Shown here: one piece after another, positions 1 to 64,000 of the stretch
Layout: every line of letters starts with the position of its first letter
Position numbering within the stretch: the stretch's first letter is position 1
Origin: a phage
NCBI GenBank assembly: GCA_021469345.1
Contig: GCA_021469345.1_3049.1
Length of the DNA stretch: 64,000 bases
Strand: one strand, 5' to 3'
Program-made: the position numbers and the translations under genes
Notes under the pieces: generated by a model
Databases searched by the model: none
Seen by the model: the letters and a program-made list of their open reading frames with translations, nothing else
Told to the model about the DNA's origin: nothing

Positions 1-395
1 ACAACAACGTTGTGTTCAACAAAGAGCTCTTTTAATCCACCAAGCATGGATTCAAACAGTTCGGCTTTGATGCCTTTATCAACTGCTAATTTATTTTCAG
101 CGAGCCATTCTTTCGCAAGATGGTCAATGAATTTAGAAGCTTGCTCAGCGATTTTCTTCTCAGCTTTTTCTTCGGCTTCTTCTTTATTTTTTTCTACTTC
201 TTCTTCTGCTTTTTCAGCAATTTTAGCGATATGAGATTCAGCTAATTTAACGGCGTGCTGCTTGACGGTAGCTTCGAATACAGTGCCGAAAGTTTCTTTT
301 GCTTCCGGAGAAATATTAACTGATTCGAAAATACTATCAAGAGCAACGGAAGCATCAATTTTCTGCGCTTCGGCAATCAGTTGTTCTTTAAGCAT
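1..395 (-). CDS. 22: Prohead core scaffold protein gp22, N-terminal part; gene runs off the window start
   Basis: Minus-strand frame opens with ATG at 393-395 and reads MLKEQLIAEAQKIDASVALDSIF..., matching the T4 gp22 N-terminus; sits downstream of gene 21 as in T4. The listed + ORF 10..234 is its shadow. Confidence 0.8.
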   Translation of the reverse strand, partial: MLKEQLIAEAQKIDASVALDSIFESVNISPEAKETFGTVFEATVKQHAVKLAESHIAKIAEKAEEEVEKNKEEAEEKAEKKIAEQASKFIDHLAKEWLAENKLAVDKGIKAELFESMLGGLKELFVEHNVV

Positions 396-422
396 TTTGT
401 AGTCCTGTTGTTTAGATAATAA

Positions 423-430
423 TATTTATA
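423..430 (-). promoter_or_regulatory. Late promoter (TATAAATA) for gene 22
   Basis: Exact TATAAATA on the minus strand, about 28 nt upstream of the gene 22 start. Confidence 0.65.
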
Positions 431-1064
431 ACGCTTTTTTCATGGCCTCTGCGAGAGCCATATAGGCGTCATCGGCACTTGTATCGGCTTCCGCCGTCTG
501 TGATTCGGTAATTTCCTTAGGAGTTACCCATGCATCTGGAGCACTTGGACCCCATACTGCATCAACACCTACAGTTAATTTGAATCCTTCGTTTACGATA
601 CGATAACCTTTATTTGTGTCAGTCAATGAACCTAATCCACGAGAAGAAACTCCTGGAATCCATCCGGCACGAATATTAGCTGCTAATTTATCTCCAGGAC
701 CATGGTCACCTTCAATAACACGAGCTCGTCCGTATACGTCATTTCCTTTCCACCACATATCTTCTATAATGATAGCGGCTTGCATCGGGTCAACATTAGC
801 GCGTGGAGGATGATTTAATTCTCCGAGAGCTTGTTTAGTTAAAACTTGCTCATTAATATAGTCTTTTACCGCTTTTTCTAATATACGTTTTGGATAAAGA
901 CGTTTATTTCTATTGACGACTTCCGCTTGCATGAATATTCCTTCGATGTATAAACCCGGTTTTAAACCTAAGTCTTTTCCATCATGGGATTCAAGCATTG
1001 GTACGCCATCAATAATTTCGCCAGGTTGACCCCAAGTTTCAATTAGTAATTGGGGTTCATTCAT
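426..1064 (-). CDS. 21: Prohead core protease gp21
   Basis: 212 aa, same length as T4 gp21; T4 gene order 68-21-22. Confidence 0.9.
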   Translation of the reverse strand: MNEPQLLIETWGQPGEIIDGVPMLESHDGKDLGLKPGLYIEGIFMQAEVVNRNKRLYPKRILEKAVKDYINEQVLTKQALGELNHPPRANVDPMQAAIIIEDMWWKGNDVYGRARVIEGDHGPGDKLAANIRAGWIPGVSSRGLGSLTDTNKGYRIVNEGFKLTVGVDAVWGPSAPDAWVTPKEITESQTAEADTSADDAYMALAEAMKKAL

Positions 1065-1489
1065 TAGCTTAATCCTAATGCTTTACGGCGTTTAAGAGCT
1101 TTTTTACGCTTACGCTGAGCACGAGATTGACCCGCTGGATTGGCAATCTTCGTTTTGGTAGCTTTACGAGCAATTTGTCTACGTTTTGCTTTAGACAGCC
1201 CAGTGGTTTGAAATGCATTTCGTTCGCGGGTTTTGCGATCTTTAGTGCGAGTAATTTCACCACGGGCGGAAACATGTTTAACGATAAATTCATTTAACGG
1301 CATATTTTCATTAATAGAAGATAATGCAACCGCTAAATCAGTTTCATCATCAAGCATATTCTCGACAATTGTATTTATATCGTCTTTATTTAAAGCAGAA
1401 GACAATTCGTCAAAGCGACCCTGTGCTTCAGGAATAAGTGCTTCGACATTCTCGAGAACTAATTCATGAGTTTCAGGGATCAGAAGCAT
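1064..1489 (-). CDS. 68: Prohead core protein gp68
   Basis: 141 aa, same as T4 gp68; start overlaps the gp67 stop; basic C-terminus. Confidence 0.8.
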
Positions 1490-1733
1490 TATTCATCATC
1501 CTCGTCTTCGTCAGAGTCTTTGTCTTTTTTGTCGTCTTTATCATCGCTATCTTCGTCATCATCTTCATCTTCATCCTCGTCTTCAGGTTCTTCACCTTCG
1601 ATTAAGAAATTACGAGCGATAGCGATTTTTTCTTCTTTAATTAAATCAATCGTTCTTGCAGCCATGGCTTCAGCAAATAATTTACGAGCGGCTACGAGGT
1701 CGTTTGATTTAATAGCTTCAATTAAACCTTCCA

Positions 1734-1734
<1 letters not shown>
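1489..1734 (-). CDS. 67: Prohead core protein gp67 (acidic D/E-rich)
   Basis: 81 aa with a poly-D/E tract; position between gene 20 and gene 68 as in T4. Confidence 0.8.
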
Positions 1735-3359
<1,625 letters not shown>

Positions 3360-3391
3360 TTAAGCAGGATGGGGATTTCTCCCCATTCATT

Positions 3392-3883
3392 TTATTCCCA
3401 ATAATCGAGAGCAAGAGTTACTTCAAATGTTTGGATTTCATTGTTTGAATCCCAATCTAATTGAAGTTCACCCACGTTAGTAGGCCACAGACCTTTAATT
3501 TCAATTTCTTTTGTTACTGTTTTAGCGTCACGAGCATATTGACGAACGATAGCGCTCTTTTTATACTCTGCAGGTTTTCCACCAGTAATTTCGTTTCCTT
3601 GTCCCGCAGCAATGCTTTGCCAATCAACAAACTTCTGGCGAGCATCATGTGCCTCATCGTTCATTACTGTAACAGTCCAGTCATCAAATGTACGATCGCC
3701 TGCTACGTTAATTTTACGGTTCATAAATCCGACTGGAATTTTTTCTACAATACCAGCTGGTAAAGCAGTGGCTTTACATTGAAACGTAAAATTTTGTCCA
3801 AGATAAGAAATTTCTACTTGGAATAAGTTAGGTCGCGCAAAATCACCAGATTCAAACGCTCGTGTTACATCATCTACAAACAT
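3392..3883 (-). CDS. 19: Tail tube protein gp19
   Basis: 163 aa, T4 gp19 length and position between 18 and 20. Confidence 0.92.
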   Translation of the reverse strand: MFVDDVTRAFESGDFARPNLFQVEISYLGQNFTFQCKATALPAGIVEKIPVGFMNRKINVAGDRTFDDWTVTVMNDEAHDARQKFVDWQSIAAGQGNEITGGKPAEYKKSAIVRQYARDAKTVTKEIEIKGLWPTNVGELQLDWDSNNEIQTFEVTLALDYWE

Positions 3884-3897
3884 ATTAGCCTCTGTAG

Positions 3898-3905
3898 TAT
3901 TTATA
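3898..3905 (-). promoter_or_regulatory. Late promoter for gene 19 (proximal)
   Basis: Exact TATAAATA on the minus strand 15 nt upstream of the gene 19 start. Confidence 0.6.
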
Positions 3906-3956
3906 TCCCTATGTTTAACCTAGGGCATATAGAATTAAAGAATTAAGGATATAGTG

Positions 3957-3964
3957 TATTTATA
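3957..3964 (-). promoter_or_regulatory. Late promoter for gene 19 (distal)
   Basis: Second exact TATAAATA in the 18-19 intergenic region. Confidence 0.5.
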
Positions 3965-3999
3965 TGGCCTGCCGAAACAGGCCTTTAGAATGCACCGTA

Positions 4000-5979
4000 T
4001 TAACCTGCAAGACCAGTTAACTCATCGAAATCTGCACCAGTAGCAGTTGCGACGAAATTAAGTTGGATATAATTTATACTGCGCGCCGGTTGGATGTAGA
4101 ATGTTGCAACAAACTCATTTCTATCAATTACTGACGGAGTGTTATTTGTTGTATCGCAAACTACACGATATTCATAAATTCCACCGAGAGCTTTAATTCC
4201 CTGTAAGTACTGGGCAGTTTCTGTGCGGAATGATGAACGAGTAAACGCGTTGTTTAATTCGAACAAACGATATTTTGAACTACGTCCGATATTCGTTTTC
4301 AACATATTAAACAGACGACGAACGTTAATACGATCAAATGGAGAAGGAACAGAAGTAGCTGTTTTATCACCGTATAATACGTAACCATCACCACCTGTAC
4401 CAGTTACTGGGTTGATAGCTTCTTGGTATAAACGGTCGCGCTGAGCCTGGCGAGTTTCAATAGCCAGTTTAATAACGTTCAAAATTTGGCCACGATTATA
4501 ACCAGCTGGAGACATCCAAGTCTGAGATACGTTATCAGTTCTTGCGCATAAACCCGCAATATCAGCTGCTAATGGAACCCAGCGATTGACATCATTGTAT
4601 TTGTCATACTGATATTTGTAGTTACCATCAATTGCTGCATAAGTTGAACTAATATTAAAGTTATTATCAGTATATGAACCTGTGGCAGTTCTCCAGTTAA
4701 CTAAATTATCTACTGCGCGGGTTACAGGAATTCCAACTACAGTTTCACGCGGAGGTGAGCACAATACTAAGCAATCTTGACGAGCATCCCCAATTGAAAC
4801 GACGTGTTTTTGGACAGTAGATGCTGTTTCAAGAGATTCACCGGCACAAGAACCCGCAATAAACAGCTGAACGTCAACAGATTCACGGTCAGCAAAGAAG
4901 TCCCAAGCTTCCATCAAATCTCCTGCTGTTACTTCAGCATTTGATGATAACCCACCAGACAGAGTTAAAATTCCAGAGAATCCTTCTGGCCAGTTTTGTG
5001 CAGTTGCAAAAATATATTCTGAACCACCTTTTGCGAAAAAGTCATCGATATAGATGTTACTATCGTAAATATCTTTTTCACCACGCTTAGTTGAAAGAAC
5101 AATGCTTTGAACAATAGCATCATTACGACGAACTATAATAGCATACTGTGAATCAGTTTGTGGTCCATATCCAAACACAGCTTTAGCAGTAGATGCACGA
5201 GTACCACCGCCTGGATAAATTGGCAGTAATGCAGAAGCCCCTTTTGCGTAGTCAGCTTTAGATACGATTTCAACTTCAATTTTATCGCCTAATTCGCCTG
5301 GATAAAGAGCTACTACTCCTGGAATTCCGTATTTTTCGAGATTTGCTTGAAAGCCAGCCTCTGTCATAGCAGCTTCAGCATTTTCAATTTCAGCTAATAA
5401 AATACCAGAATCAGTAATAATTTTTCCAAGAGTTATTACTGCAGCTAAACCAGAGGAAGATGAAGAAATTTCCGCAGTCCAGTTAGAACCTAGTGCTGGA
5501 TATTCACCGACTTCTTTAGCTTTAGCGATAATTTTTGCAGTAGGAATATTAATTTTCTTAATTTTTCCATCTACGTCTACTTCAGTAATTTTACCTTCAG
5601 TTTCAATAGCATCTGAAACATATTTGACCGTGATTTTATCTCCAACTGCGTAGTTACTACCTGGGGTAGAAATTGTGTATTCAATATTACCGGCAATCGG
5701 AGATGAGTTTTTAGCGGTATCTCTATCAACAGCACGAACTACTCGTAAGTCATTTCCGTACTGCAAGAAATTCATCGCAGACATAAAATAGTCAGCAGTT
5801 TCAGCGGTTGGTTGACCAAAAGTATTAACTAAATCTACTTCATTTGTAACCTGTTTAATCTGAAAAGCAGGACCCCACTGGAATTTACCGGCCAAAGCTG
5901 CTGTACCAGTAGAGTTATTAACCACGGTGCTTTGAACCGTAGTTTCTTTGAGCTCAATGCCCGGAGATAATAAAGTCAT
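4000..5979 (-). CDS. 18: Contractile tail sheath protein gp18
   Basis: 659 aa; N-terminus MTLLSPGIELKETTVQSTVVNN recognised as T4 gp18. Confidence 0.95.
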   Translation of the reverse strand: MTLLSPGIELKETTVQSTVVNNSTGTAALAGKFQWGPAFQIKQVTNEVDLVNTFGQPTAETADYFMSAMNFLQYGNDLRVVRAVDRDTAKNSSPIAGNIEYTISTPGSNYAVGDKITVKYVSDAIETEGKITEVDVDGKIKKINIPTAKIIAKAKEVGEYPALGSNWTAEISSSSSGLAAVITLGKIITDSGILLAEIENAEAAMTEAGFQANLEKYGIPGVVALYPGELGDKIEVEIVSKADYAKGASALLPIYPGGGTRASTAKAVFGYGPQTDSQYAIIVRRNDAIVQSIVLSTKRGEKDIYDSNIYIDDFFAKGGSEYIFATAQNWPEGFSGILTLSGGLSSNAEVTAGDLMEAWDFFADRESVDVQLFIAGSCAGESLETASTVQKHVVSIGDARQDCLVLCSPPRETVVGIPVTRAVDNLVNWRTATGSYTDNNFNISSTYAAIDGNYKYQYDKYNDVNRWVPLAADIAGLCARTDNVSQTWMSPAGYNRGQILNVIKLAIETRQAQRDRLYQEAINPVTGTGGDGYVLYGDKTATSVPSPFDRINVRRLFNMLKTNIGRSSKYRLFELNNAFTRSSFRTETAQYLQGIKALGGIYEYRVVCDTTNNTPSVIDRNEFVATFYIQPARSINYIQLNFVATATGADFDELTGLAG

Positions 5980-6007
5980 TTTTAATCCTCTTTAATATGC
6001 TTTAATA

Positions 6008-9148
<3,141 letters not shown>

Positions 9149-9189
9149 GACTTCTCCTAATCTGGGCTTTAATTAATTTATAATATTTA

Positions 9190-10891
<1,702 letters not shown>

Positions 10892-10892
10892 T

Positions 10893-10921
10893 TAAAAATC
10901 CTTTGGGGCCTTGCGGCCCCC
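10893..10921 (-). terminator. Hairpin terminator between wac and gene 13
   Basis: GGGGCC-TTGC-GGCCCC stem-loop with a downstream T-rich tract on the minus strand. Confidence 0.5.
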
Positions 10922-10924
10922 ATG

Positions 10925-12388
10925 TTATGCTGGTGATAAAAAGGTAGAAAGTAATACCCATTCGCCGTCTTTACGAACGTAAGCTTGGCCATCTTTTGGA
11001 GCTTCAGGAATATAACCTGCTTCTTGGAGAGCTTGAACATCACCTTGCAGAGAAGATATACTACCTTTAGCGGTATTCACTTCTTGTGTAACTGATGCAA
11101 TGTTGGTTTCGTTAGCTTTTATTGAATTGGTTAATCCTCGTTCTTCGACAGTTGAACCATTTGGGTTAGTTCCATTTACTAAAGTATTTAACGCTACAAC
11201 TTGCCCTTTAATTCTTGTGCTGTTATTACCAATTTCTACCTGTAGGTTTTGAACATCGTTATTCAAGCCTGAAACAGAAGTTTCAATTGTAGAAACTCGG
11301 TTTAAAAGAGACCCAGGAGGAGACGGTTGTCCACCGCTAGAATCAGTTCCAACAATTTGGTTTAACCATGAAACATTCGCTCTTAAACCAGATGAAGTGT
11401 TTTCACCTACAATTCCGTTTAGAGCTTCGATTGAAGTTGTATTATCTTTAATTTGTCCTTTAATACTCGAAGGAATATCATCTGAACCAATGGAAGTTTC
11501 AATAACTGTTAAACGCTGTTTAATACCTCCACTTTGATTTAGCTCTAAATTAATAGATGCAATATTATCAGTGTTTGTATTAATACTCGTGATAATCGAA
11601 TTATTTCCTGGATATCCTATTGAGGTCTTAATAGCACTAATGTCAGATTCAAATGTTGTCTGTTTAGTGTCAATTTCATTTAAACGACTATAAACGTTTT
11701 GTGAAAATGATGGTGGTTTCGGTCCAAGCTCTTCACGAAGATTACCAACTTCAATAGTCAAAGAACCTACATCAGATTCAATAAATTTTGTTTCTAATTC
11801 GCTTAAACGTATTCCCTGCGAAGTAATGGCATCAGTATTATTAATAATGCGATGCTTCATTCCACTACTAGGATTTCCTACAACAGGAAGACCATTAATA
11901 TCTTGACCTGCGTATTGTCCAAGTTCACGCTTTATCCACAGTAAATCATTTCTGATTGTTCTGTATACAGAGTTGGCCTCAGAGTTAAATGGACCAATAT
12001 CAGCAAGAATACTGTCAACCGTACTATTAGTTCCATTTAATATTTCTGTATGTTCACTGGTTAGCGTTTTGAGGTCAGAAATATCCTTTTTATTGATACC
12101 TATTTGGGCCAAAGCTTCAATATCACCAGATACATCTAAGATGCCCTGAATTGTTTTAATATCACTATTTGCGGTTTCTAAAGATGTTTTAAGTATTCCA
12201 ATGTTTTTATCAAGAACTTCAACATTTCTTAGTACGGAAACTGTAGGTCTATTCATTGAACCTTCACTTCCATACTGTGTATCAGCTCCTAAAATTTCTT
12301 CGCCGTTTTTAATCCAGGAAATGCGGCTCTGGCCCTCTGCAGGAGGGCCGTCAACGAATGGTAAGTCATTCAGTACAATATCTGTCAT
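10925..12388 (-). CDS. wac: Fibritin (whisker/collar protein)
   Basis: 487 aa as in T4 Wac; repetitive coiled-coil-like sequence. Confidence 0.9.
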
Positions 12389-13968
12389 TCTTTTACCTTA
12401 ATTATGTAGTTTAAAGAAATGTTCCATGGACGTGTTTCATTTCCAATTAATTCAGGACGATTTAATGTATATTTGGAATTACGCTGCGATTCTGGGTCAA
12501 TTTCATATCCGTCATTGGTGAAGTATGAACGGTTATCCCAGTCAAGTCCTTTACGTGTACCAACAAAATTTGATCTACGGGTATTACCGAATGCCCCAGA
12601 ATCATCATGCTCACCAAATCCACCAGCATGTTTATGATAAGACATCTGCTGTTTCTGTACTTCACCAACATATCCACCAGTACAACCTACACCTAATCTA
12701 GGCTTACCAAATTGGTCATTGCCATTAACATTTGGATTCGTTAAGTGAGAGCCACGACCAGAGCCACGAACAAAAAGACCGCGCATGTCAGGCAATCCGG
12801 GATTTGATGAACTTCCGCCATATCTTGTTCCAATTCTAGAAGCATATAATGGACAATCTGAAGCTGAAACAGTTCCGCCATGACAGAATCGCCAAGCATC
12901 ACTAGGAAGGCTATCAGCCGCCCACATCATAATAGCTCCGACAGGAATAGTTCTATCAATTTCATTTTGCGTTACAACACGCTTACCTTGAATATAACCA
13001 CCGGTCATGTTAACTGTTCCGGTAATATTTGCTCCGCCTGAAGCTATTGTAAGTGTGTTATTAATGCGGAGTGTTCCATTAATCGTTTGACCACCTCTTT
13101 GGTGGATAACGTCAGCATTCCAAGCTAAGGCTGATGAAGCATCTCCTCCGCTTTGTGAACCAGCGGTTGTAGTTAATTTAACTACGCCTCTCATTGACGT
13201 TGTAGAACCACGGCCATTAAGAGTTGCGCCAGTAACTGCGACTGAAGCATTATTCGAGTTAACTTCTGACTGTGTTCCTAATTTAATTACACCTTTATAC
13301 TCTTCAGTAGCAGTAGAATTCATAAACGTATAAGGAGAAATCGCATAGCCTTCTCTTAAAGTTCCTTGACGAACTTGCGCTACTGTTGCTAATTGAACAA
13401 CGCCTTGGTCCGATTCGGTAGCTGTGGTTTCAGAAGGAGCAATTTGCGCAATTAATTTAATAGCTAACTGCTGTGTTTTTAATGGAGTCATTGCAGTAGT
13501 ATCATCTGCACCAGCTAATGCTTGCGGTAGAGATGAAATTTTAATAACACCATTCGAGGATTCAGTTGAAACTCGTGTTTCAAACGCATTATTAAGAGCA
13601 ACAGTAAATTTAGCTGGAGTTATAGAAGATTCGTTATTAACTCCGGCAATGGCTTCATCATTGGTTGAATACCTTGTTAATCCGTAAACAGTTTCAGTTG
13701 CGTTTGGATATGATAATCTTGTTGCCAGCGTTGCTGGTGTAACTGCTTTGGTATTATTAGTTCCATCTATAACTTCCTGTTCAGTGGCAAGAAATAAAAT
13801 TCCCTTTGTTGTTGACGATGCATCAGGAACTCCATTTACGCCAGCAGGAGAAATGGCTGCTATAGCAGCCTGAACATCAGTAATCTCTGGTGGAAAATTC
13901 GTATCGGTAGGATCAAATTTTACATAACGAGATTCATTAGAAACGTGTTGATATGTATTATTACTCAT
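12385..13968 (-). CDS. 12: Short tail fiber protein gp12
   Basis: 527 aa as in T4 gp12; start overlaps the gene 11 stop. Confidence 0.9.
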
Positions 13969-14624
13969 GCTGTTCTCTCAAAATGATAAAATACTGTAGG
14001 AGTCTGCTGATTATCTAAAGTTACCGTTTGTGCGCCTAATAAATTCCATGTACCGTAGCCAGGTTTAGACTCAGAAATAATTTCCTGCGAAATAGTTATT
14101 CCATATGTAGAATATGTGCTTAATACATGTTTTTGATTATCTAAATAAGTAACTTCTAATTTACTACCATCTGTTGGATGGTCTTTATATGAGTTGATAG
14201 CAGTAAATGACGCAATAGCTTCTTGAAGGGCAACACGAACTTTTGCAACAAACTCAATTGCCGTCATTCCAGTTGTTGCTGAAACTGGAAGACCAAATAC
14301 TAATACCGTAACAGGAGAACCCGGAGGAAGAGAATCGTCTGTTACAGTTCCAGAAAATGCCCAATAATCAGTTTGAGAAACACCCTCAGGAGAAACACCA
14401 GTTTTATTAGTAATAATTGTACCAACGTCTTTTATAGAAAAATTATGAACGTCATTAATAGCTGATTCTACGTTTGGTTCATAAAATCCTTTCGCTAATT
14501 GAGAAATTGTCACTGACCCAACTGATTGACGATTCATTACATCTATATTACCAGCTTTAGGTCTAAAACCAAGAAAATCGGCTAAGCGGGAAATAACTCC
14601 CGCTTTATTATTAAGTAAACTCAT
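13965..14624 (-). CDS. 11: Baseplate wedge protein gp11 (short tail fiber attachment)
   Basis: Start at [10 protein letters not shown] gives 219 aa, the T4 gp11 length, and a 1-nt overlap with the gene 10 stop. Confidence 0.88.
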
Positions 14625-16432
14625 TATGCAATCCTTATCCAACGATAAACTGTAATATATGGTTGAATGTTAGTTATTGATGTTGGCGGAGTGTGAGTAG
14701 AGTTAGTAGATGCTTTAGCTTCACGGTATTTAGTGTAAATTGGACCGGATTCATCTGGATCGTATTGACACCCACCAACAATGACTGATCCATTTTCATC
14801 AACTATTAGAACTTCTTCATCTGTTTCAGTTGCAGGAAGATTAGCATTTTCCAATGTAACCGAAGTAGAACCACCTGTTCCACCTGCAGTATGTGAAGGA
14901 TTTCCACCGGAATCTAAATCGTTGTTATTTAGAGCGAAATTCGGATCCGAAATATCTTCATTCCATCCAACTAAAACTTTTCCTTGCCCAAATAATTTCC
15001 ATGAGCCGAATCCCATATATGTAACAGGGTTGTTTGGATTAACAGCGTTTTCATATATAGTTCCAATAGGATAAATCGTATCAAAGATATTTGAAACAGC
15101 ATTAAATTCGCGTTGATAAGATTGAACTGCTTCTACATTTGGCCAACCAATTTTATCGAAGTCTGTTAAATTTACATCACCAGAAATATCTACTCCCGGT
15201 CCTTGCGATACATAGAGATTATCAGTTTCATCAATAATCTCATCTTTTGTCAATAATGTACCCAAATCATTATTAAACCAGGTGATATTGATAATGTCAC
15301 CATGCTCAAATACTCTATCGAAATGTAAAATTTCCGGTATGCCGTTTTCATCAGTTTCAATTGAATAATCGGTATGAGATTGTTCCCAAGTTCCACCTAA
15401 AACAGAGCATTCTACTTCATCGTCTGAATCGGCACCAATACAATGAAATAATGGCATTCCAACTGTGCCAGCCAATTCCTGCAAAATTCCGTTAAAACGA
15501 ACCTCAAGAGAGTTAGGATTAATAGGTTCTCCTGGAATTAATCCAAAAGCAGAAAATGGAATTGATTTCATTGTTGATAAATCAGTAACGTAAATGCTTC
15601 CTTCTAAAGAAGTTTTTGATGTTAATTTTGAATCTAACAATCTAATTTGACGTCTTGTATATGAACTTCTCCACTGCGATACACCATCCATAAATGTTTC
15701 AATTTGAACAGTGTCACCAATATTACAAGGCTGTCTTAATCGAATATTAAATCCATCAAGAGGAACCAGTTCTCCTTCATTTTCGCCCGGAGAGCCAAAA
15801 TCACTGTTTTCGCTAAACACATCGCCGTAATACAATTCGTTACCACGATGTTTTACTCTGATGTTATTTACATTATAACTGGTTCCACGGAAAACATCTA
15901 AAAAGTCCGTTTGTCCTTGGACTTCGACTAAAAATTCTTTACGAGCTACATTACTAATGTCTGAACTGGTAATTTTGTCAATTTGTTTATTTTTGACATA
16001 TTCCCAACGTCCTGGGGCACAATACACTAGTTCTAAATCGCTGAATTGAACATTAATTTCAACTGGTACTGCAGACCCTTTAATCGTATCACCGGAAGCA
16101 GCTACTAGTGTAACTGGGTTGACGTTCCATGTAGCAAATACGTCTCTAGCTCTAATTACCTTGTTGTAATCATTAACTGTTCCTTTTGGAAGATTTATAG
16201 TCACTCTTCCAGAAGAGGTATTAATAGCGTATGATTTTCCCCATTCAGCTTTTAGTGTTTGCCCAGATGAAGCATCATAAGTTTTCCAGGCACCAGCTGA
16301 ATATGGAACGTCTCCATCACCGAGCTCGTAATAAAGCTCATCAAAGTTTTCATTTATTTTTATACCACCTTTACGCAGGTAGTCACCGGTACCATCATCT
16401 ACAACATTACCGATATTAATATTTTGTTTCAT
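14624..16432 (-). CDS. 10: Baseplate wedge protein gp10
   Basis: 602 aa as in T4 gp10. Confidence 0.9.
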
Positions 16433-17298
16433 TATTGAGCCACCCCGATTTTCTGCGTAGCGATAACTTTAACTGCTGCTCTCATACCGACAGTTGAAGA
16501 ACTTATAGTCGCCGTTACATAATTTTCTTTAATACTAAATGCAATATTAGCGATTTCGTCTTCTTCGGTTTCATTCCCAACTCGCATGACAGCATATTCA
16601 GAAGAAATTACCTCTGAATTGACAGTATCCACAAGAATATTTATTTCTGCTGTTTTAATTTTTCTTCCATCTACCGATTGGCACGTAACTAGCAATTTAG
16701 CCATATTGTATTCAGTGCGATGAAATAATGGAATGTCAACTGATCCAGATGTAGAAATATTCCATGTACCTTCAGCTGGTGATTCCTTTTGTCCAAACAT
16801 ACTTTCAATAGAATAATTCCAAACCGAAGTAGAATTATCAGATGAAATACAACGTAAAGTAACTTTACTATATGGGCTAGTTACTACTAAATTACCTGAA
16901 ACACCTTTAATTGAATCAATAGCTTGAATTGTCAAAGGATTAGTAACTGATATTGATCCATTAGAGTTAATGAATTCAACACAATCGCCGAGTTCGCCTC
17001 TTTCAATGATAACTTTAACACCTACAGTAGAGGTATCAATATCATGCCTAGTGCCAACTTTTACTGGAGTTGCATACTCTGCGATAGTGTGTTTTTGATA
17101 ATATCCAGTAGCATGGATAATTTGACCATCTGCTCCAGTGCCATTTGCTACTGCCATTTTACGCTGATCGCCAAACGCATTATAAATTGCGTTAAAATCA
17201 CTATTAATTTTATTACCACCGTCGAATAAGATATCACCAGTAGAAGCGTTACCAATTTCGCCGGTATCAATCAATTTCTTTGGTTCTTGAATGAACAT
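16432..17298 (-). CDS. 9: Baseplate wedge protein gp9 (long tail fiber socket)
   Basis: 288 aa as in T4 gp9. Confidence 0.9.
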   Translation of the reverse strand: MFIQEPKKLIDTGEIGNASTGDILFDGGNKINSDFNAIYNAFGDQRKMAVANGTGADGQIIHATGYYQKHTIAEYATPVKVGTRHDIDTSTVGVKVIIERGELGDCVEFINSNGSISVTNPLTIQAIDSIKGVSGNLVVTSPYSKVTLRCISSDNSTSVWNYSIESMFGQKESPAEGTWNISTSGSVDIPLFHRTEYNMAKLLVTCQSVDGRKIKTAEINILVDTVNSEVISSEYAVMRVGNETEEDEIANIAFSIKENYVTATISSSTVGMRAAVKVIATQKIGVAQ

Positions 17299-17322
17299 AG
17301 CGGTTTCCTTATGAGTTTATAG

Positions 17323-17330
17323 TATTTATA
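17323..17330 (-). promoter_or_regulatory. Late promoter for gene 9
   Basis: Exact TATAAATA on the minus strand upstream of gene 9, just after the gene 8 terminator hairpin. Confidence 0.65.
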
Positions 17331-17358
17331 AAGAAAAAGGGAGCCCGTGGGCTCCCTT
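17331..17358 (-). terminator. Hairpin terminator between genes 8 and 9
   Basis: Palindrome GGGAGCCCGTGGGCTCCC followed on the minus strand by a T-run. Confidence 0.6.
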
Positions 17359-17361
17359 AAT

Positions 17362-18366
17362 TTAAAATGTAAACAGAATATTGATTTCTTCTGTTTGATC
17401 CATTGCCATAATAATAGGTGGCCTATTTTCCATATAAATCATTTCGCCCGAATGCCTCATTAAATCTTCCGGATCATAATAATCCTTTTCAGCTTTAACG
17501 TTTGGGTCATTTGGATGAGCTTTAGCTTCAAGAGGATTCGTGATTATTGATATTTGTCTAAATCCTTTATTTCCTGGCAATGCAGCTTCAGGAAAATAAA
17601 CTGAATCTAAATATGCTTTAAAACGAATAGTATTTGCCTTAACACGGTAAATTAATCCAAAATCATCTTGTTGCCAAGTGAGATTATCTTCATATCCCCA
17701 TCTAGTCGGGTCTTCTTTTAATTCCTCAGGCCAAGGAACCACGATATATTCATTTGTGCATCTATTTATAGATACATCAGGCGGAATCTCAAATAGATAT
17801 TCCCACACATACCCGTCTCCTGGTTCAATTGTTCCTTCAGCATCTCCTCGGCCTTCAGGCGGAGTCATTGACCTAGCAGAAGGAGTCCATTTTCCACCTA
17901 ACTTAAGGCATTCATCTTTATCAGTTAAAGATGCTATTGAACACATTCCGGTATCAGGAACATCTAAACAACGATATACTAACCAGCCTGCGCCTGATTC
18001 AGTAGCGTTGTAAGGAGCTGAGTTACACACTACAATGTCATTAATTCTAAATGTGTATGGATCAGGATATCGAGTATCTCCCCAATCTCTACGAGGAATA
18101 ACTGCATCAAGCATTGATGGAAGAACTTTTACTGTTCCCATCATATGCGTCCACATGTCAGTTACACCTAATACAGAATCAGTGGGATAAGGCGGGGCAA
18201 AGCCCGCCTCATTTTCATTTGATGACCACGGTTCTGATCTTCCAAATGTGATAAAGATAGTGTTTTTATCCGGACCACTTCCAATTGAATTATAAAAATT
18301 CAACATTTTTTCTGTTCTAAATTTTGAAGTAACTATCGCACGATAGATAACACTTGAATCATTCAT
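17362..18366 (-). CDS. 8: Baseplate wedge protein gp8
   Basis: 334 aa as in T4 gp8. Confidence 0.9.
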   Translation of the reverse strand: MNDSSVIYRAIVTSKFRTEKMLNFYNSIGSGPDKNTIFITFGRSEPWSSNENEAGFAPPYPTDSVLGVTDMWTHMMGTVKVLPSMLDAVIPRRDWGDTRYPDPYTFRINDIVVCNSAPYNATESGAGWLVYRCLDVPDTGMCSIASLTDKDECLKLGGKWTPSARSMTPPEGRGDAEGTIEPGDGYVWEYLFEIPPDVSINRCTNEYIVVPWPEELKEDPTRWGYEDNLTWQQDDFGLIYRVKANTIRFKAYLDSVYFPEAALPGNKGFRQISIITNPLEAKAHPNDPNVKAEKDYYDPEDLMRHSGEMIYMENRPPIIMAMDQTEEINILFTF

Positions 18367-21300
18367 CTATTTTAACCTGTGTTGGATTTTCAGGGTCTCT
18401 TGGATTTCCTATATTATCTTTTAGACGTTTATTAACTAAATCTCTAAATTGCGCAAATGTTGTTCCAGATGCATCAAATAAAGGACTCATTAATTTACGT
18501 CGTTCAGACGGCAATTGACCTTGAAATATTGAATTGTTATTTTCAGCATTATAGTCATCAGGAAGAGGATATTTTACACCAGCCATTGGGCCAGGCTCAT
18601 AAATTGCTTCGCCTGTTACTGAATCATGCTCAATTTCACCAGTTGGAGTCAATTTAGCTACTCTATCAGCATATTCAGTAGGCAATCCAGAATCCCATTT
18701 ATAGTTTTTGTATTTATTAATTATAGTCTCTGTATGTTTAAGAGTTAAACCAACATTAATAAACATTGTTAAAAGGGTAATTGCTATAAATCCAAATCCT
18801 ACTGGATGAACAAAACGAATAACGTCAGATTTCCAGCGGGAAGAAGGTAAATTGGATTTAATTTTCATTACATAATATGATCGACTTCTATTAATATAGT
18901 CTATATTGTTTTGAAGCAAATCCTTTCCTTTAACGCCACGAATAATTTCGCCTTCAAAACTAGGGAGTCTTTCTGCTTTAACTTCTTGACCAGCAATTAA
19001 TCGTCCCAAAAGATTATGAATAGTTACGGTCCATTGCAATTTACCATTAGAATAGCTTCTTTCTATATAAGTAACATTACATCTTCCTGTTGCCGTATAA
19101 ATCGTTTGTCCTACTAAATCTTCAGTCAAAGAATCAGATTGAACGATTATGTCATATTCAGTACCAGCCCCAGATTCAATTTCAATTTCAACTTCTTCAT
19201 TATAAAGAACTTTAAAAAGAAATTTGTATGATGCTTCAATTCCTTTAGTAGAATAAAAATCATAGCTGCGTGATTCGAAAAATCTTGCAACAGCATCACG
19301 TTTGTCAGCATTTAAATAAATGTTTCTTTTATATATCTCTGACCACAAATATTCCCACGCATGCTCTTCTCGTGGATATTTGTTACGAATTAAATTTCGT
19401 AAATTGTTATACTGAGTTCCATATCCATCAGAAAGATATTGAATATATGCTTCGCAAAATGCCTCAAAATTCGAATCCTGTAACAAATAAGAATCAGGCA
19501 TCATTGTGCCAATCAATGGTCTTAAATCAGGGTCAGCCAATCCACGCTCTTCTTCTGGTGACCAAGGGGTTTCATGCTCTTGGTTTTGTAAAAACGCTTT
19601 TAAAAATACTTCAGTTGGCTTCCAAATAATTTCGACAGCGTCTCTAACACGATAGTTAAAATCATAGTAAGAAATTATTTCACCAGAGGCTTTATAGAAA
19701 AGCATCCCAGATGCATATTTTTTAAATCCAGTGAATTTAACATTTGGCATTACTATAGTGCAATCACCATCATCCCAGTATTCATGAACTAATCTATCTG
19801 GTGATGTTTCCGGAATATTTTCTATAACTTTGGTGTATTTTAAATCCGCATAAACTACTACAGCTCTATCAGAGTTGTTTATCCAACAGCGTGTGTTAGA
19901 TTTTTTAGACCAGTTAAAGAACGGTTCTGCGTAGTATTTCATTGGTTGAGGAGTAAAAGTCTCCCAATCAGATTTTTCATCCGCTATAAATGCCATCATA
20001 TGATAATGCTTATCAGCTAACCATTCACGAGGAAATTCATATTTAACAGCGCCAATTAACTGATATTTTGCCGCAGTTTCAGGGTCATTAACAACATTAT
20101 CACTTAAAAATTTAAAATTACTCGAAGACAGAGAAACTAATTTACCGTCAGTTGACATATTCGCATATCCGGGTTGAATACGTCTTCTTTCTTCTTCGGT
20201 ATTACCAAAAACTCTTTTCCACGTTTTTGTGTCATGATTTAAAACATATATTCCTTTATCAGCAGAATCAATTATTTTTGATGTTCTAGGATTAGCATTT
20301 AATGTTTCAACTTCACCAATAATAAGAGCAAAAACTTTATCACCAACAGAATCCATTTTATAGCATACTGCTTTAGGATTTCCGGTTATAGTCATAGTGT
20401 CAGGTTCAAAAAGTCTTTCCGAATATGTTGGGGATAATGGATCAGAATCTATAGGTGCATTACTCGTTTTTATGTATCTAACTTTATCTCTGGCAACAAC
20501 ATAGATATAATCATCCGTGCAAGTAATAGCTTCTGCAATGCGGTATACATTAGCTGGCAAAGTCGCGTAAGTGGCAAAAATTTCTACATCAAATCCTAGA
20601 TGTAATTGGTCGCCAAGTTTAGCAAATGTTATATCCTGTGAACTGAATCTGACATCATCTGCTGACCATCTAACGCCAGTCGATTTACGGCCATAGAAGA
20701 CCTTGTCGTATCCTAGAACGTATGTTGTGTTCGCAGATTGGTAATATACTGTCTTAGATAAAGGATATCCTACACGGTCATTGAAGAGCTTTACAGCTTT
20801 CCAAGTTTGTCCTTTATCATTGGATACTTTAACTACAGGTTGATAGCGCTCAAAAAGATATAGAATTCCTTCTGATTCCATCAAATAAACTCGGTTAATA
20901 TCCTTACATACTTGCTGAATAGAACCTTGTATTTCATGATACTCATTTTCACCAATAATAAAATTACTTATTGATGAGACATCAACATACGATGGGCTGA
21001 ACTGGAATGATTCATTCATCAATGCAGCCATTATAGTGTCATTATTAAAATTAACATAATCAGAATTATTAAGAGTAAATTTTTCCTGAATGAATTTATT
21101 AGCTAATTGCATTTCAATCATGTTTTGAAATGTATAAGCATTTGTAGCAAAAGTTTCAAACTCTTCGGTATAGATCCAATCAGACTGCTCAAAATCTTGC
21201 GCAGCTGTGGCTACTCTAATAACGTATGATGTCAATGGGTCGGCATCATCAAAAAAGAAGCTGTTATTTGCAGTATATCCTAAATTAATCCATTTGTATT

Positions 21301-21457
21301 GATTACTCGGGAGATTTTCCCCCGAGTCTGTTTTTGTCTCAGCGATTTCTACAAAATAGTAGAAATTAGCACCAACGTCATCCCAGCGTACTTGCACCTG
21401 ATTTGCGGATAACTTGGAAATTCTGAGACTAGTGACTGAAGGTGCTTTTACTGTCAT
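18359..21457 (-). CDS. 7: Baseplate wedge protein gp7
   Basis: 1032 aa as in T4 gp7. Confidence 0.9.
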   Translation of the reverse strand: MTVKAPSVTSLRISKLSANQVQVRWDDVGANFYYFVEIAETKTDSGENLPSNQYKWINLGYTANNSFFFDDADPLTSYVIRVATAAQDFEQSDWIYTEEFETFATNAYTFQNMIEMQLANKFIQEKFTLNNSDYVNFNNDTIMAALMNESFQFSPSYVDVSSISNFIIGENEYHEIQGSIQQVCKDINRVYLMESEGILYLFERYQPVVKVSNDKGQTWKAVKLFNDRVGYPLSKTVYYQSANTTYVLGYDKVFYGRKSTGVRWSADDVRFSSQDITFAKLGDQLHLGFDVEIFATYATLPANVYRIAEAITCTDDYIYVVARDKVRYIKTSNAPIDSDPLSPTYSERLFEPDTMTITGNPKAVCYKMDSVGDKVFALIIGEVETLNANPRTSKIIDSADKGIYVLNHDTKTWKRVFGNTEEERRRIQPGYANMSTDGKLVSLSSSNFKFLSDNVVNDPETAAKYQLIGAVKYEFPREWLADKHYHMMAFIADEKSDWETFTPQPMKYYAEPFFNWSKKSNTRCWINNSDRAVVVYADLKYTKVIENIPETSPDRLVHEYWDDGDCTIVMPNVKFTGFKKYASGMLFYKASGEIISYYDFNYRVRDAVEIIWKPTEVFLKAFLQNQEHETPWSPEEERGLADPDLRPLIGTMMPDSYLLQDSNFEAFCEAYIQYLSDGYGTQYNNLRNLIRNKYPREEHAWEYLWSEIYKRNIYLNADKRDAVARFFESRSYDFYSTKGIEASYKFLFKVLYNEEVEIEIESGAGTEYDIIVQSDSLTEDLVGQTIYTATGRCNVTYIERSYSNGKLQWTVTIHNLLGRLIAGQEVKAERLPSFEGEIIRGVKGKDLLQNNIDYINRSRSYYVMKIKSNLPSSRWKSDVIRFVHPVGFGFIAITLLTMFINVGLTLKHTETIINKYKNYKWDSGLPTEYADRVAKLTPTGEIEHDSVTGEAIYEPGPMAGVKYPLPDDYNAENNNSIFQGQLPSERRKLMSPLFDASGTTFAQFRDLVNKRLKDNIGNPRDPENPTQVKIDE

Positions 21458-23436
21458 TGTGATATAGGCTCCAAATCGATAGTTAAGTATTGTGGACGTA
21501 AGTCATTTTCAAATACAATCAGTGAACCATCGCGAGTAAAGATAACATCATCGGTTGGGTCAGAATATAATTCAATAGTCTGAACTTCAAATTTTTCAGA
21601 TGTTAAATTAATTTTAGCGATATTCCAATAAATCATGTCAGCTGGATAATTTATTTCACCGATAACATAGTATTTGTCGCGTCCATCAGAATTTGCTAAT
21701 TTGTTAAAATCGTTGCCTGTATATGGCTGAATGTTTTCATTTTCTGTAACATCGCCAGAAGCAAATGGACCAATAATAACTTTACCAGTTCCTTTAGAAT
21801 CTCGGTCTGTTGATACTATACGAACGTCATATAATACATCTTCTTCTAAACCGGTATCAGGATTTACAACCTTTCGTCCAGAATTAAATGAAAACGTATT
21901 AGATTCCATAGAACGATCTTTTATTTGATTATTGTATTTAATACCTGCTTCAGGCGTTTTATAGAAGTTTTGTACTTCACGAACAATTTGAATTGTCGCT
22001 GATGAACCAATGATAGAATGATCTGCATCATCTACATATGTCAACATCTTAGATTTAGCGAAAGACGAGTTAAAAATTTCTACATCTTCGGTATAATAAC
22101 GATCAATTTTATCAATTATTTGACCTTCGAGCCACTGTTCGGATTCTTGCAGCTTATTTAAAGCATATGTGACTTTTAAATTAGTCTTAATAAAAAGATA
22201 ATTAGGAGAAATAATTGATGGCGTAATAGGAGCTAAATTATAGTCTTTGAGATAATTTTTAATATCTTCGCGCTGTACGGTAGTTAAATACAATCCTGAT
22301 TTAGGTTTAGCAGCAATAAATGCATAACCAGGTTTAGTAGAATCAGTGAAAGTCTGAACTGCTTGAATAATAGAACCAAATCTTTCTGAAACGAATGTAT
22401 CATAGTCAGTCGCAGTTACGCATCGTTGCTGAGTTTCACGTTTAATAGTACCCAATTCGCGAATACGCTCAATATCTTCTGGGTCACCGCCGCCATCTGC
22501 TCCGACAAAATCTGGGTCATCGTTTGGGTTTTCATTAATATTGATGACAGTTATATTTGTTAATGTATCTGCGTATGAAAATCCGACTGCGCCGTTCGCA
22601 TCTGCACCATTAGTACTGATGTACTCAATAACAATCGTAGAGTTCTGGGTAGGTTTAAGACCTCCGATATAATTAGCGGTCAAAGCTCCTTCAGAAGCAT
22701 TAACAGAAATTTCACCTTCACCAAAATAGAATTCAGTGTTTCCATCAATAGTTTCACGCATATAGTAAATCGTTGATGTTGAACCAGCATGAACCATTGA
22801 CTTTCTCGTCCAGTTAATCCATTCCGCTCCATCAACATATAATTTAACCTGGTTTCTATCAATATTTTTATCATAAATGATAATAGGTGTTAATTTATCA
22901 TAAATGATTTCAGTTCTTACTATACGTCCCTGGGCCAATTTTAAACGCGGAAAATATTGGTTATTTTTATCACGAATGGCAATAACGTCTTCGGTAGAAA
23001 CGAAGTTATATGGATTAACAGAAGTATCTTTTGCATATGCTAAAAAGCGAGTTCCGCGAGGAATAGTAATGTAATTCCTATTCAATGCGTCGGTGCATGT
23101 TAACATAATTTCGGTCTGCGCAGCGGATTTTGAAGTAGGTAAATATCCGTTATCTTGTGCAGCTTGAACAACTGAACTTCGTAAGTTAGCAGTACGCATA
23201 AAGCTTTCATACACAGCAGCATTACCAAACTGCTGAATGTACAGCGTATTATAAGCCAAAAGGTCACACAGAACGTTTAATCTTGAGCCTTCAAAATCAT
23301 AATCCAAAAATTCATTTTGGCCATTAAGCCATTCAATGAGGTTTTGTTTTATTTCAGCAAACGTACCCCCGACGAATATCTCGGGAATAGCATTTGCTGT
23401 TCTTGTTAATTGATAATTTACAGGGGTATTTGCCAT
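21454..23436 (-). CDS. 6: Baseplate wedge protein gp6
   Basis: 660 aa as in T4 gp6; overlapping stop/start with gene 7. Confidence 0.9.
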   Translation of the reverse strand: MANTPVNYQLTRTANAIPEIFVGGTFAEIKQNLIEWLNGQNEFLDYDFEGSRLNVLCDLLAYNTLYIQQFGNAAVYESFMRTANLRSSVVQAAQDNGYLPTSKSAAQTEIMLTCTDALNRNYITIPRGTRFLAYAKDTSVNPYNFVSTEDVIAIRDKNNQYFPRLKLAQGRIVRTEIIYDKLTPIIIYDKNIDRNQVKLYVDGAEWINWTRKSMVHAGSTSTIYYMRETIDGNTEFYFGEGEISVNASEGALTANYIGGLKPTQNSTIVIEYISTNGADANGAVGFSYADTLTNITVININENPNDDPDFVGADGGGDPEDIERIRELGTIKRETQQRCVTATDYDTFVSERFGSIIQAVQTFTDSTKPGYAFIAAKPKSGLYLTTVQREDIKNYLKDYNLAPITPSIISPNYLFIKTNLKVTYALNKLQESEQWLEGQIIDKIDRYYTEDVEIFNSSFAKSKMLTYVDDADHSIIGSSATIQIVREVQNFYKTPEAGIKYNNQIKDRSMESNTFSFNSGRKVVNPDTGLEEDVLYDVRIVSTDRDSKGTGKVIIGPFASGDVTENENIQPYTGNDFNKLANSDGRDKYYVIGEINYPADMIYWNIAKINLTSEKFEVQTIELYSDPTDDVIFTRDGSLIVFENDLRPQYLTIDLEPISQ

Positions 23437-23444
23437 TTTAAATC

Positions 23445-23738
23445 CTATTTAATGAATACTTTAGATGATGCCTGAGCCACAGTATCACCGCATGATATTG
23501 GATCAGCCATTTGAACAGCTTTCTTTCCGGTGACGTATACCTTAGAAGTTCTAGGTTGTGTCACTCCGCCATGTGTTTCATATGGCTTTTTAATTTCTGT
23601 ATGTTCTGTAATTGGATCACCTGCTACGAGAACAGCAATTCCTCCAGTGAATACTTTACTTTGTGTAGCATTTACAACTGTTGGAGGCCATGCTTCATGG
23701 CCAGCAGTAACACACTTATCGTAACTTAATCCTGACAT
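23445..23738 (-). CDS. 5.4: PAAR-repeat spike-tip protein gp5.4
   Basis: 97 aa, Gly/Val-rich PAAR-like sequence, between genes 5 and 6 as in T4. Confidence 0.85.
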
Positions 23739-24293
23739 TTATGGCCTCTCATACACATAGCTTCTCAGTTTATTAGCCCAACGGCTCCAATTTCCAACTA
23801 TAGTTTTAGTATAATTTTTAACGAGAGTTTTTCTTACTGGAGCAGGAGGATCTGTCGGTTCAGTAGTATCAGAAGATGACCTAGAATTACTGCTAGAACC
23901 TCCAGATTCACTCTGTTCTTGATAGTCATATATTAATGTTACTTCGTAAGTGAATGTCTTCTGGAGATTCTGAGGAGCTTTCCACAAATACAACTGAGTA
24001 TCAGAATCAGTAGGAAGTTCTTCCCATGAAGCAGCAGTTTTAAATTCATCGCCTAAACGATATTTCAACGCGTCATTTCCGAAACCAAATACAGATTCAT
24101 ATGTTCCATATAAGCGATTTTCTTCTACTAAAACCCCAGGAGTTTCTTCGTAACTAGTTATATTTATAGATACTAACGTTTCACCTGTTTCTAATTGAGC
24201 GGTAAAGGTGACGTCGATAGAAGAACCTTCCATGGATTCTCCTAAATCAGTGCTCATTGGAAGTATATTAGCCAATGTCAATCCTCGATCCAT
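23739..24293 (-). CDS. Hypothetical protein, gp5.1-like by position
   Basis: About 184 aa from the first ATG (the listed ORF begins at a TTG at 24296); overlaps the 3' end of gene 5; Ser-rich C-terminal region. Start uncertain. Confidence 0.6.
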
Positions 24294-25995
24294 CAATTGT
24301 GTATTGACCAGATGAAATAGAACTCATAGATGCCATTTTTTCTGTCCAATCACCACCAACGTCCCAATCAACTGTCCCAGCAACTTTCCAAGAAAGATTT
24401 CCATTTACTGTGTTAGTTTGATTACCTTCAACTAAAGTGGTAGCATCTCCTTTAACTGTAATGTCAGCATTGCCTTCAACTACAATAGTAACATTACCTT
24501 TAACTAGAATAGTTCCATTACCTTCAACCGTCTTAGTTTCATCGCCACGTACAAATATTGTATTGCTTCCATCTATTTGGTGAAGACGATTATCCATGTT
24601 GTAATAAATTTCTGATCCACCGACGTTAGTCTTTTTATCACCGGCTACCAAAAAATTACCATCAGCATTTGTTATATCATACAAATTATCAACAGTTTTT
24701 CTTGTTCTTCTCCCTGACGGTGATACTTCTTCATAAGTTCCAGTTGGATGAACTAATCTATATCGTTCTTGCCCAGGGGTATCATCAAATTCCTGAATAT
24801 GTCCACTTTCAGTTTCCATTGTATGCACATAAGGATATTCACCTTTATATGAAGAAACTGGTTCTTTGAATAAAATTCTCGAGTCATTTGGAATAGGAGG
24901 GTCAGCAGGGTCAGAAGATTTAGCTACAGTAGCAGCCATTGCTGATAAAGACCTAGCTGGGGTTTTCACTTCAACACCGTATGATTCCAAATTCCCCGTA
25001 AGAATAATCATGGTAACACGGGATGCACGGCCTTTTGTTTGTTGATACCACAATGAATCACGACCGGCTTTATATGCTTTTTCCCAATCTCCTGCTAACA
25101 TAGCAGTTAACATTGTGTTAAATTTAGCTACACCGCCAACACCCATCTGAAATGCCATATTTTCTAACGCCATTTGACGAGAACGGTTGACAGCTTGCCA
25201 GACTGGTCCTACTTTAGAATGTGATTTAATGTCACGTTGCATATCAGCCAAATCACGCTCAAATAAAGTCGTCGCTTCTTCCATTGTAATAGAACCTGGA
25301 TTTCCTGTAATTTCACGACCAACTTGTTTCGATAAAACTTTATTAATTTGAGCCATATCACGAACTGGCTGCTTCATGATAAGATGACCAATACCAATTG
25401 TCGGATATCCTTCGGTATCCCAATAAACTTTTAGTCTTAATCCTTCATCACGGCGAAGCATTTCAGCCATTGACATATTTGGATTATCATCGGTTGGAAT
25501 CTCTGATAGTGGTCTATCATCGGGATTTATTGCGGTGTCTAAGTTACTATCTTGAATAACGTTAGAAGAGGAATCATATCCTACTTCTCCGCCTTGGTTT
25601 AATACGTTAGTATCATTTCCTAGACGTCTAGGATACTGTCCAGTCGGGTCAGAAAATCCTTCAAGTCTATTAGGCTTTTCGCGAACTATTCCGCCATAAG
25701 TACCAAGGACAATTCCGTTAGTTTTCCATTTGTCTAAAAAATGACCATAAACTCTAGTTCCTTCTACTGGCCCTGTAACAGAACCTCCAATTCCAGACAT
25801 TGCTGCAGAAGTTATAGGTTGAATAACTGACATCCATGGCAATTTATCGGTTGGAATACCCATTACGTCGCCTTGCGCTCTTTGGGGTGGATGCAGACCA
25901 ACCACACGAACACGAACACGACCTAATTTTAATGGGTCCATTCTATCTTCAACAACACCAACAAACCAATTAAGGTTATTACTTATCATTTCCAT
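24268..25995 (-). CDS. 5: Baseplate hub and tail lysozyme gp5
   Basis: 575 aa as in T4 gp5; internal lysozyme-like segment MAEMLRRDEGLRLKVYWDTEGYPTIGIGH; C-terminal VEGN/VKGN beta-helix repeats. Confidence 0.92.
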   Translation of the reverse strand: MEMISNNLNWFVGVVEDRMDPLKLGRVRVRVVGLHPPQRAQGDVMGIPTDKLPWMSVIQPITSAAMSGIGGSVTGPVEGTRVYGHFLDKWKTNGIVLGTYGGIVREKPNRLEGFSDPTGQYPRRLGNDTNVLNQGGEVGYDSSSNVIQDSNLDTAINPDDRPLSEIPTDDNPNMSMAEMLRRDEGLRLKVYWDTEGYPTIGIGHLIMKQPVRDMAQINKVLSKQVGREITGNPGSITMEEATTLFERDLADMQRDIKSHSKVGPVWQAVNRSRQMALENMAFQMGVGGVAKFNTMLTAMLAGDWEKAYKAGRDSLWYQQTKGRASRVTMIILTGNLESYGVEVKTPARSLSAMAATVAKSSDPADPPIPNDSRILFKEPVSSYKGEYPYVHTMETESGHIQEFDDTPGQERYRLVHPTGTYEEVSPSGRRTRKTVDNLYDITNADGNFLVAGDKKTNVGGSEIYYNMDNRLHQIDGSNTIFVRGDETKTVEGNGTILVKGNVTIVVEGNADITVKGDATTLVEGNQTNTVNGNLSWKVAGTVDWDVGGDWTEKMASMSSISSGQYTIDGSRIDIG

Positions 25996-26569
25996 AAGAT
26001 TTCTCCATTATACGTATAAGGTCGTTCATAAATGAATTGATGTCTGATTTTGCTATTATTTTTATTTGACGAAGTTTTTCATTTTCAAGAACAGCAGCTT
26101 CATACGTATCTACCGCAGCAAGTGCTCCTTCATATTGAGGATATTTTCTAGCTTTATCACCTTTGTCATACCAAACATATGGATTATCATCGTATGATAT
26201 TAAATTATAAAATTTTTCACCATTCTCATTCACATGATATACTATTTGGTCTCCACCTACGTTTTTGTATTTTTGTATAGATGCTTGATAAGCAGCTTCT
26301 TGCGAAGTAATCCATCCATAATACGGATCATAATTATCATTACACATCAATAAAACCCAATACAGCTGTGGATTTCCATATATAGCATTTGCTAATTCTT
26401 CCGGGCGTGGTGAACCTTTAATATAATAAGTACGTAAGCGGTATCCCGCAAGAGCACGTTTGAAATAGTCTTTATAGTTTCTAAAAATATCTGTCATAGG
26501 AATAGTCGGCGCGTTTTTATTCACCGTTTTGGCCGCATATTCAATCGGATCAAAAAATGTAAAGAGCAT
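25979..26569 (-). CDS. 53: Baseplate wedge protein gp53
   Basis: 196 aa as in T4 gp53; divergent from gene 4 across a bidirectional late-promoter region. Confidence 0.88.
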   Translation of the reverse strand: MLFTFFDPIEYAAKTVNKNAPTIPMTDIFRNYKDYFKRALAGYRLRTYYIKGSPRPEELANAIYGNPQLYWVLLMCNDNYDPYYGWITSQEAAYQASIQKYKNVGGDQIVYHVNENGEKFYNLISYDDNPYVWYDKGDKARKYPQYEGALAAVDTYEAAVLENEKLRQIKIIAKSDINSFMNDLIRIMEKSYGNDK

Positions 26570-26582
26570 GGGCCCTCCTGTT

Positions 26583-26590
26583 TATAAATA
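26583..26590 (+). promoter_or_regulatory. Late promoter for gene 4
   Basis: Exact TATAAATA on the plus strand about 27 nt upstream of gene 4. Confidence 0.6.
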
Positions 26591-26597
26591 TATTATC

Positions 26598-26605
26598 TAT
26601 TTATA
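26598..26605 (-). promoter_or_regulatory. Late promoter for gene 53 (divergent)
   Basis: Exact TATAAATA on the minus strand about 30 nt upstream of gene 53. Confidence 0.6.
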
Positions 26606-26616
26606 AGGAGAATCCA

Positions 26617-27069
26617 ATGGCATATTCTGGAAAATGGGTTCCTAAAAATATATCAAAGTATAGAGGTGACCCTAAAAAAATTACGTATAGATCAAATTGG
26701 GAAAAATTCTTTTTTGAATGGTTAGATAAAAATCCAGAAATTATTGCATGGGGTAGTGAAACAGCAGTAATTCCTTATTTTTGTAATGCAGAAGGGAAAA
26801 AACGTAGATACTTCATGGATATTTGGATGAAAGATTCTTCTGGACAAGAATTTTTTATTGAAATAAAGCCTAAAAAAGAAACACAACCACCAGTTAAACC
26901 AGCACATCTAACAACTGCAGCGAAGAAAAGATTTATGAATGAAATTTATACATATTCTGTTAATACTGACAAATGGAAAGCAGCGCAATCTTTAGCTGAA
27001 AAGCGTGGAATAAAATTTAGAATTCTAACAGAAGATGGATTACGAGCTCTTGGCTTTAAGGGGGCATAA
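26617..27069 (+). CDS. 4: Head completion protein gp4
   Basis: 150 aa as in T4 gp4; SD AAGGAG upstream. Confidence 0.88.
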
Positions 27070-27893
27070 TGGCTATTTTTCAAATAATTAATGAAAGCAC
27101 TCCCCAAGTTCCAAAGGTTAAGCAATCATTAAATGAAAAGAAATGGATTCAGATAGGTCTTGAATATAAAAAGGCTAAAGCAAAAGGAATGACAGGAAAG
27201 CAATTTGCTGAAGAAAGAGGAATCAAATACTCTACGTTTACTTCGGCAATGTCAAAATATGCTTCAGGAATTAAAACGGCTGAAAAGATTCAAAAGCTTG
27301 AATCAAAACCAATGAATAAACTCAATAAGCAAGAAAGACAACTGCTTATGATAAATTCATTCAGACAAACATTGCGCGATAAAATTCGTAATGAAGGTGC
27401 AGCAATTAATAATAAAACCAGAAAGTGGTTTGCTGAAACTATTAAGCAAGTAAAAGGACATAAAGTTGTTCGCCCGCAGCCGGGACGAATATATGCTTTT
27501 GCTTATGATGCTAAACACAAGGAAACTCTTCCTTATTGGGATAAATTTCCTTTGATAATTTACCTTGGTTTAGGTAAGCATAACTTAATGTACGGATTGA
27601 ACTTGCACTATATTCCACCTAAAGCTCGTCAGCAATTCCTAGAAGAGCTTTTAAAGCAATATTCAAATACACCTACTATTACTAATAAAACGAAATTAAA
27701 AATTGATTGGAGTCAAGTGAAAGGATTTAGGGGTGCAGACCAAATGATTAAGGCATATATACCTGGTAATATTATGGGTAGCCTTGTTGAAATCGCCCCG
27801 AAAGACTGGGCGAACGTTGTGTTGATGCCACTCCAAAGCTTCTACTCCAAAGGAAAACGTTTCTCTGCAAACAAAGTCTGGTCAAATATCTAA
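27069..27893 (+). CDS. 2: DNA end protector protein gp2
   Basis: 274 aa as in T4 gp2; ATGA overlap with gene 4. Confidence 0.88.
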
Positions 27894-27999
27894 TTCTATT
27901 ATCTTCCATTCTTTTCTGTTGTTTGTTCTAAATGGAATTGAATGGAAGGGACTTAGACCCATTATACCACCAACAGTTATAAAGCATTATGAGGAATAT

Positions 28000-28530
28000 A
28001 TGTCGCAAGCTCTGCAACAAATTTTTAACCAAGCAAATACAACTAACTTTGTAGTATCAATACCACACAGTAATACTACATCTGCTTTTACTTTAAATGC
28101 TCAGTCAGTTCCTATTCCAGGAATTAGAATACCTGTTACTGATACCGTGACTGGGCCGTTTGGACTGGGCCGAGCACAACGTCCAGGTGTTACATTTGAG
28201 TACGATCCACTCATCGTGAGATTTATAGTTGATGAAGAACTTAAGTCGTGGATAGGAATGTATGAATGGATGCTAGGAACTAGCAACTATCTTACAGGTG
28301 AAAATACTGCCCAAAAAACAGGTCCTGAGTACATTACGCTTTACATCTTAGATAATAGCAAAACTGAAATCGTGATGTCAATAAATTTTTATAAGCCTTG
28401 GGTTTCTGACCTATCTGAAGTAGAATTTAGCTACACAGAAGATTCAGACCCGGCTTTAGTATGTACTGCAACGATTCCTTACACCTATTTTCAAGTAGAA
28501 AAAGATGGAAAAATTATAGCAGAAGTTTAA
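28000..28530 (+). CDS. 3: Tail completion / sheath stabiliser protein gp3
   Basis: ATG at 28000 preceded by SD GAGGA gives 176 aa (MSQALQQIF...), the T4 gp3 length. Confidence 0.85.
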   Translation: MSQALQQIFNQANTTNFVVSIPHSNTTSAFTLNAQSVPIPGIRIPVTDTVTGPFGLGRAQRPGVTFEYDPLIVRFIVDEELKSWIGMYEWMLGTSNYLTGENTAQKTGPEYITLYILDNSKTEIVMSINFYKPWVSDLSEVEFSYTEDSDPALVCTATIPYTYFQVEKDGKIIAEV

Positions 28531-28579
28531 TGCTTCAGTTTCATGTGTTATAATCTTAACTAAATTTGAGGAGAAACAT

Positions 28580-29292
28580 ATGAAACTAATCTTTTTAAGT
28601 GGTGTAAAGCGTAGCGGAAAAGATACTACTGCAGATTTTATCATGAATAATTATTCTGCAGTTAAATACCAACTTGCTGGTCCTATTAAGGATGCACTGG
28701 CTTATGCATGGGGAGTATTTGCAGCAAACACTGACTATCCTTGCTTAACTCGTAAAGAGTTTGAAGGAATTGACTATGATCGTGAAACTAATTTAAATCT
28801 GACTAAATTAGAAGTAATTACGATTATGGAACAAGCATTTTGCTATCTTAATAGTAAAAGCCCAATTAAAGGTGTGTTTGTTTTTGATGACGCAGTTAAT
28901 TTCGTAGCATTTAACAAGATTGCTGACGTTATAAATAATATTGAAGATCAATGGTCAGTCCGTCGTCTGATGCAAGCCCTAGGTACGGATTTGATTGTTA
29001 ATAACTTCGATCGCATGTACTGGGTAAAATTATTTGCTTTAGATTATCTTGATAAATTTAACTCAGGTTATGATTATTATATCGTTCCTGATACTCGTCA
29101 AGATCATGAAATGGATGCGGCTAGGGCGATGGGTGCTACAGTAATTCATGTAGTTCGTCCTGGTCAAAAATCCAATGATACACATATTACAGAAGCTGGA
29201 TTGCCAATTCGTGATGGTGATTTAGTAATTACAAACGATGGTTCTCTTGAAGAACTTTTTTCTAAAATTAAAAATACACTAAAGGTACTATA

Positions 29293-29293
<1 letters not shown>
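28580..29293 (+). CDS. 1: Deoxynucleoside monophosphate kinase gp1
   Basis: MKLIFLSGVKRSGKDTTADFI P-loop N-terminus recognised as T4 dNMP kinase; 237 aa. Confidence 0.9.
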
Positions 29294-29990
<697 letters not shown>

Positions 29991-30042
29991 TTTCACAAAG
30001 TTGTTTACACGTTGATGAGGTAGTGATACTATTATCTCATCA
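29991..30042 (+). promoter_or_regulatory. Early promoter with upstream TTTCACAAAG element and stem-loop (PeSL-like), serving ipI
   Basis: GTTTAC -35 at 30003-30008, -10 inside GTGATACTATTA, flanking inverted repeat GATGAG/CTCATC. Confidence 0.6.
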
Positions 30043-30062
30043 AAATTAATTAGGAAAATAAA

Positions 30063-30350
30063 ATGAAAACTTTCAAAGAATTTACTTCTACAACTACCCC
30101 GGTTTCTACTATTACTGAAGCTACTCTTACTTCTGAAGTTATTAAAGCAAATAAAGGACGAGAAGGTAAACCAATGATTAGTTTGGTTGATGGCGAAGAA
30201 ATCAAAGGTACTGTTTACCTAGGTGATGGGTGGTCTGCTAAAAAGGATGGTGCTACAATCATTATCTCTCCTGCTGAAGAAACTGCGTTGTTTAAAGCTA
30301 AACACATTTCTGCGGCACATCTCAAGATTATTGCTAAAAATCTTTTGTAA
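30063..30350 (+). CDS. ipI: Internal protein I (capsid-packaged, injected)
   Basis: 95 aa; N-terminal capsid-targeting leader MKTFKEFTSTT...ITE/A; T4 IPI length and position. Confidence 0.88.
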   Translation: MKTFKEFTSTTTPVSTITEATLTSEVIKANKGREGKPMISLVDGEEIKGTVYLGDGWSAKKDGATIIISPAEETALFKAKHISAAHLKIIAKNLL

Positions 30351-30355
30351 TAAAT

Positions 30356-30410
30356 ATTTCACAAAGTTGTTTACATAGGGTTTTAGTTGTGATACTATTA
30401 CCCTATCAAC
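30356..30410 (+). promoter_or_regulatory. Early promoter cassette (PeSL-like)
   Basis: TTTCACAAAGTTGTTTACA, -10 in GTGATACTATTACCCTATCAA, inverted repeat ATAGGG/CCCTAT; 21 nt identical to the promoter at 48931. Confidence 0.6.
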
Positions 30411-30426
30411 TACCGAGGAGAATAAA

Positions 30427-30612
30427 ATGAAACGTTGTGAATTAATTCGAAATGTTGCTATTGCAATTTCTGCTTCCGCTTTTAGTTTTTCAATGTTTGT
30501 TGGATTTATATGCGGATTATTGACTACAGCAGAAAATGTTTTTTCACTTGTAGTAGCATTTTTAATTGGTTTAATCGCTATTGTTATGGATAAAATTTCT
30601 AAAGGTGAATAA
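30427..30612 (+). CDS. Small hydrophobic membrane protein
   Basis: 61 aa with two hydrophobic segments; follows an early promoter. Confidence 0.5.
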   Translation: MKRCELIRNVAIAISASAFSFSMFVGFICGLLTTAENVFSLVVAFLIGLIAIVMDKISKGE

Positions 30613-31017
30613 ATGAATATTAACGAATATTATGTTTATGCTGGGGATTATGCAAATCCTTCTCATTTTGAAGGTAATTTAATACCTGATAGAGTTTTTA
30701 ATACTCCTTTTGAAGCGTGGAGTTGGGTTGAAAGTAAAAATGGATTTTCTTATCGTTATGTTGAAGTAACTGATTGGAAAGGAACTAAATATCCTAAAGA
30801 GCATTATTATGTAGACCCATCTAAAGTAAATTTTCTTTTGTTCGCAGGCGATAATTACTATCCTTGCGGTGGATATGATGATTTGATTGCGTATGCTGAA
30901 ACAGAAGATGAATTACGCCAAATTATTGAAGACAATAAATCAAAACGATTTGGCGATAGTTTTGACTGGTGGCAAATCGTAAATGCCCATACACATACTA
31001 TTGTTGATAAAGGTTAA
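30613..31017 (+). CDS. Hypothetical protein with an internally duplicated AGD-Y-Y-P motif
   Basis: 134 aa; YVYAGDYANPSHFEG and LFAGDNYYPCGGYDD look like an internal repeat. Confidence 0.55.
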   Translation: MNINEYYVYAGDYANPSHFEGNLIPDRVFNTPFEAWSWVESKNGFSYRYVEVTDWKGTKYPKEHYYVDPSKVNFLLFAGDNYYPCGGYDDLIAYAETEDELRQIIEDNKSKRFGDSFDWWQIVNAHTHTIVDKG

Positions 31018-31019
31018 TA

Positions 31020-31307
31020 ATGATTCTTTATGCGAAAGTATCATCCATTGAAAATGGATATAAATATGATCAAGAAGCAGCTAAAGCCTTGATTGATGAT
31101 TATGGCATTTTAACATGTTTTGAAGTTGAAAAGGTTTACATTGATCGTTCATCTTCTCAAGTTAAATTAGTGAAGGAAGACCGTAAATTTAACACAGTTA
31201 ACTTTGATTTCTTTATTGAAACGGAAAAAGGTCCTCTTGAATATGATATTTTCAAGAATCCTTTGGGTCTTGAATGCATCGTAAATATGTATCAGCATAA
31301 ATGGTAA
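31020..31307 (+). CDS. Hypothetical protein
   Basis: 95 aa ORF tightly packed after the previous gene. Confidence 0.5.
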   Translation: MILYAKVSSIENGYKYDQEAAKALIDDYGILTCFEVEKVYIDRSSSQVKLVKEDRKFNTVNFDFFIETEKGPLEYDIFKNPLGLECIVNMYQHKW

Positions 31308-31404
31308 ATATGCTTTAAGAATTATTTGTTATTATTAACTCATACCGCACTGATTAATACCCTCTATCATCAAGGGTTCTTGTTTGAGAGCCTTTGTTAA
31401 TAAT

Positions 31405-31477
31405 TGGGAATTAGCCAAGTTGGTAAGGCATAGCACTTTGACTGCTAGATGCAAAGGTTCGAGTCCTTTATTCCCAG
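31405..31477 (+). tRNA. tRNA-Gln (anticodon UUG)
   Basis: Cloverleaf read by eye: acceptor TGGGAAT/ATTCCCA, T-arm GGTTCGAGTCC, anticodon loop CTTTGAC. Confidence 0.85.
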
Positions 31478-31478
31478 C

Positions 31479-31565
31479 GCGAGAATGGTCAAATTGGTAA
31501 AGGCACAGCACTTAAAATGCTGCGGAATAATTTCCTTGTGGGTTCGAGTCCCACTTCTCGCACCA
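31479..31565 (+). tRNA. tRNA-Leu (anticodon UAA), long variable arm, CCA encoded
   Basis: Acceptor GCGAGAA/TTCTCGC, anticodon loop CTTAAAA, T-arm GGTTCGAGTCC, 3' ACCA. Confidence 0.85.
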
Positions 31566-31570
31566 AATTT

Positions 31571-31644
<74 letters not shown>

Positions 31645-31654
31645 ATTTAATTTA

Positions 31655-31728
31655 CTCCGTGTAGCTCAGTTTGGTAGAGCGTCTGCTTTGGGAGCAGAAT
31701 GTCGTAGGTTCAAATCCTGCCACGGAGA
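31655..31728 (+). tRNA. tRNA-Pro (anticodon UGG)
   Basis: Acceptor CTCCGTG/CACGGAG, anticodon loop TTTGGGA, T-arm GGTTCAAATCC. Confidence 0.85.
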
Positions 31729-31730
31729 CT

Positions 31731-31817
31731 GGAGGCGTGGCAGAGTGGTTTAATGCACCGGTCTTGAAAACCGGCAGTCGCTCCGGCGACTCATAGGTTC
31801 AAATCCTATCGCCTCCG
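31731..31817 (+). tRNA. tRNA-Ser (anticodon UGA), long variable arm
   Basis: Acceptor GGAGGCG/CGCCTCC, anticodon loop CTTGAAA, T-arm GGTTCAAATCC. Confidence 0.85.
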
Positions 31818-31819
31818 TT

Positions 31820-31895
31820 GCTGATTTAGCTCAGTAGGTAGAGCACCTCACTTGTAATGAGGATGTCGGCGGTTCGATCCCGTCAATCAGCACCA
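31820..31895 (+). tRNA. tRNA-Thr (anticodon UGU), CCA encoded
   Basis: Acceptor GCTGATT/AATCAGC, anticodon loop CTTGTAA, T-arm GGTTCGATCC. Confidence 0.85.
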
Positions 31896-31896
31896 A

Positions 31897-31968
31897 GGCC
31901 CTGTAGCTGGAAGGTTCAAGCAAGCGACTCATAATCGCCAGATGGTGGTTCAATTCCACCCAGGGCCA
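31897..31968 (+). tRNA. tRNA-Ile (anticodon CAU, presumably lysidine-modified as in T4)
   Basis: Acceptor GGCCCTG/CAGGGCC, anticodon loop CTCATAA, T-arm GGTTCAATTCC. Confidence 0.8.
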
Positions 31969-32009
31969 TATTTTGGGAACATAAATACTCTTAGAAATAG
32001 GAGATATTT

Positions 32010-32675
32010 ATGTTCCATTACACTTATAAAATAACAAATAAAATTAATAATAAAATTTATATTGGTGTGCATTCTACCGAAAATTTAGATGATGGATATA
32101 TGGGTTCTGGTAAATTATTAAAAAGAGCTCAAGATAAGTATGGTATAGAAAATTTTTCTAAAGAAATATTAGAGTATTTTGATGATAAAGAATCTATGCT
32201 TGAAGCCGAGAAAAATATTGTCACAGAAGAGTTTTTAAATAGACCAGATGTGTATAATTTAAAACTTGGCGGTGAAGGTGGATGGGACCATATAAATATT
32301 CCTGGGATGCTAAACCAGAAGAAAGACGCTAGTTTAAAAGGAGCTAAATCGTTTAAGTCACGTTTTAAAAATGATATTTTACTTCAAGAAAAATATCGTA
32401 AACATGGTTCAAATGTATTTAAACGCTTGTGGTCAACTCCTGAATACAGGGAAAAATTTTTAAATAATAGCAGATTTTTAAATAAGCATCATACTCCTGA
32501 AACTATTAATAAAATGAAAGAATCTCACGCCAGAAATAAACATCAACAGGGCGAAAAGAATTCCCAATTTGGTATGATGTGGATTCATTCATTAGATGAA
32601 AAAGTTTCTAAACGTATTAAGAAAACTGACCCAATTCCAGAAGGATGGCTTAAAGGTCGAAAAATGAAATTTTAA
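32010..32675 (+). CDS. segB: GIY-YIG homing endonuclease SegB
   Basis: 221 aa; N-terminal YTYKITN...KIYIGVHST...YMGSG GIY-YIG module; inserted inside the tRNA cluster as in T4. Confidence 0.85.
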   Translation: MFHYTYKITNKINNKIYIGVHSTENLDDGYMGSGKLLKRAQDKYGIENFSKEILEYFDDKESMLEAEKNIVTEEFLNRPDVYNLKLGGEGGWDHINIPGMLNQKKDASLKGAKSFKSRFKNDILLQEKYRKHGSNVFKRLWSTPEYREKFLNNSRFLNKHHTPETINKMKESHARNKHQQGEKNSQFGMMWIHSLDEKVSKRIKKTDPIPEGWLKGRKMKF

Positions 32676-32678
32676 TTA

Positions 32679-32754
32679 CGGGGCATAGCTCAGAAGGAAG
32701 AGCAAGGACCTTCTAAGTCCTGGGTCGTAGGTTCGATCCCTACTGCCTCGACCA
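32679..32754 (+). tRNA. tRNA-Arg (anticodon UCU), CCA encoded
   Basis: Acceptor CGGGGCA/TGCCTCG (one G-U pair), anticodon loop CTTCTAA, T-arm GGTTCGATCCC; begins 4 nt after the segB stop. Confidence 0.85.
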
Positions 32755-32757
32755 GAC

Positions 32758-33070
32758 AAGAAGCCGGGTCGCTACCGGTAAGTCGTCGGACTGATGTTCC
32801 CTGAGTAAGGACTGGTCTTAATAAATCTTTACGATTTGTTAATACCCCCTTACATCACAACAGAAACGGCGCACCGAATTATCGATTCGAGGAAATATCT
32901 TTGCCGTAAGCCGAGTAGCGTTTTTGACGGAACGTTCGGATATGGTCGAGATATGGCCTTTTAAAAATATTGAGTAGCGTCAACTGCTTAATAACCGGGT
33001 TCGAATCCCGGCGTTTCGTACAAACACTTGCCTTAGCAGGTGGAACCCCGACAAGGTTGCCGCAAGGCTT
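32758..33070 (+). ncRNA. T4-type small stable RNA region (species 1 / species 2 RNAs), exact ends not determined
   Basis: No credible ORF; contains a tRNA-like T-arm (CCGGGTTCGAATCCCGG); lies directly after tRNA-Arg as in T4; closed by the hairpin terminator at 33071-33100. Confidence 0.45.
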
Positions 33071-33100
33071 AGCCCCAGCCGAAAGGTTGGGGCTTTTTGG
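33071..33100 (+). terminator. Rho-independent terminator after the stable RNA region (repeat copy 1)
   Basis: AGCCCCAGCCGAAAGGTTGGGGCTTTTTGG: stem AGCCCCA/TGGGGCT plus T5. Confidence 0.65.
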
Positions 33101-33108
33101 TATAAATA
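33101..33108 (+). promoter_or_regulatory. Late promoter for the internal-protein-like gene
   Basis: Exact TATAAATA 29 nt upstream of the ATG at 33137. Confidence 0.6.
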
Positions 33109-33136
33109 GATGAGTTAATTAACACAGGAAATAATA

Positions 33137-33599
33137 ATGAAAACTTATGCTCAATTTTTAATGACCGAAGCATCCGCTTCAGATGTTCGCGCTGTAGCAA
33201 CTGCTGCTATTAAAGCTGGTAAATATTCTTATAAAGATGCTTCTGACGAATCTCGGTACAAGTTCTATGACGATATGAGAGCTGAAGGCTTTGTGGGTAA
33301 CTATGTTACCACCGCCTGGAAAAGCCTGGTTGCTACTGGTGCGGCTTTCGAAAAACCTTCTGGTAAACCTGCTCCTAAGGCTGACCCTAAAGCAGCACAA
33401 GAAAAAAAATATTGCTAAAGGAATTATCTCTAGGTATGAAGCAATTCTTAAAGAACTTTTGATAATTAAGACCGAAGGCCAGAAACTTGCACGTGCTTAT
33501 AGTTTCAAAGATAATCCACATGCTCATGACCTAGAGTATGTTGAAGACCTCCAAAAAATCATCAAAGACCGCATTTGGTCTGCTAAACAAATCAAATAA
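33137..33599 (+). CDS. Internal-protein-like gene with capsid-targeting leader; reading frame split at an A8 tract (33402-33409)
   Basis: Late promoter TATAAATA at 33101, SD, leader MKTYAQFLMTE/A. Frame A stops at 33418; frame B continues from the A-run to 33599 and ends at a terminator. One fewer A would fuse them into about 150 aa. Confidence 0.6.
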
Positions 33600-33606
33600 C
33601 ATTCTT

Positions 33607-33636
33607 AGCCCTAGCCGAAAGGTTGGGGCTTTTTGG
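33607..33636 (+). terminator. Rho-independent terminator after the internal-protein-like gene (repeat copy 2)
   Basis: AGCCCTAGCCGAAAGGTTGGGGCTTTTTGG, near-identical to 33071-33100. Confidence 0.65.
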
Positions 33637-33744
33637 TATCTAGGCCTTTCCAGACCTCTCTAGGCATCATTTAGTTTATACCCTTTATAATATATTATCC
33701 TATCTTTTAATTGCCCCTCCCTGCCCCAGAATTCCCCAAAACTT

Positions 33745-33810
33745 TTTAAAAAATTTTTTCACAAAACTGTTTACATCCCTGTTCTTCTATGGTACTATAC
33801 AACTATCAAC
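33745..33810 (+). promoter_or_regulatory. Early promoter cassette
   Basis: TTTTTCACAAAACTGTTTACA plus GGTACTATACAACTATCAAC; identical blocks recur at 48418-48471 and 51070-51089. Confidence 0.6.
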
Positions 33811-33829
33811 TACTGATACAGAAAACAAC

Positions 33830-34105
33830 TTGGAGAACGAAATGGATAATTACGGCGAACTGTTCAACTTCTTTATGAAATGCGTTTCAGAAGATTTTGG
33901 TCGTACAGTGAATGATATTAAAGTTATCGGTCCTGATCATCCGATGTTTGAAACTTACGCAGTAATGGGTAATGAAGATGGTCAGTGGTATACTGTAAAG
34001 GTTGTGATTAACATGTTCACGGCAGAAGGTTATGTTAAACTGTCTTCTAAAGTTTACCATGATAACGATGAAATCGCAGAAGAATATTTCAATAATATGA
34101 AATAA
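33830..34105 (+). CDS. Hypothetical protein (e.x-like region)
   Basis: 91 aa ORF downstream of an early promoter; start may be an internal Met. Confidence 0.5.
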   Translation: MENEMDNYGELFNFFMKCVSEDFGRTVNDIKVIGPDHPMFETYAVMGNEDGQWYTVKVVINMFTAEGYVKLSSKVYHDNDEIAEEYFNNMK

Positions 34106-34140
34106 AACGTTTACATGGGCTTATGATTGAGATATTATGA
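34095..34140 (+). promoter_or_regulatory. Early promoter
   Basis: GTTTAC at 34109 with GATATTAT -10. Confidence 0.5.
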
Positions 34141-34469
34141 GCCCTATTAATGAGAAGAATGTTATGAGTCTTTATACTGAACTGAATAAAAAATCTGAAG
34201 AATCTGCTGAAACTATTTTTAAAAACGTGCAAAGGCGTATTTTAGAAAAGATGTATAACGCTGCAGCTAAAGGTGAAAAATCTTGCCGGTTTCCGATTAG
34301 GTGTTCTTCAGATTTATGCGCAAATACTATTGAATGGCTGGAAAGTGAAGGTCTTACGGTAGAGAAAAACCCGGCGACTTCTATTGACGGCGAATCATAT
34401 ATTAGTATTTCTTGGGATAAACCTCGTACGAATGAAGGGTACTACAAGTTGTTGAGTTGGAAAAATTAA
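34137..34469 (+). CDS. Hypothetical protein
   Basis: 110 aa ORF following an early promoter at 34095-34140. Confidence 0.5.
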   Translation: MSPINEKNVMSLYTELNKKSEESAETIFKNVQRRILEKMYNAAAKGEKSCRFPIRCSSDLCANTIEWLESEGLTVEKNPATSIDGESYISISWDKPRTNEGYYKLLSWKN

Positions 34470-34543
34470 AAATAATGATGTACAAACACCAAGGACGGTG
34501 TTATTATAGACTTATCAAAACAAATACAGAAACGGAGAAATAA

Positions 34544-34708
34544 ATGACTACTTTAATTATTTGGTTCGACGAAAATGAAGAAACATACTGCGTGAACATT
34601 GGCGAAAGCCCAATGCCAGAATTTGAATCTTCAGATAAAAACTCGGTTGTATCTTGGGCTGAAGGTTATAAAGCAGCAAAAGGTGATGTTGAAATAGTTT
34701 ACATCTAA
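34544..34708 (+). CDS. Small hypothetical protein
   Basis: 54 aa ORF with SD GGAGAAA, below the ORF-track length cutoff. Confidence 0.35.
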   Translation: MTTLIIWFDENEETYCVNIGESPMPEFESSDKNSVVSWAEGYKAAKGDVEIVYI

Positions 34709-34752
34709 GTATGAAGGCGTTACTATAGACTTATCATCACAAGGAAAACATT

Positions 34753-35088
34753 ATGAAACGTAACTTTAGTAAAGCTTTTTGTAATAGAAATGATTATCCT
34801 GAAGAGCTTTTTGAATCTAAGGAATTTAAAGAGTTTAACGAACGTTCTCAAAACATGCCTGTACAGTGGGTATTGGATTATGCTAACCGTATCTTTGAAG
34901 GCGTACGTTTCGTTGGCCCCGATGATGAAGCTCCTTATTTTAAAAAGGCTTGGGAACTCGCCAATCAAGCATATATCAATGCTTTAGAATCTTCTAAAGG
35001 TACTGACGATGATTTTATTTTATTGGCTATCAATGATGCTGTTGTCGAGGCCATCGACGCCTTTATCGACGAGCTAGACGAAGAATAA
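34753..35088 (+). CDS. Hypothetical acidic protein
   Basis: 111 aa, acidic C-terminus; SD AAGGAAAA upstream. Confidence 0.5.
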   Translation: MKRNFSKAFCNRNDYPEELFESKEFKEFNERSQNMPVQWVLDYANRIFEGVRFVGPDDEAPYFKKAWELANQAYINALESSKGTDDDFILLAINDAVVEAIDAFIDELDEE

Positions 35089-35120
35089 GTTTACAATCTA
35101 TTAAAAACGTGATATTATCT
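35080..35120 (+). promoter_or_regulatory. Early promoter
   Basis: GTTTAC at 35089 with GATATTAT -10. Confidence 0.5.
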
Positions 35121-35145
35121 AATTGTATCAACCTAAGGAAATACT

Positions 35146-35739
35146 ATGAACACACTGAAGAAAATTGTTGAGTTTATTCGCACTAAACTTGGTTCTGCTA
35201 TGGCTAAAAATCTATCTGTTGAAGAACAGTATACTGCTGCAGCAGCAAAACTACTTGATAAAATTAAAGATCTAAAAACTGCTTCTATTAAATCTATTAA
35301 TGAAGAAAAGCGTATTCGTGAACTTATTGTCGAAAAGAATAAGCAGGCCGAATCAAAAGAGCGTGAAATTCGCAAGCTTCTTTCCGAAGGTCAAGATGTA
35401 ACAATGCATGCTAAACTCGGTTTACTATATCGTCGAACAGCTGAGCAGTTGACTACTAAAGCTGACGGTTATGCTGAAATGCGAATTGAAATTGCCAAGA
35501 AAGTAGTTGAGTTAGATGATGCTCGTCAAGAACTTGCAGTTAAATTGGAATATATCCGTGAAACTCGCGCCGCGAATGCCCTTGGAATTAGTACTGCCGA
35601 TGATGTAGTTGAAATCGCAGCGCTGACTAAGGTTGATATTGAAGATACCCTTGCTCGAGTTGAAACCTTTAACGGTAATATTTCCGGGGTTGAAACTACC
35701 TCTGCCGATGTTCAGGAATATATTAATTCTCTGAAATAA
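35146..35739 (+). CDS. Coiled-coil protein, possibly PspA/IM30-like
   Basis: 197 aa, helical heptad-like sequence rich in K/E/A; followed by a GC hairpin at 35747-35761; preceded by an early promoter. Confidence 0.5.
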
Positions 35740-35744
35740 TGATA

Positions 35745-35765
35745 AGGGGCTTCGGGCCCCTATTA
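35745..35765 (+). terminator. GC hairpin, possible weak terminator
   Basis: GGGGCTTCGGGCCCC stem-loop after the 35146 ORF; weak U-tract. Confidence 0.4.
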
Positions 35766-35781
35766 CTTGGAGTAAGTAGGA

Positions 35782-36390
35782 ATGAAAATGCAAAGTGATT
35801 TCAATTCAATGTTTGAAGAGTTCCAAAGACAGGTTGATGTTCCAGACCAATTATTACATGCTCTTAAACGCATGGCAGAAGGACGTAATTATTATTGGGG
35901 TTCTTCATATGAAACTGATGAAAGTCTTTCTGGAAGATTTTATAGAGGTAAAAAGTCTTTAATACGTCCTGGAATACTTATTAACAGTATTGAATCAATT
36001 CATTCATTGACGTGTGATTTTGATGTTGAATTTACTGATTTCATTTCTCCTGAATGGACAGTTTGTTATTTAAACGACGATTTTGATTATCTCGGTGTTT
36101 ATAGTTTAAGTGACGCATGGTTTAAACGTAACTTACAAAAGTCAAATTTATTTTATATTGATACTACGGTAAAATTTCAGGGAAAGAAATATTTCTTTAC
36201 TCTTATAGTTGATTCTGAAACGAAGCATGAAAATAAACGTATTCTTAGTAAAAGGAATATCTTGAATATTGTTGATGATCTTTTTGATAAATTCGTGGAA
36301 AATCCTAGTTTTGAAAGCGATTTATTACTAGAAAAATTTGTTAAGGAATGTAGAGAATATGTCAAAGCCATCAATGCATCTTCCAAGTAA
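35782..36390 (+). CDS. Hypothetical protein
   Basis: 202 aa ORF, no recognised motifs. Confidence 0.5.
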   Translation: MKMQSDFNSMFEEFQRQVDVPDQLLHALKRMAEGRNYYWGSSYETDESLSGRFYRGKKSLIRPGILINSIESIHSLTCDFDVEFTDFISPEWTVCYLNDDFDYLGVYSLSDAWFKRNLQKSNLFYIDTTVKFQGKKYFFTLIVDSETKHENKRILSKRNILNIVDDLFDKFVENPSFESDLLLEKFVKECREYVKAINASSK

Positions 36391-36751
36391 ACCCTTAAAG
36401 TATGAATCAAAGCACCAGATAATTTCTACTGATGTATTAATAGGTCCTGTAATAGCTGTATCATTTGTAATTCTACTGGGGGTTGGAATAGTTATAGATG
36501 TTATGACTGATATTGAATCTAATATAATATTTGCGTCAACATTAATTCTTCCAATGATAGTTCCATTTTTATTAGTACCTGTAAATTGGGTAGGATACTG
36601 GTATCAAGGAAGGCATTATCGTAAACGCGTACGTGATTGGAAAGCTCAGTGTAAAAAGATTAAAAAGGAACACCAGCTTAAACTTGCTGCGTATGAATTT
36701 GATGAAATTATGAAATTTGTTAAGGAATCACGATGCAAAAGCCAAAACTAA
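36359..36751 (+). CDS. Membrane protein, paralog of the next gene
   Basis: Two hydrophobic segments then a basic C-tail ending MKFVKESRCKS; start taken at the internal Met (MSKPSMH), uncertain. Confidence 0.5.
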   Translation: MSKPSMHLPSKPLKYESKHQIISTDVLIGPVIAVSFVILLGVGIVIDVMTDIESNIIFASTLILPMIVPFLLVPVNWVGYWYQGRHYRKRVRDWKAQCKKIKKEHQLKLAAYEFDEIMKFVKESRCKSQN

Positions 36752-37095
36752 ATAAAGTCAAATATTCGCTTCCTGAGTCATTTTTAATTTTTGCTGTGGC
36801 GTTGGCTGCAGCTCTTGCGGGTAGTCTTTTTGGATTATTAATTGACTGTCTTATTTTAAACATCGACGGCACAGTAAATATAACAGAAGTTTGGAGTGAA
36901 CTTCACTATACTAAAATTATTTCATTATTTTCATTCTTTGGTACCATGTTATATTTTCATTATGATAATTTTAAAATAAATTGGCAAAGAAAAAAGGATT
37001 ACAAAATACAATTAAAAGAATATAATAGCTACATGTCTTATATTGAAAATGAATCAATGAAAGAGTTTGTGAGTGATTGCAGGAAATTAAAATGA
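36733..37095 (+). CDS. Membrane protein, paralog of the previous gene
   Basis: 120 aa; hydrophobic segments and a similar C-tail (MKEFVSDCRKLK). Confidence 0.5.
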   Translation: MQKPKLNKVKYSLPESFLIFAVALAAALAGSLFGLLIDCLILNIDGTVNITEVWSELHYTKIISLFSFFGTMLYFHYDNFKINWQRKKDYKIQLKEYNSYMSYIENESMKEFVSDCRKLK

Positions 37096-37532
37096 AAACA
37101 TTATCAGCTGGTATTATCTTCATGACAGAAGATAAAGATTTATTTATGGGTCGGGTCACTGGTTCTCGTAAGCCTGGAATGATGGCGCATCGCTGGGATA
37201 TTCCAAAAGGGCGTGTAGAAAGTTCTGATTTGAATGCACTGGAAGCTGCAAAAAGAGAATGCTTAGAAGAGACCGGTTTTAGCAATTATAATCCAGACCT
37301 TCTAGAAGACCTAGGTGTATTTAAATATTCTAGTAATAAAGACTTACAGTTATTTTATTATACGATTCCAGTAGAGCATGAGATGTTTAGAAATTGCCAT
37401 TGCGAGTCTTATTTTGAAAATAAAGATGGCGTTATGATTCCAGAGATGGATGCTTTTGCTCTTATTCCTCGTACTCAGTGGCAATATGTGATTGGCCCTT
37501 CACTTTACCGAATAATGAACAGCCTCTTTTAA
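37077..37532 (+). CDS. nudE: Nudix hydrolase NudE (e.1)
   Basis: Nudix box GRVESSDLNALEAAKRECLEETGF; immediately upstream of e as in T4. Confidence 0.8.
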   Translation: MQEIKMKTLSAGIIFMTEDKDLFMGRVTGSRKPGMMAHRWDIPKGRVESSDLNALEAAKRECLEETGFSNYNPDLLEDLGVFKYSSNKDLQLFYYTIPVEHEMFRNCHCESYFENKDGVMIPEMDAFALIPRTQWQYVIGPSLYRIMNSLF

Positions 37533-38100
<568 letters not shown>

Positions 38101-38158
38101 TACAGTTACTTGAAGAGACAAATTATTAATTAAAATATTTTACATTTAAAGGAAACAT

Positions 38159-38632
38159 ATGAAAACATATCAAGAATTTATTACTGAAGCAGCTATTAAT
38201 TCTCAAATTATTGCTGAATCTTTTACTGATCTTTTGAAATTTAAAAAAGGCCAAAAAATCACTGCTGTATTGGATGATGGTACAGAAGTTGAGATGGATG
38301 TACAAGGATATAATTATGCAGTAGATGGAAAACTGTATAATAAATCTCATGCTAAATTTGATTCATTTGACGACTTTGTTAATACAGTTGAAGATGAAAA
38401 AACTCGTCGATCCATTGCAACTGGTGATGCTAAGGTTCTTATGGCACATGGTCATGAACGCATTCGCGCTAAACAGAATAAAATGGGTGAAGATAATTTT
38501 GCATTAGTTGGTTATCAATCTGGTAAACAAACCTATGGTTATCAGCGTACTGCTACCATGTATAATAAAAATGGTAAAATTGCCTTTGTGAATAGTAAGG
38601 GTTCTATTCAGTACGTTAAATCGTTCAAATAA
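38159..38632 (+). CDS. Internal protein (IPII/IPIII-like) with capsid-targeting leader
   Basis: 157 aa; leader MKTYQEFITE/A with gp21-type L/I-x-E cleavage context; adjacent to e as ipIII/ipII are in T4, but the length differs from both. Confidence 0.7.
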   Translation: MKTYQEFITEAAINSQIIAESFTDLLKFKKGQKITAVLDDGTEVEMDVQGYNYAVDGKLYNKSHAKFDSFDDFVNTVEDEKTRRSIATGDAKVLMAHGHERIRAKQNKMGEDNFALVGYQSGKQTYGYQRTATMYNKNGKIAFVNSKGSIQYVKSFK

Positions 38633-38737
38633 GCAAATAAGAAATATGGGAACAACCTGGACCTCATGATTCTGTGAGGGATTCCCGCCAACCTGTAATA
38701 AGGTCGAGCCCAAGTGCGGTAATGGGTAAATACAGAA

Positions 38738-39325
38738 ATGGACAATTCATGCGCCACGGAATGGCCCAAACTTAGAGAGAATAAAATGAGAACATTTTTA
38801 ACTGGTCCTTATCTATCCCTGATGAATGCTTTTACACACCATTCTGATGCTAGAGTAGAAGAAATTTGTAAAAACGATTATATCCCACCATTTGAAGATT
38901 TACTTAAAGAGTATTGTACACTTCGTATAGATGGTGGACGTCAATCTGGTAAATCAATTGCTGTGACTAATTTTGCTGCTAATTGGTTGTATGATGGCGG
39001 AACAGTTATTGTTCTTTCTAATACTTCAGCTTACGCTAAAATTTCTGCAAATAACATTAAAAAGGAATTTTCGCGTTATTCTAATGATGATATACGTTTT
39101 CGTTTATTTACTGATTCTGTGCGTAGTTTTATTGGTAATAAAGGAAGCAAGTTCAGAGGTTTATCGCTTTCGCGAATTTTGTATATAATTGACGAGCCTG
39201 TCAAATCTCCTGATATGGATAAGATTTATAGTGTCCATATTGACACTGTACACTACTGCTGTAATAGTAAATGTTGCATTGGTGGTATTACTCGTCCACA
39301 GTTTTTCGTAATCGGAATGCAATGA
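38738..39325 (+). CDS. Hypothetical P-loop protein
   Basis: Walker A-like GGRQSGKS and Walker B-like LYIIDEP; start may be the internal MRTFL. Confidence 0.5.
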   Translation: MDNSCATEWPKLRENKMRTFLTGPYLSLMNAFTHHSDARVEEICKNDYIPPFEDLLKEYCTLRIDGGRQSGKSIAVTNFAANWLYDGGTVIVLSNTSAYAKISANNIKKEFSRYSNDDIRFRLFTDSVRSFIGNKGSKFRGLSLSRILYIIDEPVKSPDMDKIYSVHIDTVHYCCNSKCCIGGITRPQFFVIGMQ

Positions 39326-39422
39326 TGACAGACACTCAGCTTTTCGAATATCTTTATTTTTCGCCAAAAACTATTAAAAATAAATTGGTGAATCATTTTG
39401 AAATTTTGGCAAAAATAACATT

Positions 39423-39650
39423 TTGAGCGAATTTTATCCTAAGCAATACAAATTACAAAAAGGCGTATTCAAAGGATGCAGAGTTTTGTGCACGGCTCCT
39501 AATGCACGGCTAATGAATAAAATTCCATATTTTACCATGGAATTTATTGATGGGCCTTTTAAAGGACTAATCACCCAAAGTTTAATGGCATATGATTCTG
39601 AGCCATTTTTAATTAAAGAACAATCTTGGATAAATTTATTTTCTAATTGA
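39423..39650 (+). CDS. Hypothetical protein
   Basis: 75 aa ORF; low information. Confidence 0.4.
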
Positions 39651-39657
39651 GGTTTAT

Positions 39658-40020
39658 ATGAAAGCATATCAAATTCTTGAAGGCACACACAAAGGTACTA
39701 TTTATTTTGAACACGGTATTCAAGCACGAATTATTGTCTCTAAAACCTTTAAAGAGGACTCTTTTGTAGACCCAGAAATTTTCTACGGTTTGCATGCCCG
39801 TGAAATTGAAATTGAGCAACAGCCTACAGTTAAAATTGAAGGTGGTCAACACCTGAACGTTAACGTTCTGCGTCGTGAAACTCTGGAAGATGCAGTTAAG
39901 CATCCGGAAAAATATCCGCAGCTGACCATCCGTGTATCCGGTTATGCAGTTCGCTTTAACTCTCTGACTCCGGAACAGCAGCGCGACGTTATCGCTCGTA
40001 CCTTTACCGAGAGTTTGTAA
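39658..40020 (+). CDS. Autonomous glycyl radical cofactor (GrcA/YfiD-like)
   Basis: C-terminal about 60 aa ([62 protein letters not shown]) carry the RVSGY glycyl-radical signature and match E. coli GrcA as I remember it; N-terminal part unrelated. Confidence 0.85.
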
Positions 40021-40241
40021 TGGCAAAGATAATTATTGAAGGTTCTGAAGATGTGCTAAATGCTTTCGCCGAATGGTTTAGTAATTCAGGCGAACAGCAA
40101 TTTAACGAAGCATGGAACATGGGTGATATTAATGGAATTTATCCTACTACAGAAATTTCTGTTCAGGGATATGGCATTCATGAACCTATTCGTTTAGTTG
40201 AATACGATTTATGTACTGGTGAGGAAGTCAAATATGATTGA
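40020..40241 (+). CDS. Hypothetical small acidic protein
   Basis: 73 aa ORF tightly coupled to the preceding gene. Confidence 0.45.
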   Translation: MAKIIIEGSEDVLNAFAEWFSNSGEQQFNEAWNMGDINGIYPTTEISVQGYGIHEPIRLVEYDLCTGEEVKYD

Positions 40242-40500
40242 AGATATTAAAGGTTATAAGCCACATACCGACGAAAAAATCGGTAAAGTAAATGCTATTA
40301 AAGACGCTGAAGTTCGTTTAGGACTTATCTTTGATGCTTTATACGATGAATTTTGGGAAGCATTTGATAGCTGTGAAGATGATGAACTCGCGAAGAATTA
40401 CGCCGAAAGCCTCGATCAGTTAACTATTGCTAAAACGAAACTCAAAGAAGCCAGTATGTGGGCTTGCCGTGCAGTGTTTCAACCAGAGGAAAAATACTAA
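40234..40500 (+). CDS. Hypothetical small acidic helical protein (vs.4 / Acb2-like position, unverified)
   Basis: About 88 aa from the ATG after SD GAGGAAG; acidic; positional inference only. Confidence 0.45.
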
Positions 40501-40778
40501 TGGCTCAATTAAGCGCAGGGTTTGGTTATGAGTATTATACTGCCCCTCGTCGTGTATCTGTTGCTCCTAAGAAAATTCAAAGTCTTGATGACTTCCAGGA
40601 AGTAGTTCGTAACGCTTTCCAGGACTATGCACGTTATCTTAAAGAAGATTCACAGGACTGTCTCGAAGAAGATGAAATTGCTTACTATGAGCAGCGTCTT
40701 GAACAGCTCAAAAATCTACATGAGGTTCGTGCAGAAGTTTCAAAGTCTATGAATAAATTGATTAGATTTAAAGAATAA
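40500..40778 (+). CDS. Hypothetical protein
   Basis: About 92 aa from [13 protein letters not shown]; TAATG overlap with the upstream gene. Confidence 0.45.
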
Positions 40779-40812
40779 CTGTTTACTTTTCCTCTTGACT
40801 GTGGTATAATTT
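40770..40812 (+). promoter_or_regulatory. Early promoter for regB
   Basis: GTTTAC at 40781, perfect TATAAT at 40805-40810. Confidence 0.6.
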
Positions 40813-40837
40813 TTCTATCAGTTAAGAGGAGAATAAC

Positions 40838-41299
40838 ATGACTATCAATACAGAAGTTTTTATCCGTCGAAATAAGCTTCGTCGTCACTTTGAGTCGGAG
40901 TTTCGTCAAATTAACAATGAGATTCGTGAGGCATCAAAAGCAGCAGGGGTCTCATCGTTTCATCTAAAATATTCTCAACATCTTCTTGATCGCGCAATTC
41001 AACGGGAGATTGATGAGACATACGTTTTTGAATTATTCCATAAAATAAAAGACCATGTTTTAGAAGTTAATGAATTCCTGAGTATGCCTCCGCGTCCTGA
41101 CATTGACGAGGATTTTATTGATGGGGTTGAATATCGTCCTGGACGTTTAGAAATCACAGATGGAAATCTTTGGCTTGGATTTACAGTTTGTAAGCCTAAT
41201 GAGAAGTTCAAAAACCCGTCACTTCAATGCAGGATGGCAATTATCAATAGTCGTCGTTTACCAGGAAAGGCTTCTAAAGCAGTAATTAAAACTCAATGA
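40838..41299 (+). CDS. regB: Endoribonuclease RegB
   Basis: 153 aa as in T4 RegB; basic N-terminus MTINTEVFIRRNKLRRHFESEFRQ; early promoter upstream. Confidence 0.85.
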   Translation: MTINTEVFIRRNKLRRHFESEFRQINNEIREASKAAGVSSFHLKYSQHLLDRAIQREIDETYVFELFHKIKDHVLEVNEFLSMPPRPDIDEDFIDGVEYRPGRLEITDGNLWLGFTVCKPNEKFKNPSLQCRMAIINSRRLPGKASKAVIKTQ

Positions 41300-41306
41300 G
41301 GTAAGC

Positions 41307-41852
41307 ATGAGAAAAGCACTACTCGCTGGTCTATTGGCCATTTCAATGATGGCACATAGCTCCGAGCATACTTTCAGTAATGTCCAACTCGATAACATGC
41401 GTTACGCATATCAATTCGGGGAACAATTTTCTAAGGATGGAAAATATAAAACACATAAAAATATCCACAAGAGCGGATTAGGTCATATAATGGCTGCTAT
41501 TTTATGGCAAGAAAGCTCTGGCGGAGTTAATTTAAAATCTAAACCAAAGCATCACGCTTATGGAATGTTCCAAAATTATTTGCCTACTATGCGAGCAAGA
41601 GTTAAGGAACTTGGTTATAATATGACCGATGCTGAAATAAAAAGAATGTTGAATAAACGATCCAATTCAGCTTCCTGGGCGTACATTGAACTTTCTTATT
41701 GGTTAAATATACATAAGGGCGATATAAGAAAAGCAATATCCTCTTATAATTCGGGATGGAATGTTAAAGCTGGTTCTAAATATGCTTCTGAAGTCCTAGA
41801 AAAGGCTAATTACCTTAAAAATAATAAACTTTTGGAAATAGTAAATGACTAA
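41307..41852 (+). CDS. Secreted protein with signal peptide (vs.1-like)
   Basis: 181 aa; MRKALLAGLLAISMMAHS signal peptide; between regB and vs. Confidence 0.6.
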   Translation: MRKALLAGLLAISMMAHSSEHTFSNVQLDNMRYAYQFGEQFSKDGKYKTHKNIHKSGLGHIMAAILWQESSGGVNLKSKPKHHAYGMFQNYLPTMRARVKELGYNMTDAEIKRMLNKRSNSASWAYIELSYWLNIHKGDIRKAISSYNSGWNVKAGSKYASEVLEKANYLKNNKLLEIVND

Positions 41853-42192
41853 AATTTTGGTTTTATGTATAGGATTAATTTCATTTTCTGCTTCTGCGTC
41901 AGCAGATACATCATATACTGAAATTAGAGAATATGTAAACCGCACTGCGGCAGATTATTGTGGGAAAAATAAAGCATGCCAAGCTGAATTTGCACAGAAA
42001 TTAATATATGCATATAAAGACGGAGAAAGAGATAAATCAAGCAGATACAAAAACGATACATTATTAAAACGATATGCTAAAAAGTGGAATACCTTAGAAT
42101 GTTCAGTTGCGGAGGAGAAAGATAAAGCCGCTTGTCATTCAATGGTTGACCGTTTGGTAGATTCTTATAATCGAGGATTGAGTACTAGATGA
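41845..42192 (+). CDS. vs: Secreted protein, Vs-like (valyl-tRNA synthetase modifier position)
   Basis: 115 aa with signal peptide MTKILVLCIGLISFSASASA; T4 vs is of similar size and location. Confidence 0.55.
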   Translation: MTKILVLCIGLISFSASASADTSYTEIREYVNRTAADYCGKNKACQAEFAQKLIYAYKDGERDKSSRYKNDTLLKRYAKKWNTLECSVAEEKDKAACHSMVDRLVDSYNRGLSTR

Positions 42193-42668
42193 TTGTAAAA
42201 TATATCAAGGGCGATATTGTCGCCCTCTTTCTTGAAGGTAATATTATTGCGCACGGGTGCAATTGTTTTCATACAATGGGCAGTGGTGTAGCTGGTCAAT
42301 TAGCAAGAGCCTATCCCAAAATTTTAGAAATAGATAAAACCACTACCGAGTACGGTTCTCGTGATAAATTAGGCGATATGTCTATTGTTTTTAAACATAA
42401 ACCTAATGGTTTTGGCATATGTTATAACTTGTATACGCAATACGAACCAGGTCCTAATCTTGATTATGGTGCTTTAGTAAACTGCATGATAGAATTAAAT
42501 CTACAGGCAGAAACCCTTTTGTTTAAACCAGTAATTTACATTCCACGCATAGGTTGTGGTATTGCTGGCGGCGATTGGGATAAGGTTTCTAAATTAATCG
42601 ACATGTTTACTCCTGATATTGATTTAATAGTGGTGGATTATGAAAGTACATTACCCACATCCGTTTGA
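42189..42668 (+). CDS. Macro-domain (ADP-ribose binding/processing) protein
   Basis: 159 aa; KGDIVALF...IIAHGCNCFHTMGSGVAGQLA and IYIPRIGCGIAGGDW resemble the macro-domain motifs GDIT...N.AN...GGGV and the distal G-x-G loop. Confidence 0.65.
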   Translation: MIVKYIKGDIVALFLEGNIIAHGCNCFHTMGSGVAGQLARAYPKILEIDKTTTEYGSRDKLGDMSIVFKHKPNGFGICYNLYTQYEPGPNLDYGALVNCMIELNLQAETLLFKPVIYIPRIGCGIAGGDWDKVSKLIDMFTPDIDLIVVDYESTLPTSV

Positions 42669-42852
42669 TCCTAAAAACAAAGTGGAAATTATTCGTCAAT
42701 GGGAACGCATTTGCCGTACTAAATGCCCAATTAATAGTCCACATGATGTAGATAAAGACTACATTGGAACATTCGTTGAATATACCTTTATTGATAAGAA
42801 AGGTCGTAAACAACATGTAGAAGAATATTGCTTAAAGGTTACATGGTTATGA
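42640..42852 (+). CDS. Hypothetical protein
   Basis: 70 aa ORF overlapping its neighbours. Confidence 0.4.
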   Translation: MKVHYPHPFDPKNKVEIIRQWERICRTKCPINSPHDVDKDYIGTFVEYTFIDKKGRKQHVEEYCLKVTWL

Positions 42853-43055
42853 GCCAAACTAGTATTCTTAAAAATGCCCATTGTGAAAAGTGTAAGTGGC
42901 CGGTTGTTTTTGCTTTATGCAACGATGAAATGGCTTGTGATTTCGATTATTGGTGCTATTGTTCTAATAAAGGATGTATCAATCATAAAGGTGAAGGATT
43001 TTATTCGGGATTTTATCCTTATCCAGATTTCGTTAAAGAAGGTAAACCAAAATGA
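42849..43055 (+). CDS. Cys-rich small protein (putative zinc-binding)
   Basis: About 68 aa with CEKC...C...C..C.C..C..H spacing. Confidence 0.45.
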   Translation: MSQTSILKNAHCEKCKWPVVFALCNDEMACDFDYWCYCSNKGCINHKGEGFYSGFYPYPDFVKEGKPK

Positions 43056-43225
43056 ATAGTTTTGAGTTACAATACGAAGTGTTACGTGAGCTTGATAATT
43101 TAATTGAACTCGCTGTTAATAAAGGTTTTGCCATTGGAATCGGTCAAAAAGATACTGGTCATTTAACTATGGAAATATTTAAGCAAAAGCGAATTATTTT
43201 AAAACTCCTGGAAATTAATATATGA
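43052..43225 (+). CDS. Small hypothetical protein
   Basis: 57 aa ORF with ATGA overlaps on both sides. Confidence 0.4.
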   Translation: MNSFELQYEVLRELDNLIELAVNKGFAIGIGQKDTGHLTMEIFKQKRIILKLLEINI

Positions 43226-43407
43226 GTCTGAGTAAAGAACAAAAAGATAAATTGTTTGAGCTTATCCATGAACTTCTAGATGAGCATACAGAAGCAAACA
43301 CCTTTTATGATGAATACGGCCCGTTATCTCCCGAACAGCAGGAAGAATTTGCTGATCGGTTTGATAAGAAAGAAAATGAATTAATAACTTATGTGAATAC
43401 GCTTTAA
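43222..43407 (+). CDS. Small hypothetical acidic protein
   Basis: 61 aa ORF. Confidence 0.4.
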   Translation: MSLSKEQKDKLFELIHELLDEHTEANTFYDEYGPLSPEQQEEFADRFDKKENELITYVNTL

Positions 43408-43416
43408 GAAGGTGAT

Positions 43417-43998
43417 ATGGCGAGTTTAATTTTTACTTATGCAGCAATGAATGCTGGAAAATCTGCTTCTCTTTTGACTGCCGCACATAATTATAAAGAA
43501 CGTGGAATGAGTGTATTAGTTCTTAAACCCGCTATTGATACTCGCGATTCTGTCTGTGAAGTCGTTTCTCGCATTGGAATTAAGCAGGAAGCGAATATTA
43601 TTACAGATGATATGGATATTTTCGAGTTCTATAAATGGGCTGAAGCACAAAAAGATATTCATTGTGTATTTGTAGATGAAGCTCAGTTTTTAAAAACTGA
43701 ACAAGTGCATCAATTGAGCCGAATTGTTGATACATATAATGTTCCTGTTATGGCTTATGGATTAAGGACTGATTTCGCTGGAAAATTATTTGAAGGTTCT
43801 AAAGAACTTTTGGCGATTGCAGATAAACTTATTGAACTAAAGGCAGTTTGTCATTGCGGTAAAAAAGCGATTATGACAGCTCGATTAATGGAAGATGGAA
43901 CACCAGTTAAAGAAGGTAATCAAATCTGTATTGGTGATGAAATTTATGTTTCTTTGTGTAGAAAACATTGGAATGAATTAACTAAAAAGCTCGGTTAG
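43417..43998 (+). CDS. tk: Thymidine kinase
   Basis: 193 aa; P-loop AMNAGKS; C-terminal zinc knuckle CHCGKK...C; matches T4 Tk in length. Confidence 0.92.
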   Translation: MASLIFTYAAMNAGKSASLLTAAHNYKERGMSVLVLKPAIDTRDSVCEVVSRIGIKQEANIITDDMDIFEFYKWAEAQKDIHCVFVDEAQFLKTEQVHQLSRIVDTYNVPVMAYGLRTDFAGKLFEGSKELLAIADKLIELKAVCHCGKKAIMTARLMEDGTPVKEGNQICIGDEIYVSLCRKHWNELTKKLG

Positions 43999-44007
43999 TG
44001 CAAAAGT

Positions 44008-44015
44008 TATAAATA
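44008..44015 (+). promoter_or_regulatory. Late promoter upstream of the rI.1-like ORF and rI
   Basis: Exact TATAAATA after the tk stop. Confidence 0.5.
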
Positions 44016-44040
44016 GGTTTATCTAACTAAAGGGGTATAT

Positions 44041-44205
44041 ATGCTACAATTAACTGAAAAGCAACTTCGCAATCTTACTGTGCTTCAATTAGATGAAATT
44101 CGTAGGGAAGTTGGAAATATCATTTCAGCTTTGCGTCGAGAAGTATCACTCAACCAATCTCCGGCAGACTATACTAGATTGCGAAATTTTGAAAAATTAC
44201 CTTGA
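44041..44205 (+). CDS. Small hypothetical protein (rI.1-like position)
   Basis: 54 aa ORF with SD AAAGGGG, preceded by TATAAATA at 44008. Confidence 0.4.
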
Positions 44206-44266
44206 TAAAGTTAAGGCCGTGCATCGGCATAAAGTAAATACAGGACAAAAATGATAGGAGGCCTTT

Positions 44267-44560
44267 ATGGCCTTAAAAGCAACGGCACTTTTTGCCATGC
44301 TAGGATTGTCATTTGTTTTATCTCCATCGATTGAAGCGAATGTCGATCCTCATTTTGATAAATTTATGGAATCTGGTATTAGACATGTTTATATGCTTTT
44401 TGAAAATAAAAGCGTAGAATCATCTGAACAGTTCTATAGTTTTATGAGAACGACCTATAAAAATGACCCGTGCTCTTCTGATTTTGAATGTATAGAACGA
44501 GGCGCGGAGATGGCACAATCATACGCTAGAATTATGAACATTAAATTGGAGACTGAATGA
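44267..44560 (+). CDS. rI: Lysis inhibition regulator RI (periplasmic antiholin)
   Basis: 97 aa; N-terminal signal-anchor MALKATALFAMLGLSFVLSPSIEA recognised as T4 RI. Confidence 0.85.
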   Translation: MALKATALFAMLGLSFVLSPSIEANVDPHFDKFMESGIRHVYMLFENKSVESSEQFYSFMRTTYKNDPCSSDFECIERGAEMAQSYARIMNIKLETE

Positions 44561-44943
44561 AATTCAGCGACTTTTCACAAAGTGGAAAACCTTCAAAGGC
44601 AGATGAATACTTAGGTTTATTAATGGCTGCACAAGCTTATTTTCATTCTGCACATTTTGAAACTAAAAATTATGCTAGACACAAAGCATACGATTTTATT
44701 TTCTCCGAGTTGCCAGATTTGATTGATAAATTTGGTGAGCAATATTTGGGGTATTCTGGTAGAAAATACACACCTTCAATTCCAGATGCTAGTAAACTTC
44801 CTACCGACACAATTAAAATGATTGATCGCATACTAGACCAATCTAACAGCATTTATAAAGAAATGCCTCCAGCCATCCAAAGCACGATAGATGATATTAC
44901 TGGGATGTTTTACCAGAGTAAGTATCTTCTTTCCCTCGAATAA
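44557..44943 (+). CDS. Hypothetical protein (rI.-1-like position)
   Basis: 128 aa, coupled to rI; followed by a hairpin terminator. Confidence 0.55.
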
Positions 44944-44947
44944 CATT

Positions 44948-44970
44948 AGTCTCCTTCGGGAGACTTTTTT
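44948..44970 (+). terminator. Rho-independent terminator after the rI operon
   Basis: AGTCTCC-TTCG-GGAGACT followed by TTTTTT. Confidence 0.65.
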
Positions 44971-45012
44971 CATTTTACCGGTTTACTTTCCGTTTGAGCT
45001 GTGATACTATAC
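44970..45012 (+). promoter_or_regulatory. Early promoter
   Basis: GTTTAC at 44981, -10 in GTGATACTATAC. Confidence 0.55.
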
Positions 45013-45038
45013 AACCATCGGATAAAGAGGAGAACATC

Positions 45039-45227
45039 ATGAAAATTGAAGCACTTAATCAAGAAGGAAATATCTACGTCATCATTAATGGTGATTTTTT
45101 CGTCGACATGGATGAAGTTACTAGTGAAGAACTTGTAGAACTTCTTAAGAAACGTTATAATATGTGTGATGAAGTTGCAACTCATATGGCGTGTGCAATA
45201 TTCTCTCTTTCATATGTGGTGGAATAA
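45039..45227 (+). CDS. Small hypothetical protein
   Basis: About 62 aa from the ATG after SD AGGAG; downstream of an early promoter. Confidence 0.4.
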
Positions 45228-45409
45228 TGATTAGTATCGAACAAGCTGATAAAATTAAGGAATTGGTAGCTTTAATTCGTAAAGCAGACGAGGAGCGCAT
45301 TAACTTTGCCTTATCAGGTATTGAAGAACTTGAAGCTAAAGTTGATAATGCTTTAGAAGCGTTAGATATGTTTCTTGATGAAATTATCGATCATAATACG
45401 AGAGTTTAA
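45227..45409 (+). CDS. Small hypothetical protein
   Basis: About 60 aa, TAATG-coupled. Confidence 0.4.
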   Translation: MISIEQADKIKELVALIRKADEERINFALSGIEELEAKVDNALEALDMFLDEIIDHNTRV

Positions 45410-45411
45410 TT

Positions 45412-45606
45412 ATGCTAACACGTGAACAGTTTGAAAAAATCATTAAATTAGCACGTGATATTGAAATAGATTCATACCAATTAGCAGTTGAGCATTGTGA
45501 AGGATATTCATACGATGGTATAGAATCAGCTAAAAAGGATTTGGATAAATCTAAAGCTAAGTTAGTTCAATATCTTGAAATGATTAGGTGGAACAATGAA
45601 AACTGA
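45412..45606 (+). CDS. Small hypothetical protein
   Basis: 64 aa ORF. Confidence 0.4.
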   Translation: MLTREQFEKIIKLARDIEIDSYQLAVEHCEGYSYDGIESAKKDLDKSKAKLVQYLEMIRWNNEN

Positions 45607-45769
45607 AAAGCAGATGTTTTTAATGAAGCTAATTGAAGAATATGCTAATGCAGTTTCTGACTATGAGTATTCTGCTCGGGAAAGAGGTATAGCTTTCGCC
45701 AAAGAAGAAATGAAAATCATGGTTGATGCTCACACAAAGCTTCAGAATTTTATTGAAAACGTCATTTAA
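45596..45769 (+). CDS. Small hypothetical protein
   Basis: 57 aa ORF overlapping the upstream stop. Confidence 0.35.
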   Translation: MKTEKQMFLMKLIEEYANAVSDYEYSARERGIAFAKEEMKIMVDAHTKLQNFIENVI

Positions 45770-45803
45770 CAGTTTACAAGTTGGCAAGGTTATGGTATAG
45801 TAA
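45762..45803 (+). promoter_or_regulatory. Early promoter
   Basis: GTTTAC at 45772, -10 in GGTATAGTAAT. Confidence 0.5.
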
Positions 45804-45933
45804 TCTTGTCAACTGCCAAGGAGAAGAGAATGAAAGTTTTGTTTGTTGTGTATGTGATGATTCAATATAATTACCCAATGTTTACTTATAATCTGGTGAA
45901 CAACATTATTGATATTATTCAAAGGAGTATGTA

Positions 45934-46119
45934 ATGACAAGTGAGCAGGCTTTTAAATTAAGAGAATTAATTGAGACGTATAGTAAAGCTGTTCATACAT
46001 CAACAATTATTGATGAATCAGCTTTCTCCGGACATGCTAACAAGATTAAATACAAAACTCTTATGGAAGAAGCTAAAGTAAATCTTGATTCTTATATTGA
46101 AACTTTAATTGGTGAATAA
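45934..46119 (+). CDS. Small hypothetical protein
   Basis: 61 aa ORF downstream of an early promoter. Confidence 0.4.
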   Translation: MTSEQAFKLRELIETYSKAVHTSTIIDESAFSGHANKIKYKTLMEEAKVNLDSYIETLIGE

Positions 46120-46120
46120 C

Positions 46121-46387
46121 ATGGGCTTTCCTAAATTAGAAGTAGGTGATTTGGTCTTAACAAAATTATGGAATGGTGTTCAATCAGTAGAAATCTGCCA
46201 ATATCGTGGAGCAACAGGTAATTTGATGTACACGATTTATAATCCAGAAATTTTATTAGAGTGTCATTTGGAACGCTTTATAAAAGACACCGATAGTATG
46301 CCGTATAGTGTATCGATTGTACGTAAATCTGATACAAAGGAATATTCTAAAATTTTAGAACAAATTCGTGCCAATAAAAAGGATTAA
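46121..46387 (+). CDS. Hypothetical protein
   Basis: About 88 aa from MGFPKLEVGD. Confidence 0.4.
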   Translation: MGFPKLEVGDLVLTKLWNGVQSVEICQYRGATGNLMYTIYNPEILLECHLERFIKDTDSMPYSVSIVRKSDTKEYSKILEQIRANKKD

Positions 46388-46388
46388 T

Positions 46389-46907
46389 ATGAAACGATTA
46401 GTATTAGAAGTTAGTTCACTTTTTGGTGAATTGGCTATAGAAAAAGTAAATAATATGTATCGTTTGACACAAGAAGACGATATGCTATATTTTACGCCTA
46501 GTGAAATCATTCATTTAACCCAAATTGAAAATCCTTATACTGATAAAATTGTAAGCATTAATGATGAGCATAAAATTCATTTTTATTCTTCATGCCCAGG
46601 ATTTAATATTGAAAGCGAGTCAATATGCTTATCAGTTATCCATTGGGATAGTTTTATAGATAAGATTAAATATTTTTATTATTCTAATGAAAGAAAACAT
46701 AGTTTAAAATGGCTCAAAAATTGCAATGCTATTATTACTAACGCTTGCAATCAGAATGATGAAACTATTTTAAATGTGTCAAAATGTTATGAAGAGGGAG
46801 ATGTAGTATCTATTCGTCAAAACAATGGAGAAATTTCATTATCAAAATCAGAAGCTGAAGCTATGATTAAGTATTTAACAACCGTTACGCCTTCAATGAA
46901 AGGATAA
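46389..46907 (+). CDS. Hypothetical protein
   Basis: About 172 aa from MKRLVLEVSS. Confidence 0.45.
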   Translation: MKRLVLEVSSLFGELAIEKVNNMYRLTQEDDMLYFTPSEIIHLTQIENPYTDKIVSINDEHKIHFYSSCPGFNIESESICLSVIHWDSFIDKIKYFYYSNERKHSLKWLKNCNAIITNACNQNDETILNVSKCYEEGDVVSIRQNNGEISLSKSEAEAMIKYLTTVTPSMKG

Positions 46908-46909
46908 TT

Positions 46910-47371
46910 ATGATTATTAATGAAAACTCTTGGCACTATAAATTATTCAAATTGTTTAACGATGAATGGCAACGACCTAAGACGCTGTGCGCATACTTTT
47001 GGTCTATTGTTATCCCTACATTTTTCGTTTCTTTTTTCGGATGTACTATACTCGTAGGTCTAACTATCATCTGCGCAGAAATCATGCAGAAATGGCTTAT
47101 TTTTGGTAGTTTATGGACTCTTATTCCATCAGCATTTATACTTGCTATTTTGCTTGTTTTACTTATTATTGGTTCATTTGTTATTCCTGCACAACTGCAT
47201 GAAAAATATAAAGATTATAAATGGAAAAAGGATTATGCTTTACATGTAGAAAATATTGATAGGGCGTATAAAGGTTTACCTCCTATTCAACCCAAGAAAT
47301 CTATTATCGTCGAATTTTTAAAAGCTCGTAAAGCTAAAGTATGTCCTGTTATTGAATATAAGGCTGAATGA
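46910..47371 (+). CDS. Integral membrane protein
   Basis: 153 aa with two or three hydrophobic helices. Confidence 0.5.
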   Translation: MIINENSWHYKLFKLFNDEWQRPKTLCAYFWSIVIPTFFVSFFGCTILVGLTIICAEIMQKWLIFGSLWTLIPSAFILAILLVLLIIGSFVIPAQLHEKYKDYKWKKDYALHVENIDRAYKGLPPIQPKKSIIVEFLKARKAKVCPVIEYKAE

Positions 47372-48381
47372 TGAAAACAGTAATGAAAAGCTATTTTGGT
47401 AGTTATCTTTATGGAACTTCTACCCCAGAATCTGATGTAGATTTTAAAGAAATCTTTGTTCCTCCTGCTCGTGATATTCTTATTGGAAATGTTAAAGAGC
47501 ACATGAGTAAAAACACTAACAACACATCATCTAAAAACACTAAAGATGATATTGACCATGAACTATACAGTCTTAAATATTTCTTTAAATTAGCAGCAGA
47601 TGGTGAAACTATAGCATTGGATATGCTTCACACTCCACCTGAACTAGTGGTTAAATCTGATTTGCCTGATGTGTGGAAGTTTATTCAAGACAACCGTTCT
47701 CGTTTTTATACGACTAGCATGAAATCATATTTAGGATATGTCCGCAAGCAGGCTTCTAAATACGGTGTCAAGGGTTCTCGTTTGGCTGCATTACGCGATG
47801 TATTGAAAGTAGTTAATCAAATCCCTGAGCAATGGGTTGATTACCAAGAAGACGGTTCCATTAAGCAGCGTCGTACTAAAGTTGAAGATATTAAGCATCG
47901 TCTTCCAGAAAACGAATTCTGTGAATGGGTGTTCCATAATCATGAGAAAACAGGCCCGCAAACGTTCTACACTGTGTTGGGTCGTAAATATCAGACAACG
48001 CTTTCTCTTATTGAGCTTAAGCAGTCACTGAACAAATTAGATGCTGAATATGGTGAACGTGCTCGTAAGGCCGAAGCCAATGAAGGCATTGACTGGAAAG
48101 CTCTGAGTCATGCTTGTCGTGGTGGACTTCAACTATTGGAAATTTACAAAACTGGTGACTTGGTTTATCCACTTCAAGACGCTCCATTTATTCTCGACGT
48201 GAAGTTGGGTAAACATCCATTTAAAACGGTTCAAGAGTTTTTGGAAGATGTGGTTGATCAAGTAGAAGCAGCATCTACTGAAGCTTCTAAGAACGGTATG
48301 CAGCAAAAAGTAGACATGAGTTTCTGGGATGACTTCCTTGAGAAGGTGTATCTCGAAAACCATCGAAGTTATTATAAATGA
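47368..48381 (+). CDS. Pol-beta-superfamily nucleotidyltransferase-like protein
   Basis: 337 aa; N-terminal FGSYLYGTSTPESDVDF resembles the G-S-x(9-13)-D-x-D motif of the minimal nucleotidyltransferase fold; followed by a strong terminator. Confidence 0.6.
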   Translation: MMKTVMKSYFGSYLYGTSTPESDVDFKEIFVPPARDILIGNVKEHMSKNTNNTSSKNTKDDIDHELYSLKYFFKLAADGETIALDMLHTPPELVVKSDLPDVWKFIQDNRSRFYTTSMKSYLGYVRKQASKYGVKGSRLAALRDVLKVVNQIPEQWVDYQEDGSIKQRRTKVEDIKHRLPENEFCEWVFHNHEKTGPQTFYTVLGRKYQTTLSLIELKQSLNKLDAEYGERARKAEANEGIDWKALSHACRGGLQLLEIYKTGDLVYPLQDAPFILDVKLGKHPFKTVQEFLEDVVDQVEAASTEASKNGMQQKVDMSFWDDFLEKVYLENHRSYYK

Positions 48382-48383
48382 TA

Positions 48384-48408
48384 GGGAGCCTTCGGGCTCC
48401 TTTTTTTA
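48384..48408 (+). terminator. Rho-independent terminator after the nucleotidyltransferase-like gene
   Basis: GGGAGCC-TTCG-GGCTCC followed by TTTTTTT. Confidence 0.7.
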
Positions 48409-48414
48409 TTTCAA

Positions 48415-48475
48415 AAATTTTTCACAAAACTGTTTACAAGCATAAAGCTTTATGGTACTATACAACTATCAAAAC
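48415..48475 (+). promoter_or_regulatory. Early promoter cassette
   Basis: TTTTTCACAAAACTGTTTACA plus TGGTACTATACAACTATCAA. Confidence 0.6.
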
Positions 48476-48497
48476 AAACACTTAAACGGAAAACAAA

Positions 48498-48647
48498 ATG
48501 AAAATTACACCAATTGAAGTAAAAAAGTTGATTGATACAGAAGAAATTTCAGAGTGTTTTGAAAGTTTCTTAGAAGACGCAACTGAAGATAACGCGGTTT
48601 ATCTTGCCCAGAAAATTATCGAAACTTATTTGGAGAAGAATCAATGA
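48498..48647 (+). CDS. Small hypothetical acidic protein
   Basis: 49 aa ORF immediately downstream of an early promoter; ATGA-coupled to the next gene. Confidence 0.35.
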   Translation: MKITPIEVKKLIDTEEISECFESFLEDATEDNAVYLAQKIIETYLEKNQ

Positions 48648-48907
48648 CAGTTTACGTAGATGTTTTAATGAATCATGGATGGAAACTTCGCGGTCATCCA
48701 ACTAAAAATTGTCATATGTTCACTGATGGAGATATTGAAGAGCTTCACGAAATGGCAGAAGCAATAGGAATGAAACGTTCTTGGTTTCAAGATAAACGCA
48801 TTAAACATTATGACTTACACGCTCGGCGACGCCAAAAAGCTGTAGAACTTGGAGCTGTAGAAGTATCTCGTCGCGAAGCAGTAAAAATTTGGCAAACATT
48901 AAAATAA
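48644..48907 (+). CDS. Hypothetical protein
   Basis: 87 aa ORF, His-rich. Confidence 0.45.
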   Translation: MTVYVDVLMNHGWKLRGHPTKNCHMFTDGDIEELHEMAEAIGMKRSWFQDKRIKHYDLHARRRQKAVELGAVEVSRREAVKIWQTLK

Positions 48908-48952
48908 ATTGTTTACAGCAGGGTAGTAGTGTGATACTATTACCCTATCAAA
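48900..48952 (+). promoter_or_regulatory. Early promoter cassette (PeSL-like)
   Basis: GTTTAC at 48911, -10 in GTGATACTATTACCCTATCAA, inverted repeat GGGTA/TACCC. Confidence 0.6.
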
Positions 48953-48976
48953 ACAAATGTGAAATTGGAGAATAAA

Positions 48977-49945
48977 ATGAAAACTGTAACTATCAATAAG
49001 GGTATCTACTTCGGTAAAGAAATCTCTGGAACTTTTGAGCTCTTAGGTGAATGGTTCCCAGATAATGCTCCGGTAGATGCACAAGGAGATGGTAAAGTTT
49101 TTGTTGAAATTGACGGTAAACGTCGCGGTGTTTGGGTTTACAAATCAGACATTTCATATGATGGTGTAAAAGTTGAAGAAGTTAAAGAATCGTATGAAGA
49201 TATGAAAACCCGCATTAATAAAAGATTTAATGTTATGGGAATGATGACGAATGGTATTATTAATGGAAATATTCGTTCATTAATTATCTCTGGCGCAGCA
49301 GGTATTGGTAAAACGTATTCTTTAGATAAAGCTTTAAATAAAGCAAATGATAATGGATACATTGAATATAAAAGCATTAATGGTAAAATCTCTGGTATCG
49401 GTCTTTATGAACAGCTCTGGAATAATCGTGAAGAGAATTCTGTCCTTTTGATTGATGATGTGGATGTTTTCTCTGATATGGACATTCTTAATCTTCTAAA
49501 AGCCGCTCTGGACACTGGAGAGACCCGTAAAGTCTGCTGGAGCACTGCATCTTCTTACTTAGAAGAAAAAGGCATTGACCGTGAGTTTGAATTTAAAGGA
49601 ACGATTGTTTTTATCACAAACGTTGACATTGACCGCGAATTAGACCGCGGTACTAAACTTGCTCCACATTTACAAGCATTAGTGTCCCGCTCAGTTTATT
49701 TGGATTTGGGTGTTCACACCAATGAAGAAATTATGGTCAGGGTTGAAGATGTTATTCTTTCAACTGACATGATGCAAAAGCGCGGTCTTTCTGATGAAGA
49801 AACTTATAAAGCATTATCATGGATGAAAGTTAATGTTAATCGTTTACGCAATGTTTCACTGCGTACTGCTCTTTATCTTGCTGACTTTATTATGACCGAC
49901 AAAAATCATTGGGAAGAAATTGCTGAAACGGTATTATTAAAATGA
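48977..49945 (+). CDS. AAA+ family ATPase
   Basis: Walker A GAAGIGKT and Walker B LLIDDVD; about 322 aa from the ATG after SD GGAG. Confidence 0.65.
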   Translation: MKTVTINKGIYFGKEISGTFELLGEWFPDNAPVDAQGDGKVFVEIDGKRRGVWVYKSDISYDGVKVEEVKESYEDMKTRINKRFNVMGMMTNGIINGNIRSLIISGAAGIGKTYSLDKALNKANDNGYIEYKSINGKISGIGLYEQLWNNREENSVLLIDDVDVFSDMDILNLLKAALDTGETRKVCWSTASSYLEEKGIDREFEFKGTIVFITNVDIDRELDRGTKLAPHLQALVSRSVYLDLGVHTNEEIMVRVEDVILSTDMMQKRGLSDEETYKALSWMKVNVNRLRNVSLRTALYLADFIMTDKNHWEEIAETVLLK

Positions 49946-50661
49946 AAAAATATTTTACTATCTATAAAACTGAAATATTAAATTTAAAGACAGGTATTAA
50001 GAAATACTATTATGGTCGACATATAACTAATAACATCAATGATTCGTATGTTGGTAGTGGAAATTATATAGAACGTGTAAAAGTGTCAAATGACCACATA
50101 TTATCAAAAACGGTTTTAGAAGTTTTTGATAATTATGATAAAATGGTACAAGCTGAAATATTATATATCATGGCAGGTAAATTGAAATATGGAAAAAACT
50201 GTGTTAACCTGTCATACGGGGGTGAAGGAGGAAAGGTTGCAGATGAAACTAGGATAAAATGCAAAAAGCATTCTATAAATTTATGGAAAAATCCTAATCA
50301 TATACAGCATATGAAGAAAAAGATGAAAGAGGTCACATCCACGCCGGAAGCTAAATTAAACACTTCAATAAAAACTTCGCAACGATATAAGGACCCAGTT
50401 TTTGTTAGAAAAGTTAGTAATATTATTAAAAAGAAACTAAGCAATCCTACAGTAAAAGAAAAGCATATTAATGGAATTAAAGCTGCAAAGCGTTCTCATT
50501 TAACTATATGGCAGTATGAAGATGAATTATTCGAGCTTTGGAAAGAAACTAAATATGGATGGAGAAAATTTACAAAGGAAGCTATAAAACACGGATATCC
50601 AAATGAACCGTATCGTAGTATGGTATCAACTTTTCAGAAAAGACATTTAGAAGAATCCTAA
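49942..50661 (+). CDS. GIY-YIG-type homing endonuclease (seg-like)
   Basis: 239 aa; YFTIYKTE...KKYYYGRH...YVGSG parallels the SegB N-terminus in this window; basic C-terminal region. Confidence 0.6.
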   Translation: MKKYFTIYKTEILNLKTGIKKYYYGRHITNNINDSYVGSGNYIERVKVSNDHILSKTVLEVFDNYDKMVQAEILYIMAGKLKYGKNCVNLSYGGEGGKVADETRIKCKKHSINLWKNPNHIQHMKKKMKEVTSTPEAKLNTSIKTSQRYKDPVFVRKVSNIIKKKLSNPTVKEKHINGIKAAKRSHLTIWQYEDELFELWKETKYGWRKFTKEAIKHGYPNEPYRSMVSTFQKRHLEES

Positions 50662-50743
50662 GACAAAAAGGCAGTTCAGAAATAGATTATATGGACTGCC
50701 ATTAAAAAGATGACTAGAATTAAACTGGTAAACGGAGGTAGTG

Positions 50744-51046
50744 ATGTTATACTCAAAGGCTCGTGAAATTTACGAAACTAAAATTAAAGAAGCAGTATTT
50801 CAGTTCGCAACAACAATGCGATGGACAAATGACTGTGAGTATTCAAAAAATCATAAGAAGCCCATGGTGACAAGAAAGGCTCATATGTTAGTGTTAATAG
50901 ACCGCGAGCAGATTAAAGCCCGAGAAGCCCTCCAGAATCATAAAAAGGCTGCCTTTGAATGGTTTATGGATAACACTGCTCCTGAGACTAAGAAAGCAGT
51001 AAGCGCATGGTTCAGTGGAAAAAATTGCGAAAGAAGTTTCTTTTAG
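50744..51046 (+). CDS. Hypothetical protein
   Basis: About 100 aa. Confidence 0.45.
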   Translation: MLYSKAREIYETKIKEAVFQFATTMRWTNDCEYSKNHKKPMVTRKAHMLVLIDREQIKAREALQNHKKAAFEWFMDNTAPETKKAVSAWFSGKNCERSFF

Positions 51047-51090
51047 TGGTTTACAAGACTGTTCCTCTGTGGTACTATACAACTATCAAC
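51040..51090 (+). promoter_or_regulatory. Early promoter cassette
   Basis: GTTTAC at 51049, -10 in TGGTACTATACAACTATCAAC. Confidence 0.6.
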
Positions 51091-51106
51091 TACGGAGGAA
51101 CACAAA

Positions 51107-51379
51107 ATGAACGCTAAAGATATTTTCAACCTGGTAAATTACAACGATGGTAAATTTAAATCTGAAGCACAAAGCAAGTTCTTTAATGACATCTCAATCG
51201 GAGGTGAAATCACTGTTGATGGAGGACAAATTTACAAATCCCGTTGGAATTGGATCGTTATTATCGATGAGATTGGTATTGTAGAAATTTATAAAAATAC
51301 GAAAATCGTGCATTACACTGGTCTCGTGATACTAACGAACAGTACAAAAAGGATAAAGCATCTAAATTATCTCGTGTAA
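51107..51379 (+). CDS. Hypothetical protein
   Basis: 90 aa ORF downstream of an early promoter. Confidence 0.45.
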   Translation: MNAKDIFNLVNYNDGKFKSEAQSKFFNDISIGGEITVDGGQIYKSRWNWIVIIDEIGIVEIYKNTKIVHYTGLVILTNSTKRIKHLNYLV

Positions 51380-51414
51380 CTCAAGAAGATATTGAGTTCA
51401 TCAAGAAAGATATT

Positions 51415-51630
51415 TTGATGTATGATAACTTAATTGCTGAAGAGCAAGCTGTTATTGATAAATTTGATGAGATTAAAGCTTCTCGTGAAATTCCTGATTT
51501 TATGAAAGAATCAGTAAATGAACGATACACTCTCATTTCAGAGCGTATTGAAACTTACAAAAAGCAAAGAGCTGAACGCCAAAATACTCTTCGGAAGTTT
51601 GAAGAACGGTTAAAGACGGTACTCGCATAA
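51415..51630 (+). CDS. Hypothetical helical protein
   Basis: 71 aa ORF. Confidence 0.4.
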   Translation: MMYDNLIAEEQAVIDKFDEIKASREIPDFMKESVNERYTLISERIETYKKQRAERQNTLRKFEERLKTVLA

Positions 51631-51685
51631 CCGCTTTATACCAAGGATGGTATAATGGTTCTAAGCCCTTTTAACTGAGATTATT

Positions 51686-51925
51686 ATGAAACAGTTGATA
51701 ATTAAAAGATTGAATTTATTGATATGTTGTTTATGTATAGTAATTGCATATGGTTATTACGCAATTAATGATTATATGCATTATAAAGATTATGATGTTA
51801 CTGTAGTTAAACCCTTACAGGAACTCAAGGAAAGGGGTCTAGTTTATCGTTTATTGCTGTATATGAACTCAAAGACGGTTATAGATTTAGCGAATATATT
51901 TCGCCAGAGATGTATTCTTCAATAG
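51686..51925 (+). CDS. Small membrane protein
   Basis: 79 aa with an N-terminal hydrophobic helix. Confidence 0.4.
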   Translation: MKQLIIKRLNLLICCLCIVIAYGYYAINDYMHYKDYDVTVVKPLQELKERGLVYRLLLYMNSKTVIDLANIFRQRCILQ

Positions 51926-52092
51926 AAAAAGGTGATAATATTACTGTAAGTTTACGTCCTTTCGACGTAAAACAGACATTGTTTGATAATATTGTTTGGT
52001 TCTTTGGAATGGTATTAGTTCAATCTATATGTGGTGCTTATATAGTCTGTTCCATCTTATTCTGTATATTTAGTAAAATTGAAATTGAGTGA
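51910..52092 (+). CDS. Small membrane protein
   Basis: 60 aa with a hydrophobic C-terminal segment. Confidence 0.35.
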   Translation: MYSSIEKGDNITVSLRPFDVKQTLFDNIVWFFGMVLVQSICGAYIVCSILFCIFSKIEIE

Positions 52093-52099
52093 GGAAAAT

Positions 52100-52987
52100 A
52101 TGTCAGTAGTAATTAATAATGTCAATGCAGTAATTAAATCTTTAGTTAATAAAAAATCAAATGAATGGACTGTACTTCAACACGACGAGTCAGATAAATT
52201 TTTTCATAAATTTAACCCAGTACTAAATTTAAATGTTATTGATAAAGATGTTCACGCCGAAATTTTAGATAAGTTTAAAGTTGATATTGGATTTGGATTA
52301 GAAAAACATTTACAACGAACAAACGGGTCTGGAATGCTTTTATCTAATCGCATTATGAAAGCCCTTAATAAAATTGGAGCATTGTCTCGTATTAACGCGA
52401 GTGAAATCCTTCGTAATTATAATAAAGGATATGACCTTTATGGTCGACTAATGCCGAAATTATCATTTGACCAAATGATCGCAGATTTGTGGGAAAATCA
52501 ACGACGATTATTAGCATTAGGCGCTCGATTGGCTAAAGGTCTAGATAAACAAATGATTTTTAAAACTAATAATACAGAAGACCTTAAATGCTTTAAATTT
52601 AGCACTCGTGGAGATGATTATTACGTCAGAGCTCACTCTACAGATTATGCTAATATGGGTCATCATCTCTGTTTAGCTTTTGAAGTTTTAAAAGAAGCCG
52701 GAACATTAGAATATGTGTCTGGTGCAAAATGCCCTATTGGTTCAAGTTGTATTTTAATTTATCGCCCGGATGAATCCAGTTCAACTAAATTGCCTACAAA
52801 ACCTGTACCAGTTCGCAGTAACGAAAAACATTCTGAACAAATTGATTATTTTAATAAGCAAATTGAAGAGCTGAATATTTCTATTCAACAATATGACGAT
52901 GAAATTTTCAGACTATCTGGACTGAGTAGTAAAGCTAAATCTGAGCGTGAAAAGTTAATTAAAATTGTTGATTTACTTAAATCTTAA
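52100..52987 (+). CDS. Paralog family member 1 (coiled-coil C-terminus), function unknown
   Basis: About 295 aa from the ATG after SD GAGGAAAA; central L..Q..LL..GARL..G motif and C-terminal heptad-like tail shared with the next three genes. Confidence 0.6.
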   Translation: MSVVINNVNAVIKSLVNKKSNEWTVLQHDESDKFFHKFNPVLNLNVIDKDVHAEILDKFKVDIGFGLEKHLQRTNGSGMLLSNRIMKALNKIGALSRINASEILRNYNKGYDLYGRLMPKLSFDQMIADLWENQRRLLALGARLAKGLDKQMIFKTNNTEDLKCFKFSTRGDDYYVRAHSTDYANMGHHLCLAFEVLKEAGTLEYVSGAKCPIGSSCILIYRPDESSSTKLPTKPVPVRSNEKHSEQIDYFNKQIEELNISIQQYDDEIFRLSGLSSKAKSEREKLIKIVDLLKS

Positions 52988-52995
52988 GGAACACT

Positions 52996-54024
52996 ATGAA
53001 AACTCGTTCTCAAATTGAAGATATGGTTCGTAATGCCAGTTATACTCGTGATGTTATGACATTTTTGTGTGAAAATAATTTAGACCCTGATAAAGTTAAT
53101 CGTGTTATTCATCACTTTAAGTATACGAATAGCAGTGAATGGGTGCGTAATTTTAGTAAAGCAGGGTATATTACACAAATGACTGCTCGTGAACAGCTCA
53201 CCGATTTCTGTAAAACTATTGATTATAAAAATCCTTTGATTGTTCAAGGCGTTGGTCAGAGTAAGGTTGATTTATCAACAGGATTTTTTAATCCAAATCA
53301 TTATCGTCTTGAATGGAGATTTATTGCTCTATTCCGTAAACAATTAAAGCAAATTTTGTCTACTGCTAGTCGATTAAAAGGTTCTGATATTAACTTAAAG
53401 AATCTGAAATTTGATGGTTATACTCTTCAGATGGAAGTAAGACCGTTAAAAGAAAATAATAGAACTGCACGAATTAGCTTTAAGCCTAATACAAAAAATT
53501 CTCTTTCAATTTGTGAATGCCTTAAATCACAGTTGACAGAAGCATTTAAGTATATGGATGTTGTTGCTGCTGTTCAATCTAAGATTTTACCTCGTTTTGA
53601 GCGAAATTGGGAACATACAACAACGTATGAACTTGATATGATCGTTTCATTTAAATACGATTTTTTGAGAAAGGACGAAGTCACGCAAGAGAAAAAGCAG
53701 GAAGTACAAGATAACTTAAATTTAAATTTATCTAATTACTTATCAAACGATCCTAAATTTTGGATGTATAGTTCAGGTAATAAAGATGCATGGAAATTCA
53801 ATAAAGTGAATTTTCTTCCTATTGAAAATCCGAGTCTTAAACCTGTTGAAAAATGGCACGCGGATGCGATTGAGAAGTCCCTTAAGGCAGTAGATGATGA
53901 ACTCGTTAAAGCGACCAATGAAGTGCTAAAAGCTGAAAAGGTGTTAGAACAAGCTCAGTCAAGGGTTCAAAATCTGACAAAGCAACGTTCTAAACTGAAC
54001 AATGCACTAAATGCACTAAACTAG
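52996..54024 (+). CDS. Paralog family member 2
   Basis: 342 aa; MKTR N-terminus; FRKQLKQILSTASRLKG central motif; coiled-coil tail. Confidence 0.6.
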   Translation: MKTRSQIEDMVRNASYTRDVMTFLCENNLDPDKVNRVIHHFKYTNSSEWVRNFSKAGYITQMTAREQLTDFCKTIDYKNPLIVQGVGQSKVDLSTGFFNPNHYRLEWRFIALFRKQLKQILSTASRLKGSDINLKNLKFDGYTLQMEVRPLKENNRTARISFKPNTKNSLSICECLKSQLTEAFKYMDVVAAVQSKILPRFERNWEHTTTYELDMIVSFKYDFLRKDEVTQEKKQEVQDNLNLNLSNYLSNDPKFWMYSSGNKDAWKFNKVNFLPIENPSLKPVEKWHADAIEKSLKAVDDELVKATNEVLKAEKVLEQAQSRVQNLTKQRSKLNNALNALN

Positions 54025-54055
54025 TTTACTTTGCCACAAGGATGTGGTATAATGT
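54015..54055 (+). promoter_or_regulatory. Early promoter for paralog 3
   Basis: GTTTAC at 54024, perfect TATAAT at 54048-54053; CCACAAGGATGTGG hairpin in the spacer. Confidence 0.6.
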
Positions 54056-54081
54056 TCTTACTTTCTACTGAGGAGATTAAT

Positions 54082-55083
54082 ATGACTCGTAACGAATATA
54101 TCAAATCATTCAATAGAGTTATTGATGATAAAGCTATACCGATGTTTGGCCAAAATAGCGTTCTTTCTATTATCAATCAATGGCTCAATAGTGTTGATGC
54201 AGGTATTGTTTCTTCTACTAAATTTATTCATGAAATTCGTAAAATTTCTAGCCGTGTAGATAAAGATCTTATCAAGAAAACCTTTAAAGAGTCTCGTCTT
54301 CTTTCATATTTGGTTAATCGGGATATTCTTGGTAATTTTGGGAAAGAAATTAAACGAACCAAAGATGTAGTAGGATACAATTGGTTCGGTGATGTTAATA
54401 CTTATCATCTTAATACTAAAGAAGACCCTGAGAATATTTTTACTCGTCGTTGGGTTAGTGAATTTAGGAGTTTTACGAAGCAAATTCTAAAATCAGCTTC
54501 TAAATTATGTTATGGCGATTATCGTCAAATTCATCCTTTAGCTGATGATATGATTATAGCAGAAGAATATGAACTTGATAAAAACAAAGTAGCTATTTTT
54601 ATTAATTACAGATTTTTTACACCAGAAACTAACCAAAAGAACATTAATAAATTTTTCTCAATTGCTAGCACTATAACTCGTCAATTAGAGACCGCATTAC
54701 TTTGTATGGAAACAGTAGAAAATATTCATACTTATCCTTTTAAGAATATATGCGGTTGGGAAGGATATAAACTCGTAATTAGCCTTCGTGAAGTGAAATG
54801 TGCTTATTCACCTACTGATAAAGAAATTTACCAACAAAAATGCGAAGAAATTGTGAATACTCCTAAAGAAGAAACTACCCTTGAGGAACTAATGGAATGT
54901 CTTGATGATTCGCCTGAACCGGTAGAAATTCGTCCAGAAGTTATTGCATTAGAAAAAGCTTATAAAGAAGCTCTAGAAATTTCTAATAAAGCACAGAAAG
55001 AATATGAGAAGGCTAAAAGGATTTGGGAAGAATCTGTCAATCGCTTGGATCGTCTTGAACAAGCTTTACAATTAATTAAGTAA
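54082..55083 (+). CDS. Paralog family member 3
   Basis: About 333 aa from the ATG after SD GAGGAG (the listed ORF start lies inside the promoter); FRSFTKQILKSASKL motif; coiled-coil tail. Confidence 0.6.
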   Translation: MTRNEYIKSFNRVIDDKAIPMFGQNSVLSIINQWLNSVDAGIVSSTKFIHEIRKISSRVDKDLIKKTFKESRLLSYLVNRDILGNFGKEIKRTKDVVGYNWFGDVNTYHLNTKEDPENIFTRRWVSEFRSFTKQILKSASKLCYGDYRQIHPLADDMIIAEEYELDKNKVAIFINYRFFTPETNQKNINKFFSIASTITRQLETALLCMETVENIHTYPFKNICGWEGYKLVISLREVKCAYSPTDKEIYQQKCEEIVNTPKEETTLEELMECLDDSPEPVEIRPEVIALEKAYKEALEISNKAQKEYEKAKRIWEESVNRLDRLEQALQLIK

Positions 55084-55135
55084 TTTAAAGCCAAGGATGG
55101 CTCGGAGTATAAACTATTAACCAAGTGAGAAGAAC

Positions 55136-56068
55136 ATGAAAACTCGTAAACATTATATTGATTATTTTGACAGTCTTATTACTAAACACCGTAATTATCA
55201 GATCGGGCACAGAGCAGTAATCAATAATATTCTTCGTGATTTCCTTCAATATGTTGGTCAGGAAAATCATATCTGTAAAGATACTCAAAACGCTTATTCT
55301 CATTCGTTAGGCAATTTGCTTGAATGGTTTAAACGTTCTCGTATGTTATCTTCTACTGTAGCTCGTGATAACATTAAAAACTTTATGAAACCGAGCTTTA
55401 TTAAATCTGTGACATCTAAAACCGATTTGGTTGAATTTACTATTATTAACGATGTTAAAAAGACTCATTTAGCTGATTGGTTATCTACCATTCCTGAAAC
55501 TAAATTTGCTGATAAATTTGCTTGTGAATTCAATAAACAAGTTAATATGCTTTTTAAACATTCATGTAAATTATTCACAGGCGGCGATGATCGTACAAAT
55601 AAAGTTCATGTTAAAGATTGGGTTACTGCAGTGTTCAAACCAACTGGTAATGGTAACGCATCATTATCAATTGATATCCAGGTTCCTTATTACTACTCAC
55701 GTAATCTCGGTACTATGAAAGCCGAAGAAATTAATAAGCGCAACAAAACCGTTCGTTCTCTGTCTTATAAACTTCGCATGATGTTACAGACTATGGATGT
55801 TGTTGAAATGTTCGACGAAACCGAAGATAACGGTTCAATGTTATATAGTTCTCGTACCCGAATTAAGTTGAAGAACCCTAACGAGTATAAACTTAAGACT
55901 ATTAAAGAACCTAAAGTAGAAAAGGTTGATAACTTGAGCGAAGAACGTGAATATCTCAATTCTCGTTTGATTGAAGTTGAAGCCCAAATTGCAGAACACA
56001 CCAAATTGTTAAAAGCTCTTAATGCAAAAGCAAATGGTTTACGTAATGCTATTGAGGTATTGAAATGA
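55136..56068 (+). CDS. Paralog family member 4
   Basis: 310 aa; MKTRKHY N-terminus; FNKQVNMLFKHSCKL motif; coiled-coil tail. Confidence 0.6.
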   Translation: MKTRKHYIDYFDSLITKHRNYQIGHRAVINNILRDFLQYVGQENHICKDTQNAYSHSLGNLLEWFKRSRMLSSTVARDNIKNFMKPSFIKSVTSKTDLVEFTIINDVKKTHLADWLSTIPETKFADKFACEFNKQVNMLFKHSCKLFTGGDDRTNKVHVKDWVTAVFKPTGNGNASLSIDIQVPYYYSRNLGTMKAEEINKRNKTVRSLSYKLRMMLQTMDVVEMFDETEDNGSMLYSSRTRIKLKNPNEYKLKTIKEPKVEKVDNLSEEREYLNSRLIEVEAQIAEHTKLLKALNAKANGLRNAIEVLK

Positions 56069-56379
56069 AAAAGCGTCTATTAGAAGACATTGCAGCTTCA
56101 AGTAATTCCAGTTTAATTAAAATTATTATGGCCGGTGAAGAAGACGATTTGGAAATGCGTGGAAAGATTCATGGTTGTGATGATTATAGCCCTCCTGTTA
56201 ATTGGGATTCTGTAATGGTCATGGTTAAACGTCGCGAAAGGGCTTCTAAAAACGTTCCTAATTGTCCTGAATGCGGTACTGAACAGGTACAATTAGTTCA
56301 TTGGCAGACTAGTAATCTTCGTTATAAATGTCGCCATTGTAAACACCGATTTGACCGAGAAGAAAATGACCAAGCGTAA
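56065..56379 (+). CDS. Zinc-ribbon protein
   Basis: 104 aa; CPECG...CRHCKH four-Cys/His ribbon. Confidence 0.5.
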
Positions 56380-56608
56380 AGAATATATGGAGGCTGCTGA
56401 AAAGGCAGTCCGTGAATTAGCAATAGCTTATTATAATGAACATGGTAAATTTCCTGATAGATATAGCGTGCTTAAATCTGCTTTAACTCGTTCATATAAA
56501 AATATGCTATCAGAAGTAAGTGATATTATATACAAACATAAAGAACAAACGGGCCAAAGTCTTGATTACGACGAGACTTTTAAACAAGTACTAGGAATTA
56601 AGGAATAA
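56366..56608 (+). CDS. Hypothetical protein
   Basis: About 80 aa; start uncertain. Confidence 0.4.
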
Positions 56609-56609
56609 T

Positions 56610-56873
56610 ATGTTTAAAGTATATGGTTATGATAGCAACATCCACAAATGCGTGTATTGCGATAATGCAAAACGTCTCTTGACTGTGAAGAAACAGCCGT
56701 TTGAATTTATCAACATTATGCCGGAAAAAGGTGTTTTTGATGATGAGAAAATTGCTGAGCTTCTGACTAAACTAGGTCGTGATACTCAAATCGGCTTAAC
56801 AATGCCTCAGGTATTTGCTCCTGATGGAAGTCATATTGGTGGATTTGACCAATTGCGGGAATACTTTAAATGA
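56610..56873 (+). CDS. nrdC: Thioredoxin/glutaredoxin NrdC
   Basis: 87 aa; CVYC redox motif; matches T4 NrdC in length. Confidence 0.85.
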   Translation: MFKVYGYDSNIHKCVYCDNAKRLLTVKKQPFEFINIMPEKGVFDDEKIAELLTKLGRDTQIGLTMPQVFAPDGSHIGGFDQLREYFK

Positions 56874-57085
56874 TGCTCGAAGGAACTGATTATATCCATG
56901 ATTATCGTGGAAGCGCGGTATATGTAGGTGATGAAGTTGCAGTTTACTATGGGTATGGAGCTTTGATGACAGCTAAGGTTATTCAAATTAAAAATAACCG
57001 TGCTAAACTTGAAGTTTATTATTCTAATGGCGAAAAGTCTATTTCTAAGTGGAAATATGGCGATTGTATGGTTAAACTGGGGTAA
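56870..57085 (+). CDS. Hypothetical protein
   Basis: 71 aa ORF coupled to nrdC. Confidence 0.45.
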   Translation: MMLEGTDYIHDYRGSAVYVGDEVAVYYGYGALMTAKVIQIKNNRAKLEVYYSNGEKSISKWKYGDCMVKLG

Positions 57086-57087
57086 AT

Positions 57088-57258
57088 ATGATTTACGATA
57101 TTAATGTAGCAAGAACTCCATTAATGGTTACTATTCCAGCTGAAGAATTAGATCGTCTTCAGAAAATTGAAGAACTTCTTTGGGAAATTGAATCTGATTT
57201 GCCATCAGGACTAGAATCCTGGATTGATTATGAAGAACTTAATAAGCTTCGGGGTTAA
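57088..57258 (+). CDS. Small hypothetical acidic protein
   Basis: 56 aa ORF; a second 54-aa ORF (57230-57394) overlaps its end in another frame. Confidence 0.3.
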   Translation: MIYDINVARTPLMVTIPAEELDRLQKIEELLWEIESDLPSGLESWIDYEELNKLRG

Positions 57259-57380
57259 ACCCTGGTGGGCGGTTAGATGGGAAACTGTAGAGCCAGAGCC
57301 GGAAGAACCGGTTTACACTGATGAAGAAACAGTATATAATGAACCTACAATAAATGACTTAATTGATATGGAGATGGGAC

Positions 57381-57866
57381 ATGATTACAGTAGATAAGTG
57401 GTTTAGAATTAATCGTGCTGATACAGGGCTGTGTAATTACTGGCCGGAACTTAGTGCAGGTACTGTCTTTAAGGTTCGTGAACTTGCAAAAGAATGTGAA
57501 GATGATATAGAGCCTGATACTGGAATTATTGAAATTGAACTTTCCGACGGAAAGATTATTAACATCTATGATAAGCCAATTACGTATTGGTGCTTGTGGA
57601 ATACTGAATCAGTCGCAACTGGCGAAATTGAAGAAGTCGTAGAACGAGTTGATCAAGCTATTCATAAACCTAAAGCCGATTTTCAAGGTGAACGTATTTC
57701 ATACGCATTAGCTAAATTAGCTGCACAAGAAAATAACGATGGCTATGAAGGTAACCTGATGCAAGCTGCCGCAGAGTACATTGAATGGCTTGAAACTCAA
57801 ATTTCTTTTTCTGACCAAAAGATTCGGCAATATAAGCGATTGAATCAAATGTTTTACAATACTTGA
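57381..57866 (+). CDS. pin: Protease inhibitor Pin (inhibitor of host Lon protease)
   Basis: 161 aa from ATG (MITVDKWFRIN); T4 PinA length and position next to gene 49. The listed ORF starts at an upstream TTG. Confidence 0.7.
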   Translation: MITVDKWFRINRADTGLCNYWPELSAGTVFKVRELAKECEDDIEPDTGIIEIELSDGKIINIYDKPITYWCLWNTESVATGEIEEVVERVDQAIHKPKADFQGERISYALAKLAAQENNDGYEGNLMQAAAEYIEWLETQISFSDQKIRQYKRLNQMFYNT

Positions 57867-57876
57867 AAATAATAAA

Positions 57877-57905
57877 TACCCTTATCTATTTAAGGTAAGG
57901 GTTTA
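57877..57905 (+). terminator. Hairpin between pin and gene 49
   Basis: ACCCTTA...TAAGGGT stem-loop followed by a T-rich tract. Confidence 0.45.
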
Positions 57906-57907
57906 TT

Positions 57908-58381
57908 ATGTTATTGACTGGCAAATTATATAAAGAAGAAAAACAGAAATTTTATGATGCACAAAATGGTAAATGCTTAATTTGCCAACGAGAACTAAAT
58001 CCTGACGTTCAAGCTAATCACCTCGACCATGACCATGAATTAAATGGACCAAAAGCAGGAAAGGTGCGTGGATTGCTTTGTAATCTCTGCAATGCCGCAG
58101 AAGGTCAAATGAAGCATAAATTTAATCGTTCTGGCTTAAAGGGACAAGGTGTTGATTATCTTGAATGGTTAGAAAATTTACTTACTTATTTAAAATCCGA
58201 TTACACCCAAAATAATATTCACCCTAACTTCGTTGGAGATAAATCAAAGGAATTTTCTCGTTTAGGAAAAGAGGAAATGATGGCTGAGATGCTTCAAAGA
58301 GGATTTGAATATAATGAATCTGACACCAAAACACAATTAATAGCTTCATTTAAGAAGCAGCTTAGAAAGAGTTTAAAATGA
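57908..58381 (+). CDS. 49: Endonuclease VII (Holliday junction resolvase) gp49
   Basis: 157 aa; CLICQ...C..C zinc motif and HLDHDHE; T4 gp49 length. Confidence 0.88.
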   Translation: MLLTGKLYKEEKQKFYDAQNGKCLICQRELNPDVQANHLDHDHELNGPKAGKVRGLLCNLCNAAEGQMKHKFNRSGLKGQGVDYLEWLENLLTYLKSDYTQNNIHPNFVGDKSKEFSRLGKEEMMAEMLQRGFEYNESDTKTQLIASFKKQLRKSLK

Positions 58382-60195
58382 CAATTGAAAAAGAAATTGA
58401 AGGATTGATTCATAAAACTAATAAAGACCTTTTAAACGAGAATGCTAATAAAGATTCTCGTGTTTTTCCAACTCAACGGGACCTTATGGCTGGTATTGTG
58501 TCTAAACACATTGCCAAAAATATGGTCCCGTCTTTTATTATGAAAGCACATGAAAGCGGAATTATCCATTTCCACGATATTGATTATTCCCCTGCTCTTC
58601 CATTTACTAATTGTTGTTTAGTAGATTTAAAAGGAATGCTTGAGAACGGGTTTAAGCTCGGTAATGCACAGATTGAAACTCCTAAATCAATTGGCGTTGC
58701 TACTGCAATTATGACACAAATTACTGCACAGGTTGCTTCCCATCAATACGGCGGAACGACTTTTGCTAATGTAGATAAAGTACTTTCTCCTTATGTTAAA
58801 CGCACCTATGCAAAACATATTGAGGATGCAGAAAAATGGCAAATCGCTGATGCGTTGAATTATGCTCAATCTAAAACAGAAAAAGACGTATACGATGCAT
58901 TCCAAGCTTATGAATATGAAGTAAATACTCTCTTTAGTTCAAACGGACAAACGCCTTTTGTAACAATTACATTTGGTACGGGAACTGACTGGACTGAACG
59001 AATGATTCAGAAAGCAATTCTGAAAAATCGTATTAAAGGCCTTGGTCGCGATGGGATAACTCCTATTTTCCCTAAGCTTGTTATGTTCGTTGAAGAAGGT
59101 GTTAATCTTTATAAAGACGATCCAAACTATGATATTAAGCAGCTTGCTCTAGAGTGTGCAAGCAAAAGGATGTATCCTGATATTATTTCAGCTAAGAACA
59201 ATAAAGCTATCACTGGTTCATCTATTCCTGTTTCTCCGATGGGATGCCGTAGTTTCTTGAGCGTATGGAAAGATTCGACTGGTAATGAAATTCTTGATGG
59301 ACGTAATAATCTTGGTGTTGTAACATTGAATCTTCCTCGCATCGCGTTAGATTCTTATATTGGAACACAGTTCAATGAACAGAAATTTATCGAATTGTTT
59401 AATGAACGAATGGATTTATGTTTTGAAGCTTTGATGTGTAGAATTAGTTCCTTAAAAGGAGTTAAAGCGACTGTTGCTCCTATTCTTTACCAAGAAGGTG
59501 CATTCGGGGTTCGTCTTAAACCTGATGACGACATAATTGAGTTATTTAAAAACGGTAGAAGTTCAGTGTCCCTAGGATACATTGGTATTCACGAATTGAA
59601 TATTCTTGTCGGTCGTGATATTGGACGAGAAATTTTAACTAAAATGAATGCTCATCTTAAACAGTGGACTGAAAGAACTGGGTTTGCTTTTAGTTTGTAT
59701 TCTACTCCTGCTGAAAACCTGTGCTATCGCTTCTGTAAACTTGATACCGAAAAATATGGAAGTGTAAAAGATGTTACCGATAAAGGCTGGTACACTAACA
59801 GTTTCCATGTTTCAGTAGAAGAAAATATCACTCCATTTGAAAAGATTTCTCGCGAAGCACCGTATCATTTCATTGCAACAGGCGGTCACATTTCTTATGT
59901 TGAACTTCCTGATATGAAAAATAACCTAAAAGGTCTTGAGGCTGTATGGGATTATGCTGCACAACATTTAGATTATTTTGGTGTTAACATGCCGGTAGAT
60001 AAGTGTTTTACGTGCGGAAGTACTCATGAAATGACTCCTACTGAAAATGGATTTGTTTGTTCTATCTGTGGAGAAACTGATCCTAAAAAGATGAACACAA
60101 TAAGAAGAACATGTGGTTATTTGGGAAATCCGAACGAACGCGGATTTAATCTCGGCAAAAATAAAGAAATCATGCATAGGGTTAAACACCAATGA
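58378..60195 (+). CDS. nrdD: Anaerobic ribonucleoside-triphosphate reductase NrdD, uninterrupted
   Basis: 605 aa; C-terminal glycyl-radical region and CxxC zinc ribbon (CFTCG...CSICG); one continuous ORF. Confidence 0.9.
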   Translation: MTIEKEIEGLIHKTNKDLLNENANKDSRVFPTQRDLMAGIVSKHIAKNMVPSFIMKAHESGIIHFHDIDYSPALPFTNCCLVDLKGMLENGFKLGNAQIETPKSIGVATAIMTQITAQVASHQYGGTTFANVDKVLSPYVKRTYAKHIEDAEKWQIADALNYAQSKTEKDVYDAFQAYEYEVNTLFSSNGQTPFVTITFGTGTDWTERMIQKAILKNRIKGLGRDGITPIFPKLVMFVEEGVNLYKDDPNYDIKQLALECASKRMYPDIISAKNNKAITGSSIPVSPMGCRSFLSVWKDSTGNEILDGRNNLGVVTLNLPRIALDSYIGTQFNEQKFIELFNERMDLCFEALMCRISSLKGVKATVAPILYQEGAFGVRLKPDDDIIELFKNGRSSVSLGYIGIHELNILVGRDIGREILTKMNAHLKQWTERTGFAFSLYSTPAENLCYRFCKLDTEKYGSVKDVTDKGWYTNSFHVSVEENITPFEKISREAPYHFIATGGHISYVELPDMKNNLKGLEAVWDYAAQHLDYFGVNMPVDKCFTCGSTHEMTPTENGFVCSICGETDPKKMNTIRRTCGYLGNPNERGFNLGKNKEIMHRVKHQ

Positions 60196-60662
60196 ATTAT
60201 GATAGATTTTATCCTTGCGATTTTGTGAATGGCCCTGGATGCAGGGTCGTTCTTTTCGTTACAGGTTGTTTGCATAAATGCGAAGGGTGTTATAATAAAT
60301 CAACATGGAATGCTAGAAATGGCGTTCCATTCACTGGTGAAACACTGGAACAATTAATTGAATGTTTGAATAATGATTATATAGAAGGATTAACTATAAC
60401 TGGAGGAGACCCTCTCTATCCTGATAACCGAGATGTTGTTCATTGCATTGTTCAAACAGTAAAAAATCTTTATCCCAATAAAAGCATTTGGTTGTGGACA
60501 GGATATAAATTTGAAGATATTAAACAACTAGAAATGCTTAAATATGTTGATGTTATTATTGATGGGAAGTATGAGAAAAATCTTCCGACTAAAAAGCTGT
60601 GGCGAGGATCAGATAATCAGCGACTTTGGTCAAATACCGATGGGGTGTGGACACATGATTAA
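60192..60662 (+). CDS. nrdG: Anaerobic NTP reductase activating protein NrdG (radical SAM)
   Basis: 156 aa; radical-SAM Cys cluster CLHKCEGC; coupled to nrdD. Confidence 0.88.
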   Translation: MNYDRFYPCDFVNGPGCRVVLFVTGCLHKCEGCYNKSTWNARNGVPFTGETLEQLIECLNNDYIEGLTITGGDPLYPDNRDVVHCIVQTVKNLYPNKSIWLWTGYKFEDIKQLEMLKYVDVIIDGKYEKNLPTKKLWRGSDNQRLWSNTDGVWTHD

Positions 60663-60777
60663 ATTGAATTACATTATGGATACTATAAATGATATGATTT
60701 TTCATTTTGGTCCAGAATTTTATTCCCAATATAGTTTAGTGCTTATCAATGCTTGGTTAATCAATTAAGGGTAAAAT

Positions 60778-60993
60778 ATGTATAAATTTCGTAAAGGTTT
60801 AGCTGATTTTCTTACAACTGTAACATTCTTTCTGTTTATGGCAGTTGGAGCTATTTTCCTTATTCCTTTTATTGCTATATTTTTCGTGATTAGCTTAATT
60901 TCTCCAGAAAAAGGCTTATCTTCTAGTGAGTTTAATGAGCGTCTGGATAAAATTACTAACAAGCTGAATGCTGTTCTTGATAAAAAGGCTTAA
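60778..60993 (+). CDS. Small membrane protein
   Basis: 71 aa with a hydrophobic helix. Confidence 0.45.
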   Translation: MYKFRKGLADFLTTVTFFLFMAVGAIFLIPFIAIFFVISLISPEKGLSSSEFNERLDKITNKLNAVLDKKA

Positions 60994-60995
60994 TT

Positions 60996-61307
60996 ATGAT
61001 TAGTTTTGAGCGGTATGTAGTAGAGAGTTGGAATGGTTTTGATATGTTCGGTAATGACTATTATTTCTATGAATGTAGTCTGAACCCAAGCTTCTGGGCT
61101 GGACGTGAACAAGACCTCGAAGAAATCAACGCTCGTGCCGATTTGTTAGGTGAACTGCCTACTACTTATTTCACCTTTGATGAATCCGGCTTCGTTATCC
61201 AGGTTTATTTTCCTGAAGAAAACTCTGGTGAGGATTCTGTTAACCCGCCATACTGGGCTTATCAAGGAATTATTTCTCGTGGAACAAAACTCGAACTTAA
61301 AGAATAA
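60996..61307 (+). CDS. Hypothetical protein
   Basis: 103 aa ORF. Confidence 0.45.
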   Translation: MISFERYVVESWNGFDMFGNDYYFYECSLNPSFWAGREQDLEEINARADLLGELPTTYFTFDESGFVIQVYFPEENSGEDSVNPPYWAYQGIISRGTKLELKE

Positions 61308-61602
61308 GATTGAAATCTATGGCATCCCCGAAGAAGTAGGTCGTTGTCCTGGATGTCAATCAGTTACAAAACTTCTAAAGGAGCTCAATGCTCCTTTTAC
61401 TTTCTATAAAGTTCTTACAAATAACGGTAAGATTGAGTATGATCGTCCACTGATTGTATCTCTTGCTAAACGCGCTGGATTCACATCTCTTAACATTCGT
61501 TATCCAGTCATTTTCATTAATGATTCCAGACAAAAGAACATTAAACACTTCAAAGAAACCCTCATTTCACTTGGATATGATAGAGATATCATAGAAGACT
61601 AA
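61279..61602 (+). CDS. nrdH: Glutaredoxin-like protein NrdH; start codon uncertain (GTG at 61279 proposed)
   Basis: KIEIYGIPEEVGRCPGCQ redox motif; no in-frame ATG near the N-terminus, but GTG at 61279 follows SD AAGGA; followed by a terminator. Confidence 0.6.
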   Translation: MEQNSNLKNKIEIYGIPEEVGRCPGCQSVTKLLKELNAPFTFYKVLTNNGKIEYDRPLIVSLAKRAGFTSLNIRYPVIFINDSRQKNIKHFKETLISLGYDRDIIED

Positions 61603-61604
61603 GA

Positions 61605-61628
61605 TGGGCCCTCTGGGCCTTTCTTTCT
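61605..61628 (+). terminator. Rho-independent terminator after nrdH
   Basis: GGCCC-TCT-GGGCC followed by TTTCTTTC. Confidence 0.55.
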
Positions 61629-61684
61629 TACATTCTGTATATTACCATTCTAAGCTATCGTTCCCTTCTTATCATTCCCTAAAA

Positions 61685-61730
61685 TATTTTTCACAAAGTT
61701 GTTTACAACAAGTTCAAACCGTGGTATTAT
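61685..61730 (+). promoter_or_regulatory. Early promoter with upstream TTTCACAAAG element
   Basis: TTTTCACAAAGTTGTTTACA with -10 in TGGTATTATT. Confidence 0.55.
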
Positions 61731-61760
61731 TAACATATGAATTGCCTTTGAGGAATTGAT

Positions 61761-61937
61761 ATGGTTGATAAAGAGATTAAAAGGGATCAGTATTATCGTG
61801 TTAACGGACATATCGTTATTGTTACAGCAGTCGATGATTTAGATGTTCATTATACTGTGATTAAATGGAACAAACGCATGATTTGTGATCGTGCTGTATT
61901 TAGTTCAGTTGCTAAGGAAATTAAACTCCATGGGTAA
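61761..61937 (+). CDS. Small hypothetical protein
   Basis: 58 aa ORF with SD GAGGA downstream of an early promoter. Confidence 0.4.
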   Translation: MVDKEIKRDQYYRVNGHIVIVTAVDDLDVHYTVIKWNKRMICDRAVFSSVAKEIKLHG

Positions 61938-62223
61938 AACGTATCGTCGTAAAGACTTGAAAGTTCGTGATTATGACTATTTCGGAAAGCGTAAAGCTCC
62001 TGATGGGGTAAGTCATAAAGATATGGTTGAAAACATTTTTCGCTCAGATAAATGGCGTAGAATGAAAGGTATTGATTCAGAAGTTAAAGATGAGCTAAAT
62101 CGTCAATTACGCGGTGAAGTAAGAAAGTTGAAAAAATCAGTTTACATTGACGATGATTTTGATTATAATACTTCTCAACGAGTTGCTAAACGTAAATCAA
62201 ACGAGTGTTATCGTTATAGCTGA
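61930..62223 (+). CDS. Hypothetical basic protein
   Basis: About 97 aa, Lys/Arg-rich. Confidence 0.45.
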   Translation: MGKTYRRKDLKVRDYDYFGKRKAPDGVSHKDMVENIFRSDKWRRMKGIDSEVKDELNRQLRGEVRKLKKSVYIDDDFDYNTSQRVAKRKSNECYRYS

Positions 62224-62230
62224 GGAAAAT

Positions 62231-62362
62231 ATGAATATCAAACGAATGCTTTTTAAGCAGGGGTTATATACTTTAAATGTTACTCCAAAAGGCGATACAA
62301 CTAAGTGGTCAGTAAATGACTGGATTAAATTTATTGATGAAAATGGTAATTGGGAAATTTAA
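62231..62362 (+). CDS. Small hypothetical protein
   Basis: 43 aa ORF with SD GAGGAAAA. Confidence 0.35.
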   Translation: MNIKRMLFKQGLYTLNVTPKGDTTKWSVNDWIKFIDENGNWEI

Positions 62363-62563
62363 ATGAATCCTGAATCTAAATTATCGCAGCGAATTGCTGA
62401 AGAACGCGCCAAATTTTTCCAGAACATGAAACACAATGGTATTGAGGATGAAGTTTTTCTAAATTGGTTCTGGAATAATAAGTATGCAGCATGTGAAGGA
62501 GCTTTGTCATTGTCAGTCGCAATGATGTACGAAGGCTGGAAGGGTGCCAAAAAGTTTAGCTAA
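62363..62563 (+). CDS. Small hypothetical protein
   Basis: 66 aa ORF followed by a hairpin terminator. Confidence 0.45.
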   Translation: MNPESKLSQRIAEERAKFFQNMKHNGIEDEVFLNWFWNNKYAACEGALSLSVAMMYEGWKGAKKFS

Positions 62564-62584
62564 GGGCTTCGGCCCTTTTTTTGG
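62563..62584 (+). terminator. Rho-independent terminator
   Basis: GGGC-TTCG-GCCC followed by TTTTTTT. Confidence 0.6.
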
Positions 62585-62617
62585 ATAATAAAATTTTAAC
62601 GTAATTGAGGATAATGT

Positions 62618-62944
62618 ATGACTATTCAAATTAAAAACGTCATTAATTCTTACGCATATGATAAAGTAGTTTCTTTGCTAGAAAAAGGCGATATTGTAAC
62701 TCCTCAAATTTTGGATAAATGGGAAAAAGAGCTTCATCAGATGATGAAACAGAATGATCAGAAGATTGGACGCAATACTGTCCGTGAATTGTTGGTTCAA
62801 TATATCTTGTCAGAATTTGATGTTAAAGCTTTTGGTGTAGAATCTAAAGCTTATCAAAAGCATGAAATTTCCGATAAAACTATTCGTCGCATGAAAAATC
62901 AACGCAAGAAAAAATTTGCAGACCTGAAAATTACTAAGGTATAA
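62618..62944 (+). CDS. Hypothetical protein
   Basis: 108 aa ORF with SD GAGGA. Confidence 0.45.
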   Translation: MTIQIKNVINSYAYDKVVSLLEKGDIVTPQILDKWEKELHQMMKQNDQKIGRNTVRELLVQYILSEFDVKAFGVESKAYQKHEISDKTIRRMKNQRKKKFADLKITKV

Positions 62945-62946
62945 TT

Positions 62947-63162
62947 ATGAACGAAGCTCTTATTAACGATTTGCGTCTTGCTGGATATGAAGTAAATACA
63001 AATGGCATTGGTTTAACTCAAATTGAAGGAAATGGATTCATCCTTGAGTATGAATTTAGCCAATGGTGGTTATATGCCAATTATGGCGAATTGATTGAAT
63101 ATGTTGACCAATTTGATTCACTAGATGCAGCTCTTGAAGCGGCTAAGTTGATGAATGTATGA
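62947..63162 (+). CDS. Hypothetical acidic protein
   Basis: 71 aa ORF. Confidence 0.4.
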   Translation: MNEALINDLRLAGYEVNTNGIGLTQIEGNGFILEYEFSQWWLYANYGELIEYVDQFDSLDAALEAAKLMNV

Positions 63163-63428
63163 AATTAATTAATATTTCTATTGCTATTGAAAATTTTGGT
63201 ATTTTCTATGTTGACCAATACATGAAAATTTCATTTTTCCCAAATAAAACTGGTGTTGGATATTGGGAAAGCCATGTTTCTGAATTAACTGGAAGTAAAT
63301 ATTCTAATACCCATAAAAAGTTTTTAGACTTTTTATATCGCGCTGATATTAATGATCATTACATAGATATTCATGAATTTAAAAAGATGATGGAGAAAGT
63401 ATTCCAAGCATACTGTTTACTTAGATAA
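63159..63428 (+). CDS. Hypothetical protein
   Basis: 89 aa ORF. Confidence 0.4.
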   Translation: MKLINISIAIENFGIFYVDQYMKISFFPNKTGVGYWESHVSELTGSKYSNTHKKFLDFLYRADINDHYIDIHEFKKMMEKVFQAYCLLR

Positions 63429-63506
63429 CTGATATCCTCTATGCTTTAAGATAGATCTTCAAATATTATGATATAATAGATCTATGAATTGAGCTAAGAG
63501 GTGAAA

Positions 63507-64000
63507 ATGTCAGAAACTAAGCCTAAATATAATTACGTAAACAATAAAGAGCTTTTACAAGCTATTATTGATTGGAAAACAGAATTAGCAAATAATAAAG
63601 ACCCAAATAAAGTAGTTCGTCAGAATGATACTATCGGATTAGCCATTATGCTTATTGCAGAAGGCTTATCTAAACGTTTCAACTTTTCAGGATACACCCA
63701 GTCTTGGAAACAAGAAATGATTGCAGATGGTATAGAAGCTTCTATTAAGGGGCTTCATAATTTTGATGAAACGAAATATAAAAACCCACATGCGTATATA
63801 ACTCAAGCTTGTTTTAATGCATTCGTCCAACGTATTAAAAAAGAACGTAAGGAAGTTGCAAAGAAATATAGTTACTTCGTTCACAATGTCTATGACAGCC
63901 GTGACGACGATATGGTTGCGTTAGTAGATGAAACTTTTATTCAAGACATCTACGATAAAATGACGCATTACGAAGAATCAACCTATAGAACACCGGGGGC
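63507..64000 (+). CDS. 55: Late-transcription sigma factor gp55, 5' part; runs off the window end
   Basis: [24 protein letters not shown]... recognised as T4 gp55; SD GAGGTG upstream. Confidence 0.85.

Follow-up and report, generated by a model that had tools for sequence, protein, structure and literature searches.

The phage gene vs.6 carries an internal tract of Escherichia coli grcA DNA in its glycyl-radical module

The gene vs.6 of T-even phages encodes a glycyl-radical spare part, and in the phage studied here the interior of this gene is identical at every nucleotide to the grcA gene of Escherichia coli, while the beginning and the very end of the gene are of phage type. The explanation that we consider best supported, with a probability of about 0.88, is that the conserved module of a resident phage gene has been overwritten by host grcA and that this has happened at least twice. 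The gene vs.6 and its biochemistry are textbook T4, and nothing new is reported about them. Regarding the mosaic at the DNA level, no description was found in the papers that we consulted, and priority is not claimed.

Location and identity of the gene

The window, by which we mean the whole stretch of 64,000 nucleotides of phage DNA that was analysed, is a T-even (Tequatrovirus) segment with approx. 97% identity across 6 kb to many T4-like coliphages. The open reading frame of interest (Table 1) is located between the orthologs of vs.7 and vs.5. On the upstream side come e, a gene for an internal protein and vs.8; regB follows downstream. The order vs.8-vs.7-vs.6-vs.5...regB is the same in T2 and T4, where vs.6 is annotated. 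The putative ribosome binding motif GAGG overlaps the TGA stop codon of the upstream vs.7 reading frame, and the stop codon of vs.6 in turn overlaps the ATG of vs.5 (TAATG). When the region 38600-40900 was scanned for promoters and terminators, 8 sites were obtained compared to 7.6 in shuffled sequence, and no transcription signals are claimed.

The product was identical to T4 Vs.6 (Y06I, NP_049730) in 117 of 120 amino acids (98%), the three changes being H19D, Q54P and R73H in T4, and the DNA of the gene was 98.3% identical to that of T2. Judged by this similarity and by the shared neighbours vs.8, vs.7, vs.5 and regB, we concluded that the open reading frame is the ortholog of T4 vs.6/Y06I and that the gene was already known. 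The old T4 GenBank entry X04567 already includes vs.6, and RefSeq names the T4 gene 'GrcA'. The label 'pyruvate formate-lyase', which is frequently given to vs.6 in databases, is a misnomer. The original prediction, made from the letters of the window, had stated that T4 carries a YfiD homolog and that the gene class is not new. This is right: the homolog is vs.6/Y06I, and the biochemical function of the T4 protein has been studied in vitro.

Table 1. Positions of vs.6, its parts and the anaerobic ribonucleotide reductase genes in the window.
Feature	Position	Strand	Description
Shine-Dalgarno-like GAGG (putative)	39649..39652	+	5 nt 5' of the vs.6 ATG; read from the sequence
vs.6 (Y06I) CDS, GrcA/YfiD homolog	39658..40020	+	ATG to TAA, 120 aa plus stop; open reading frame, Pfam, T2/T4 synteny
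Phage-type N-terminal part (aa 1-59)	39658..39835	+	AT-rich, GC3 25%; counterpart of the disordered YfiD half
Host-derived tract	39836..40007	+	Gene nt 179-350 (aa 60-117), matching E. coli grcA nt 200-371 at 172/172 bases
GGT codon of Gly95 in RVSGY (aa 92-96)	39940..39942	+	Predicted glycyl radical site; by GrcA alignment, role assigned from the family
Phage-type 3' tail, CC GAG AGT TTG TAA	40008..40020	+	Four synonymous differences to E. coli ACT GAA AGC CTG
nrdD	58378-60195	+	605 aa, uninterrupted; Pfam NRDD E=1.7e-171 plus Gly_radical
nrdG	60192-60662	+	Fer4_12 and Radical_SAM; activase of anaerobic ribonucleotide reductase

Comparison of the gene product with GrcA and pyruvate formate-lyase

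The Pfam domain Gly_radical (PF01228) was recognised on aa 60-101 with E=2.6e-18 and 67 bits, the cut-off being 22.2. The predicted radical site Gly95 aligns with residue 102 of GrcA, so that GrcA numbering equals phage numbering plus 7. In BLASTP the product matched E. coli GrcA, for which the gene of an annotated E. coli chromosome served as the reference, with E=2e-52. Residues 60-120 (EGGQ...TESL, 61 aa, including RVSGY) match GrcA residues 67-127 without a single exchange. In the N-terminal half, aa 22-59 align with GrcA 28-66 with 14/39 identities (36%; E=1e-5 for the halves alone in a single comparison), and aa 1-21 gave no alignment to GrcA. The original prediction had claimed that the last about 60 residues with the RVSGY loop match E. 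coli GrcA and that the N-terminal half is different. The host sequence on which it relied agreed with the annotated GrcA, and both statements held, with 61/61 identical residues in the one part and a diverged or unaligned sequence in the other.

The best relative of the product in the PDB was 6OWR, the structure of E. coli YfiD/GrcA (E=1.1e-41), and the C-terminus of pyruvate formate-lyase (PFL) came next. The matches to PFL were confined to PFL residues 697-759. The phage protein is small and stands alone, with 120 aa and without the catalytic PFL barrel, and both vs.7 and vs.5 are separate open reading frames. The PflB/TdcE model TIGR01255, which has a cut-off of 994 bits, gave 89 bits and was covered at model positions 680-744 only, which excludes a full-length PFL of ~760 aa with its ten-stranded barrel and catalytic Cys pair. 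The top match in NCBIfam was the GrcA equivalog TIGR04365 (IPR011140), which covers aa 21-120; its score of 154.6 bits lies below the cut-off of 170 because the N-terminal half has diverged. Nolan et al. 2006 (PMC1524935) noted only the Gly_radical match for vs.6 and guessed a role in nucleotide metabolism. This role is not supported by the matches to GrcA and PFL, which are much better than the match to NrdD.

The phage protein thus resembles E. coli GrcA (YfiD, 6OWR) in being a stand-alone Gly_radical protein of ~14 kDa with an identical C-terminal segment. It differs in being 7 residues shorter and in its diverged N-terminal half, and its gene lies in an early-gene cluster of a virulent phage and not beside ung. 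Since the N-terminal halves still appear homologous to GrcA, a full-length phage homolog would have existed before any replacement took place. On this alignment we concluded that vs.6 is probably a diverged grcA homolog of full length, and that it was of full length already before the replacement. An unrelated N-terminus fused to a captured fragment of the host gene was also considered, and was rejected on the homology of the N-terminal halves and on the phage-type 3' tail.

Extent, donor and direction of the host-derived tract

An alignment to locate the junction of identity, as had been proposed together with the prediction, placed the ends of the tract at gene nt 179 and 350. Upstream of the tract the DNA of vs.6 was essentially unalignable to E. 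coli grcA. The tract itself (GrcA residues 67-124) takes up almost the entire structured glycyl-radical domain. In the 3' tail, the codons GAG AGT are common to other T4-like genera (L014-L016, L019-L020), whereas E. coli has GAA AGC.

The tract was compared with grcA of sampled bacteria. It did not differ from E. coli at any position, had 2 differences to Escherichia sp. MOD1-EC7003 and at least 14 to the other sampled genera (14-26 or more; Citrobacter, Trabulsiella, Salmonella, Enterobacter and others). It was matched in all 5426 complete E. coli genomes, in 5156 of them with at least 99% identity, and the hits that were sampled all lay within annotated grcA. With no difference to E. coli and at least 14 to the other sampled genera, we concluded that the donor, by these counts, is E. 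coli grcA itself. As donors we also tried pflB and tdcE, but the identity was 80% at best (pflB).

A triplet informative-site test, in which a CC31-like phage homolog served as the phage reference, separated the two parts of the gene clearly: in the N-terminal part, phage-like sites outnumbered host-like ones by 47 to 9, and in the tract all 31 sites were host-like and 0 phage-like (Fisher p=7.6e-16). The GC content at third codon positions (GC3) of vs.6 was 25.4% before the junction and 44.3% after it, with neighbouring phage genes at 20-27%. In E. coli grcA the GC3 was uniform over the same junction, 42.4% and then 42.6%. A step in the phage gene and none in the host gene points to a transfer from host to phage. 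Recombination with the C-terminal module of the host gene, which the original prediction had suspected, was thereby borne out at the level of DNA, by the identity at 172/172 positions, the distribution of informative sites, the GC3 step and the phage-type tail.

Recipient-type sequence flanks the tract on both sides, over 178 nt on the 5' side and over only 13 nt with four diagnostic sites on the 3' side; the claim of an internal patch is thin on the 3' side, where these four sites in 13 nt carry it. A phage-type N-terminal part and tail around an E. coli-type interior indicate that host DNA replaced the interior of the gene, and the pattern is that expected of homologous replacement inside a pre-existing phage gene and not of illegitimate capture.

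Distribution and age of the tract

The tract was present at no less than 95% identity in ~640 deposited T-even genomes (Tequatrovirus, Mosigvirus), T4 and T2 among them. At an identity of at least 99% it occurred in 374 phage records, compared to 0/558 records for the N-terminal part at that level. As far as these records tell, the host-derived tract is common to the whole T-even group and not peculiar to the phage of the window. The E. coli allele was also seen in several phages labelled Yersinia, Serratia, Hafnia or Pseudomonas.

Compared with T4 and T2, the window was 2-8% different in the flanking genes and 3.4% in the N-terminal part of vs.6, and 0-0.6% in the tract; the tract of T4, equally of the E. 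coli-identical kind, has 1 difference in 172 nt to that of the window. Compared with Mosigvirus (ATK47, LF82-9 and two IMG/VR contigs), the flanks were 23-32% different and the N-terminal part of vs.6 9-12%, and the tract 0-1.2%. Given a near-zero divergence of the tract despite a divergence of 23-32% in the flanks, we concluded that the tract is, on this measure, much younger than the split between Tequatrovirus and Mosigvirus.

A tract of another origin was found in Jiaodavirus. The phage KPV15, whose host is K. pneumoniae, has the same phage-type N-terminal part and the same gene neighbourhood as T-even vs.6. Its C-terminal part has a GC3 of 59% and is followed by a phage-type 3' tail. At the protein level KPV15 and its relative phiA85 have the variant LLDAVEH, which is of Klebsiella/Salmonella type, where E. 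coli has LEDAVKH. In a first set of grcA from 80 bacterial species, with one locus each, the closest to KPV15 had 22 differences. When metagenomes were scanned with a Klebsiella GrcA query, Klebsiella-type bacterial grcA contigs were obtained, to which nt 181-338 of KPV15 showed 1/158 differences; phiA85, a relative of KPV15, showed 7/158 differences from the same contigs. From these sequence comparisons we concluded that the tract of Jiaodavirus is a separate, independent host conversion and that the process has occurred at least twice.

The phage contig L023, from a human metagenome, contains a shorter stretch that is close to Haemophilus grcA and is absent from the relatives of L023. In the phage collection that was searched, no tract of Salmonella type or of Citrobacter type was found, the best hits being 87.6% and 92.9%; the 92.9% hit, obtained with a query from Citrobacter amalonaticus, was the E. 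coli-type tract itself. As neither type was present, the conversion is not universal.

One or several events among E. coli phages

Close relatives differ in where the tract ends on its 3' side. At nt 351 and 354, T4 resembles E. coli, which makes its tract longer at this side, and T2 and the window are phage-like. The tract of L006 contains a SNP, probably 282A, that is common to 485 E. coli genomes, and from the L006 tract these genomes have one difference fewer; 282A is also present in an E. coli-like metagenome contig. Of the three SNPs in the tract of L005 at most one matches an E. coli allele, no match to E. coli alleles was found for the tract SNPs of LF82-9, and most phage tract SNPs match no E. 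coli allele. The 5' junction is identical for all E. coli-type tracts, and so is the ATT codon at nt 176-178. The differing 3' ends, together with the SNP of L006, give a hint that the E. coli phages underwent more than one event. A junction and an ATT codon common to all would be fitted by a single event with subsequent spread as well as by repeated events, which makes the single event a live alternative.

In this alternative, one conversion from host to phage was followed by spread through Tequatrovirus and Mosigvirus by recombination during co-infection, and the different 3' ends and the SNPs arose later. That every E. coli-type tract starts at the same nucleotide, with a phage-specific ATT codon just 5' of it, speaks for such a history. 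So does the N-terminal part, for its 9-12% between the genera, compared to 23-32% in the flanks, suggests that the whole gene moved among phages, and so do the private SNPs of LF82-9 and at least two of the three in L005. However, the 5' junction is also the edge of homology at the DNA level, and independent events would stop there too. The difference between T4 and T2 at the 3' end and the E. coli allele in L006 are further points against one event, and Jiaodavirus represents a second, independent event with another host. We regard a single conversion in the E. coli phages as possible, although we lean against it.

Protein identity and synonymous sites

The 61 C-terminal residues of GrcA recur unchanged in the E. 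coli phage RB16 (L016), but the phage DNA has 32 differences in these 183 nt, all of them synonymous. Other phage lineages, in which the residues are identical or almost so, deviate from E. coli at 28-37 of the 172 positions of the tract, and the homologs of CC31-like, RB43-like, KP15-like and T5-like phages differ from every sampled host at 30-52/183 nt. With the same residues and 32 synonymous changes in RB16, identity of the protein proves no recent event. We concluded that the identical protein segment, as these alignments present it, reflects constraint and is by itself no evidence of transfer, and that the C-terminal module is under extreme purifying selection in all phages. On this point the original prediction failed: it had taken the closeness of the protein to that of the host as the sign of recent acquisition, and the C-terminus of RB16 is equally identical. 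As the tract differs from RB16 only at synonymous sites, the replacement may have altered the protein little or not at all. The homologs of RB16 and of CC31-like, KP15-like and T5-like phages have the same two-part architecture and a near-identical C-terminal protein, but they lack host-identical DNA and illustrate the gene without recent conversion.

Selection could also be the reason why host-identical nucleotides are kept in the T-even phages, either by way of a host-type codon usage that aids translation or by mimicry of the grcA mRNA towards a regulator or nuclease. The tract is very frequent in two phage genera and less diverged than all of its surroundings, and some papers, to judge by their titles, treat grcA mRNA as a processing target of MazF. 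Against such selection, homologs that look functional persist in the RB16-like, CC31-like and KP15-like phages with DNA that is not host-identical, and the phage tracts do gather private synonymous changes. We consider this explanation unlikely.

An ancient capture of grcA without any recent transfer, after which the N-terminal half drifted and the C-terminal half was held by extreme functional constraint, would agree with the strong conservation of the C-terminal domain in phage and bacterial homologs and with the 61 identical residues in RB16. Constraint on the protein does not fix synonymous sites, though, as the 32/183 differences in RB16 and the 28-37/172 in others demonstrate beside 0/172 in the window. 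The GC3 step, the specificity for E. coli and the near-zero divergence of the tract between genera would also be left unexplained. This explanation is already refuted by the synonymous-site data, and we give it hardly any weight.

The opposite direction, in which a T-even phage supplied E. coli with the 3' part of grcA, appeared equally improbable. Identity alone gives no direction, and a two-way exchange has been proposed for psbA of cyanophages (PMC1484495). But the divergence of the tract among bacteria follows their relatedness (0 in E. coli, 2 in Escherichia, 14-26 or more elsewhere), the GC3 is uniform in E. coli grcA and jumps in the phage gene, and a GC3 of 44% is foreign among neighbouring phage genes at 20-27%. 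An artefact, either host contamination or a chimeric assembly, has nothing but the abrupt change in composition in its favour and is already refuted, with a probability that is practically nil, by the same in-frame tract with the same junctions in ~640 independently sequenced genomes, including T4, T2 and the entry X04567.

Discussion

We return to the overwriting of a resident phage gene by host grcA. In this explanation, for the outcome of which the DNA comparison speaks directly, the T4-like phages carry an old, full-length and diverged homolog of grcA. In the T-even lineage nt 179-350, almost all of the stretch that is still similar enough for pairing with the host gene, were overwritten by the chromosomal grcA of E. 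coli, via homologous recombination in the infected cell. An event of the gene conversion or marker-rescue type left the N-terminal part and the 13 nt at the 3' end phage-type. From what is generally known of marker rescue in T4, the pathway could be the recombination machinery of the phage acting on fragments of host DNA. Presumably only the constrained part of the gene keeps enough similarity at the DNA level for phage and host to pair, and the tract would stop at the edge of this similarity. Among the E. coli phages, recurrent conversion or spread from phage to phage would then have followed. A point against this explanation is that T4 degrades the DNA of its host, and recombination with host DNA should then be rare.

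A more far-reaching proposal is that vs.6 is a standing target that is repeatedly overwritten by the grcA of the current host species. The hosts would be E. coli for Tequatrovirus and Mosigvirus, Klebsiella for Jiaodavirus and perhaps Haemophilus for an oral phage contig. We hold this proposal tentatively, with the balance tipped slightly against it.

The closest evolutionary parallel to vs.6 is the intragenic recombination between host and phage in psbA and psbD of cyanophages (Zeidner et al. 2005; Sullivan et al. 2006, PMC1484495). In both cases a host-derived metabolic gene in T4-like phages has a patchy G+C content and mosaic segments that are supported statistically. The differences are that the donor of the vs.6 tract is known to the species at 100% identity with both junctions visible, that the tract coincides with a structural domain, that the carriers are coliphages with modified DNA, and that only the direction from host to phage is supported.

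Regarding the function, Y06I has been described as one of just two validated spare-part proteins (PMC8683613). According to the same source, which cites Wagner et al. 2001, both Y06I and YfiD restore O2-cleaved PFL after activation by PFL-AE. Residues 1-60 of YfiD are disordered and matter for the binding of cleaved PFL (cPFL) and for the installation of the radical, while residues 61-127 are structured, have a fold like that of PFL 693-759 and carry the radical (PMC8683613). The capacity to repair oxygen-damaged PFL, which had been predicted for the phage protein, is supported indirectly, through the 117/120 identity to the characterised T4 protein. By analogy with the T4 and E. coli proteins, from which we infer its mode of action, Vs.6 would be expected to share with GrcA the activation by PflA and the insertion into O2-cleaved PflB. 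Oxygen would cleave the host PflB at its radical glycine, Gly734. The phage protein would dock on the cleaved PFL via its N-terminal half, which would be flexible, while the structured C-terminal domain would substitute for the lost piece of PFL, and the host PflA would install a new radical on Gly95. PFL activity, and with it the output of acetyl-CoA and formate, could in this way be regained during infection in habitats with low oxygen.

A benefit for the phage is plausible, as fermentative energy and acetyl-CoA might be supplied in the microaerobic gut after the expression of host genes has been shut off. The prediction had also linked the gene, together with nrdD and nrdG, to replication in anaerobic hosts. 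Both reductase genes are indeed present in the window, and they would fit a microaerobic gut lifestyle; the link to an anaerobic lifestyle itself is one that we infer.

For the study of phage genes in general, the case of vs.6 means that a host-identical protein segment is no proof of recent transfer and that the synonymous sites decide. It is an unusually clean case of an auxiliary metabolic gene in a lytic phage that has been partly overwritten, with the donor species known and the junctions resolved to a few bases. As the tract coincides with the structured domain and the half presumed to bind PFL is phage-specific, the N-terminal half is the place to seek phage-specific adaptation. If the repeated overwriting is true, the tract records recent host use and is a natural gauge of how a lytic phage with modified DNA recombines with the DNA of its host. 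If the conversion is both recurrent and host-specific, the tract could help to infer the recent hosts of T4-like phages.

Homologs of vs.6 in other phages

The vs.6 gene of Escherichia phage RB16 encodes 61 C-terminal residues that are the same as those of E. coli GrcA, with 32 synonymous differences in the DNA. It serves as an internal control, showing how the gene appears without recent conversion. When the phage-type N part of vs.6 was compared between Tequatrovirus (the window) and four Mosigvirus loci (L244, L245, L007 and L008), it was found to be 9-12% diverged, against 23-32% for the neighbouring genes. Either vs.6 as a whole has been exchanged between the two genera at a later date than the flanking genes, or its rate of evolution is lower.

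The human-metagenome phage contig L023 (IMG/VR contig 3300008607_000007) also carries a GrcA-like gene, the last approx. 90 nt of which are close to Haemophilus grcA. The match comprises 56 nt that are exact and extends to approx. 87 nt with 4 differences. This Haemophilus-like stretch was not present in the closest phage relatives of the contig (L021, L022 and L024-L026). It may represent a third, smaller host-derived tract.

The vs.6 homolog of Klebsiella phage KPV15 (L243) is annotated as two coding sequences because of a frameshift in its N part, whereas that of the related phage phiA85 is intact (120 aa).

Coordinates of the features discussed (window positions unless another locus is named)
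Feature	Position	Description
Lysozyme e to vs.7	38159-39325	T2 arrangement, not T4
vs.7 ortholog	39321-39650	Split by a one-base deletion; indel at ~39411-39415
Out-of-frame start of vs.7	39271-39426	ORF
In-frame remainder of vs.7	39423-39650	75-aa ORF only
vs.6, N part	39658-39835	
nrdD	58378-60195	One uninterrupted ORF, 605 aa; full-length NRDD Pfam match
vs.6 homolog, KPV15 (KY000080.1)	1324-1685	Two short CDSs annotated in deposited genome
vs.6, RB16 (L016)	1501-1863	

The vs.6 neighbourhood and nrdD

Upstream of vs.6, the deletion in the vs.7 ortholog falls in an A-run, which is A5 in the window and A6 in T4 and T2, and therefore places the first ~30 codons in another frame. The split may be genuine, making vs.7 a pseudogene, or it may stem from a sequencing error in the homopolymer. 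In the stretch from lysozyme e to vs.7, a 157-aa ORF equals the T2 ip4 CDS in length, and neither denV nor ipII is present in this region. The vs.8 ortholog comprises 195 aa as compared with 219 aa in T4; its N-terminus differs, but the rest is 92% identical to T4 vs.8. The T4 nrdD gene (sunY) contains a group I intron. As nrdD of the window phage is uninterrupted, this intron appears to be missing from it.

Gene naming and host range

In GenBank vs.6 is variously labelled 'pyruvate formate-lyase', 'glycerol dehydratase radical', 'tail sheath monomer', 'ribonucleotide reductase subunit' and 'hypothetical protein'. None of these labels fits the gene, for which 'autonomous glycyl radical cofactor' is the right name.

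Matches to the E. coli-type tract of vs.6 occur in the T4-like phages fPS-90, deposited as a Yersinia phage, and vB_HpaM_IsaacDaniel, deposited as a Hafnia phage. Serratia phage PhiZZ30 matches across the whole vs.6 gene at 99.2%, and Pseudomonas phage PsgM02F at 96.6%, a figure that covers the N part alone. The tract may thus tell more about the usual host of the lineage than the isolation host does.

What the first reader, a model, noticed from the sequence alone, without database searches (positions are those of the whole stretch)
42189..42668. Macro-domain protein in the early region between vs and tk
The 159-aa protein has the hallmark macro-domain motifs (GDIV...H.CNC...GSGVAGQLA and a distal G-C-G-I-A-G-G loop), implying binding or hydrolysis of ADP-ribose, O-acetyl-ADP-ribose or ADP-ribosylated targets. 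In a phage this could reverse host ADP-ribosylation-based defence, degrade ADP-ribose-derived immune signals, or regulate the phage's own ADP-ribosyltransferases.
Basis: partly seen in the sequence, partly recalled or inferred. Interest (0 to 1): 0.55.

Follow-up and report, generated by a model that had tools for sequence, protein, structure and literature searches.

The report
Phage T4-type macrodomain gene tk.4 (AdfM)
This is the known T4-family gene tk.4, a small ADP-ribose-removing (macrodomain) enzyme that in phage T4 itself was recently shown to protect the phage from the bacterial DarTG2 defence, so the finding is correct but already explained.

Summary

- **Fold:** it passes the Pfam Macro threshold. 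With an alignment it models as a confident macro fold (pLDDT 94.5). The closest solved structures are TARG1, BT1257, Poa1p and DarG.
- **Identity:** it is gene tk.4. A 2025 preprint showed that T4 tk.4 (renamed adfM) is the single T4 gene needed to resist DarTG2, which ADP-ribosylates thymidines in DNA.
- **Subclass:** the protein is not DarG-like in its active site. Gln84 and Ala126 replace the TARG1 Lys/Asp pair, as in Streptomyces SCO6735 and Bacteroides BT1257. SCO6735 is a proven thymidine-ADP-ribose DNA hydrolase.

Two extras:
- The window carries a deeply diverged allele, 58% identical to T4/T2/T6 Tk.4 inside 99-100% identical flanks. This allele has not been tested experimentally.
- A GC-rich, terminator-like hairpin in codons 7-13 is conserved across genera with compensatory synonymous changes.

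Verdict: correct, ordinary, already known.

The parts
42189..42668 (+). tk.4 (adfM) coding sequence, 159 aa, single macrodomain
   Evidence: ORF; Pfam Macro; RB3 annotation 'tk.4'; model; fold matches
42189..42192 (+). ATGA overlap of the vs stop codon with the tk.4 start codon (translational coupling inferred)
   Evidence: vs 41845..42192 and tk.4 42189..42668; sequence ...ACTAGATGATT...
42252..42293 (+). Codons H22-A35: HGCNC...MGSGVA. This is the distal-ribose/first ADP-ribose-binding loop, with invariant H22, G23, N25, C26, G33 and A35
   Evidence: Invariant columns in 62 homologues. H22/N25 align with SCO6735 H24/N27 and with PhiKZ AdfM N23
42426..42440 (+). Codons N80-L-Y-T-Q84. Gln84 sits where DarG Lys80 and TARG1 Lys84 sit
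   Evidence: HMMER alignment to TARG1; MAFFT alignment to DarG, TARG1 and PhiKZ AdfM; hhalign to SCO6735 Gln85. N80, Y82 and Q84 are invariant
42543..42578 (+). Codons P119-W130: PRIGCGIAGGDW, the phosphate-binding loop. Ala126 sits at the TARG1 Asp125 position
   Evidence: The SCO6735 loop is RIGCGLAGG (PMC5087735)
42208..42226 (+). Conserved 8-bp GC-rich hairpin AGGGCGAT-ATT-GTCGCCCT inside codons 7-13, followed by a T-rich run; terminator-like
   Evidence: The same place is annotated 'terminator' in MT682709.1
42227..42676 (+). Divergent allele cassette: about 60% nucleotide identity to T4, inside flanks that are 92-100% identical
   Evidence: Sliding identity; codon analysis; gene-by-gene identity matrix
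40782..40810 (+). Best sigma-70-like site upstream (TTTACT-17-TATAAT with TG), just before regB. It is the possible early promoter for the regB-vs.1-vs-tk.4 run of same-strand, tightly packed genes
   Evidence: This is a consensus match only, and promoter-like sites in the region are not more frequent than in shuffles

Best explanation
The ORF is the tk.4/adfM gene of a T4-like phage. It encodes a stand-alone macrodomain ADP-ribosyl-glycohydrolase made early in infection.

Proposed mechanism:
1. The host toxin DarT2 (of the DarTG2 toxin-antitoxin defence) attaches ADP-ribose to thymidines in single-stranded phage DNA and blocks replication.
2. Tk.4 binds the ADP-ribose in its cleft, formed by loop H22-A35 and the phosphate loop P119-W130.
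3. It cleaves the ribose-thymine bond, releasing free ADP-ribose and restoring the base.

The chemistry should follow the lysine-free SCO6735 type. Gln84, held by Asn25, positions the distal ribose, and a water does the work. This differs from the Lys-dependent chemistry of DarG and TARG1.

What is shown and what is inferred:
- Shown here: the fold, the active-site residues, orthology and synteny.
- Shown by others: the anti-DarTG2 phenotype for the T4 allele, and thymidine-ADP-ribose hydrolysis for SCO6735.
- Inferred: that this 58%-identical allele does the same thing, and that the activity is hydrolysis of DNA adducts.
For: - **Orthology:** the gene holds the same position as T4 tk.4 (vs, then tk.4, then tk.3). 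It aligns full-length and gap-free to T4 Tk.4 at 58% identity, E 4e-70.
- **Genetics in T4:** tk.4 was the single significant hit in a transposon screen on a DarTG2 host, and a clean knockout sensitised T4 to DarTG2 (10.1101/2025.11.20.689424).
- **Fold:** pLDDT 94.5. Foldseek's best matches are TARG1 (E 8e-10), BT1257, Poa1p and the DarG macrodomains, all at probability 1.00.
- **Sequence neighbours:** BT1257 1.9e-10, SCO6735 8.6e-08, Mtb DarG 1.4e-05. The family profile against SCO6735 gives hhalign 98.6%, E 6e-16.
- **Active site:** Gln84 and Ala126 match SCO6735 Gln85/Ala130 and BT1257 Gln82/Ala128 (PMC5087735).
- **Biochemical precedent (PMC9411070):** SCO6735 removes thymidine-linked ADP-ribose from DNA and rescues cells from DarT. 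Q85A is dead and N27S nearly dead. Their equivalents Q84 and N25, together with H22 and G124, are invariant in 62 homologues.
- **Gene packing:** tk.4 sits in a same-strand run with a 4-nt overlap to vs.
Against: - The window's allele has never been tested. T2, T4 and T6 all carry the other allele.
- No in-vitro activity has been reported for any Tk.4. The preprint says only that enzymatic removal 'seems likely'.
- Two lysines that SCO6735 needs for the DNA substrate have no counterpart: K34 aligns with Ser32, and K89 lies in a 5-residue loop that Tk.4 lacks.
- The catalytic Lys of DarG is absent.
- The family occurs in thousands of phages of many hosts. A bacterial member sits alone, with no DarT gene within 5 kb on either side. 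Other substrates are therefore possible.
Confidence: 0.7

Rival explanations
1. The protein mainly processes small soluble ADP-ribose derivatives. Candidates are ADP-ribose-1''-phosphate (as for yeast Poa1p), O-acetyl-ADP-ribose, or ADP-ribose-based immune signals. On this view it does not act on DNA adducts.
For: - Many records call it 'phosphatase' or 'A1pp'.
- Poa1p is among the closest solved relatives.
- Tk.4 shares Poa1p's H-x-C-N-C motif. H22 aligns with Poa1p His23 and T29 with Ser30 (alignment); both residues were chosen for mutant structures (6lfs, 6lft).
- A comparative survey argued that phage macro domains mostly target low-molecular-weight ADP-ribose derivatives (PMC9503650).
- In some Vibrio phages the homologue sits next to ribose-phosphate pyrophosphokinase.
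Against: - The 'phosphatase' label comes from a domain name, not from an assay.
- The only phenotype known for a Tk.4 is loss of resistance to a DNA-modifying toxin.
- The closest characterised enzyme with the same Gln/Ala active site works on DNA and protein adducts.
Confidence: 0.12
2. The protein removes ADP-ribose from proteins or RNA. The targets could be marks laid by other host toxins, or marks made by the phage's own Alt, ModA and ModB transferases.
For: - SCO6735 and TARG1 also hydrolyse Glu/Asp-linked protein ADP-ribose (PMC5087735; PMC9411070).
- T4-type phages encode three ADP-ribosyltransferases (established knowledge; references listed).
Against: - No phenotype links tk.4 to Alt or Mod.
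- T-even phages are robustly restricted by CmdTAC, which ADP-ribosylates mRNA (abstract of PMC11618068), although T4, T2 and T6 carry tk.4. Tk.4 therefore does not neutralise that RNA mark.
- This activity could coexist with the DNA activity rather than replace it.
Confidence: 0.12
3. The protein protects without catalysis, by binding and blocking DarT2 or by shielding modified DNA.
For: Catalytically dead SCO6735 Q85A still inhibits DarT in vitro, more strongly than dead DarG or TARG1 (PMC9411070). Other phage anti-DarT factors such as AdfB act by binding (PMC11481870).
Against: - The whole ADP-ribose pocket, including Q84, N25 and the phosphate loop, is invariant down to about 39% identity. 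That argues for selection on catalysis.
- There is no DarT-binding C-terminal domain; the 159 residues are macrodomain only.
Confidence: 0.05

Closest known systems
T4 Tk.4 = AdfM (anti-DarT factor macrodomain; bioRxiv 10.1101/2025.11.20.689424)
   Same: Same locus (vs, tk.4, tk.3), same length class and same fold. It has the same H-G-C-N-C, N-L-Y-T-Q and P-R-I-G-x-G-I motifs, and aligns full-length at 58% identity.
   Different: It is a deeply diverged allele: synonymous sites are saturated (pS 0.68) and dN is about 0.39. The phosphate loop is GCGIAGGDW here against GAGIGKGNW in T4, and this allele has a 4-residue longer C-terminus. This allele has not been tested.
Streptomyces coelicolor SCO6735 / Bacteroides BT1257 (Gln-type subclass of the ALC1/TARG1-like macrodomains)
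   Same: Gln replaces the catalytic Lys and Ala replaces the Asp. The His and Asn of the first loop are conserved, and the phosphate loop is nearly identical (RIGCG[IL]AGG). These are the best sequence matches in the PDB.
   Different: Only 26% identity. Tk.4 lacks the 5-residue longer mobile loop carrying Lys89, and has Ser32 where SCO6735 has Lys34. It has Gly23 where SCO6735 has Val25, whose backbone holds the proposed catalytic water. It is encoded by a phage, not by a DNA-damage-inducible chromosomal gene.
DarG antitoxin macrodomain (DarTG2) and PhiKZ gp104 'AdfM' (Cell Rep 2026, PMC13309987)
   Same: Macro fold of the same branch and the same presumed job, undoing DarT2 marks. The catalytic-site Asn is shared: PhiKZ N23 corresponds to N25 here.
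   Different: DarG and PhiKZ gp104 keep the F-P-T-K catalytic lysine; Tk.4 has Gln. PhiKZ gp104 matches Mtb DarG at 9e-25. It matches the window protein only at E 0.001 over 23 residues. There is no C-terminal DarT-binding domain and no adjacent darT. The NCBIfam DarG score is 27.8 bits against a cut-off of 250. The two proteins named 'AdfM' belong to different macrodomain subclasses.
Human TARG1 (OARD1) and yeast Poa1p
   Same: They are among the top structural matches: TARG1 has TM 0.72-0.81 and Poa1p scores E 7e-09. The H-x-C-N-C motif is shared with Poa1p.
   Different: The TARG1 Lys84/Asp125 dyad is replaced by Gln84/Ala126. Poa1p is longer, with an insertion. From memory only, not checked, it has Ser at the Gln84 position.

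Membership tests
Macro domain superfamily (Pfam PF01661) | Profile match above the curated gathering score | tested here: met
   33.1 bits against a cut-off of 22, E 6.2e-08, profile positions 2-117 of 118
Macro domain superfamily (Pfam PF01661) | Three-layer alpha/beta/alpha fold with a central mixed sheet | tested here: met
   AlphaFold model with pLDDT 94.5 and pTM 0.89, alternating strands and helices. The best 14 Foldseek PDB matches are natural macrodomains at probability 1.00; the rest of the top 50 are macrodomains or engineered hydrolases
Macro domain superfamily (Pfam PF01661) | GxG loop after the second strand, and a glycine-rich phosphate-binding loop | tested here: met
   G31-S-G33 and G122-C-G124-I-A-G127-G128. 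G33, G122 and G124 are invariant in 62 homologues
T4 Tk.4 / AdfM orthologous group | Position between vs and tk.3 in the early regB-tk cluster | tested here: met
T4 Tk.4 / AdfM orthologous group | Full-length similarity to T4 Tk.4 | tested here: met
   58% identity over 155 residues with no gaps, E 4e-70
T4 Tk.4 / AdfM orthologous group | Required for plating on DarTG2-expressing hosts | not testable with these tools
   Shown only for the T4 allele. T2, T4 and T6 share that allele
SCO6735/BT1257 Gln-type subclass | Gln at the TARG1 Lys84 / DarG Lys80 position and Ala at the TARG1 Asp125 position | tested here: met
   Gln84 and Ala126. Literature values are SCO6735 Gln85/Ala130 and BT1257 Gln82/Ala128
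SCO6735/BT1257 Gln-type subclass | His24 and Asn27 equivalents in the first loop, and Gly128 in the phosphate loop | tested here: met
   H22, N25 and G124, all invariant
SCO6735/BT1257 Gln-type subclass | Extended mobile loop with Lys89, plus Lys34 (the DNA-contacting lysines) | tested here: not met
   There is a 5-residue gap opposite KTGSK, and Ser32 lies opposite Lys34
SCO6735/BT1257 Gln-type subclass | Hydrolysis of thymidine-linked ADP-ribose on DNA | not testable with these tools
   Needs an enzyme assay
DarG antitoxin (DarTG2) | Catalytic lysine in the P-T-K motif | tested here: not met
   N-L-Y-T-Q84 aligns with N-F-P-T-K of Mtb and Taq DarG
DarG antitoxin (DarTG2) | C-terminal DarT-binding domain and an adjacent darT gene | tested here: not met
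   The 159 aa are macrodomain only. The neighbours are vs and tk.3
DarG antitoxin (DarTG2) | NCBIfam equivalog score | tested here: not met
   27.8 bits against a cut-off of 250. The PADLOC DarG model gives 27.7 bits
TARG1 | Lys84/Asp125 catalytic dyad | tested here: not met
   Gln84 and Ala126
Poa1p-type ADP-ribose-1''-phosphate phosphatase | His23 and Ser30 equivalents | tested here: inconclusive
   H22 is present and Thr29 sits at the Ser30 position (alignment). Whether these residues define phosphatase activity was not established here
MacroD/YmdB O-acetyl-ADP-ribose deacetylase | NCBIfam equivalog score | tested here: not met
   16.7 bits against a cut-off of 291

The most novel reading that the evidence does not exclude
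The two deeply diverged tk.4 alleles may be specificity variants kept by an arms race with different DarT2-like or other ADP-ribosylating toxins. One is the T4/Mosigvirus type; the other is the RB3/Dhakavirus type seen here. They are swapped as a gene-sized cassette between phage genera.

The conserved terminator-like hairpin in codons 7-13 may be a functional element. It would set AdfM dosage or timing, and it may mark the 5' recombination joint.
Probability: 0.15. Interest if true: 0.5.

Novelty: already known. Interest (0 to 1): 0.25.

Why it matters
The finding adds little. tk.4 has been annotated as an A1pp/macro ORF for some two decades, and its anti-DarTG2 role in T4 was reported in 2025.

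Three points may be useful to specialists:
- T4-type 'AdfM' belongs to the lysine-free SCO6735 subclass. The PhiKZ protein given the same name belongs to the DarG subclass. The two probably use different chemistry.
- The classical T-even phages carry only one of two ancient alleles, so the allele in this window, found in about 320 sequenced phages, is untested.
- A conserved hairpin inside the gene's 5' end may regulate it.

Tried and rejected
- **Single-sequence AlphaFold** gave pLDDT 37 and was unusable. It was replaced by the alignment-based model.
- **hhalign of the family profile to PhiKZ gp104** placed the DarG lysine two residues off, at Tyr82, in a low-confidence stretch. I rejected that register because HMMER to TARG1, MAFFT with DarG, TARG1 and PhiKZ and hhalign to SCO6735 all pair Thr83-Gln84 with Thr-Lys or Gly-Gln.
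- **MAFFT misplaced the BT1257 Gln loop**. I used the HMMER alignment instead.
- **A promoter of its own for tk.4:** the scan found no more sigma-70-like sites than in shuffles (15 against 18 +/- 4). The 1986 'potential' -35/-10 pair has an 11-nt spacer. No promoter is claimed.
- **Rfam** gave only sub-threshold noise.
- **Whole-region RNA fold** was not unusual (z = -1.1); only the local hairpin stands out.
- **Bacterial context:** one homologue (Pelagimonas) has no DarT gene within 5 kb on either side. I did no wider survey.
- **Other literature:** the CmdTAC, AdfB/ICP1, Thoeris II and JACS hydrolase papers contain nothing on Tk.4.
- **Minus-strand ORFs** over the gene (44, 35 and 69 aa) have no support and were dismissed.

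Full report
**What is there.** The window is a Tequatrovirus genome segment. Bases 41300-44000 match Shigella phage ESh33, several Escherichia phages and RB3 at 98-99% nucleotide identity. At 42189..42668 on the + strand there is an ATG-initiated ORF of 159 codons. Its start overlaps the stop codon of vs in the sequence ATGA. Its last 29 bases overlap the next ORF, tk.3. In RB3 the corresponding CDS is labelled tk.4. In the T4 reference it is 'tk.4, phosphatase; contains A1pp phosphatase motif'.

**Is it a macrodomain?** Yes.
- Pfam Macro (PF01661) matches over 116 of 118 profile positions at 33.1 bits, against a gathering cut-off of 22.
- PHROG 335 matches at 1.6e-71.
- A single-sequence structure prediction failed (pLDDT 37). 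With an alignment of 62 homologues (A1) the model is confident: pLDDT 94.5, pTM 0.89.
- Foldseek against the PDB returns TARG1 (E 8e-10, TM 0.72-0.81), BT1257, Poa1p and the DarG macrodomains of Thermus aquaticus and M. tuberculosis, all at probability 1.00.

**What is already known.**
- A 2006 comparison of T4-like genomes already listed tk.4 orthologues as A1pp-domain ORFs (PMC1524935).
- In November 2025 a transposon-sequencing preprint found tk.4 to be the single T4 gene depleted on a DarTG2-expressing host. A clean deletion made T4 sensitive to DarTG2. The authors renamed the gene adfM and proposed, without an assay, that it removes ADP-ribose from DNA (10.1101/2025.11.20.689424).
- Earlier work had shown that T4 lacking adfA and adfN stays DarTG2-resistant, and predicted a further factor (PMC11825919).
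- A 2026 paper used the same name, AdfM, for PhiKZ gp104. That protein removes DarT2-made ADP-ribose from an oligonucleotide in vitro (PMC13309987).

**Which kind of macrodomain?** By sequence the nearest solved proteins are:

| Protein | phmmer E-value |
|---|---|
| BT1257 | 1.9e-10 |
| Poa1p | 1.8e-09 |
| SCO6735 | 8.6e-08 |
| M. tuberculosis DarG | 1.4e-05 |
| TARG1 | 0.009 |

With the family profile the order is BT1257 (3e-20), TARG1, SCO6735, Poa1p, then DarG.

Three independent alignments place the invariant Thr83-Gln84 of Tk.4 opposite Thr-Lys84 of TARG1, Thr-Lys of both DarG macrodomains and of PhiKZ gp104, and Gly-Gln85 of SCO6735. They also place Ala126 opposite TARG1 Asp125. The SCO6735 structure paper reports exactly this replacement pair for SCO6735 (Gln85, Ala130) and BT1257 (Gln82, Ala128). 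It defined them as a separate subclass with its own mechanism (PMC5087735).

A later study of SCO6735 (PMC9411070) showed that:
- it cleaves thymidine-linked ADP-ribose from DNA more efficiently than DarG or TARG1, and rescues cells from DarT;
- Q85A is inactive and N27S nearly inactive;
- K34E and K89E impair the DNA substrate, and G128E reduces activity.

In Tk.4 the equivalents are His22, Asn25, Gln84 and Gly124, all invariant in 62 homologues. Lys34 corresponds to Ser32. Lys89 falls in a five-residue loop segment that Tk.4 lacks.

The T4 allele has the same Gln. T4-type AdfM is therefore a Gln-type enzyme. PhiKZ AdfM is a true DarG-type enzyme: it matches Mtb DarG at 9e-25 and has the FPTK motif. 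It matches the window protein only at E 0.001 over 23 residues. SCO6735 matches the window protein at 5e-14 over the full length.

The protein fails the DarG membership tests. It has no catalytic Lys, no C-terminal domain and no neighbouring darT, and it scores 27.8 bits against the 250-bit cut-off. Failing those tests does not weaken the claim that it does what DarG's macrodomain does.

**Most likely mechanism.**
1. DarT2 ADP-ribosylates thymidines in single-stranded phage DNA and stalls replication (established; summarised).
2. Tk.4 binds the ADP-ribose and cleaves the ribose-thymine bond by the water-mediated, Gln-positioned route proposed for SCO6735.

Tk.4 lies in the early-region run of same-strand genes regB, vs.1, vs and tk.4, and is probably translationally coupled to vs; early expression is inferred from this position. 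I put this explanation at 0.7.

The main weakness is that the window's allele is untested and that no Tk.4 has been assayed in vitro. The rivals are action on small ADP-ribose derivatives, action on protein or RNA adducts, and non-catalytic inhibition of DarT. They are set out with their evidence in the rival section.

**The allele.** The window protein is only 58% identical to T4 Tk.4, and T2 and T6 carry the T4 type. The nucleotide picture is sharp:
- The window and T4 are 92-100% identical across 39577-42176.
- They are identical through base 38 of tk.4.
- They are about 60% identical from there to about 42676.
- They are 92% identical again in tk.3.

Synonymous sites in the divergent part are saturated (pS 0.68), with dN about 0.39. 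The divergence is old, and the protein is under purifying selection.

Gene-by-gene protein identities:

| Comparison | Flanking genes (regB, vs.1, vs, tk) | tk.4 |
|---|---|---|
| Window vs T4 | 99-100% | 58% |
| T4 vs a Mosigvirus | 68-82% | 85% |
| Window vs two Dhakaviruses | 46-71% | 74-77% |

Two old tk.4 lineages have therefore been exchanged across genera as a gene-sized cassette. In the phage collection about 319 records carry the window type at 90% identity or more, and about 224 carry the T4 type. This mosaicism is typical of T4-like phages. It fits a counter-defence gene but does not prove allele-specific function.

**A conserved hairpin (side observation).** Bases 42208-42226 (codons 7-13, K-G-D-I-V-A-L) form an 8-bp GC-rich stem with a 3-nt loop, followed by a T-rich run. 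The scan flags it as terminator-like on both strands. It is the only element that survives in the centroid fold.
- It is kept in Tequatrovirus, Mosigvirus and Dhakavirus, where the only changes lie in the loop.
- It is kept in more distant viral contigs with compensatory changes. AAG...CTN becomes AAA...TTR, GGC...GCC becomes GGA...TCC, and GAT·GTC becomes GAC-GTC or GAT-ATC.
- Random synonymous recoding of the same peptide with local codon usage reaches -10 kcal/mol in only 0.28% of 5000 trials; the observed value is -12.6.
- One GenBank record annotates a terminator there (MT682709.1).
- Relatives whose peptide differs (for example KGDIVKL) lack it.
- No Rfam family matches.

Its function is unknown. 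An attenuator at the vs/tk.4 boundary is my guess. The T4/window identity break begins exactly at its 3' end.

**Verdict.** Interest is low. The residual value lies in the subclass assignment, the untested allele and the hairpin.

Noticed in passing
window 42208-42226: An 8-bp GC-rich hairpin followed by a T-rich run lies inside codons 7-13 of tk.4. It is conserved across three genera and in more distant contigs, with compensatory synonymous changes. Random synonymous recoding reaches comparable stability in 0.28% of trials. One GenBank record annotates the spot as a terminator.
   Followed up: partly
window 42227-42676: This is a gene-precise allele replacement: about 60% nucleotide identity to T4 inside 92-100% identical flanks. 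The window allele is closer to Dhakavirus and the T4 allele closer to Mosigvirus than any flanking gene is.
   Followed up: yes
window 42828-43407: Downstream of tk.3 the small-ORF content differs from T4. There are two extra small ORFs: a 75-aa Cys-rich one at 42828..43055 and a 57-aa one at 43052..43225. T4 tk.1 has no counterpart. T2 and T6 carry both sets.
   Followed up: no
window 37077-37532: A nudE-like Nudix hydrolase ORF lies about 4.7 kb upstream, next to the lysozyme gene e (37569..38063). The T6 record notes NudE as active on ADP-ribose, so it could dispose of the ADP-ribose that Tk.4 releases.
   Followed up: no
window 42246-42263: A second, 7-bp terminator-like hairpin (ATTGCGCACGGGTGCAAT followed by TGTTTTC) lies inside tk.4. 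The stem is disrupted in the T4 sequence, so it is probably a chance feature.
   Followed up: partly
window 41845-42192 (vs): The gene immediately upstream and start/stop-overlapped with tk.4 is vs. The preprint that characterised tk.4 also reported vs as the most depleted T4 gene in minimal medium.
   Followed up: no
Phage records H51, H64, H65: In some Vibrio phages the Tk.4 homologue sits next to ribose-phosphate pyrophosphokinase. In a Microbacterium phage the matching region is annotated as an ADP-ribosyltransferase. These hint at other contexts for the family.
   Followed up: no
Literature: The name AdfM is used for two macrodomains of different subclasses. T4 Tk.4 is Gln-type and SCO6735-like. 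PhiKZ gp104 is Lys-type and DarG-like.
   Followed up: yes

What the first reader, a model, noticed from the sequence alone, without database searches (positions are those of the whole stretch)
47368..50661. Nucleotidyltransferase-like protein, small protein and AAA+ ATPase module next to a homing endonuclease
The 337-aa protein has an N-terminal G-S-x(n)-D-x-D signature (FGSYLYGTSTPESDVDF) of the Pol-beta/minimal nucleotidyltransferase fold, which is shared by nucleotide-signalling synthases, nucleotide-modifying enzymes and toxin/antitoxin nucleotidyltransferases. It is followed, after a terminator and a fresh early promoter, by an 87-aa ORF and an AAA+ ATPase (GAAGIGKT, LLIDDVD), then directly by a free-standing GIY-YIG endonuclease gene. 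A nucleotidyltransferase plus ATPase pair in a phage early region could act in nucleotide or tRNA modification, or in interference with host nucleotide-based immune signalling. The adjacent mobile endonuclease suggests the block is exchangeable. I cannot establish from memory whether these are conserved T4 nrdC.x genes.
Basis: partly seen in the sequence, partly recalled or inferred. Interest (0 to 1): 0.6.

Follow-up and report, generated by a model that had tools for sequence, protein, structure and literature searches.

The report
T4 nrdC.11/nrdC.10 genes, already known
This stretch holds the T2/T4 phage genes nrdC.11 (an RNA-repair-type nucleotidyltransferase of the RlaP family) and nrdC.10 (an AAA+ ATPase of unknown role), with a small swappable gene cassette between them and a homing endonuclease after them; the genes are real but already catalogued and do not form a dedicated two-part system.

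Summary
The window is a T2/T4-like Tequatrovirus.

- **337-aa protein:** this is NrdC.11, 98% identical to T4 NrdC.11. It matches Pfam RlaP (PF10127) above the curated cut-off. A 2025 preprint names T4 NrdC.11 as an RlaP and shows that bacterial RlaPs add 1-2 nucleotides to RNA 3'-OH ends.
- **ATPase:** this is NrdC.10, also 98% identical to T4. It has a confident AAA+ fold with no specific subfamily or known function.
- **87-aa ORF:** this is DUF4031. With a 49-aa ORF it forms a cassette bounded by two early-promoter copies. T4 and RB32 lack it, and other phages carry it elsewhere.
- **Endonuclease:** it is Seg-like (GIY-YIG lineage) and sporadically present.

The "NTase plus ATPase module" reading is not supported. 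A terminator and promoter separate the two genes, either gene occurs without the other, and distant homologues are never neighbours. Distant NrdC.11 homologues instead sit beside RNA ligases, an HD-kinase enzyme and CCA-adding enzymes. This supports RNA-end repair against anticodon nucleases, not interference with immune signalling. The finding is already known and of low-to-moderate interest.

The parts
47368..48381 (+). nrdC.11: RlaP-family (PF10127) Pol-beta-fold nucleotidyltransferase, 337 aa. It has hG[GS] (G11-S12), D23-x-D25, an invariant KNTKDDxD motif (K56-D63) and a basic helical C-terminal half.
   Evidence: ORF. Pfam RlaP E 9.8e-11, 42.2 bits against cut-off 23, and PHROG 388 'nucleotidyltransferase' E 4e-135. 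98% identical to T4 NrdC.11. Conserved residues from alignments of 30 and 146 homologues.
48383..48411 (+). Intrinsic terminator after nrdC.11: AGGGAGCC-TTCG-GGCTCCTT followed by a T-run. This is the stem-loop half of a PeSL-type terminator/early-promoter unit.
   Evidence: Sequence conserved in T4 and RB32 (one substitution in the stem).
48432..48461 (+). T4 early-type promoter (GTTTACA...TGGTACTAT). It drives orf49 and DUF4031 here; in T4 and RB32 the same promoter drives nrdC.10 directly.
48498..48647 (+). orf49: 49-aa protein of unknown function, the first gene of the variable cassette.
   Evidence: PHROG 6888 E 5.5e-31. It travels with DUF4031 in most other phages examined (not detected in L064).
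48644..48907 (+). DUF4031 protein, 87 aa, the second gene of the variable cassette. Invariant residues are M1, D6, H24, L34, A38, Q49, H55-Y56-D57 and G70.
   Evidence: Pfam PF13223 E 1.1e-21. Alignment of 41 homologues. Absent from T4 and RB32. No PDB relative.
48911..48940 (+). Second, diverged copy of the early promoter. It drives nrdC.10 and, because of the 4-nt overlap, the endonuclease gene. It marks the right boundary of the cassette.
48977..49945 (+). nrdC.10: AAA+ ATPase, 322 aa from the ATG at 48977. It has an N-terminal beta domain (about residues 9-67 in numbering from the GTG at 48959), Walker A GAAGIGKT, Walker B LLIDDVD, sensor-1 N221 and an SRS arginine motif (R244).
49942..50661 (+). 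Free-standing Seg-like (GIY-YIG lineage) homing endonuclease, 239 aa. Its start overlaps the nrdC.10 stop by 4 nt. It is absent from T4.
   Evidence: PHROG 314 'homing endonuclease' E 1.9e-30. PADLOC HEase E 5e-8. tblastn homology to SegH and SegB (27-31% identity, E about 1e-6); present at 95% identity or more in only 67 phage records. Annotated 'similar to seg' in RB32. T4 goes straight from nrdC.10 to nrdC.9.
51049..51078 (+). Third copy of the early promoter, starting the next transcription unit (51107 onward), which lies downstream of the nrdC.9 homologue at 50741-51046. It marks the downstream limit of the region.

Best explanation
The region is the nrdC.11-nrdC.10 segment of a T2/T4-type phage early 'hyperplastic' region. 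It consists of independent early transcription units, not one machine.

- **NrdC.11** is an RlaP-family Pol-beta nucleotidyltransferase. Most likely it adds one or two nucleotides, without a template, to the 3'-OH of broken RNA, above all tRNA halves left by host anticodon nucleases that also remove a nucleotide (RloC type). The phage's own end-healing and sealing enzymes (Pnkp, Rnl1) could then restore a working tRNA. The family assignment is shown here. The activity is shown only for bacterial RlaPs in the literature. The role in T4-type phages is inferred.
- **NrdC.10** is a phage-specific AAA+ ATPase with an extra N-terminal beta domain. Its substrate is unknown, and no evidence ties it to NrdC.11.
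- **orf49 plus DUF4031** is a two-gene cassette inserted between two copies of the early promoter by PeSL-type recombination.
- **The Seg-like gene** is a selfish homing endonuclease that rides on the nrdC.10 transcript.
For: **Identity**
- The region shares 97-98% DNA identity with Tequatrovirus genomes.
- NrdC.11 and NrdC.10 are each 98% identical to the T4 proteins.

**Family of NrdC.11**
- Pfam RlaP is matched above the gathering score.
- G11 is invariant in both a 30-sequence alignment down to 26% identity and 146 representatives at 33-55%. S12, D23, D25, D61 and D63 are invariant in the first and at least 90% conserved in the second.
- A profile of the family finds 3683 representative clusters.

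**Literature**
- Preprint 10.64898/2025.12.29.696909 shows that Pseudomonas RlaPs add 1-2 NMP to RNA 3'-OH, prefer cleaved-tRNA mimics, and partly rescue aminoacylation of a tRNA lacking one nucleotide. It places T4 NrdC.11 in the family, in cluster 5.
- PMC7824862 predicts that phage RlaPs restore nucleotides lost to RloC-type nucleases before ligation.

**Synteny found here**
- Phage homologues at 31-41% identity sit in the order HD-phosphatase/kinase, Rnl1-type ligase, NTase (L072-L079).
- Others have an Rnl1-like gene (L093) or an Rnl2-like ligase (L097) directly downstream.
- Full-length homologues in L068, L097 and L098 have a CCA-adding-like enzyme within 6 kb.
- Shorter RlaP-like genes adjoin CCA-adding enzymes and a Ro60/TROVE gene (L106, L109, L112).
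- The neighbours of NrdC.10 homologues include no such genes.

**Independence of the units**
- A terminator and promoters lie between the genes.
- Either gene is present without the other, and they are never neighbours in distant phages.

**Cassette**
- T4 and RB32 have the same terminator-promoter directly before nrdC.10.
- The cassette lies at another site in L005, L057, L059 and L064.
- The PeSL mechanism is described in PMC2839356 and PMC4122927.
Against: - No activity of any phage NrdC.11 has been measured. It falls in a different sequence cluster from the enzymes assayed.
- The Pfam match covers only residues 7-135.
- The AF2 model failed (pLDDT 54) and no PDB relative was found by sequence or profile. 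The third catalytic carboxylate (D61 or D63, possibly D85) and the fold of the C-terminal half are therefore inferred.
- No RNA-ligase gene was detected within about 6 kb of nrdC.11 in the T4-type loci examined. The T-even gene itself lacks the synteny that named the family.
- nrdC.11-mobD.3 can be deleted from T4 without loss of viability in the laboratory (PMC9825161), so any role is conditional.
- RlaP addition is not nucleotide-specific in vitro, so only a fraction of repaired tRNA would be correct.
Confidence: 0.6

Rival explanations
1. NrdC.11 and NrdC.10 are a two-component system. The AAA+ ATPase would load, remodel or regulate the nucleotidyltransferase or its RNA substrate.
For: The two genes are neighbours, in the same order and orientation, in most close T-even relatives (Tequatrovirus, Mosigvirus and Acinetobacter T4-likes). 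Both are early genes of unknown physiological role.
Against: - A strong terminator and separate promoters lie between them, and a foreign cassette can sit there.
- Several relatives keep nrdC.11 with no nrdC.10 within 6 kb (L052, L054, L060-62, L065, L066).
- NrdC.10 homologues at or below 58% identity, and NrdC.11 homologues at or below 50%, never have the other within 6 kb. In one 183-kb contig the two lie about 40 kb apart (L013/L068).
- NrdC.10 neighbours in distant phages show no recurrent partner.
Confidence: 0.1
2. NrdC.11 acts mainly at tRNA 3' acceptor ends, or tails RNAs more generally. It would back up CCA repair after host 3'-end tRNases, or mark RNAs for decay or stability, rather than repair the anticodon loop.
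For: CCA-adding enzymes lie beside or near RlaP-like genes in six loci (L068, L097, L098, L106, L109, L112). Bacterial RlaPs label many E. coli RNAs and use all four NTPs.
Against: The full-length homologues closest to NrdC.11 are linked to ligases and end-healing enzymes, which points to break repair. RlaP prefers the 5' half of a cleaved-tRNA mimic over its 3' acceptor end.
Confidence: 0.15
3. NrdC.11 makes or destroys a nucleotide signal, or is a toxin-antitoxin-type minimal NTase (CD-NTase/OAS-like, or MNT/AbiEii-like), and so interferes with host immune signalling.
For: Only the generic G-S...D-x-D signature, which is shared by the whole Pol-beta superfamily.
Against: - The best family is RlaP.
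- NTP_transf_2 scores 16.7 bits, below its cut-off of 21.
- MntA scores 13.8 bits against a cut-off of 60.
- There are no PADLOC hits.
- No HEPN or effector partner is present.
- The synteny of homologues is with RNA repair genes.
Confidence: 0.03

Closest known systems
RlaP family nucleotidyltransferases (Pfam PF10127; Pseudomonas PfRlaP/PaRlaP; T4 NrdC.11)
   Same: - The Pfam match is above threshold.
- hG[GS] and DxD are conserved.
- The architecture is an N-terminal NTase domain plus a helical, basic C-terminal half.
- Phage homologues are linked to RNA ligases and end-healing enzymes.
- The protein is 98% identical to T4 NrdC.11, which the 2025 preprint lists as an RlaP.
   Different: - It belongs to a separate sequence cluster (cluster 5 in the preprint) from the enzymes assayed.
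- It carries an invariant KNTKDDxD motif after a variable insert.
- Only the N-terminal 135 residues align to the Pfam model.
- In T-even phages no RNA-ligase gene was found within about 6 kb of it.
- Its activity is untested.
AAA+ ATPases of the initiator/clamp-loader and MoxR/NtrC type (Hda/DnaA, ORC/Cdc6, RFC, NorQ/CbbQ)
   Same: - The fold is an alpha/beta P-loop core plus a helical lid.
- Walker A, Walker B (hhhhDD, which I recall, untested here, as also typical of DnaA/Hda), sensor-1 Asn and an SRS arginine motif (resembling, from memory, the SRC/box VII motif) are present.
   Different: - Identity is only 9-20%.
- No family model reaches its cut-off (Hda scores 15.5 bits against 194.8).
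- It has a unique N-terminal beta domain.
- The family is phage-restricted (PHROG 1250; BFVD hits in many tailed phages).
- There are no conserved partner genes.
Seg free-standing GIY-YIG homing endonucleases of T-even phages (SegB, SegH and others)
   Same: - It shares 27-31% identity with SegH and SegB over the N-terminal 150-185 residues.
- It has an N-terminal TIY...YYG-R motif.
- It is a promoter-less insertion overlapping the upstream gene.
- It has a patchy distribution among otherwise near-identical genomes.
   Different: - It is not one of the T4 segA-G genes.
- It is inserted between nrdC.10 and nrdC.9, a site that is empty in T4.
- It does not hit the Pfam GIY-YIG model.
- Its cleavage target is unknown.
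PeSL (promoter-early stem-loop) cassettes of T4-type hyperplastic regions
   Same: A terminator hairpin plus an early promoter flanks small genes of unknown function. The same cassette is found at different sites in related phages. The empty site in T4 and RB32 has one promoter copy.
   Different: Only the upstream boundary carries the hairpin here. Recombination itself is inferred from comparison and was not observed.

Membership tests
RlaP (PF10127) nucleotidyltransferase | Match to the family profile above the curated gathering score | tested here: met
   42.2 bits against 23, E 9.8e-11, residues 7-135. All 120 close homologues carry a precomputed PF10127 hit.
RlaP (PF10127) nucleotidyltransferase | Pol-beta NTase signature hG[GS] plus DxD on the next strand | tested here: met
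   G11 is invariant in both the 30-sequence and 146-sequence alignments. S12, D23 and D25 are invariant in the first and at least 90% conserved in the second.
RlaP (PF10127) nucleotidyltransferase | Third catalytic carboxylate and the NTase plus helical-domain fold seen in the PfRlaP crystal structure | tested here: inconclusive
   D61 and D63 (in KNTKDDxD) and D85 are conserved candidates. The AF2 model was unusable (pLDDT 54), and neither sequence nor profile found a PDB relative.
RlaP (PF10127) nucleotidyltransferase | Gene neighbourhood with RNA ligase or end-healing genes | tested here: inconclusive
   Not met for this gene or for T4-type loci. Met for homologues at 28-41% identity in other phages: L072-79, L093 and L097, with an Rnl1-like gene about 4 kb downstream in L091.
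RlaP (PF10127) nucleotidyltransferase | Adds 1-2 NMP to RNA 3'-OH (Mn2+-dependent) | not testable with these tools
   Shown only for Pseudomonas RlaPs in 10.64898/2025.12.29.696909.
AAA+ ATPase superfamily | Walker A, Walker B, sensor 1, arginine motif, and an alpha/beta core plus helical lid | tested here: met
Clamp loader / DnaA-Hda subfamilies | Family-specific profile match | tested here: not met
   Hda TIGR03420 scores 15.5 bits against a cut-off of 194.8. PHROG clamp-loader families reach only E 1.4e-4. The structural hits are spread over many AAA+ clades.
Seg-type GIY-YIG homing endonuclease | GIY-YIG catalytic domain | tested here: inconclusive
   There is no Pfam hit at E of 0.1 or better and no PDB sequence hit. 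The N-terminus reads TIY-x14-YYG-R, and it is homologous to SegH and SegB at E about 1e-6. PHROG 314 and PADLOC HEase are hit.
Seg-type GIY-YIG homing endonuclease | Free-standing and sporadic among near-identical genomes | tested here: met
   It is absent from T4. Only 67 records carry it at 95% identity or more, against 796 records with the region.
CD-NTase / OAS / MNT-AbiEii NTases | Family profile match or the typical partner gene (effector, HEPN) | tested here: not met
   There are no Pfam, NCBIfam or PADLOC matches above threshold, and no such neighbour.
PeSL cassette | Stem-loop terminator plus early promoter flanking variable genes, with an empty site in relatives | tested here: met
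   The definition comes from PMC4122927.

The most novel reading that the evidence does not exclude
The T-even arrangement might be a lineage-specific functional unit after all. In that case NrdC.10 would be an ATP-driven partner acting on the same damaged RNA or RNP as NrdC.11. Separately, the orf49-DUF4031 cassette wedged between them could encode a small, undescribed enzyme that extends the phage's RNA-damage or anti-defence repertoire; DUF4031 has invariant D, H, Q and H-Y-D residues. Neither idea is excluded, and neither has positive evidence beyond adjacency.
Probability: 0.08. Interest if true: 0.6.

Novelty: already known. Interest (0 to 1): 0.25.

Why it matters
The genes themselves are catalogued. 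nrdC.10 was flagged as an AAA ATPase and nrdC.11 as a nucleotidyltransferase in 2006. NrdC.11 was named an RlaP in 2025, and RlaPs in phages have been predicted to work with RNA ligases.

What remains open is a testable question: does the classic T4 tRNA-repair pathway (Pnkp plus Rnl1) have a third, nucleotide-restoring component? Such a component would let T-even phages survive wobble-excising anticodon nucleases such as RloC. The ligase/kinase/NTase cassettes found here in other phages add support for that idea.

NrdC.10 is a well-conserved, phage-wide AAA+ family with no known function. That is a modest gap in T4 biology.

Tried and rejected
- **NrdC.11 structure.** The alignment of close homologues (77% identity or more) gave pLDDT 54, with the NTase domain below 50, so no fold search was run on it. 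More distant homologues came from loci or the representative library and could not be handed to the predictor.
- **PDB searches.** Single-sequence and profile searches for NrdC.11 and DUF4031 found nothing meaningful. The PfRlaP structure appears not to be in the PDB copy, or is out of reach of these searches.
- **AlphaFold-database fold search.** The library was not available, so BFVD was used instead.
- **DUF4031 contexts.** Two unrelated phage or prophage settings showed no informative neighbours.
- **Defence-system models.** PADLOC gave no hits except the endonuclease.
- **NrdC.10 neighbours.** Neighbours in 19 distant loci showed no recurrent partner family.
- **Apparent D61N change in the T4 reference protein.** It could have meant an inactive enzyme. 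A resequenced T4 genome has Asp, so this is an error in the old record.
- **The 500-545-aa AAA+ proteins in L034-L045.** They were treated as a different, distantly related family and not analysed further.

Full report
**What is there**

The window is a T2/T4-type Tequatrovirus. Positions 47000-51100 match many T-even genomes at 97-98% DNA identity, and the + strand is the early-gene strand.

Annotated relatives identify the genes. The 337-aa ORF is nrdC.11 and the ATPase is nrdC.10. The next gene is a 'seg-like' endonuclease, followed by nrdC.9 (RB32, Yersinia phage ZN18 and T4). The window proteins are 98% identical to T4 NrdC.11 and NrdC.10.

The quoted motifs are present. A strong terminator hairpin with a T-run follows nrdC.11 at 48383-48402. 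Three copies of the T4 early promoter lie at 48432, 48911 and 51049. The motif GTTTAC-N18-20-TACTAT occurs eight times in the window, always on the + strand, against 0.03 expected by chance.

- A 49-aa ORF (PHROG 6888) precedes and overlaps the 87-aa ORF.
- A second promoter lies before nrdC.10.
- nrdC.10 starts at the ATG at 48977, not at the upstream GTG.

**The nucleotidyltransferase**

NrdC.11 matches Pfam RlaP (PF10127) at 42.2 bits against a cut-off of 23. It also matches PHROG 388 'nucleotidyltransferase'. Generic NTP_transf_2, the MntA antitoxin model and all PADLOC defence models are below threshold or silent.

I built an alignment of 30 homologues down to 26% identity, taken from viral contigs. 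I built a second of 146 representatives at 33-55% identity, taken from a profile search that found 3683 clusters.
- G11 is invariant in both alignments. S12, D23 and D25 are invariant in the first and at least 90% conserved in the second.
- K56, N57, T58, D60, D61 and D63 of a KNTKDDxD motif are invariant in the 30-sequence alignment. N57, D61 and D63 are at least 90% conserved across the 146.
- D85 and Q128, R138, R231, K244, H248 and R251 in the helical C-terminal half are invariant or at least 90% conserved in both alignments.

The third catalytic carboxylate is therefore probably D61 or D63, but this is an inference. The AF2 model from the shallow alignment I was allowed to use failed (pLDDT 54). 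No solved structure is reachable by sequence or profile.

**What the literature already says**

- Nolan et al. 2006 noted the AAA match of nrdC.10 and the COG3541 nucleotidyltransferase match of nrdC.11 (PMC1524935).
- Preprint 10.64898/2025.12.29.696909 characterises two Pseudomonas RlaPs. They add one or two NMPs to RNA 3'-OH ends, prefer Mn2+ and use any NTP. They favour the 5' half of a cleaved-tRNA mimic and partly rescue aminoacylation of a repaired tRNA that had lost a nucleotide. It names T4 NrdC.11 as an RlaP of unknown function in a separate cluster. It proposes RlaPs as antidotes to 'smart' ribotoxins such as RloC.
- A jumbo-phage survey states that RlaP distribution mirrors RNA ligases, and predicts that RlaPs restore nucleotides before ligation (PMC7824862).
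- A T4 genome-reduction study found nrdC.11-mobD.3 deletable (PMC9825161).

**New synteny evidence**

I fetched 67 viral loci encoding NrdC.11 relatives and 43 encoding NrdC.10 relatives, each with 6 kb of flank. I then looked at 35 non-redundant loci where the NrdC.11 homologue is at or below 50% identity.
- L072-L079 carry an HD-phosphohydrolase/P-loop-kinase gene, then an Rnl1-type RNA ligase, then the NTase, all on one strand.
- L093 has an Rnl1-like gene directly downstream.
- L097 has an Rnl2-like ligase directly downstream, with a CCA-adding-like enzyme further on.
- L068 and L098 have CCA-adding-like genes nearby.
- The shorter RlaP-like genes of L106, L109 and L112 adjoin CCA-adding enzymes, and one adjoins a Ro60/TROVE gene.

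None of these families appears among the neighbours of distant NrdC.10 homologues. This places the NrdC.11 lineage itself, not only bacterial RlaPs, in an RNA-repair context. The gene in the T-even phages is not next to a ligase.

**The ATPase**

NrdC.10 is highly conserved among T4-like phages of enterobacteria, Acinetobacter, Aeromonas and Vibrio, at 53-98% identity. More distant relatives occur in other tailed phages.

The AF2 model is confident (pLDDT 89.5). It shows a five-stranded N-terminal beta domain (about residues 9-67), an AAA+ alpha/beta core and a helical lid. Walker A, Walker B (LLIDDVD), a sensor-1 Asn and an SRS arginine motif are invariant.

**Is it a module?**

No.
- The genes are separated by a terminator and have their own promoters.
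- In T4 and RB32 the identical terminator-promoter sits directly before nrdC.10.
- Several relatives have nrdC.11 but no nrdC.10 nearby (L052, L054, L060-62, L065, L066).
- Homologues of either gene at or below 58% identity never have the other within 6 kb.
- In one 183-kb contig the two lie about 40 kb apart.

**The cassette and the endonuclease**

orf49 plus DUF4031 (Pfam E 1e-21) is missing from T4, RB32 and most relatives (88% coverage hits). It is bounded by two early-promoter copies. In other phages it lies about 2 kb downstream of nrdC.10, often again flanked by early promoters. This fits the PeSL shuffling described for T4-type hyperplastic regions (PMC2839356, PMC4122927).

DUF4031 proteins are small and stand-alone. 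They have invariant D6, H24, Q49, H55-Y56-D57 and G70, which suggests an enzyme. I found no structure, fusion or informative context for them.

The 239-aa protein overlaps the nrdC.10 stop codon by 4 nt.
- It hits homing-endonuclease families in PHROGs and PADLOC.
- It is homologous to SegH, SegB and other Seg-like GIY-YIG enzymes.
- It is absent from T4 and present at high identity in only 67 records.

**Verdict**

The best-supported mechanism is that NrdC.11 adds nucleotides to broken RNA ends as an accessory to phage tRNA repair. This is already proposed in the literature and is strengthened here by phage synteny. It remains untested for any phage enzyme.

The finding is already known. Interest is low to moderate.

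Noticed in passing
window 48432-48951 (compare L121:1300-1460 and L001:4360-4510): The orf49-DUF4031 cassette is inserted exactly between two copies of the early promoter. T4 and RB32 have a single copy of the same terminator-promoter directly before nrdC.10. In L005, L057, L059 and L064 the cassette sits about 2 kb downstream of nrdC.10. In ZN18 the upstream terminator-promoter is lost and orf49 is extended to a 72-aa ORF abutting nrdC.11.
   Followed up: yes
window 48644-48907: DUF4031 (87 aa) has invariant D6, H24, L34, A38, Q49, H55-Y56-D57 and G70 across 41 homologues down to 42% identity, which looks like a small enzyme. No solved relative, no domain fusions and no informative neighbours were found.
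   Followed up: partly
L121:1436-2446 (T4 NC_000866) versus L122:423-1433 (T4 MT984581): The old T4 reference NrdC.11 reads KNTKDN, GEP and LPDX. The window and a resequenced T4 read KNTKDD, GET and LPDV. The reference thus has probable sequencing errors, one of them at a near-invariant Asp that may be catalytic.
   Followed up: yes
L072:3387-6930, L075:2955-6933, L093:6001-8020, L097:5899-8099, L112:4323-8074: In uncultured phages, NrdC.11-like NTases are found in compact RNA-repair gene sets. These include HD-phosphohydrolase/kinase plus Rnl1-type ligase plus NTase; NTase plus Rnl2-like ligase; and Ro60/TROVE plus RlaP-like NTase plus CCA-adding enzyme.
   Followed up: partly
window 46910-47371: A 153-aa predicted membrane protein (PHROG 944) occupies the place of the HNH endonuclease gene mobD of T4 and overlaps the nrdC.11 start. 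RB32 annotates the same gene as 'replaces mobD'.
   Followed up: partly
window 31405-32754: The T4-type cluster of eight tRNA genes (Gln, Leu, Gly, Pro, Ser, Thr, a CAU-anticodon tRNA, Arg) lies about 15 kb upstream. There is a gap of about 710 bp before tRNA-Arg, where T4 carries segB.
   Followed up: no
window 48977-49180 (NrdC.10 N-terminus); L020-L029: The N-terminal beta domain of NrdC.10 is confidently predicted and conserved in T4-like phages. It is missing from many of the shorter (256-327 aa) homologues in marine and metagenomic phage contigs. Its fold and role were not examined separately.
   Followed up: no
L034-L045: AAA+ proteins of 495-631 aa, distantly related to NrdC.10 (26-34% identity), occur in large phage contigs. 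In several of them (L034, L036, L039, L040, L042) they lie next to a conserved pair of genes of about 113 aa and about 561-573 aa, sizes reminiscent of GroES and GroEL. These genes were not identified.
   Followed up: no

What the first reader, a model, noticed from the sequence alone, without database searches (positions are those of the whole stretch)
52100..56068. Tandem array of four divergent paralogs with a shared central motif and coiled-coil C-termini
Four consecutive plus-strand genes (about 295, 342, 333 and 310 aa) have the same architecture: a variable N-terminal region (two begin MKTR), a shared central motif (FRKQLKQILSTASRLKG / FRSFTKQILKSASKL / FNKQVNMLFKHSCKL / LWENQRRLLALGARLAKG), a variable region containing MDVV/METV, and a C-terminal heptad-like coiled coil of about 40 aa. 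I recognise no known domain. Tandem, rapidly diverging paralog sets in the early region of lytic phages are typical of host-takeover or anti-defence factors under diversifying selection. At least two of them (the genes starting 54082 and 55136) are each preceded by a hairpin carrying an AAGGA loop, and the 54082 gene by its own early promoter.
Basis: seen in the sequence. Interest (0 to 1): 0.7.

Follow-up and report, generated by a model that had tools for sequence, protein, structure and literature searches.

The report
T4 nrdC.3–nrdC.6 anti-defence paralog array
Four neighbouring early genes of a T4-like phage are very old, highly diverged copies of one gene, and since the T4 counterpart of one copy is already published as disabling the bacterial immune protein Dsr1, the other three become candidate immune-evasion genes.

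Summary
The window is a Tequatrovirus (T4-like) genome. The four genes are the orthologs of T4 nrdC.6, nrdC.5, nrdC.4 and nrdC.3.

Plain BLASTP links only nrdC.4 to nrdC.3. Profile-profile comparison and AlphaFold/Foldseek link all four into one fold family:
- C-D: E=1.6e-13.
- B vs C+D: E=9e-8.
- A vs B+C+D: E=1.6e-5.
- Every observed score lies above all 60 column-shuffle controls.

The shared plan is a helical N-terminus, a basic α/β core with three conserved motifs, a disordered linker and a long C-terminal amphipathic helix. Related phage genera carry three copies. Acinetobacter phage Acj61 carries two, also just upstream of nrdC.

The anti-defence interpretation is partly supported. T4 nrdC.5, 95-96% identical to gene B, is published as counteracting the SIR2 defence Dsr1 (eLife 2022). 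Neighbouring genes nrdC.1, nrdC.8 and 49.2 are published inhibitors of Septu, Druantia III and OLD.

Diversifying selection is not supported. dN/dS is 0.12-0.28 and no 30-codon window exceeds 1.

The hairpins are real but statistically unremarkable. The early promoter before nrdC.4 is a strong, conserved match. The common GenBank label "thioredoxin" is wrong.

The genes are known. The new points are the unification into one superfamily and three candidate anti-defence genes.

The parts
52100..52987 (+). Gene A, ortholog of T4 nrdC.6 (295 aa; PF26899, phrog_2257). It is the most divergent paralog.
   Evidence: ORF. A GAGG Shine-Dalgarno sequence precedes the ATG at 52100. 90-99% identical to Tequatrovirus orthologs. 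hhalign against the B+C+D profile gives E=1.6e-5. AF2 model; Foldseek.
52996..54024 (+). Gene B, ortholog of T4 nrdC.5 (342 aa; Pfam DUF7235/PF23882, phrog_2351). The T4 protein is the published anti-Dsr1 counter-defence gene.
   Evidence: Pfam E=8e-128. 95-96% identical to T4 NrdC.5. Literature. hhalign against C+D gives E=9e-8.
54082..55083 (+). Gene C, ortholog of T4 nrdC.4 (333 aa; PF26897, phrog_1435).
55136..56068 (+). Gene D, ortholog of T4 nrdC.3 (310 aa; phrog_1435). It is a Tequatrovirus-specific duplicate of nrdC.4 and occurs in two allelic types.
   Evidence: C-D hhalign E=1.6e-13. Absent from the 9 non-Tequatrovirus loci. 63-64% identical to the T4 allele and 85-88% to the L002/L004 allele.
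52364..52426 (+). Shared motif 1 in A (LNKIGALSRINASEILRNYNK). Equivalents: B 53152-53214, C 54283-54345, D 55328-55390.
Evidence: Aligned by hhalign. Coordinates.
52487..52540 (+). Shared central motif in A (LWENQRRLLALGARLAKG). Equivalents: B 53332-53382, C 54463-54516, D 55529-55582.
   Evidence: Coordinates. It falls in the equivalent helix of both AF2 models (A H134-144, C H132-142). pN/pS is about 0 here in A and B.
53533..53574 (+). Third shared motif in B (LTEAFKYMDVVAAV). Equivalents: C 54685-54726, D 55772-55813, and a weak one in A at 52667-52717.
53851..54021 (+). C-terminal long amphipathic, heptad-like helix of B. Equivalents: A 52817-52984, C 54934-55080, D 55931-56065.
   Evidence: AF2 helices. 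Heptad score. All four proteins end in the pattern (A/I)(L/I/V)x(L/V/A)(L/I)(K/N).
54025..54053 (+). T4-early-type sigma-70 promoter before gene C: GTTTAC, 17 nt, TATAAT, with a TG extended -10.
   Evidence: 10 of 12 matches. Essentially invariant in 7 Tequatrovirus relatives.
54032..54049 (+). Hairpin (7 bp, loop AGGA) lying inside the promoter spacer.
   Evidence: The region z-score is -1.8, not significant. There is no covariation because the sequence is invariant.
55089..55102 (+). Hairpin (5 bp, loop AGGA) before gene D. The surrounding sequence (TTTAAAGCCAAGGATGGCTCGGAGTATAAA) looks like a decayed copy of the gene C promoter.
   Evidence: z=-0.1. One relative breaks the stem. The resemblance to the C promoter is read directly from the sequence.

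Best explanation
The region is the nrdC.6-nrdC.5-nrdC.4-nrdC.3 block of a T4-like (Tequatrovirus) phage.

Shown here:
- The four genes are ancient tandem duplicates of one roughly 300-340 aa protein.
- The protein has a helical N-terminus, a basic α/β core with three conserved motifs, a disordered linker and a long C-terminal amphipathic helix.
- Members of this fold family sit just upstream of nrdC across Straboviridae.
- The block lies in the early, dispensable accessory region, and nrdC.4 has its own early promoter.

From the literature plus 95-96% identity:
- Gene B very probably neutralises the SIR2/TPR defence protein Dsr1, as T4 NrdC.5 does.

Inferred:
- The proteins are non-enzymatic, stoichiometric binders made early in infection. 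They would occupy a host immune sensor or effector before its late trigger appears. For Dsr1 that trigger is the major capsid protein.
- The conserved core and C-terminal helix would provide the scaffold and oligomerisation. The variable N-terminal region and surface loops would set target specificity.
- The other three paralogs (A, C, D) most likely each counter a different host defence or defence variant, so they act as independent host-range factors rather than as one obligate complex.
For: Identity and synteny with T4 nrdC.3 to nrdC.6.

Paralogy:
- hhalign results, with shuffle and reversal controls.
- The AF2 models of C and A show the same order of secondary-structure elements.
- Foldseek: model C hits JS10 NrdC.6 at E=1.6e-5, and both models hit the same eight or more Straboviridae proteins.
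- Acj61 members p120 and p121 lie in tandem next to nrdC.

Function of B: T4 nrdC.5 complements loss of infectivity on Dsr1 hosts (PMC9391042).

Anti-defence neighbourhood: nrdC.1 against Septu, and Bas37_0203 (528 bp, at the nrdC.8 position) against Druantia III; gp49.2 against OLD.

Dispensability: T4 nrdC.3 to nrdC.6 and bas37_0198 to bas37_0201 are all non-essential by transposon sequencing.

Independence of the copies:
- C is split by frameshifts in T2, G8 and L002 while its neighbours stay intact.
- A natural B-D fusion that deletes C exists.
- D is absent outside Tequatrovirus.

Timing: there is an early promoter. The Dsr1 trigger is the late major capsid protein (PMC12803255).

Conserved core with variable N-terminus and loops.

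No enzyme or thioredoxin signature.
Against: - No functional data exist for A, C or D.
- In the two Bas37 transposon-sequencing host comparisons I read (CFT073, CFE299), none of the four orthologs was conditionally required.
- How NrdC.5 acts on Dsr1 is unknown. Direct binding has not been shown, so an enzymatic or indirect route is not excluded.
- The strongly conserved polar residues in the central motif (for example NQRR..R..G.DKQ in A) could equally mark an active site.
- The A link rests on 79-89% hhalign probability plus Foldseek on predicted models, not on solved structures.
Confidence: 0.6

Rival explanations
1. The four proteins are subunits of one hetero-oligomeric complex held together by their C-terminal coiled coils. 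Together they perform a single job (anti-Dsr1 or another host-takeover function) rather than four separate ones.
For: All four have a similar C-terminal amphipathic helix with a shared ending. A, B and C co-occur in the same order in all 13 related loci.
Against: - nrdC.5 alone, expressed from a plasmid, restored infection on Dsr1 cells.
- C is a frameshifted pseudogene in T2, G8 and L002, and is deleted in a natural B-D fusion, while the other copies persist.
- D is missing from whole genera.
Confidence: 0.12
2. The conserved α/β core mimics a phage structural protein (tail-terminator or tail-completion, gpU-like fold). The proteins would act as decoys for immune sensors that recognise conserved virion proteins.
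Against: - Z stays below 7.
- Nitroreductases, RNA polymerase alpha/Rpo11 and generic coiled coils score equally well.
- Model A does not retrieve tail proteins.
- The reported Dsr1 trigger is the major capsid protein, not a tail protein.
Confidence: 0.08
3. The proteins are host-takeover or nucleic-acid-binding factors unrelated to immunity, such as early regulators that bind host DNA, RNA or enzymes. The Dsr1 effect of NrdC.5 would then be indirect.
For: The conserved cores are basic, with pI 8.9-9.6 and net charge +5 to +9. No conditional requirement was seen on two clinical hosts. The mechanism of NrdC.5 is unknown.
Against: Plasmid-expressed nrdC.5 specifically rescues infection on cloned dsr1. 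The genes lie among several proven anti-defence genes. All four are fully dispensable on laboratory hosts.
Confidence: 0.15
4. The resemblance among the four proteins is chance or compositional (low-complexity helices), and they are unrelated genes.
For: Pairwise BLASTP is not significant for A against any of the others, nor for B-D. Databases keep the proteins in three separate Pfam and PHROG families.
Against: Profile-profile E-values are 1e-5 to 1e-13, collinear over 115-254 columns, and far above the shuffle and reversal controls. Independent structure-based matches agree. The order of secondary-structure elements is the same.
Confidence: 0.03

Closest known systems
T4 NrdC.5 (anti-Dsr1 counter-defence gene; Srikant et al., eLife 2022, PMC9391042)
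   Same: Gene B is its ortholog. It is 95-96% identical over the full length, sits in the same position between nrdC.6 and nrdC.4, and belongs to the same Pfam family, DUF7235.
   Different: Function was not tested for this phage. The published work did not report that NrdC.5 has three tandem paralogs or a Straboviridae-wide fold family, and its mechanism is unknown.
T4 nrdC.3, nrdC.4 and nrdC.6 (uncharacterised early ORFs; PF26897, PF26899, phrog_1435, phrog_2257)
   Same: Genes D, C and A are their orthologs (63-64%, 94% and 90-93% identical respectively) with identical synteny.
   Different: D belongs to a different allelic type from the T4 copy. The T4 RefSeq nrdC.6 is truncated by a 1-nt deletion relative to this window and six other relatives.
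DSAD1 (anti-DSR2 protein of SPbeta-like Bacillus phages)
   Same: It is a functional analogue: a phage protein that neutralises a defence-associated sirtuin by binding it, in competition with the structural-protein trigger (per the abstracts listed).
   Different: No sequence or fold comparison was run here. It comes from a different phage group, acts on a different target (DSR2) and is not known as a paralog array.
Other T-even accessory anti-defence clusters (dmd-tifA-adfA anti-TA island; IPI/IPII/IPIII; nrdC.1, nrdC.8 ortholog, gp49.2)
   Same: They are early, non-essential, variable genes clustered in hyperplastic regions, each countering one host defence. The nrdC.x block is physically contiguous with three of them.
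   Different: Those inhibitors are mostly small and unrelated to each other. Here four large (about 35-40 kDa) proteins are homologous to one another.
Tail terminator / tail completion proteins (lambda gpU-like fold)
   Same: They are the best PDB structural neighbours of the C core (about 90-100 residues).

Membership tests
T4 NrdC.5 / Pfam DUF7235 (PF23882), tested for gene B | Full-length match to the family model above its gathering score | tested here: met
   427 bits against a cut-off of 30, E=8e-128, covering 1-342.
T4 NrdC.5 / Pfam DUF7235 (PF23882), tested for gene B | Orthology to T4 nrdC.5 by high identity and conserved position | tested here: met
   95-96% identity. Lies between the nrdC.6 and nrdC.4 orthologs.
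T4 NrdC.5 / Pfam DUF7235 (PF23882), tested for gene B | Neutralises Dsr1-mediated defence | not testable with these tools
   Shown only for the T4 protein by plasmid complementation (PMC9391042).
Pfam DUF7235, tested for genes A, C and D | Match to the PF23882 model | tested here: not met
   No hit at E<=1. Precomputed annotation places their homologs in PF26899 (A) and PF26897 (C).
Single NrdC.3-NrdC.6 fold superfamily (proposed here) | Statistically significant, collinear profile-profile similarity among all four families | tested here: met
   C-D E=1.6e-13; B vs C+D E=9e-8; A vs B+C+D E=1.6e-5. All observed scores exceed the 60 shuffles and the reversed profiles.
Single NrdC.3-NrdC.6 fold superfamily (proposed here) | Same predicted fold | tested here: met
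   Tested for A and C only. Secondary-structure order is the same. Model C hits NrdC.6 of JS10 at E=1.6e-5, and both models retrieve the same Straboviridae proteins.
Thioredoxin (the label many GenBank records give these genes) | CxxC active site and thioredoxin fold or Pfam match | tested here: not met
   None of the four has a CxxC. There is no thioredoxin Pfam or NCBIfam hit, and thioredoxins are absent from the fold-search hits.
Coiled-coil C-terminus | Long helix with heptad hydrophobic periodicity above chance | tested here: inconclusive
   AF2 predicts long helices in A and C. The crude heptad score is above 200 shuffles for A (0/200) and B (1%), 3.5% for D with its best window elsewhere, and not significant for C. 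No calibrated coiled-coil predictor was available.
Genes under diversifying (positive) selection | dN/dS > 1, gene-wide or in local windows | tested here: not met
   Gene-wide 0.12-0.28. The maximum over 30-codon windows is 0.77. Only 7-8 sequences and a counting method were used.
Tyrosine-recombinase N-terminal SAM-like domain | Recurrent match across family members | tested here: not met
   Only D matches, far below the cut-offs: Pfam E=0.09 and NCBIfam E=0.002. That is 1 of 33 members of the C/D alignment and 0 of 31 members of the A alignment.

The most novel reading that the evidence does not exclude
The NrdC.3-NrdC.6 proteins are a Straboviridae-wide family of paralogous "sensor blockers". 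They share one scaffold, and its variable N-terminus and loops have been retuned by tandem duplication to pre-emptively occupy different bacterial pattern-recognition receptors before late virion proteins appear. Candidate targets are Dsr1 and other proteins carrying the Avs7-type TPR capsid sensor, or other defences. Copy number (2-4) and allele type would then be a direct determinant of host range.
Probability: 0.2. Interest if true: 0.7.

Novelty: new member of a known kind. Interest (0 to 1): 0.45.

Why it matters
T-even phages are the workhorses of phage biology and of phage therapy cocktails, yet most of their early accessory genes have no assigned function. If NrdC.5, the only known anti-Dsr1 factor, is one of four tandem homologs, then three more genes (nrdC.3, nrdC.4 and nrdC.6) become directly testable anti-defence candidates. 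The family is present, by structure, in Straboviridae infecting Escherichia, Yersinia, Klebsiella, Serratia, Pectobacterium, Erwinia and Acinetobacter.

The comparison also separates the parts of the protein. The conserved part is the basic core, the three motifs and the C-terminal helix. The variable part, which probably sets specificity, is the N-terminal region and the loops. This can guide mutagenesis and structural work on Dsr1 inhibition. It also corrects a widespread "thioredoxin" misannotation.

Tried and rejected
- Pairwise BLASTP and a 4-sequence MAFFT alignment were too weak to decide paralogy.
- The first shallow-profile hhalign runs were inconclusive for A. Divergent B homologs taken from related loci and merged profiles were needed.
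- An exhaustive phmmer search of D against 1.84 billion representatives found only 4 clusters, all NrdC.3, so D gave no bridge to other families.
- PDB sequence searches gave only spurious designed helical repeats.
- NCBIfam and PADLOC gave nothing meaningful.
- The weak tyrosine-recombinase SAM-like hit in D was rejected because it does not recur in other members.
- Bas37_0203, the published anti-Druantia III gene, is not one of these paralogs. By size and position it corresponds to nrdC.8.
- nrdC.10 (P-loop ATPase motif) and nrdC.11 (annotated as a nucleotidyltransferase in T4) are of similar size. They gave no hit to the family HMMs and were not compared further.
- The hairpins are real but not significant and show no covariation.
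- The HIDEN-SEQ supplementary tables showed no conditional requirement on CFT073 or CFE299. I missed the CFE303 rows and did not read CFE331 or the T4 host tables.

Full report
**What the region is.** The window is a T4-like myovirus. Megablast of 52000-56400 finds 666 phage records, nearly all Tequatrovirus, with a best identity of 94.6%. Against the T4 RefSeq annotation and by tblastn, the four ORFs correspond as follows:
- A, 52100-52987, is T4 nrdC.6.
- B, 52996-54024, is T4 nrdC.5 (95-96% identical).
- C, 54082-55083, is T4 nrdC.4 (94%).
- D, 55136-56068, is T4 nrdC.3 (63-64%).

Downstream come nrdC.2, nrdC.1, nrdC, pin, endonuclease VII and nrdD. The genes therefore have names and database families of unknown function:
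- B matches Pfam DUF7235 at E=8e-128.
- PHROGs places A in phrog_2257, B in phrog_2351, and both C and D in phrog_1435.
- Precomputed annotation gives PF26897 for C homologs and PF26899 for A homologs.

**Checking the observation.** All coordinates, lengths, N-termini and quoted motifs are correct.

Pairwise BLASTP supports only C-D (E=5e-7 over the N-terminal 150 aa). B-C is marginal (E=0.006), and A matches none of the others. I collected homologs of A, B and C. I then fetched 13 related loci from IMG/VR. These supplied divergent NrdC.5-like proteins (about 300 aa) from other T-even genera.

With those families, hhalign gives C-D 98% probability at E=1.6e-13, and B-C 84% at E=7e-6. With merged profiles:
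- B vs (C+D) gives 94% probability, E=9e-8 over 254 collinear columns.
- A vs (B+C+D) gives 79%, E=1.6e-5 local, or 89%, E=2.4e-7 global.

No A sequence was present in the target profile. Controls with 60 column-shuffled target profiles gave maximum scores of 25.3, 21.9 and 29.5, against observed scores of 44.3, 60.6 and 40.5. Reversed profiles scored 16.7-26.3.

**Structure.** AF2 models were built for two of the four proteins:
- C: pLDDT 82.5, pTM 0.67.
- A: pLDDT 78.2, pTM 0.66.

Both show the same succession of elements: N-terminal helices, a helix pair carrying motif 1, a helix pair carrying the central motif, a β-hairpin, a long helix ending in the MDVV-type motif, a second β-hairpin, a low-confidence linker, and a 45-55 residue C-terminal helix.

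Foldseek of model C against BFVD returns NrdC.6 of phage JS10 (E=1.6e-5, 342 aligned columns). It also returns full-length matches to uncharacterised 300-370 aa proteins of Straboviridae infecting Acinetobacter, Pectobacterium, Klebsiella, Enterobacter, Serratia, Erwinia and Yersinia. Model A returns the same proteins: IME523, PM2, fHyAci03, Acj61 E5E4A2, Acj9, Mineola and fHe-Yen9-01.

In Acinetobacter phage Acj61, two tandem genes immediately upstream of nrdC, Acj61p120 (330 aa) and Acj61p121 (304 aa), match the two Acj61 hits in length. The family and its location therefore predate the split of the Straboviridae subfamilies.

The four genes are thus true, very old paralogs.

**Copy number and turnover.** All five IMG/VR or T4 Tequatrovirus loci carry A-B-C-D. 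The nine loci from other T-even genera carry A, a divergent B and C, but no D. D is therefore a Tequatrovirus-specific duplicate of C. It occurs as two alleles, 63-64% versus 85-88% identical to the window copy.

The intergenic sequence before D (TTTAAAGCCAAGGATGGCTCGGAGTATAAA) resembles the promoter before C (GTTTACTTTGCCACAAGGATGTGGTATAAT). This suggests that the duplication carried the promoter along and that the copy later decayed. That reading comes directly from the sequence.

Individual copies are expendable:
- C is split by a frameshift in L002, T2 and G8.
- One protein cluster is an in-frame B-D fusion that deletes C, with junction KFNKV|NMLFKH.
- Phage Sf25 has an 83-aa internal duplication in A.

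**Selection.** Nei-Gojobori estimates against five relatives give dN/dS of 0.12-0.28 for the four genes. The same estimate is 0.00-0.06 for nrdC, nrdC.1, endonuclease VII and nrdD, and 0.10-0.20 for pin.

In 30-codon sliding windows over 7-8 sequences, no window exceeds 0.77. The central motif region is essentially frozen: A residues 91-165 give 0.00 and B residues 106-195 give 0.00-0.09. The N-terminal 16-60 residues, some loops and the linker are the variable parts.

"Rapidly diverging under diversifying selection" is therefore not supported. [quoted passage not shown] describes the data.

**Regulatory features.** GTTTAC-17-TATAAT at 54025-54053, with an extended -10 TG, is one of the three best promoter matches in the 6 kb scanned. 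It is nearly invariant in seven relatives.

The hairpins with an AGGA loop exist. However, the surrounding regions fold no better than shuffles (z=-1.8 and -0.1). The first hairpin lies in the promoter spacer, upstream of the expected transcription start. No covariation is available, and one relative breaks the second stem. I attach no function to them.

None of the four proteins has a CxxC motif or any thioredoxin signal, so the frequent GenBank label "thioredoxin" is a naming artefact from "nrdC.x". The conserved cores are basic (pI 8.9-9.6), so these are not acidic DNA mimics.

**Literature.**
- Srikant et al. (eLife 2022, PMC9391042) showed that a T4 deletion mutant could no longer infect ECOR17 because of Dsr1. 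Plasmid expression of the "uncharacterized early gene nrdC.5" restored infection of MG1655 carrying dsr1.
- A 2026 preprint reports that Dsr1 carries a TPR sensor shared with Avs7 and is triggered by phage major capsid protein (PMC12803255).
- The HIDEN-SEQ preprint finds T4 nrdC.1 to be a Septu inhibitor and Bas37_0203 to be a Druantia III inhibitor. Bas37_0203 is 528 bp and sits at the nrdC.8 position. The same preprint classifies T4 nrdC.3 to nrdC.6 and their Bas37 orthologs as non-essential.
- In the two Bas37 host comparisons I read (CFT073, CFE299), the four orthologs showed no conditional depletion.
- T6 gp49.2, a few genes downstream, inhibits OLD (PMC13096335).
- No paper in the library discusses nrdC.3, nrdC.4 or nrdC.6 functionally.

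**Most likely mechanism.**
- Shown here: the four genes form one fold family, they are early and dispensable, and they have a conserved core with a variable periphery.
- From the literature plus 95-96% identity: B counters Dsr1.
- Inferred: the proteins are stoichiometric binders made early, and they occupy a defence sensor or effector before the late trigger (capsid protein) accumulates. The C-terminal helix would drive oligomerisation. A, C and D would be tuned to other defences or variants. Independent pseudogenisation, fusion and lineage-specific loss argue against an obligate four-subunit complex.

Alternatives are listed under the rival explanations: one hetero-oligomer, a structural-protein decoy, an indirect or non-immune function, and chance resemblance.

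**Novelty and score.** The genes and the anti-Dsr1 role of NrdC.5 are known. The searchable literature and the family databases do not record three things: the unification of nrdC.3, nrdC.4, nrdC.5 and nrdC.6 into a single structural superfamily, the conserved position of that superfamily upstream of nrdC across Straboviridae, and the resulting nomination of three further anti-defence candidates. This is a useful but incremental result. I rate it as a new member of a known kind, with interest 0.45.

Noticed in passing
window 51107-51630 (around 51302): The nrdC.8 ortholog is broken by a 4-nt deletion found only in this window among 8 Tequatrovirus sequences, leaving 90-aa and 71-aa ORFs. The Bas37 gene at this position (bas37_0203) is a published Druantia III inhibitor, so this phage may have lost that function, or the sequence may carry an error.
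   Followed up: partly
window 51686-52092 (around 51811): The nrdC.7 ortholog (a predicted membrane protein) is split by a 1-nt deletion unique to this window, giving 79-aa and 60-aa ORFs.
   Followed up: partly
window 49942-50661: A 239-aa ORF lies between the nrdC.10 and nrdC.9 orthologs. It is 100% identical to an ORF in locus L005, and no ortholog was found in T4 or the other three loci compared (L002-L004). By eye it looks like a GIY-YIG/MobD-type homing endonuclease, but no family search was run. It appears to be a mobile insertion.
   Followed up: partly
L001 (T4 NC_000866) nrdC.6, equivalent to window ~52874: The T4 RefSeq sequence lacks one base that is present in the window and six relatives. 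Its annotated NrdC.6 is therefore 275 aa and loses the end of the C-terminal helix. The T4D annotation used by HIDEN-SEQ has the 296-aa form.
   Followed up: partly
protein P0120 (3 contigs, one of 167 kb); equivalent to window ~53800 joined to ~55540: This is a natural in-frame fusion of NrdC.5 (up to ...AWKFNKV) to NrdC.3 (from NMLFKH...). It deletes nrdC.4 and parts of both neighbours, and the junction lies at a short FNK(Q)VN microhomology.
   Followed up: partly
protein P0122 (Shigella phage Sf25 NrdC.6, 378 aa): It carries an internal tandem duplication of about 83 residues (IRAHSTDY...QIEEL repeated) within the NrdC.6 core and linker.
   Followed up: no
L002 9950-10982; T2 (H38); BFVD entries for phages G8 and T2: nrdC.4 is split into two ORFs by a frameshift in several Tequatroviruses while nrdC.3, nrdC.5 and nrdC.6 remain intact.
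   Followed up: partly
window 56065-56379 (nrdC.2) and 55136-56068 (nrdC.3): These genes are mosaic. nrdC.2 is 96% identical to T4 but 57-76% to other close relatives. nrdC.3 is 63-64% identical to T4 but 85-88% to L002/L004. This indicates allele exchange within the block.
   Followed up: partly
window 56870-57397: The window has no homolog of T4 gp49.2 (whose T6 ortholog is the published OLD inhibitor) or of gp49.3. Two different small ORFs (71 and 56 aa) fill the space, as in phage FelixPlatter (Bas40).
   Followed up: partly
GenBank annotations under hits H3, H5, H14, H15 and others: Many records label all seven genes from nrdC.6 to nrdC as "thioredoxin". Only nrdC itself is one, and the label has spread to UniProt names.
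   Followed up: yes
L017 (Acinetobacter phage Acj61) 1229-3938: Adjacent genes are annotated as nicotinamide phosphoribosyltransferase and ribose-phosphate pyrophosphokinase. This pair resembles an NAD+ reconstitution pathway and sits in the same phage that carries two members of the NrdC.x fold family.
   Followed up: no
Salmonella phage Manna (H55): Only the C-terminal 25% of NrdC.4 (residues 251-333) matches, at 93% identity. This could be a chimeric or truncated copy.
   Followed up: no
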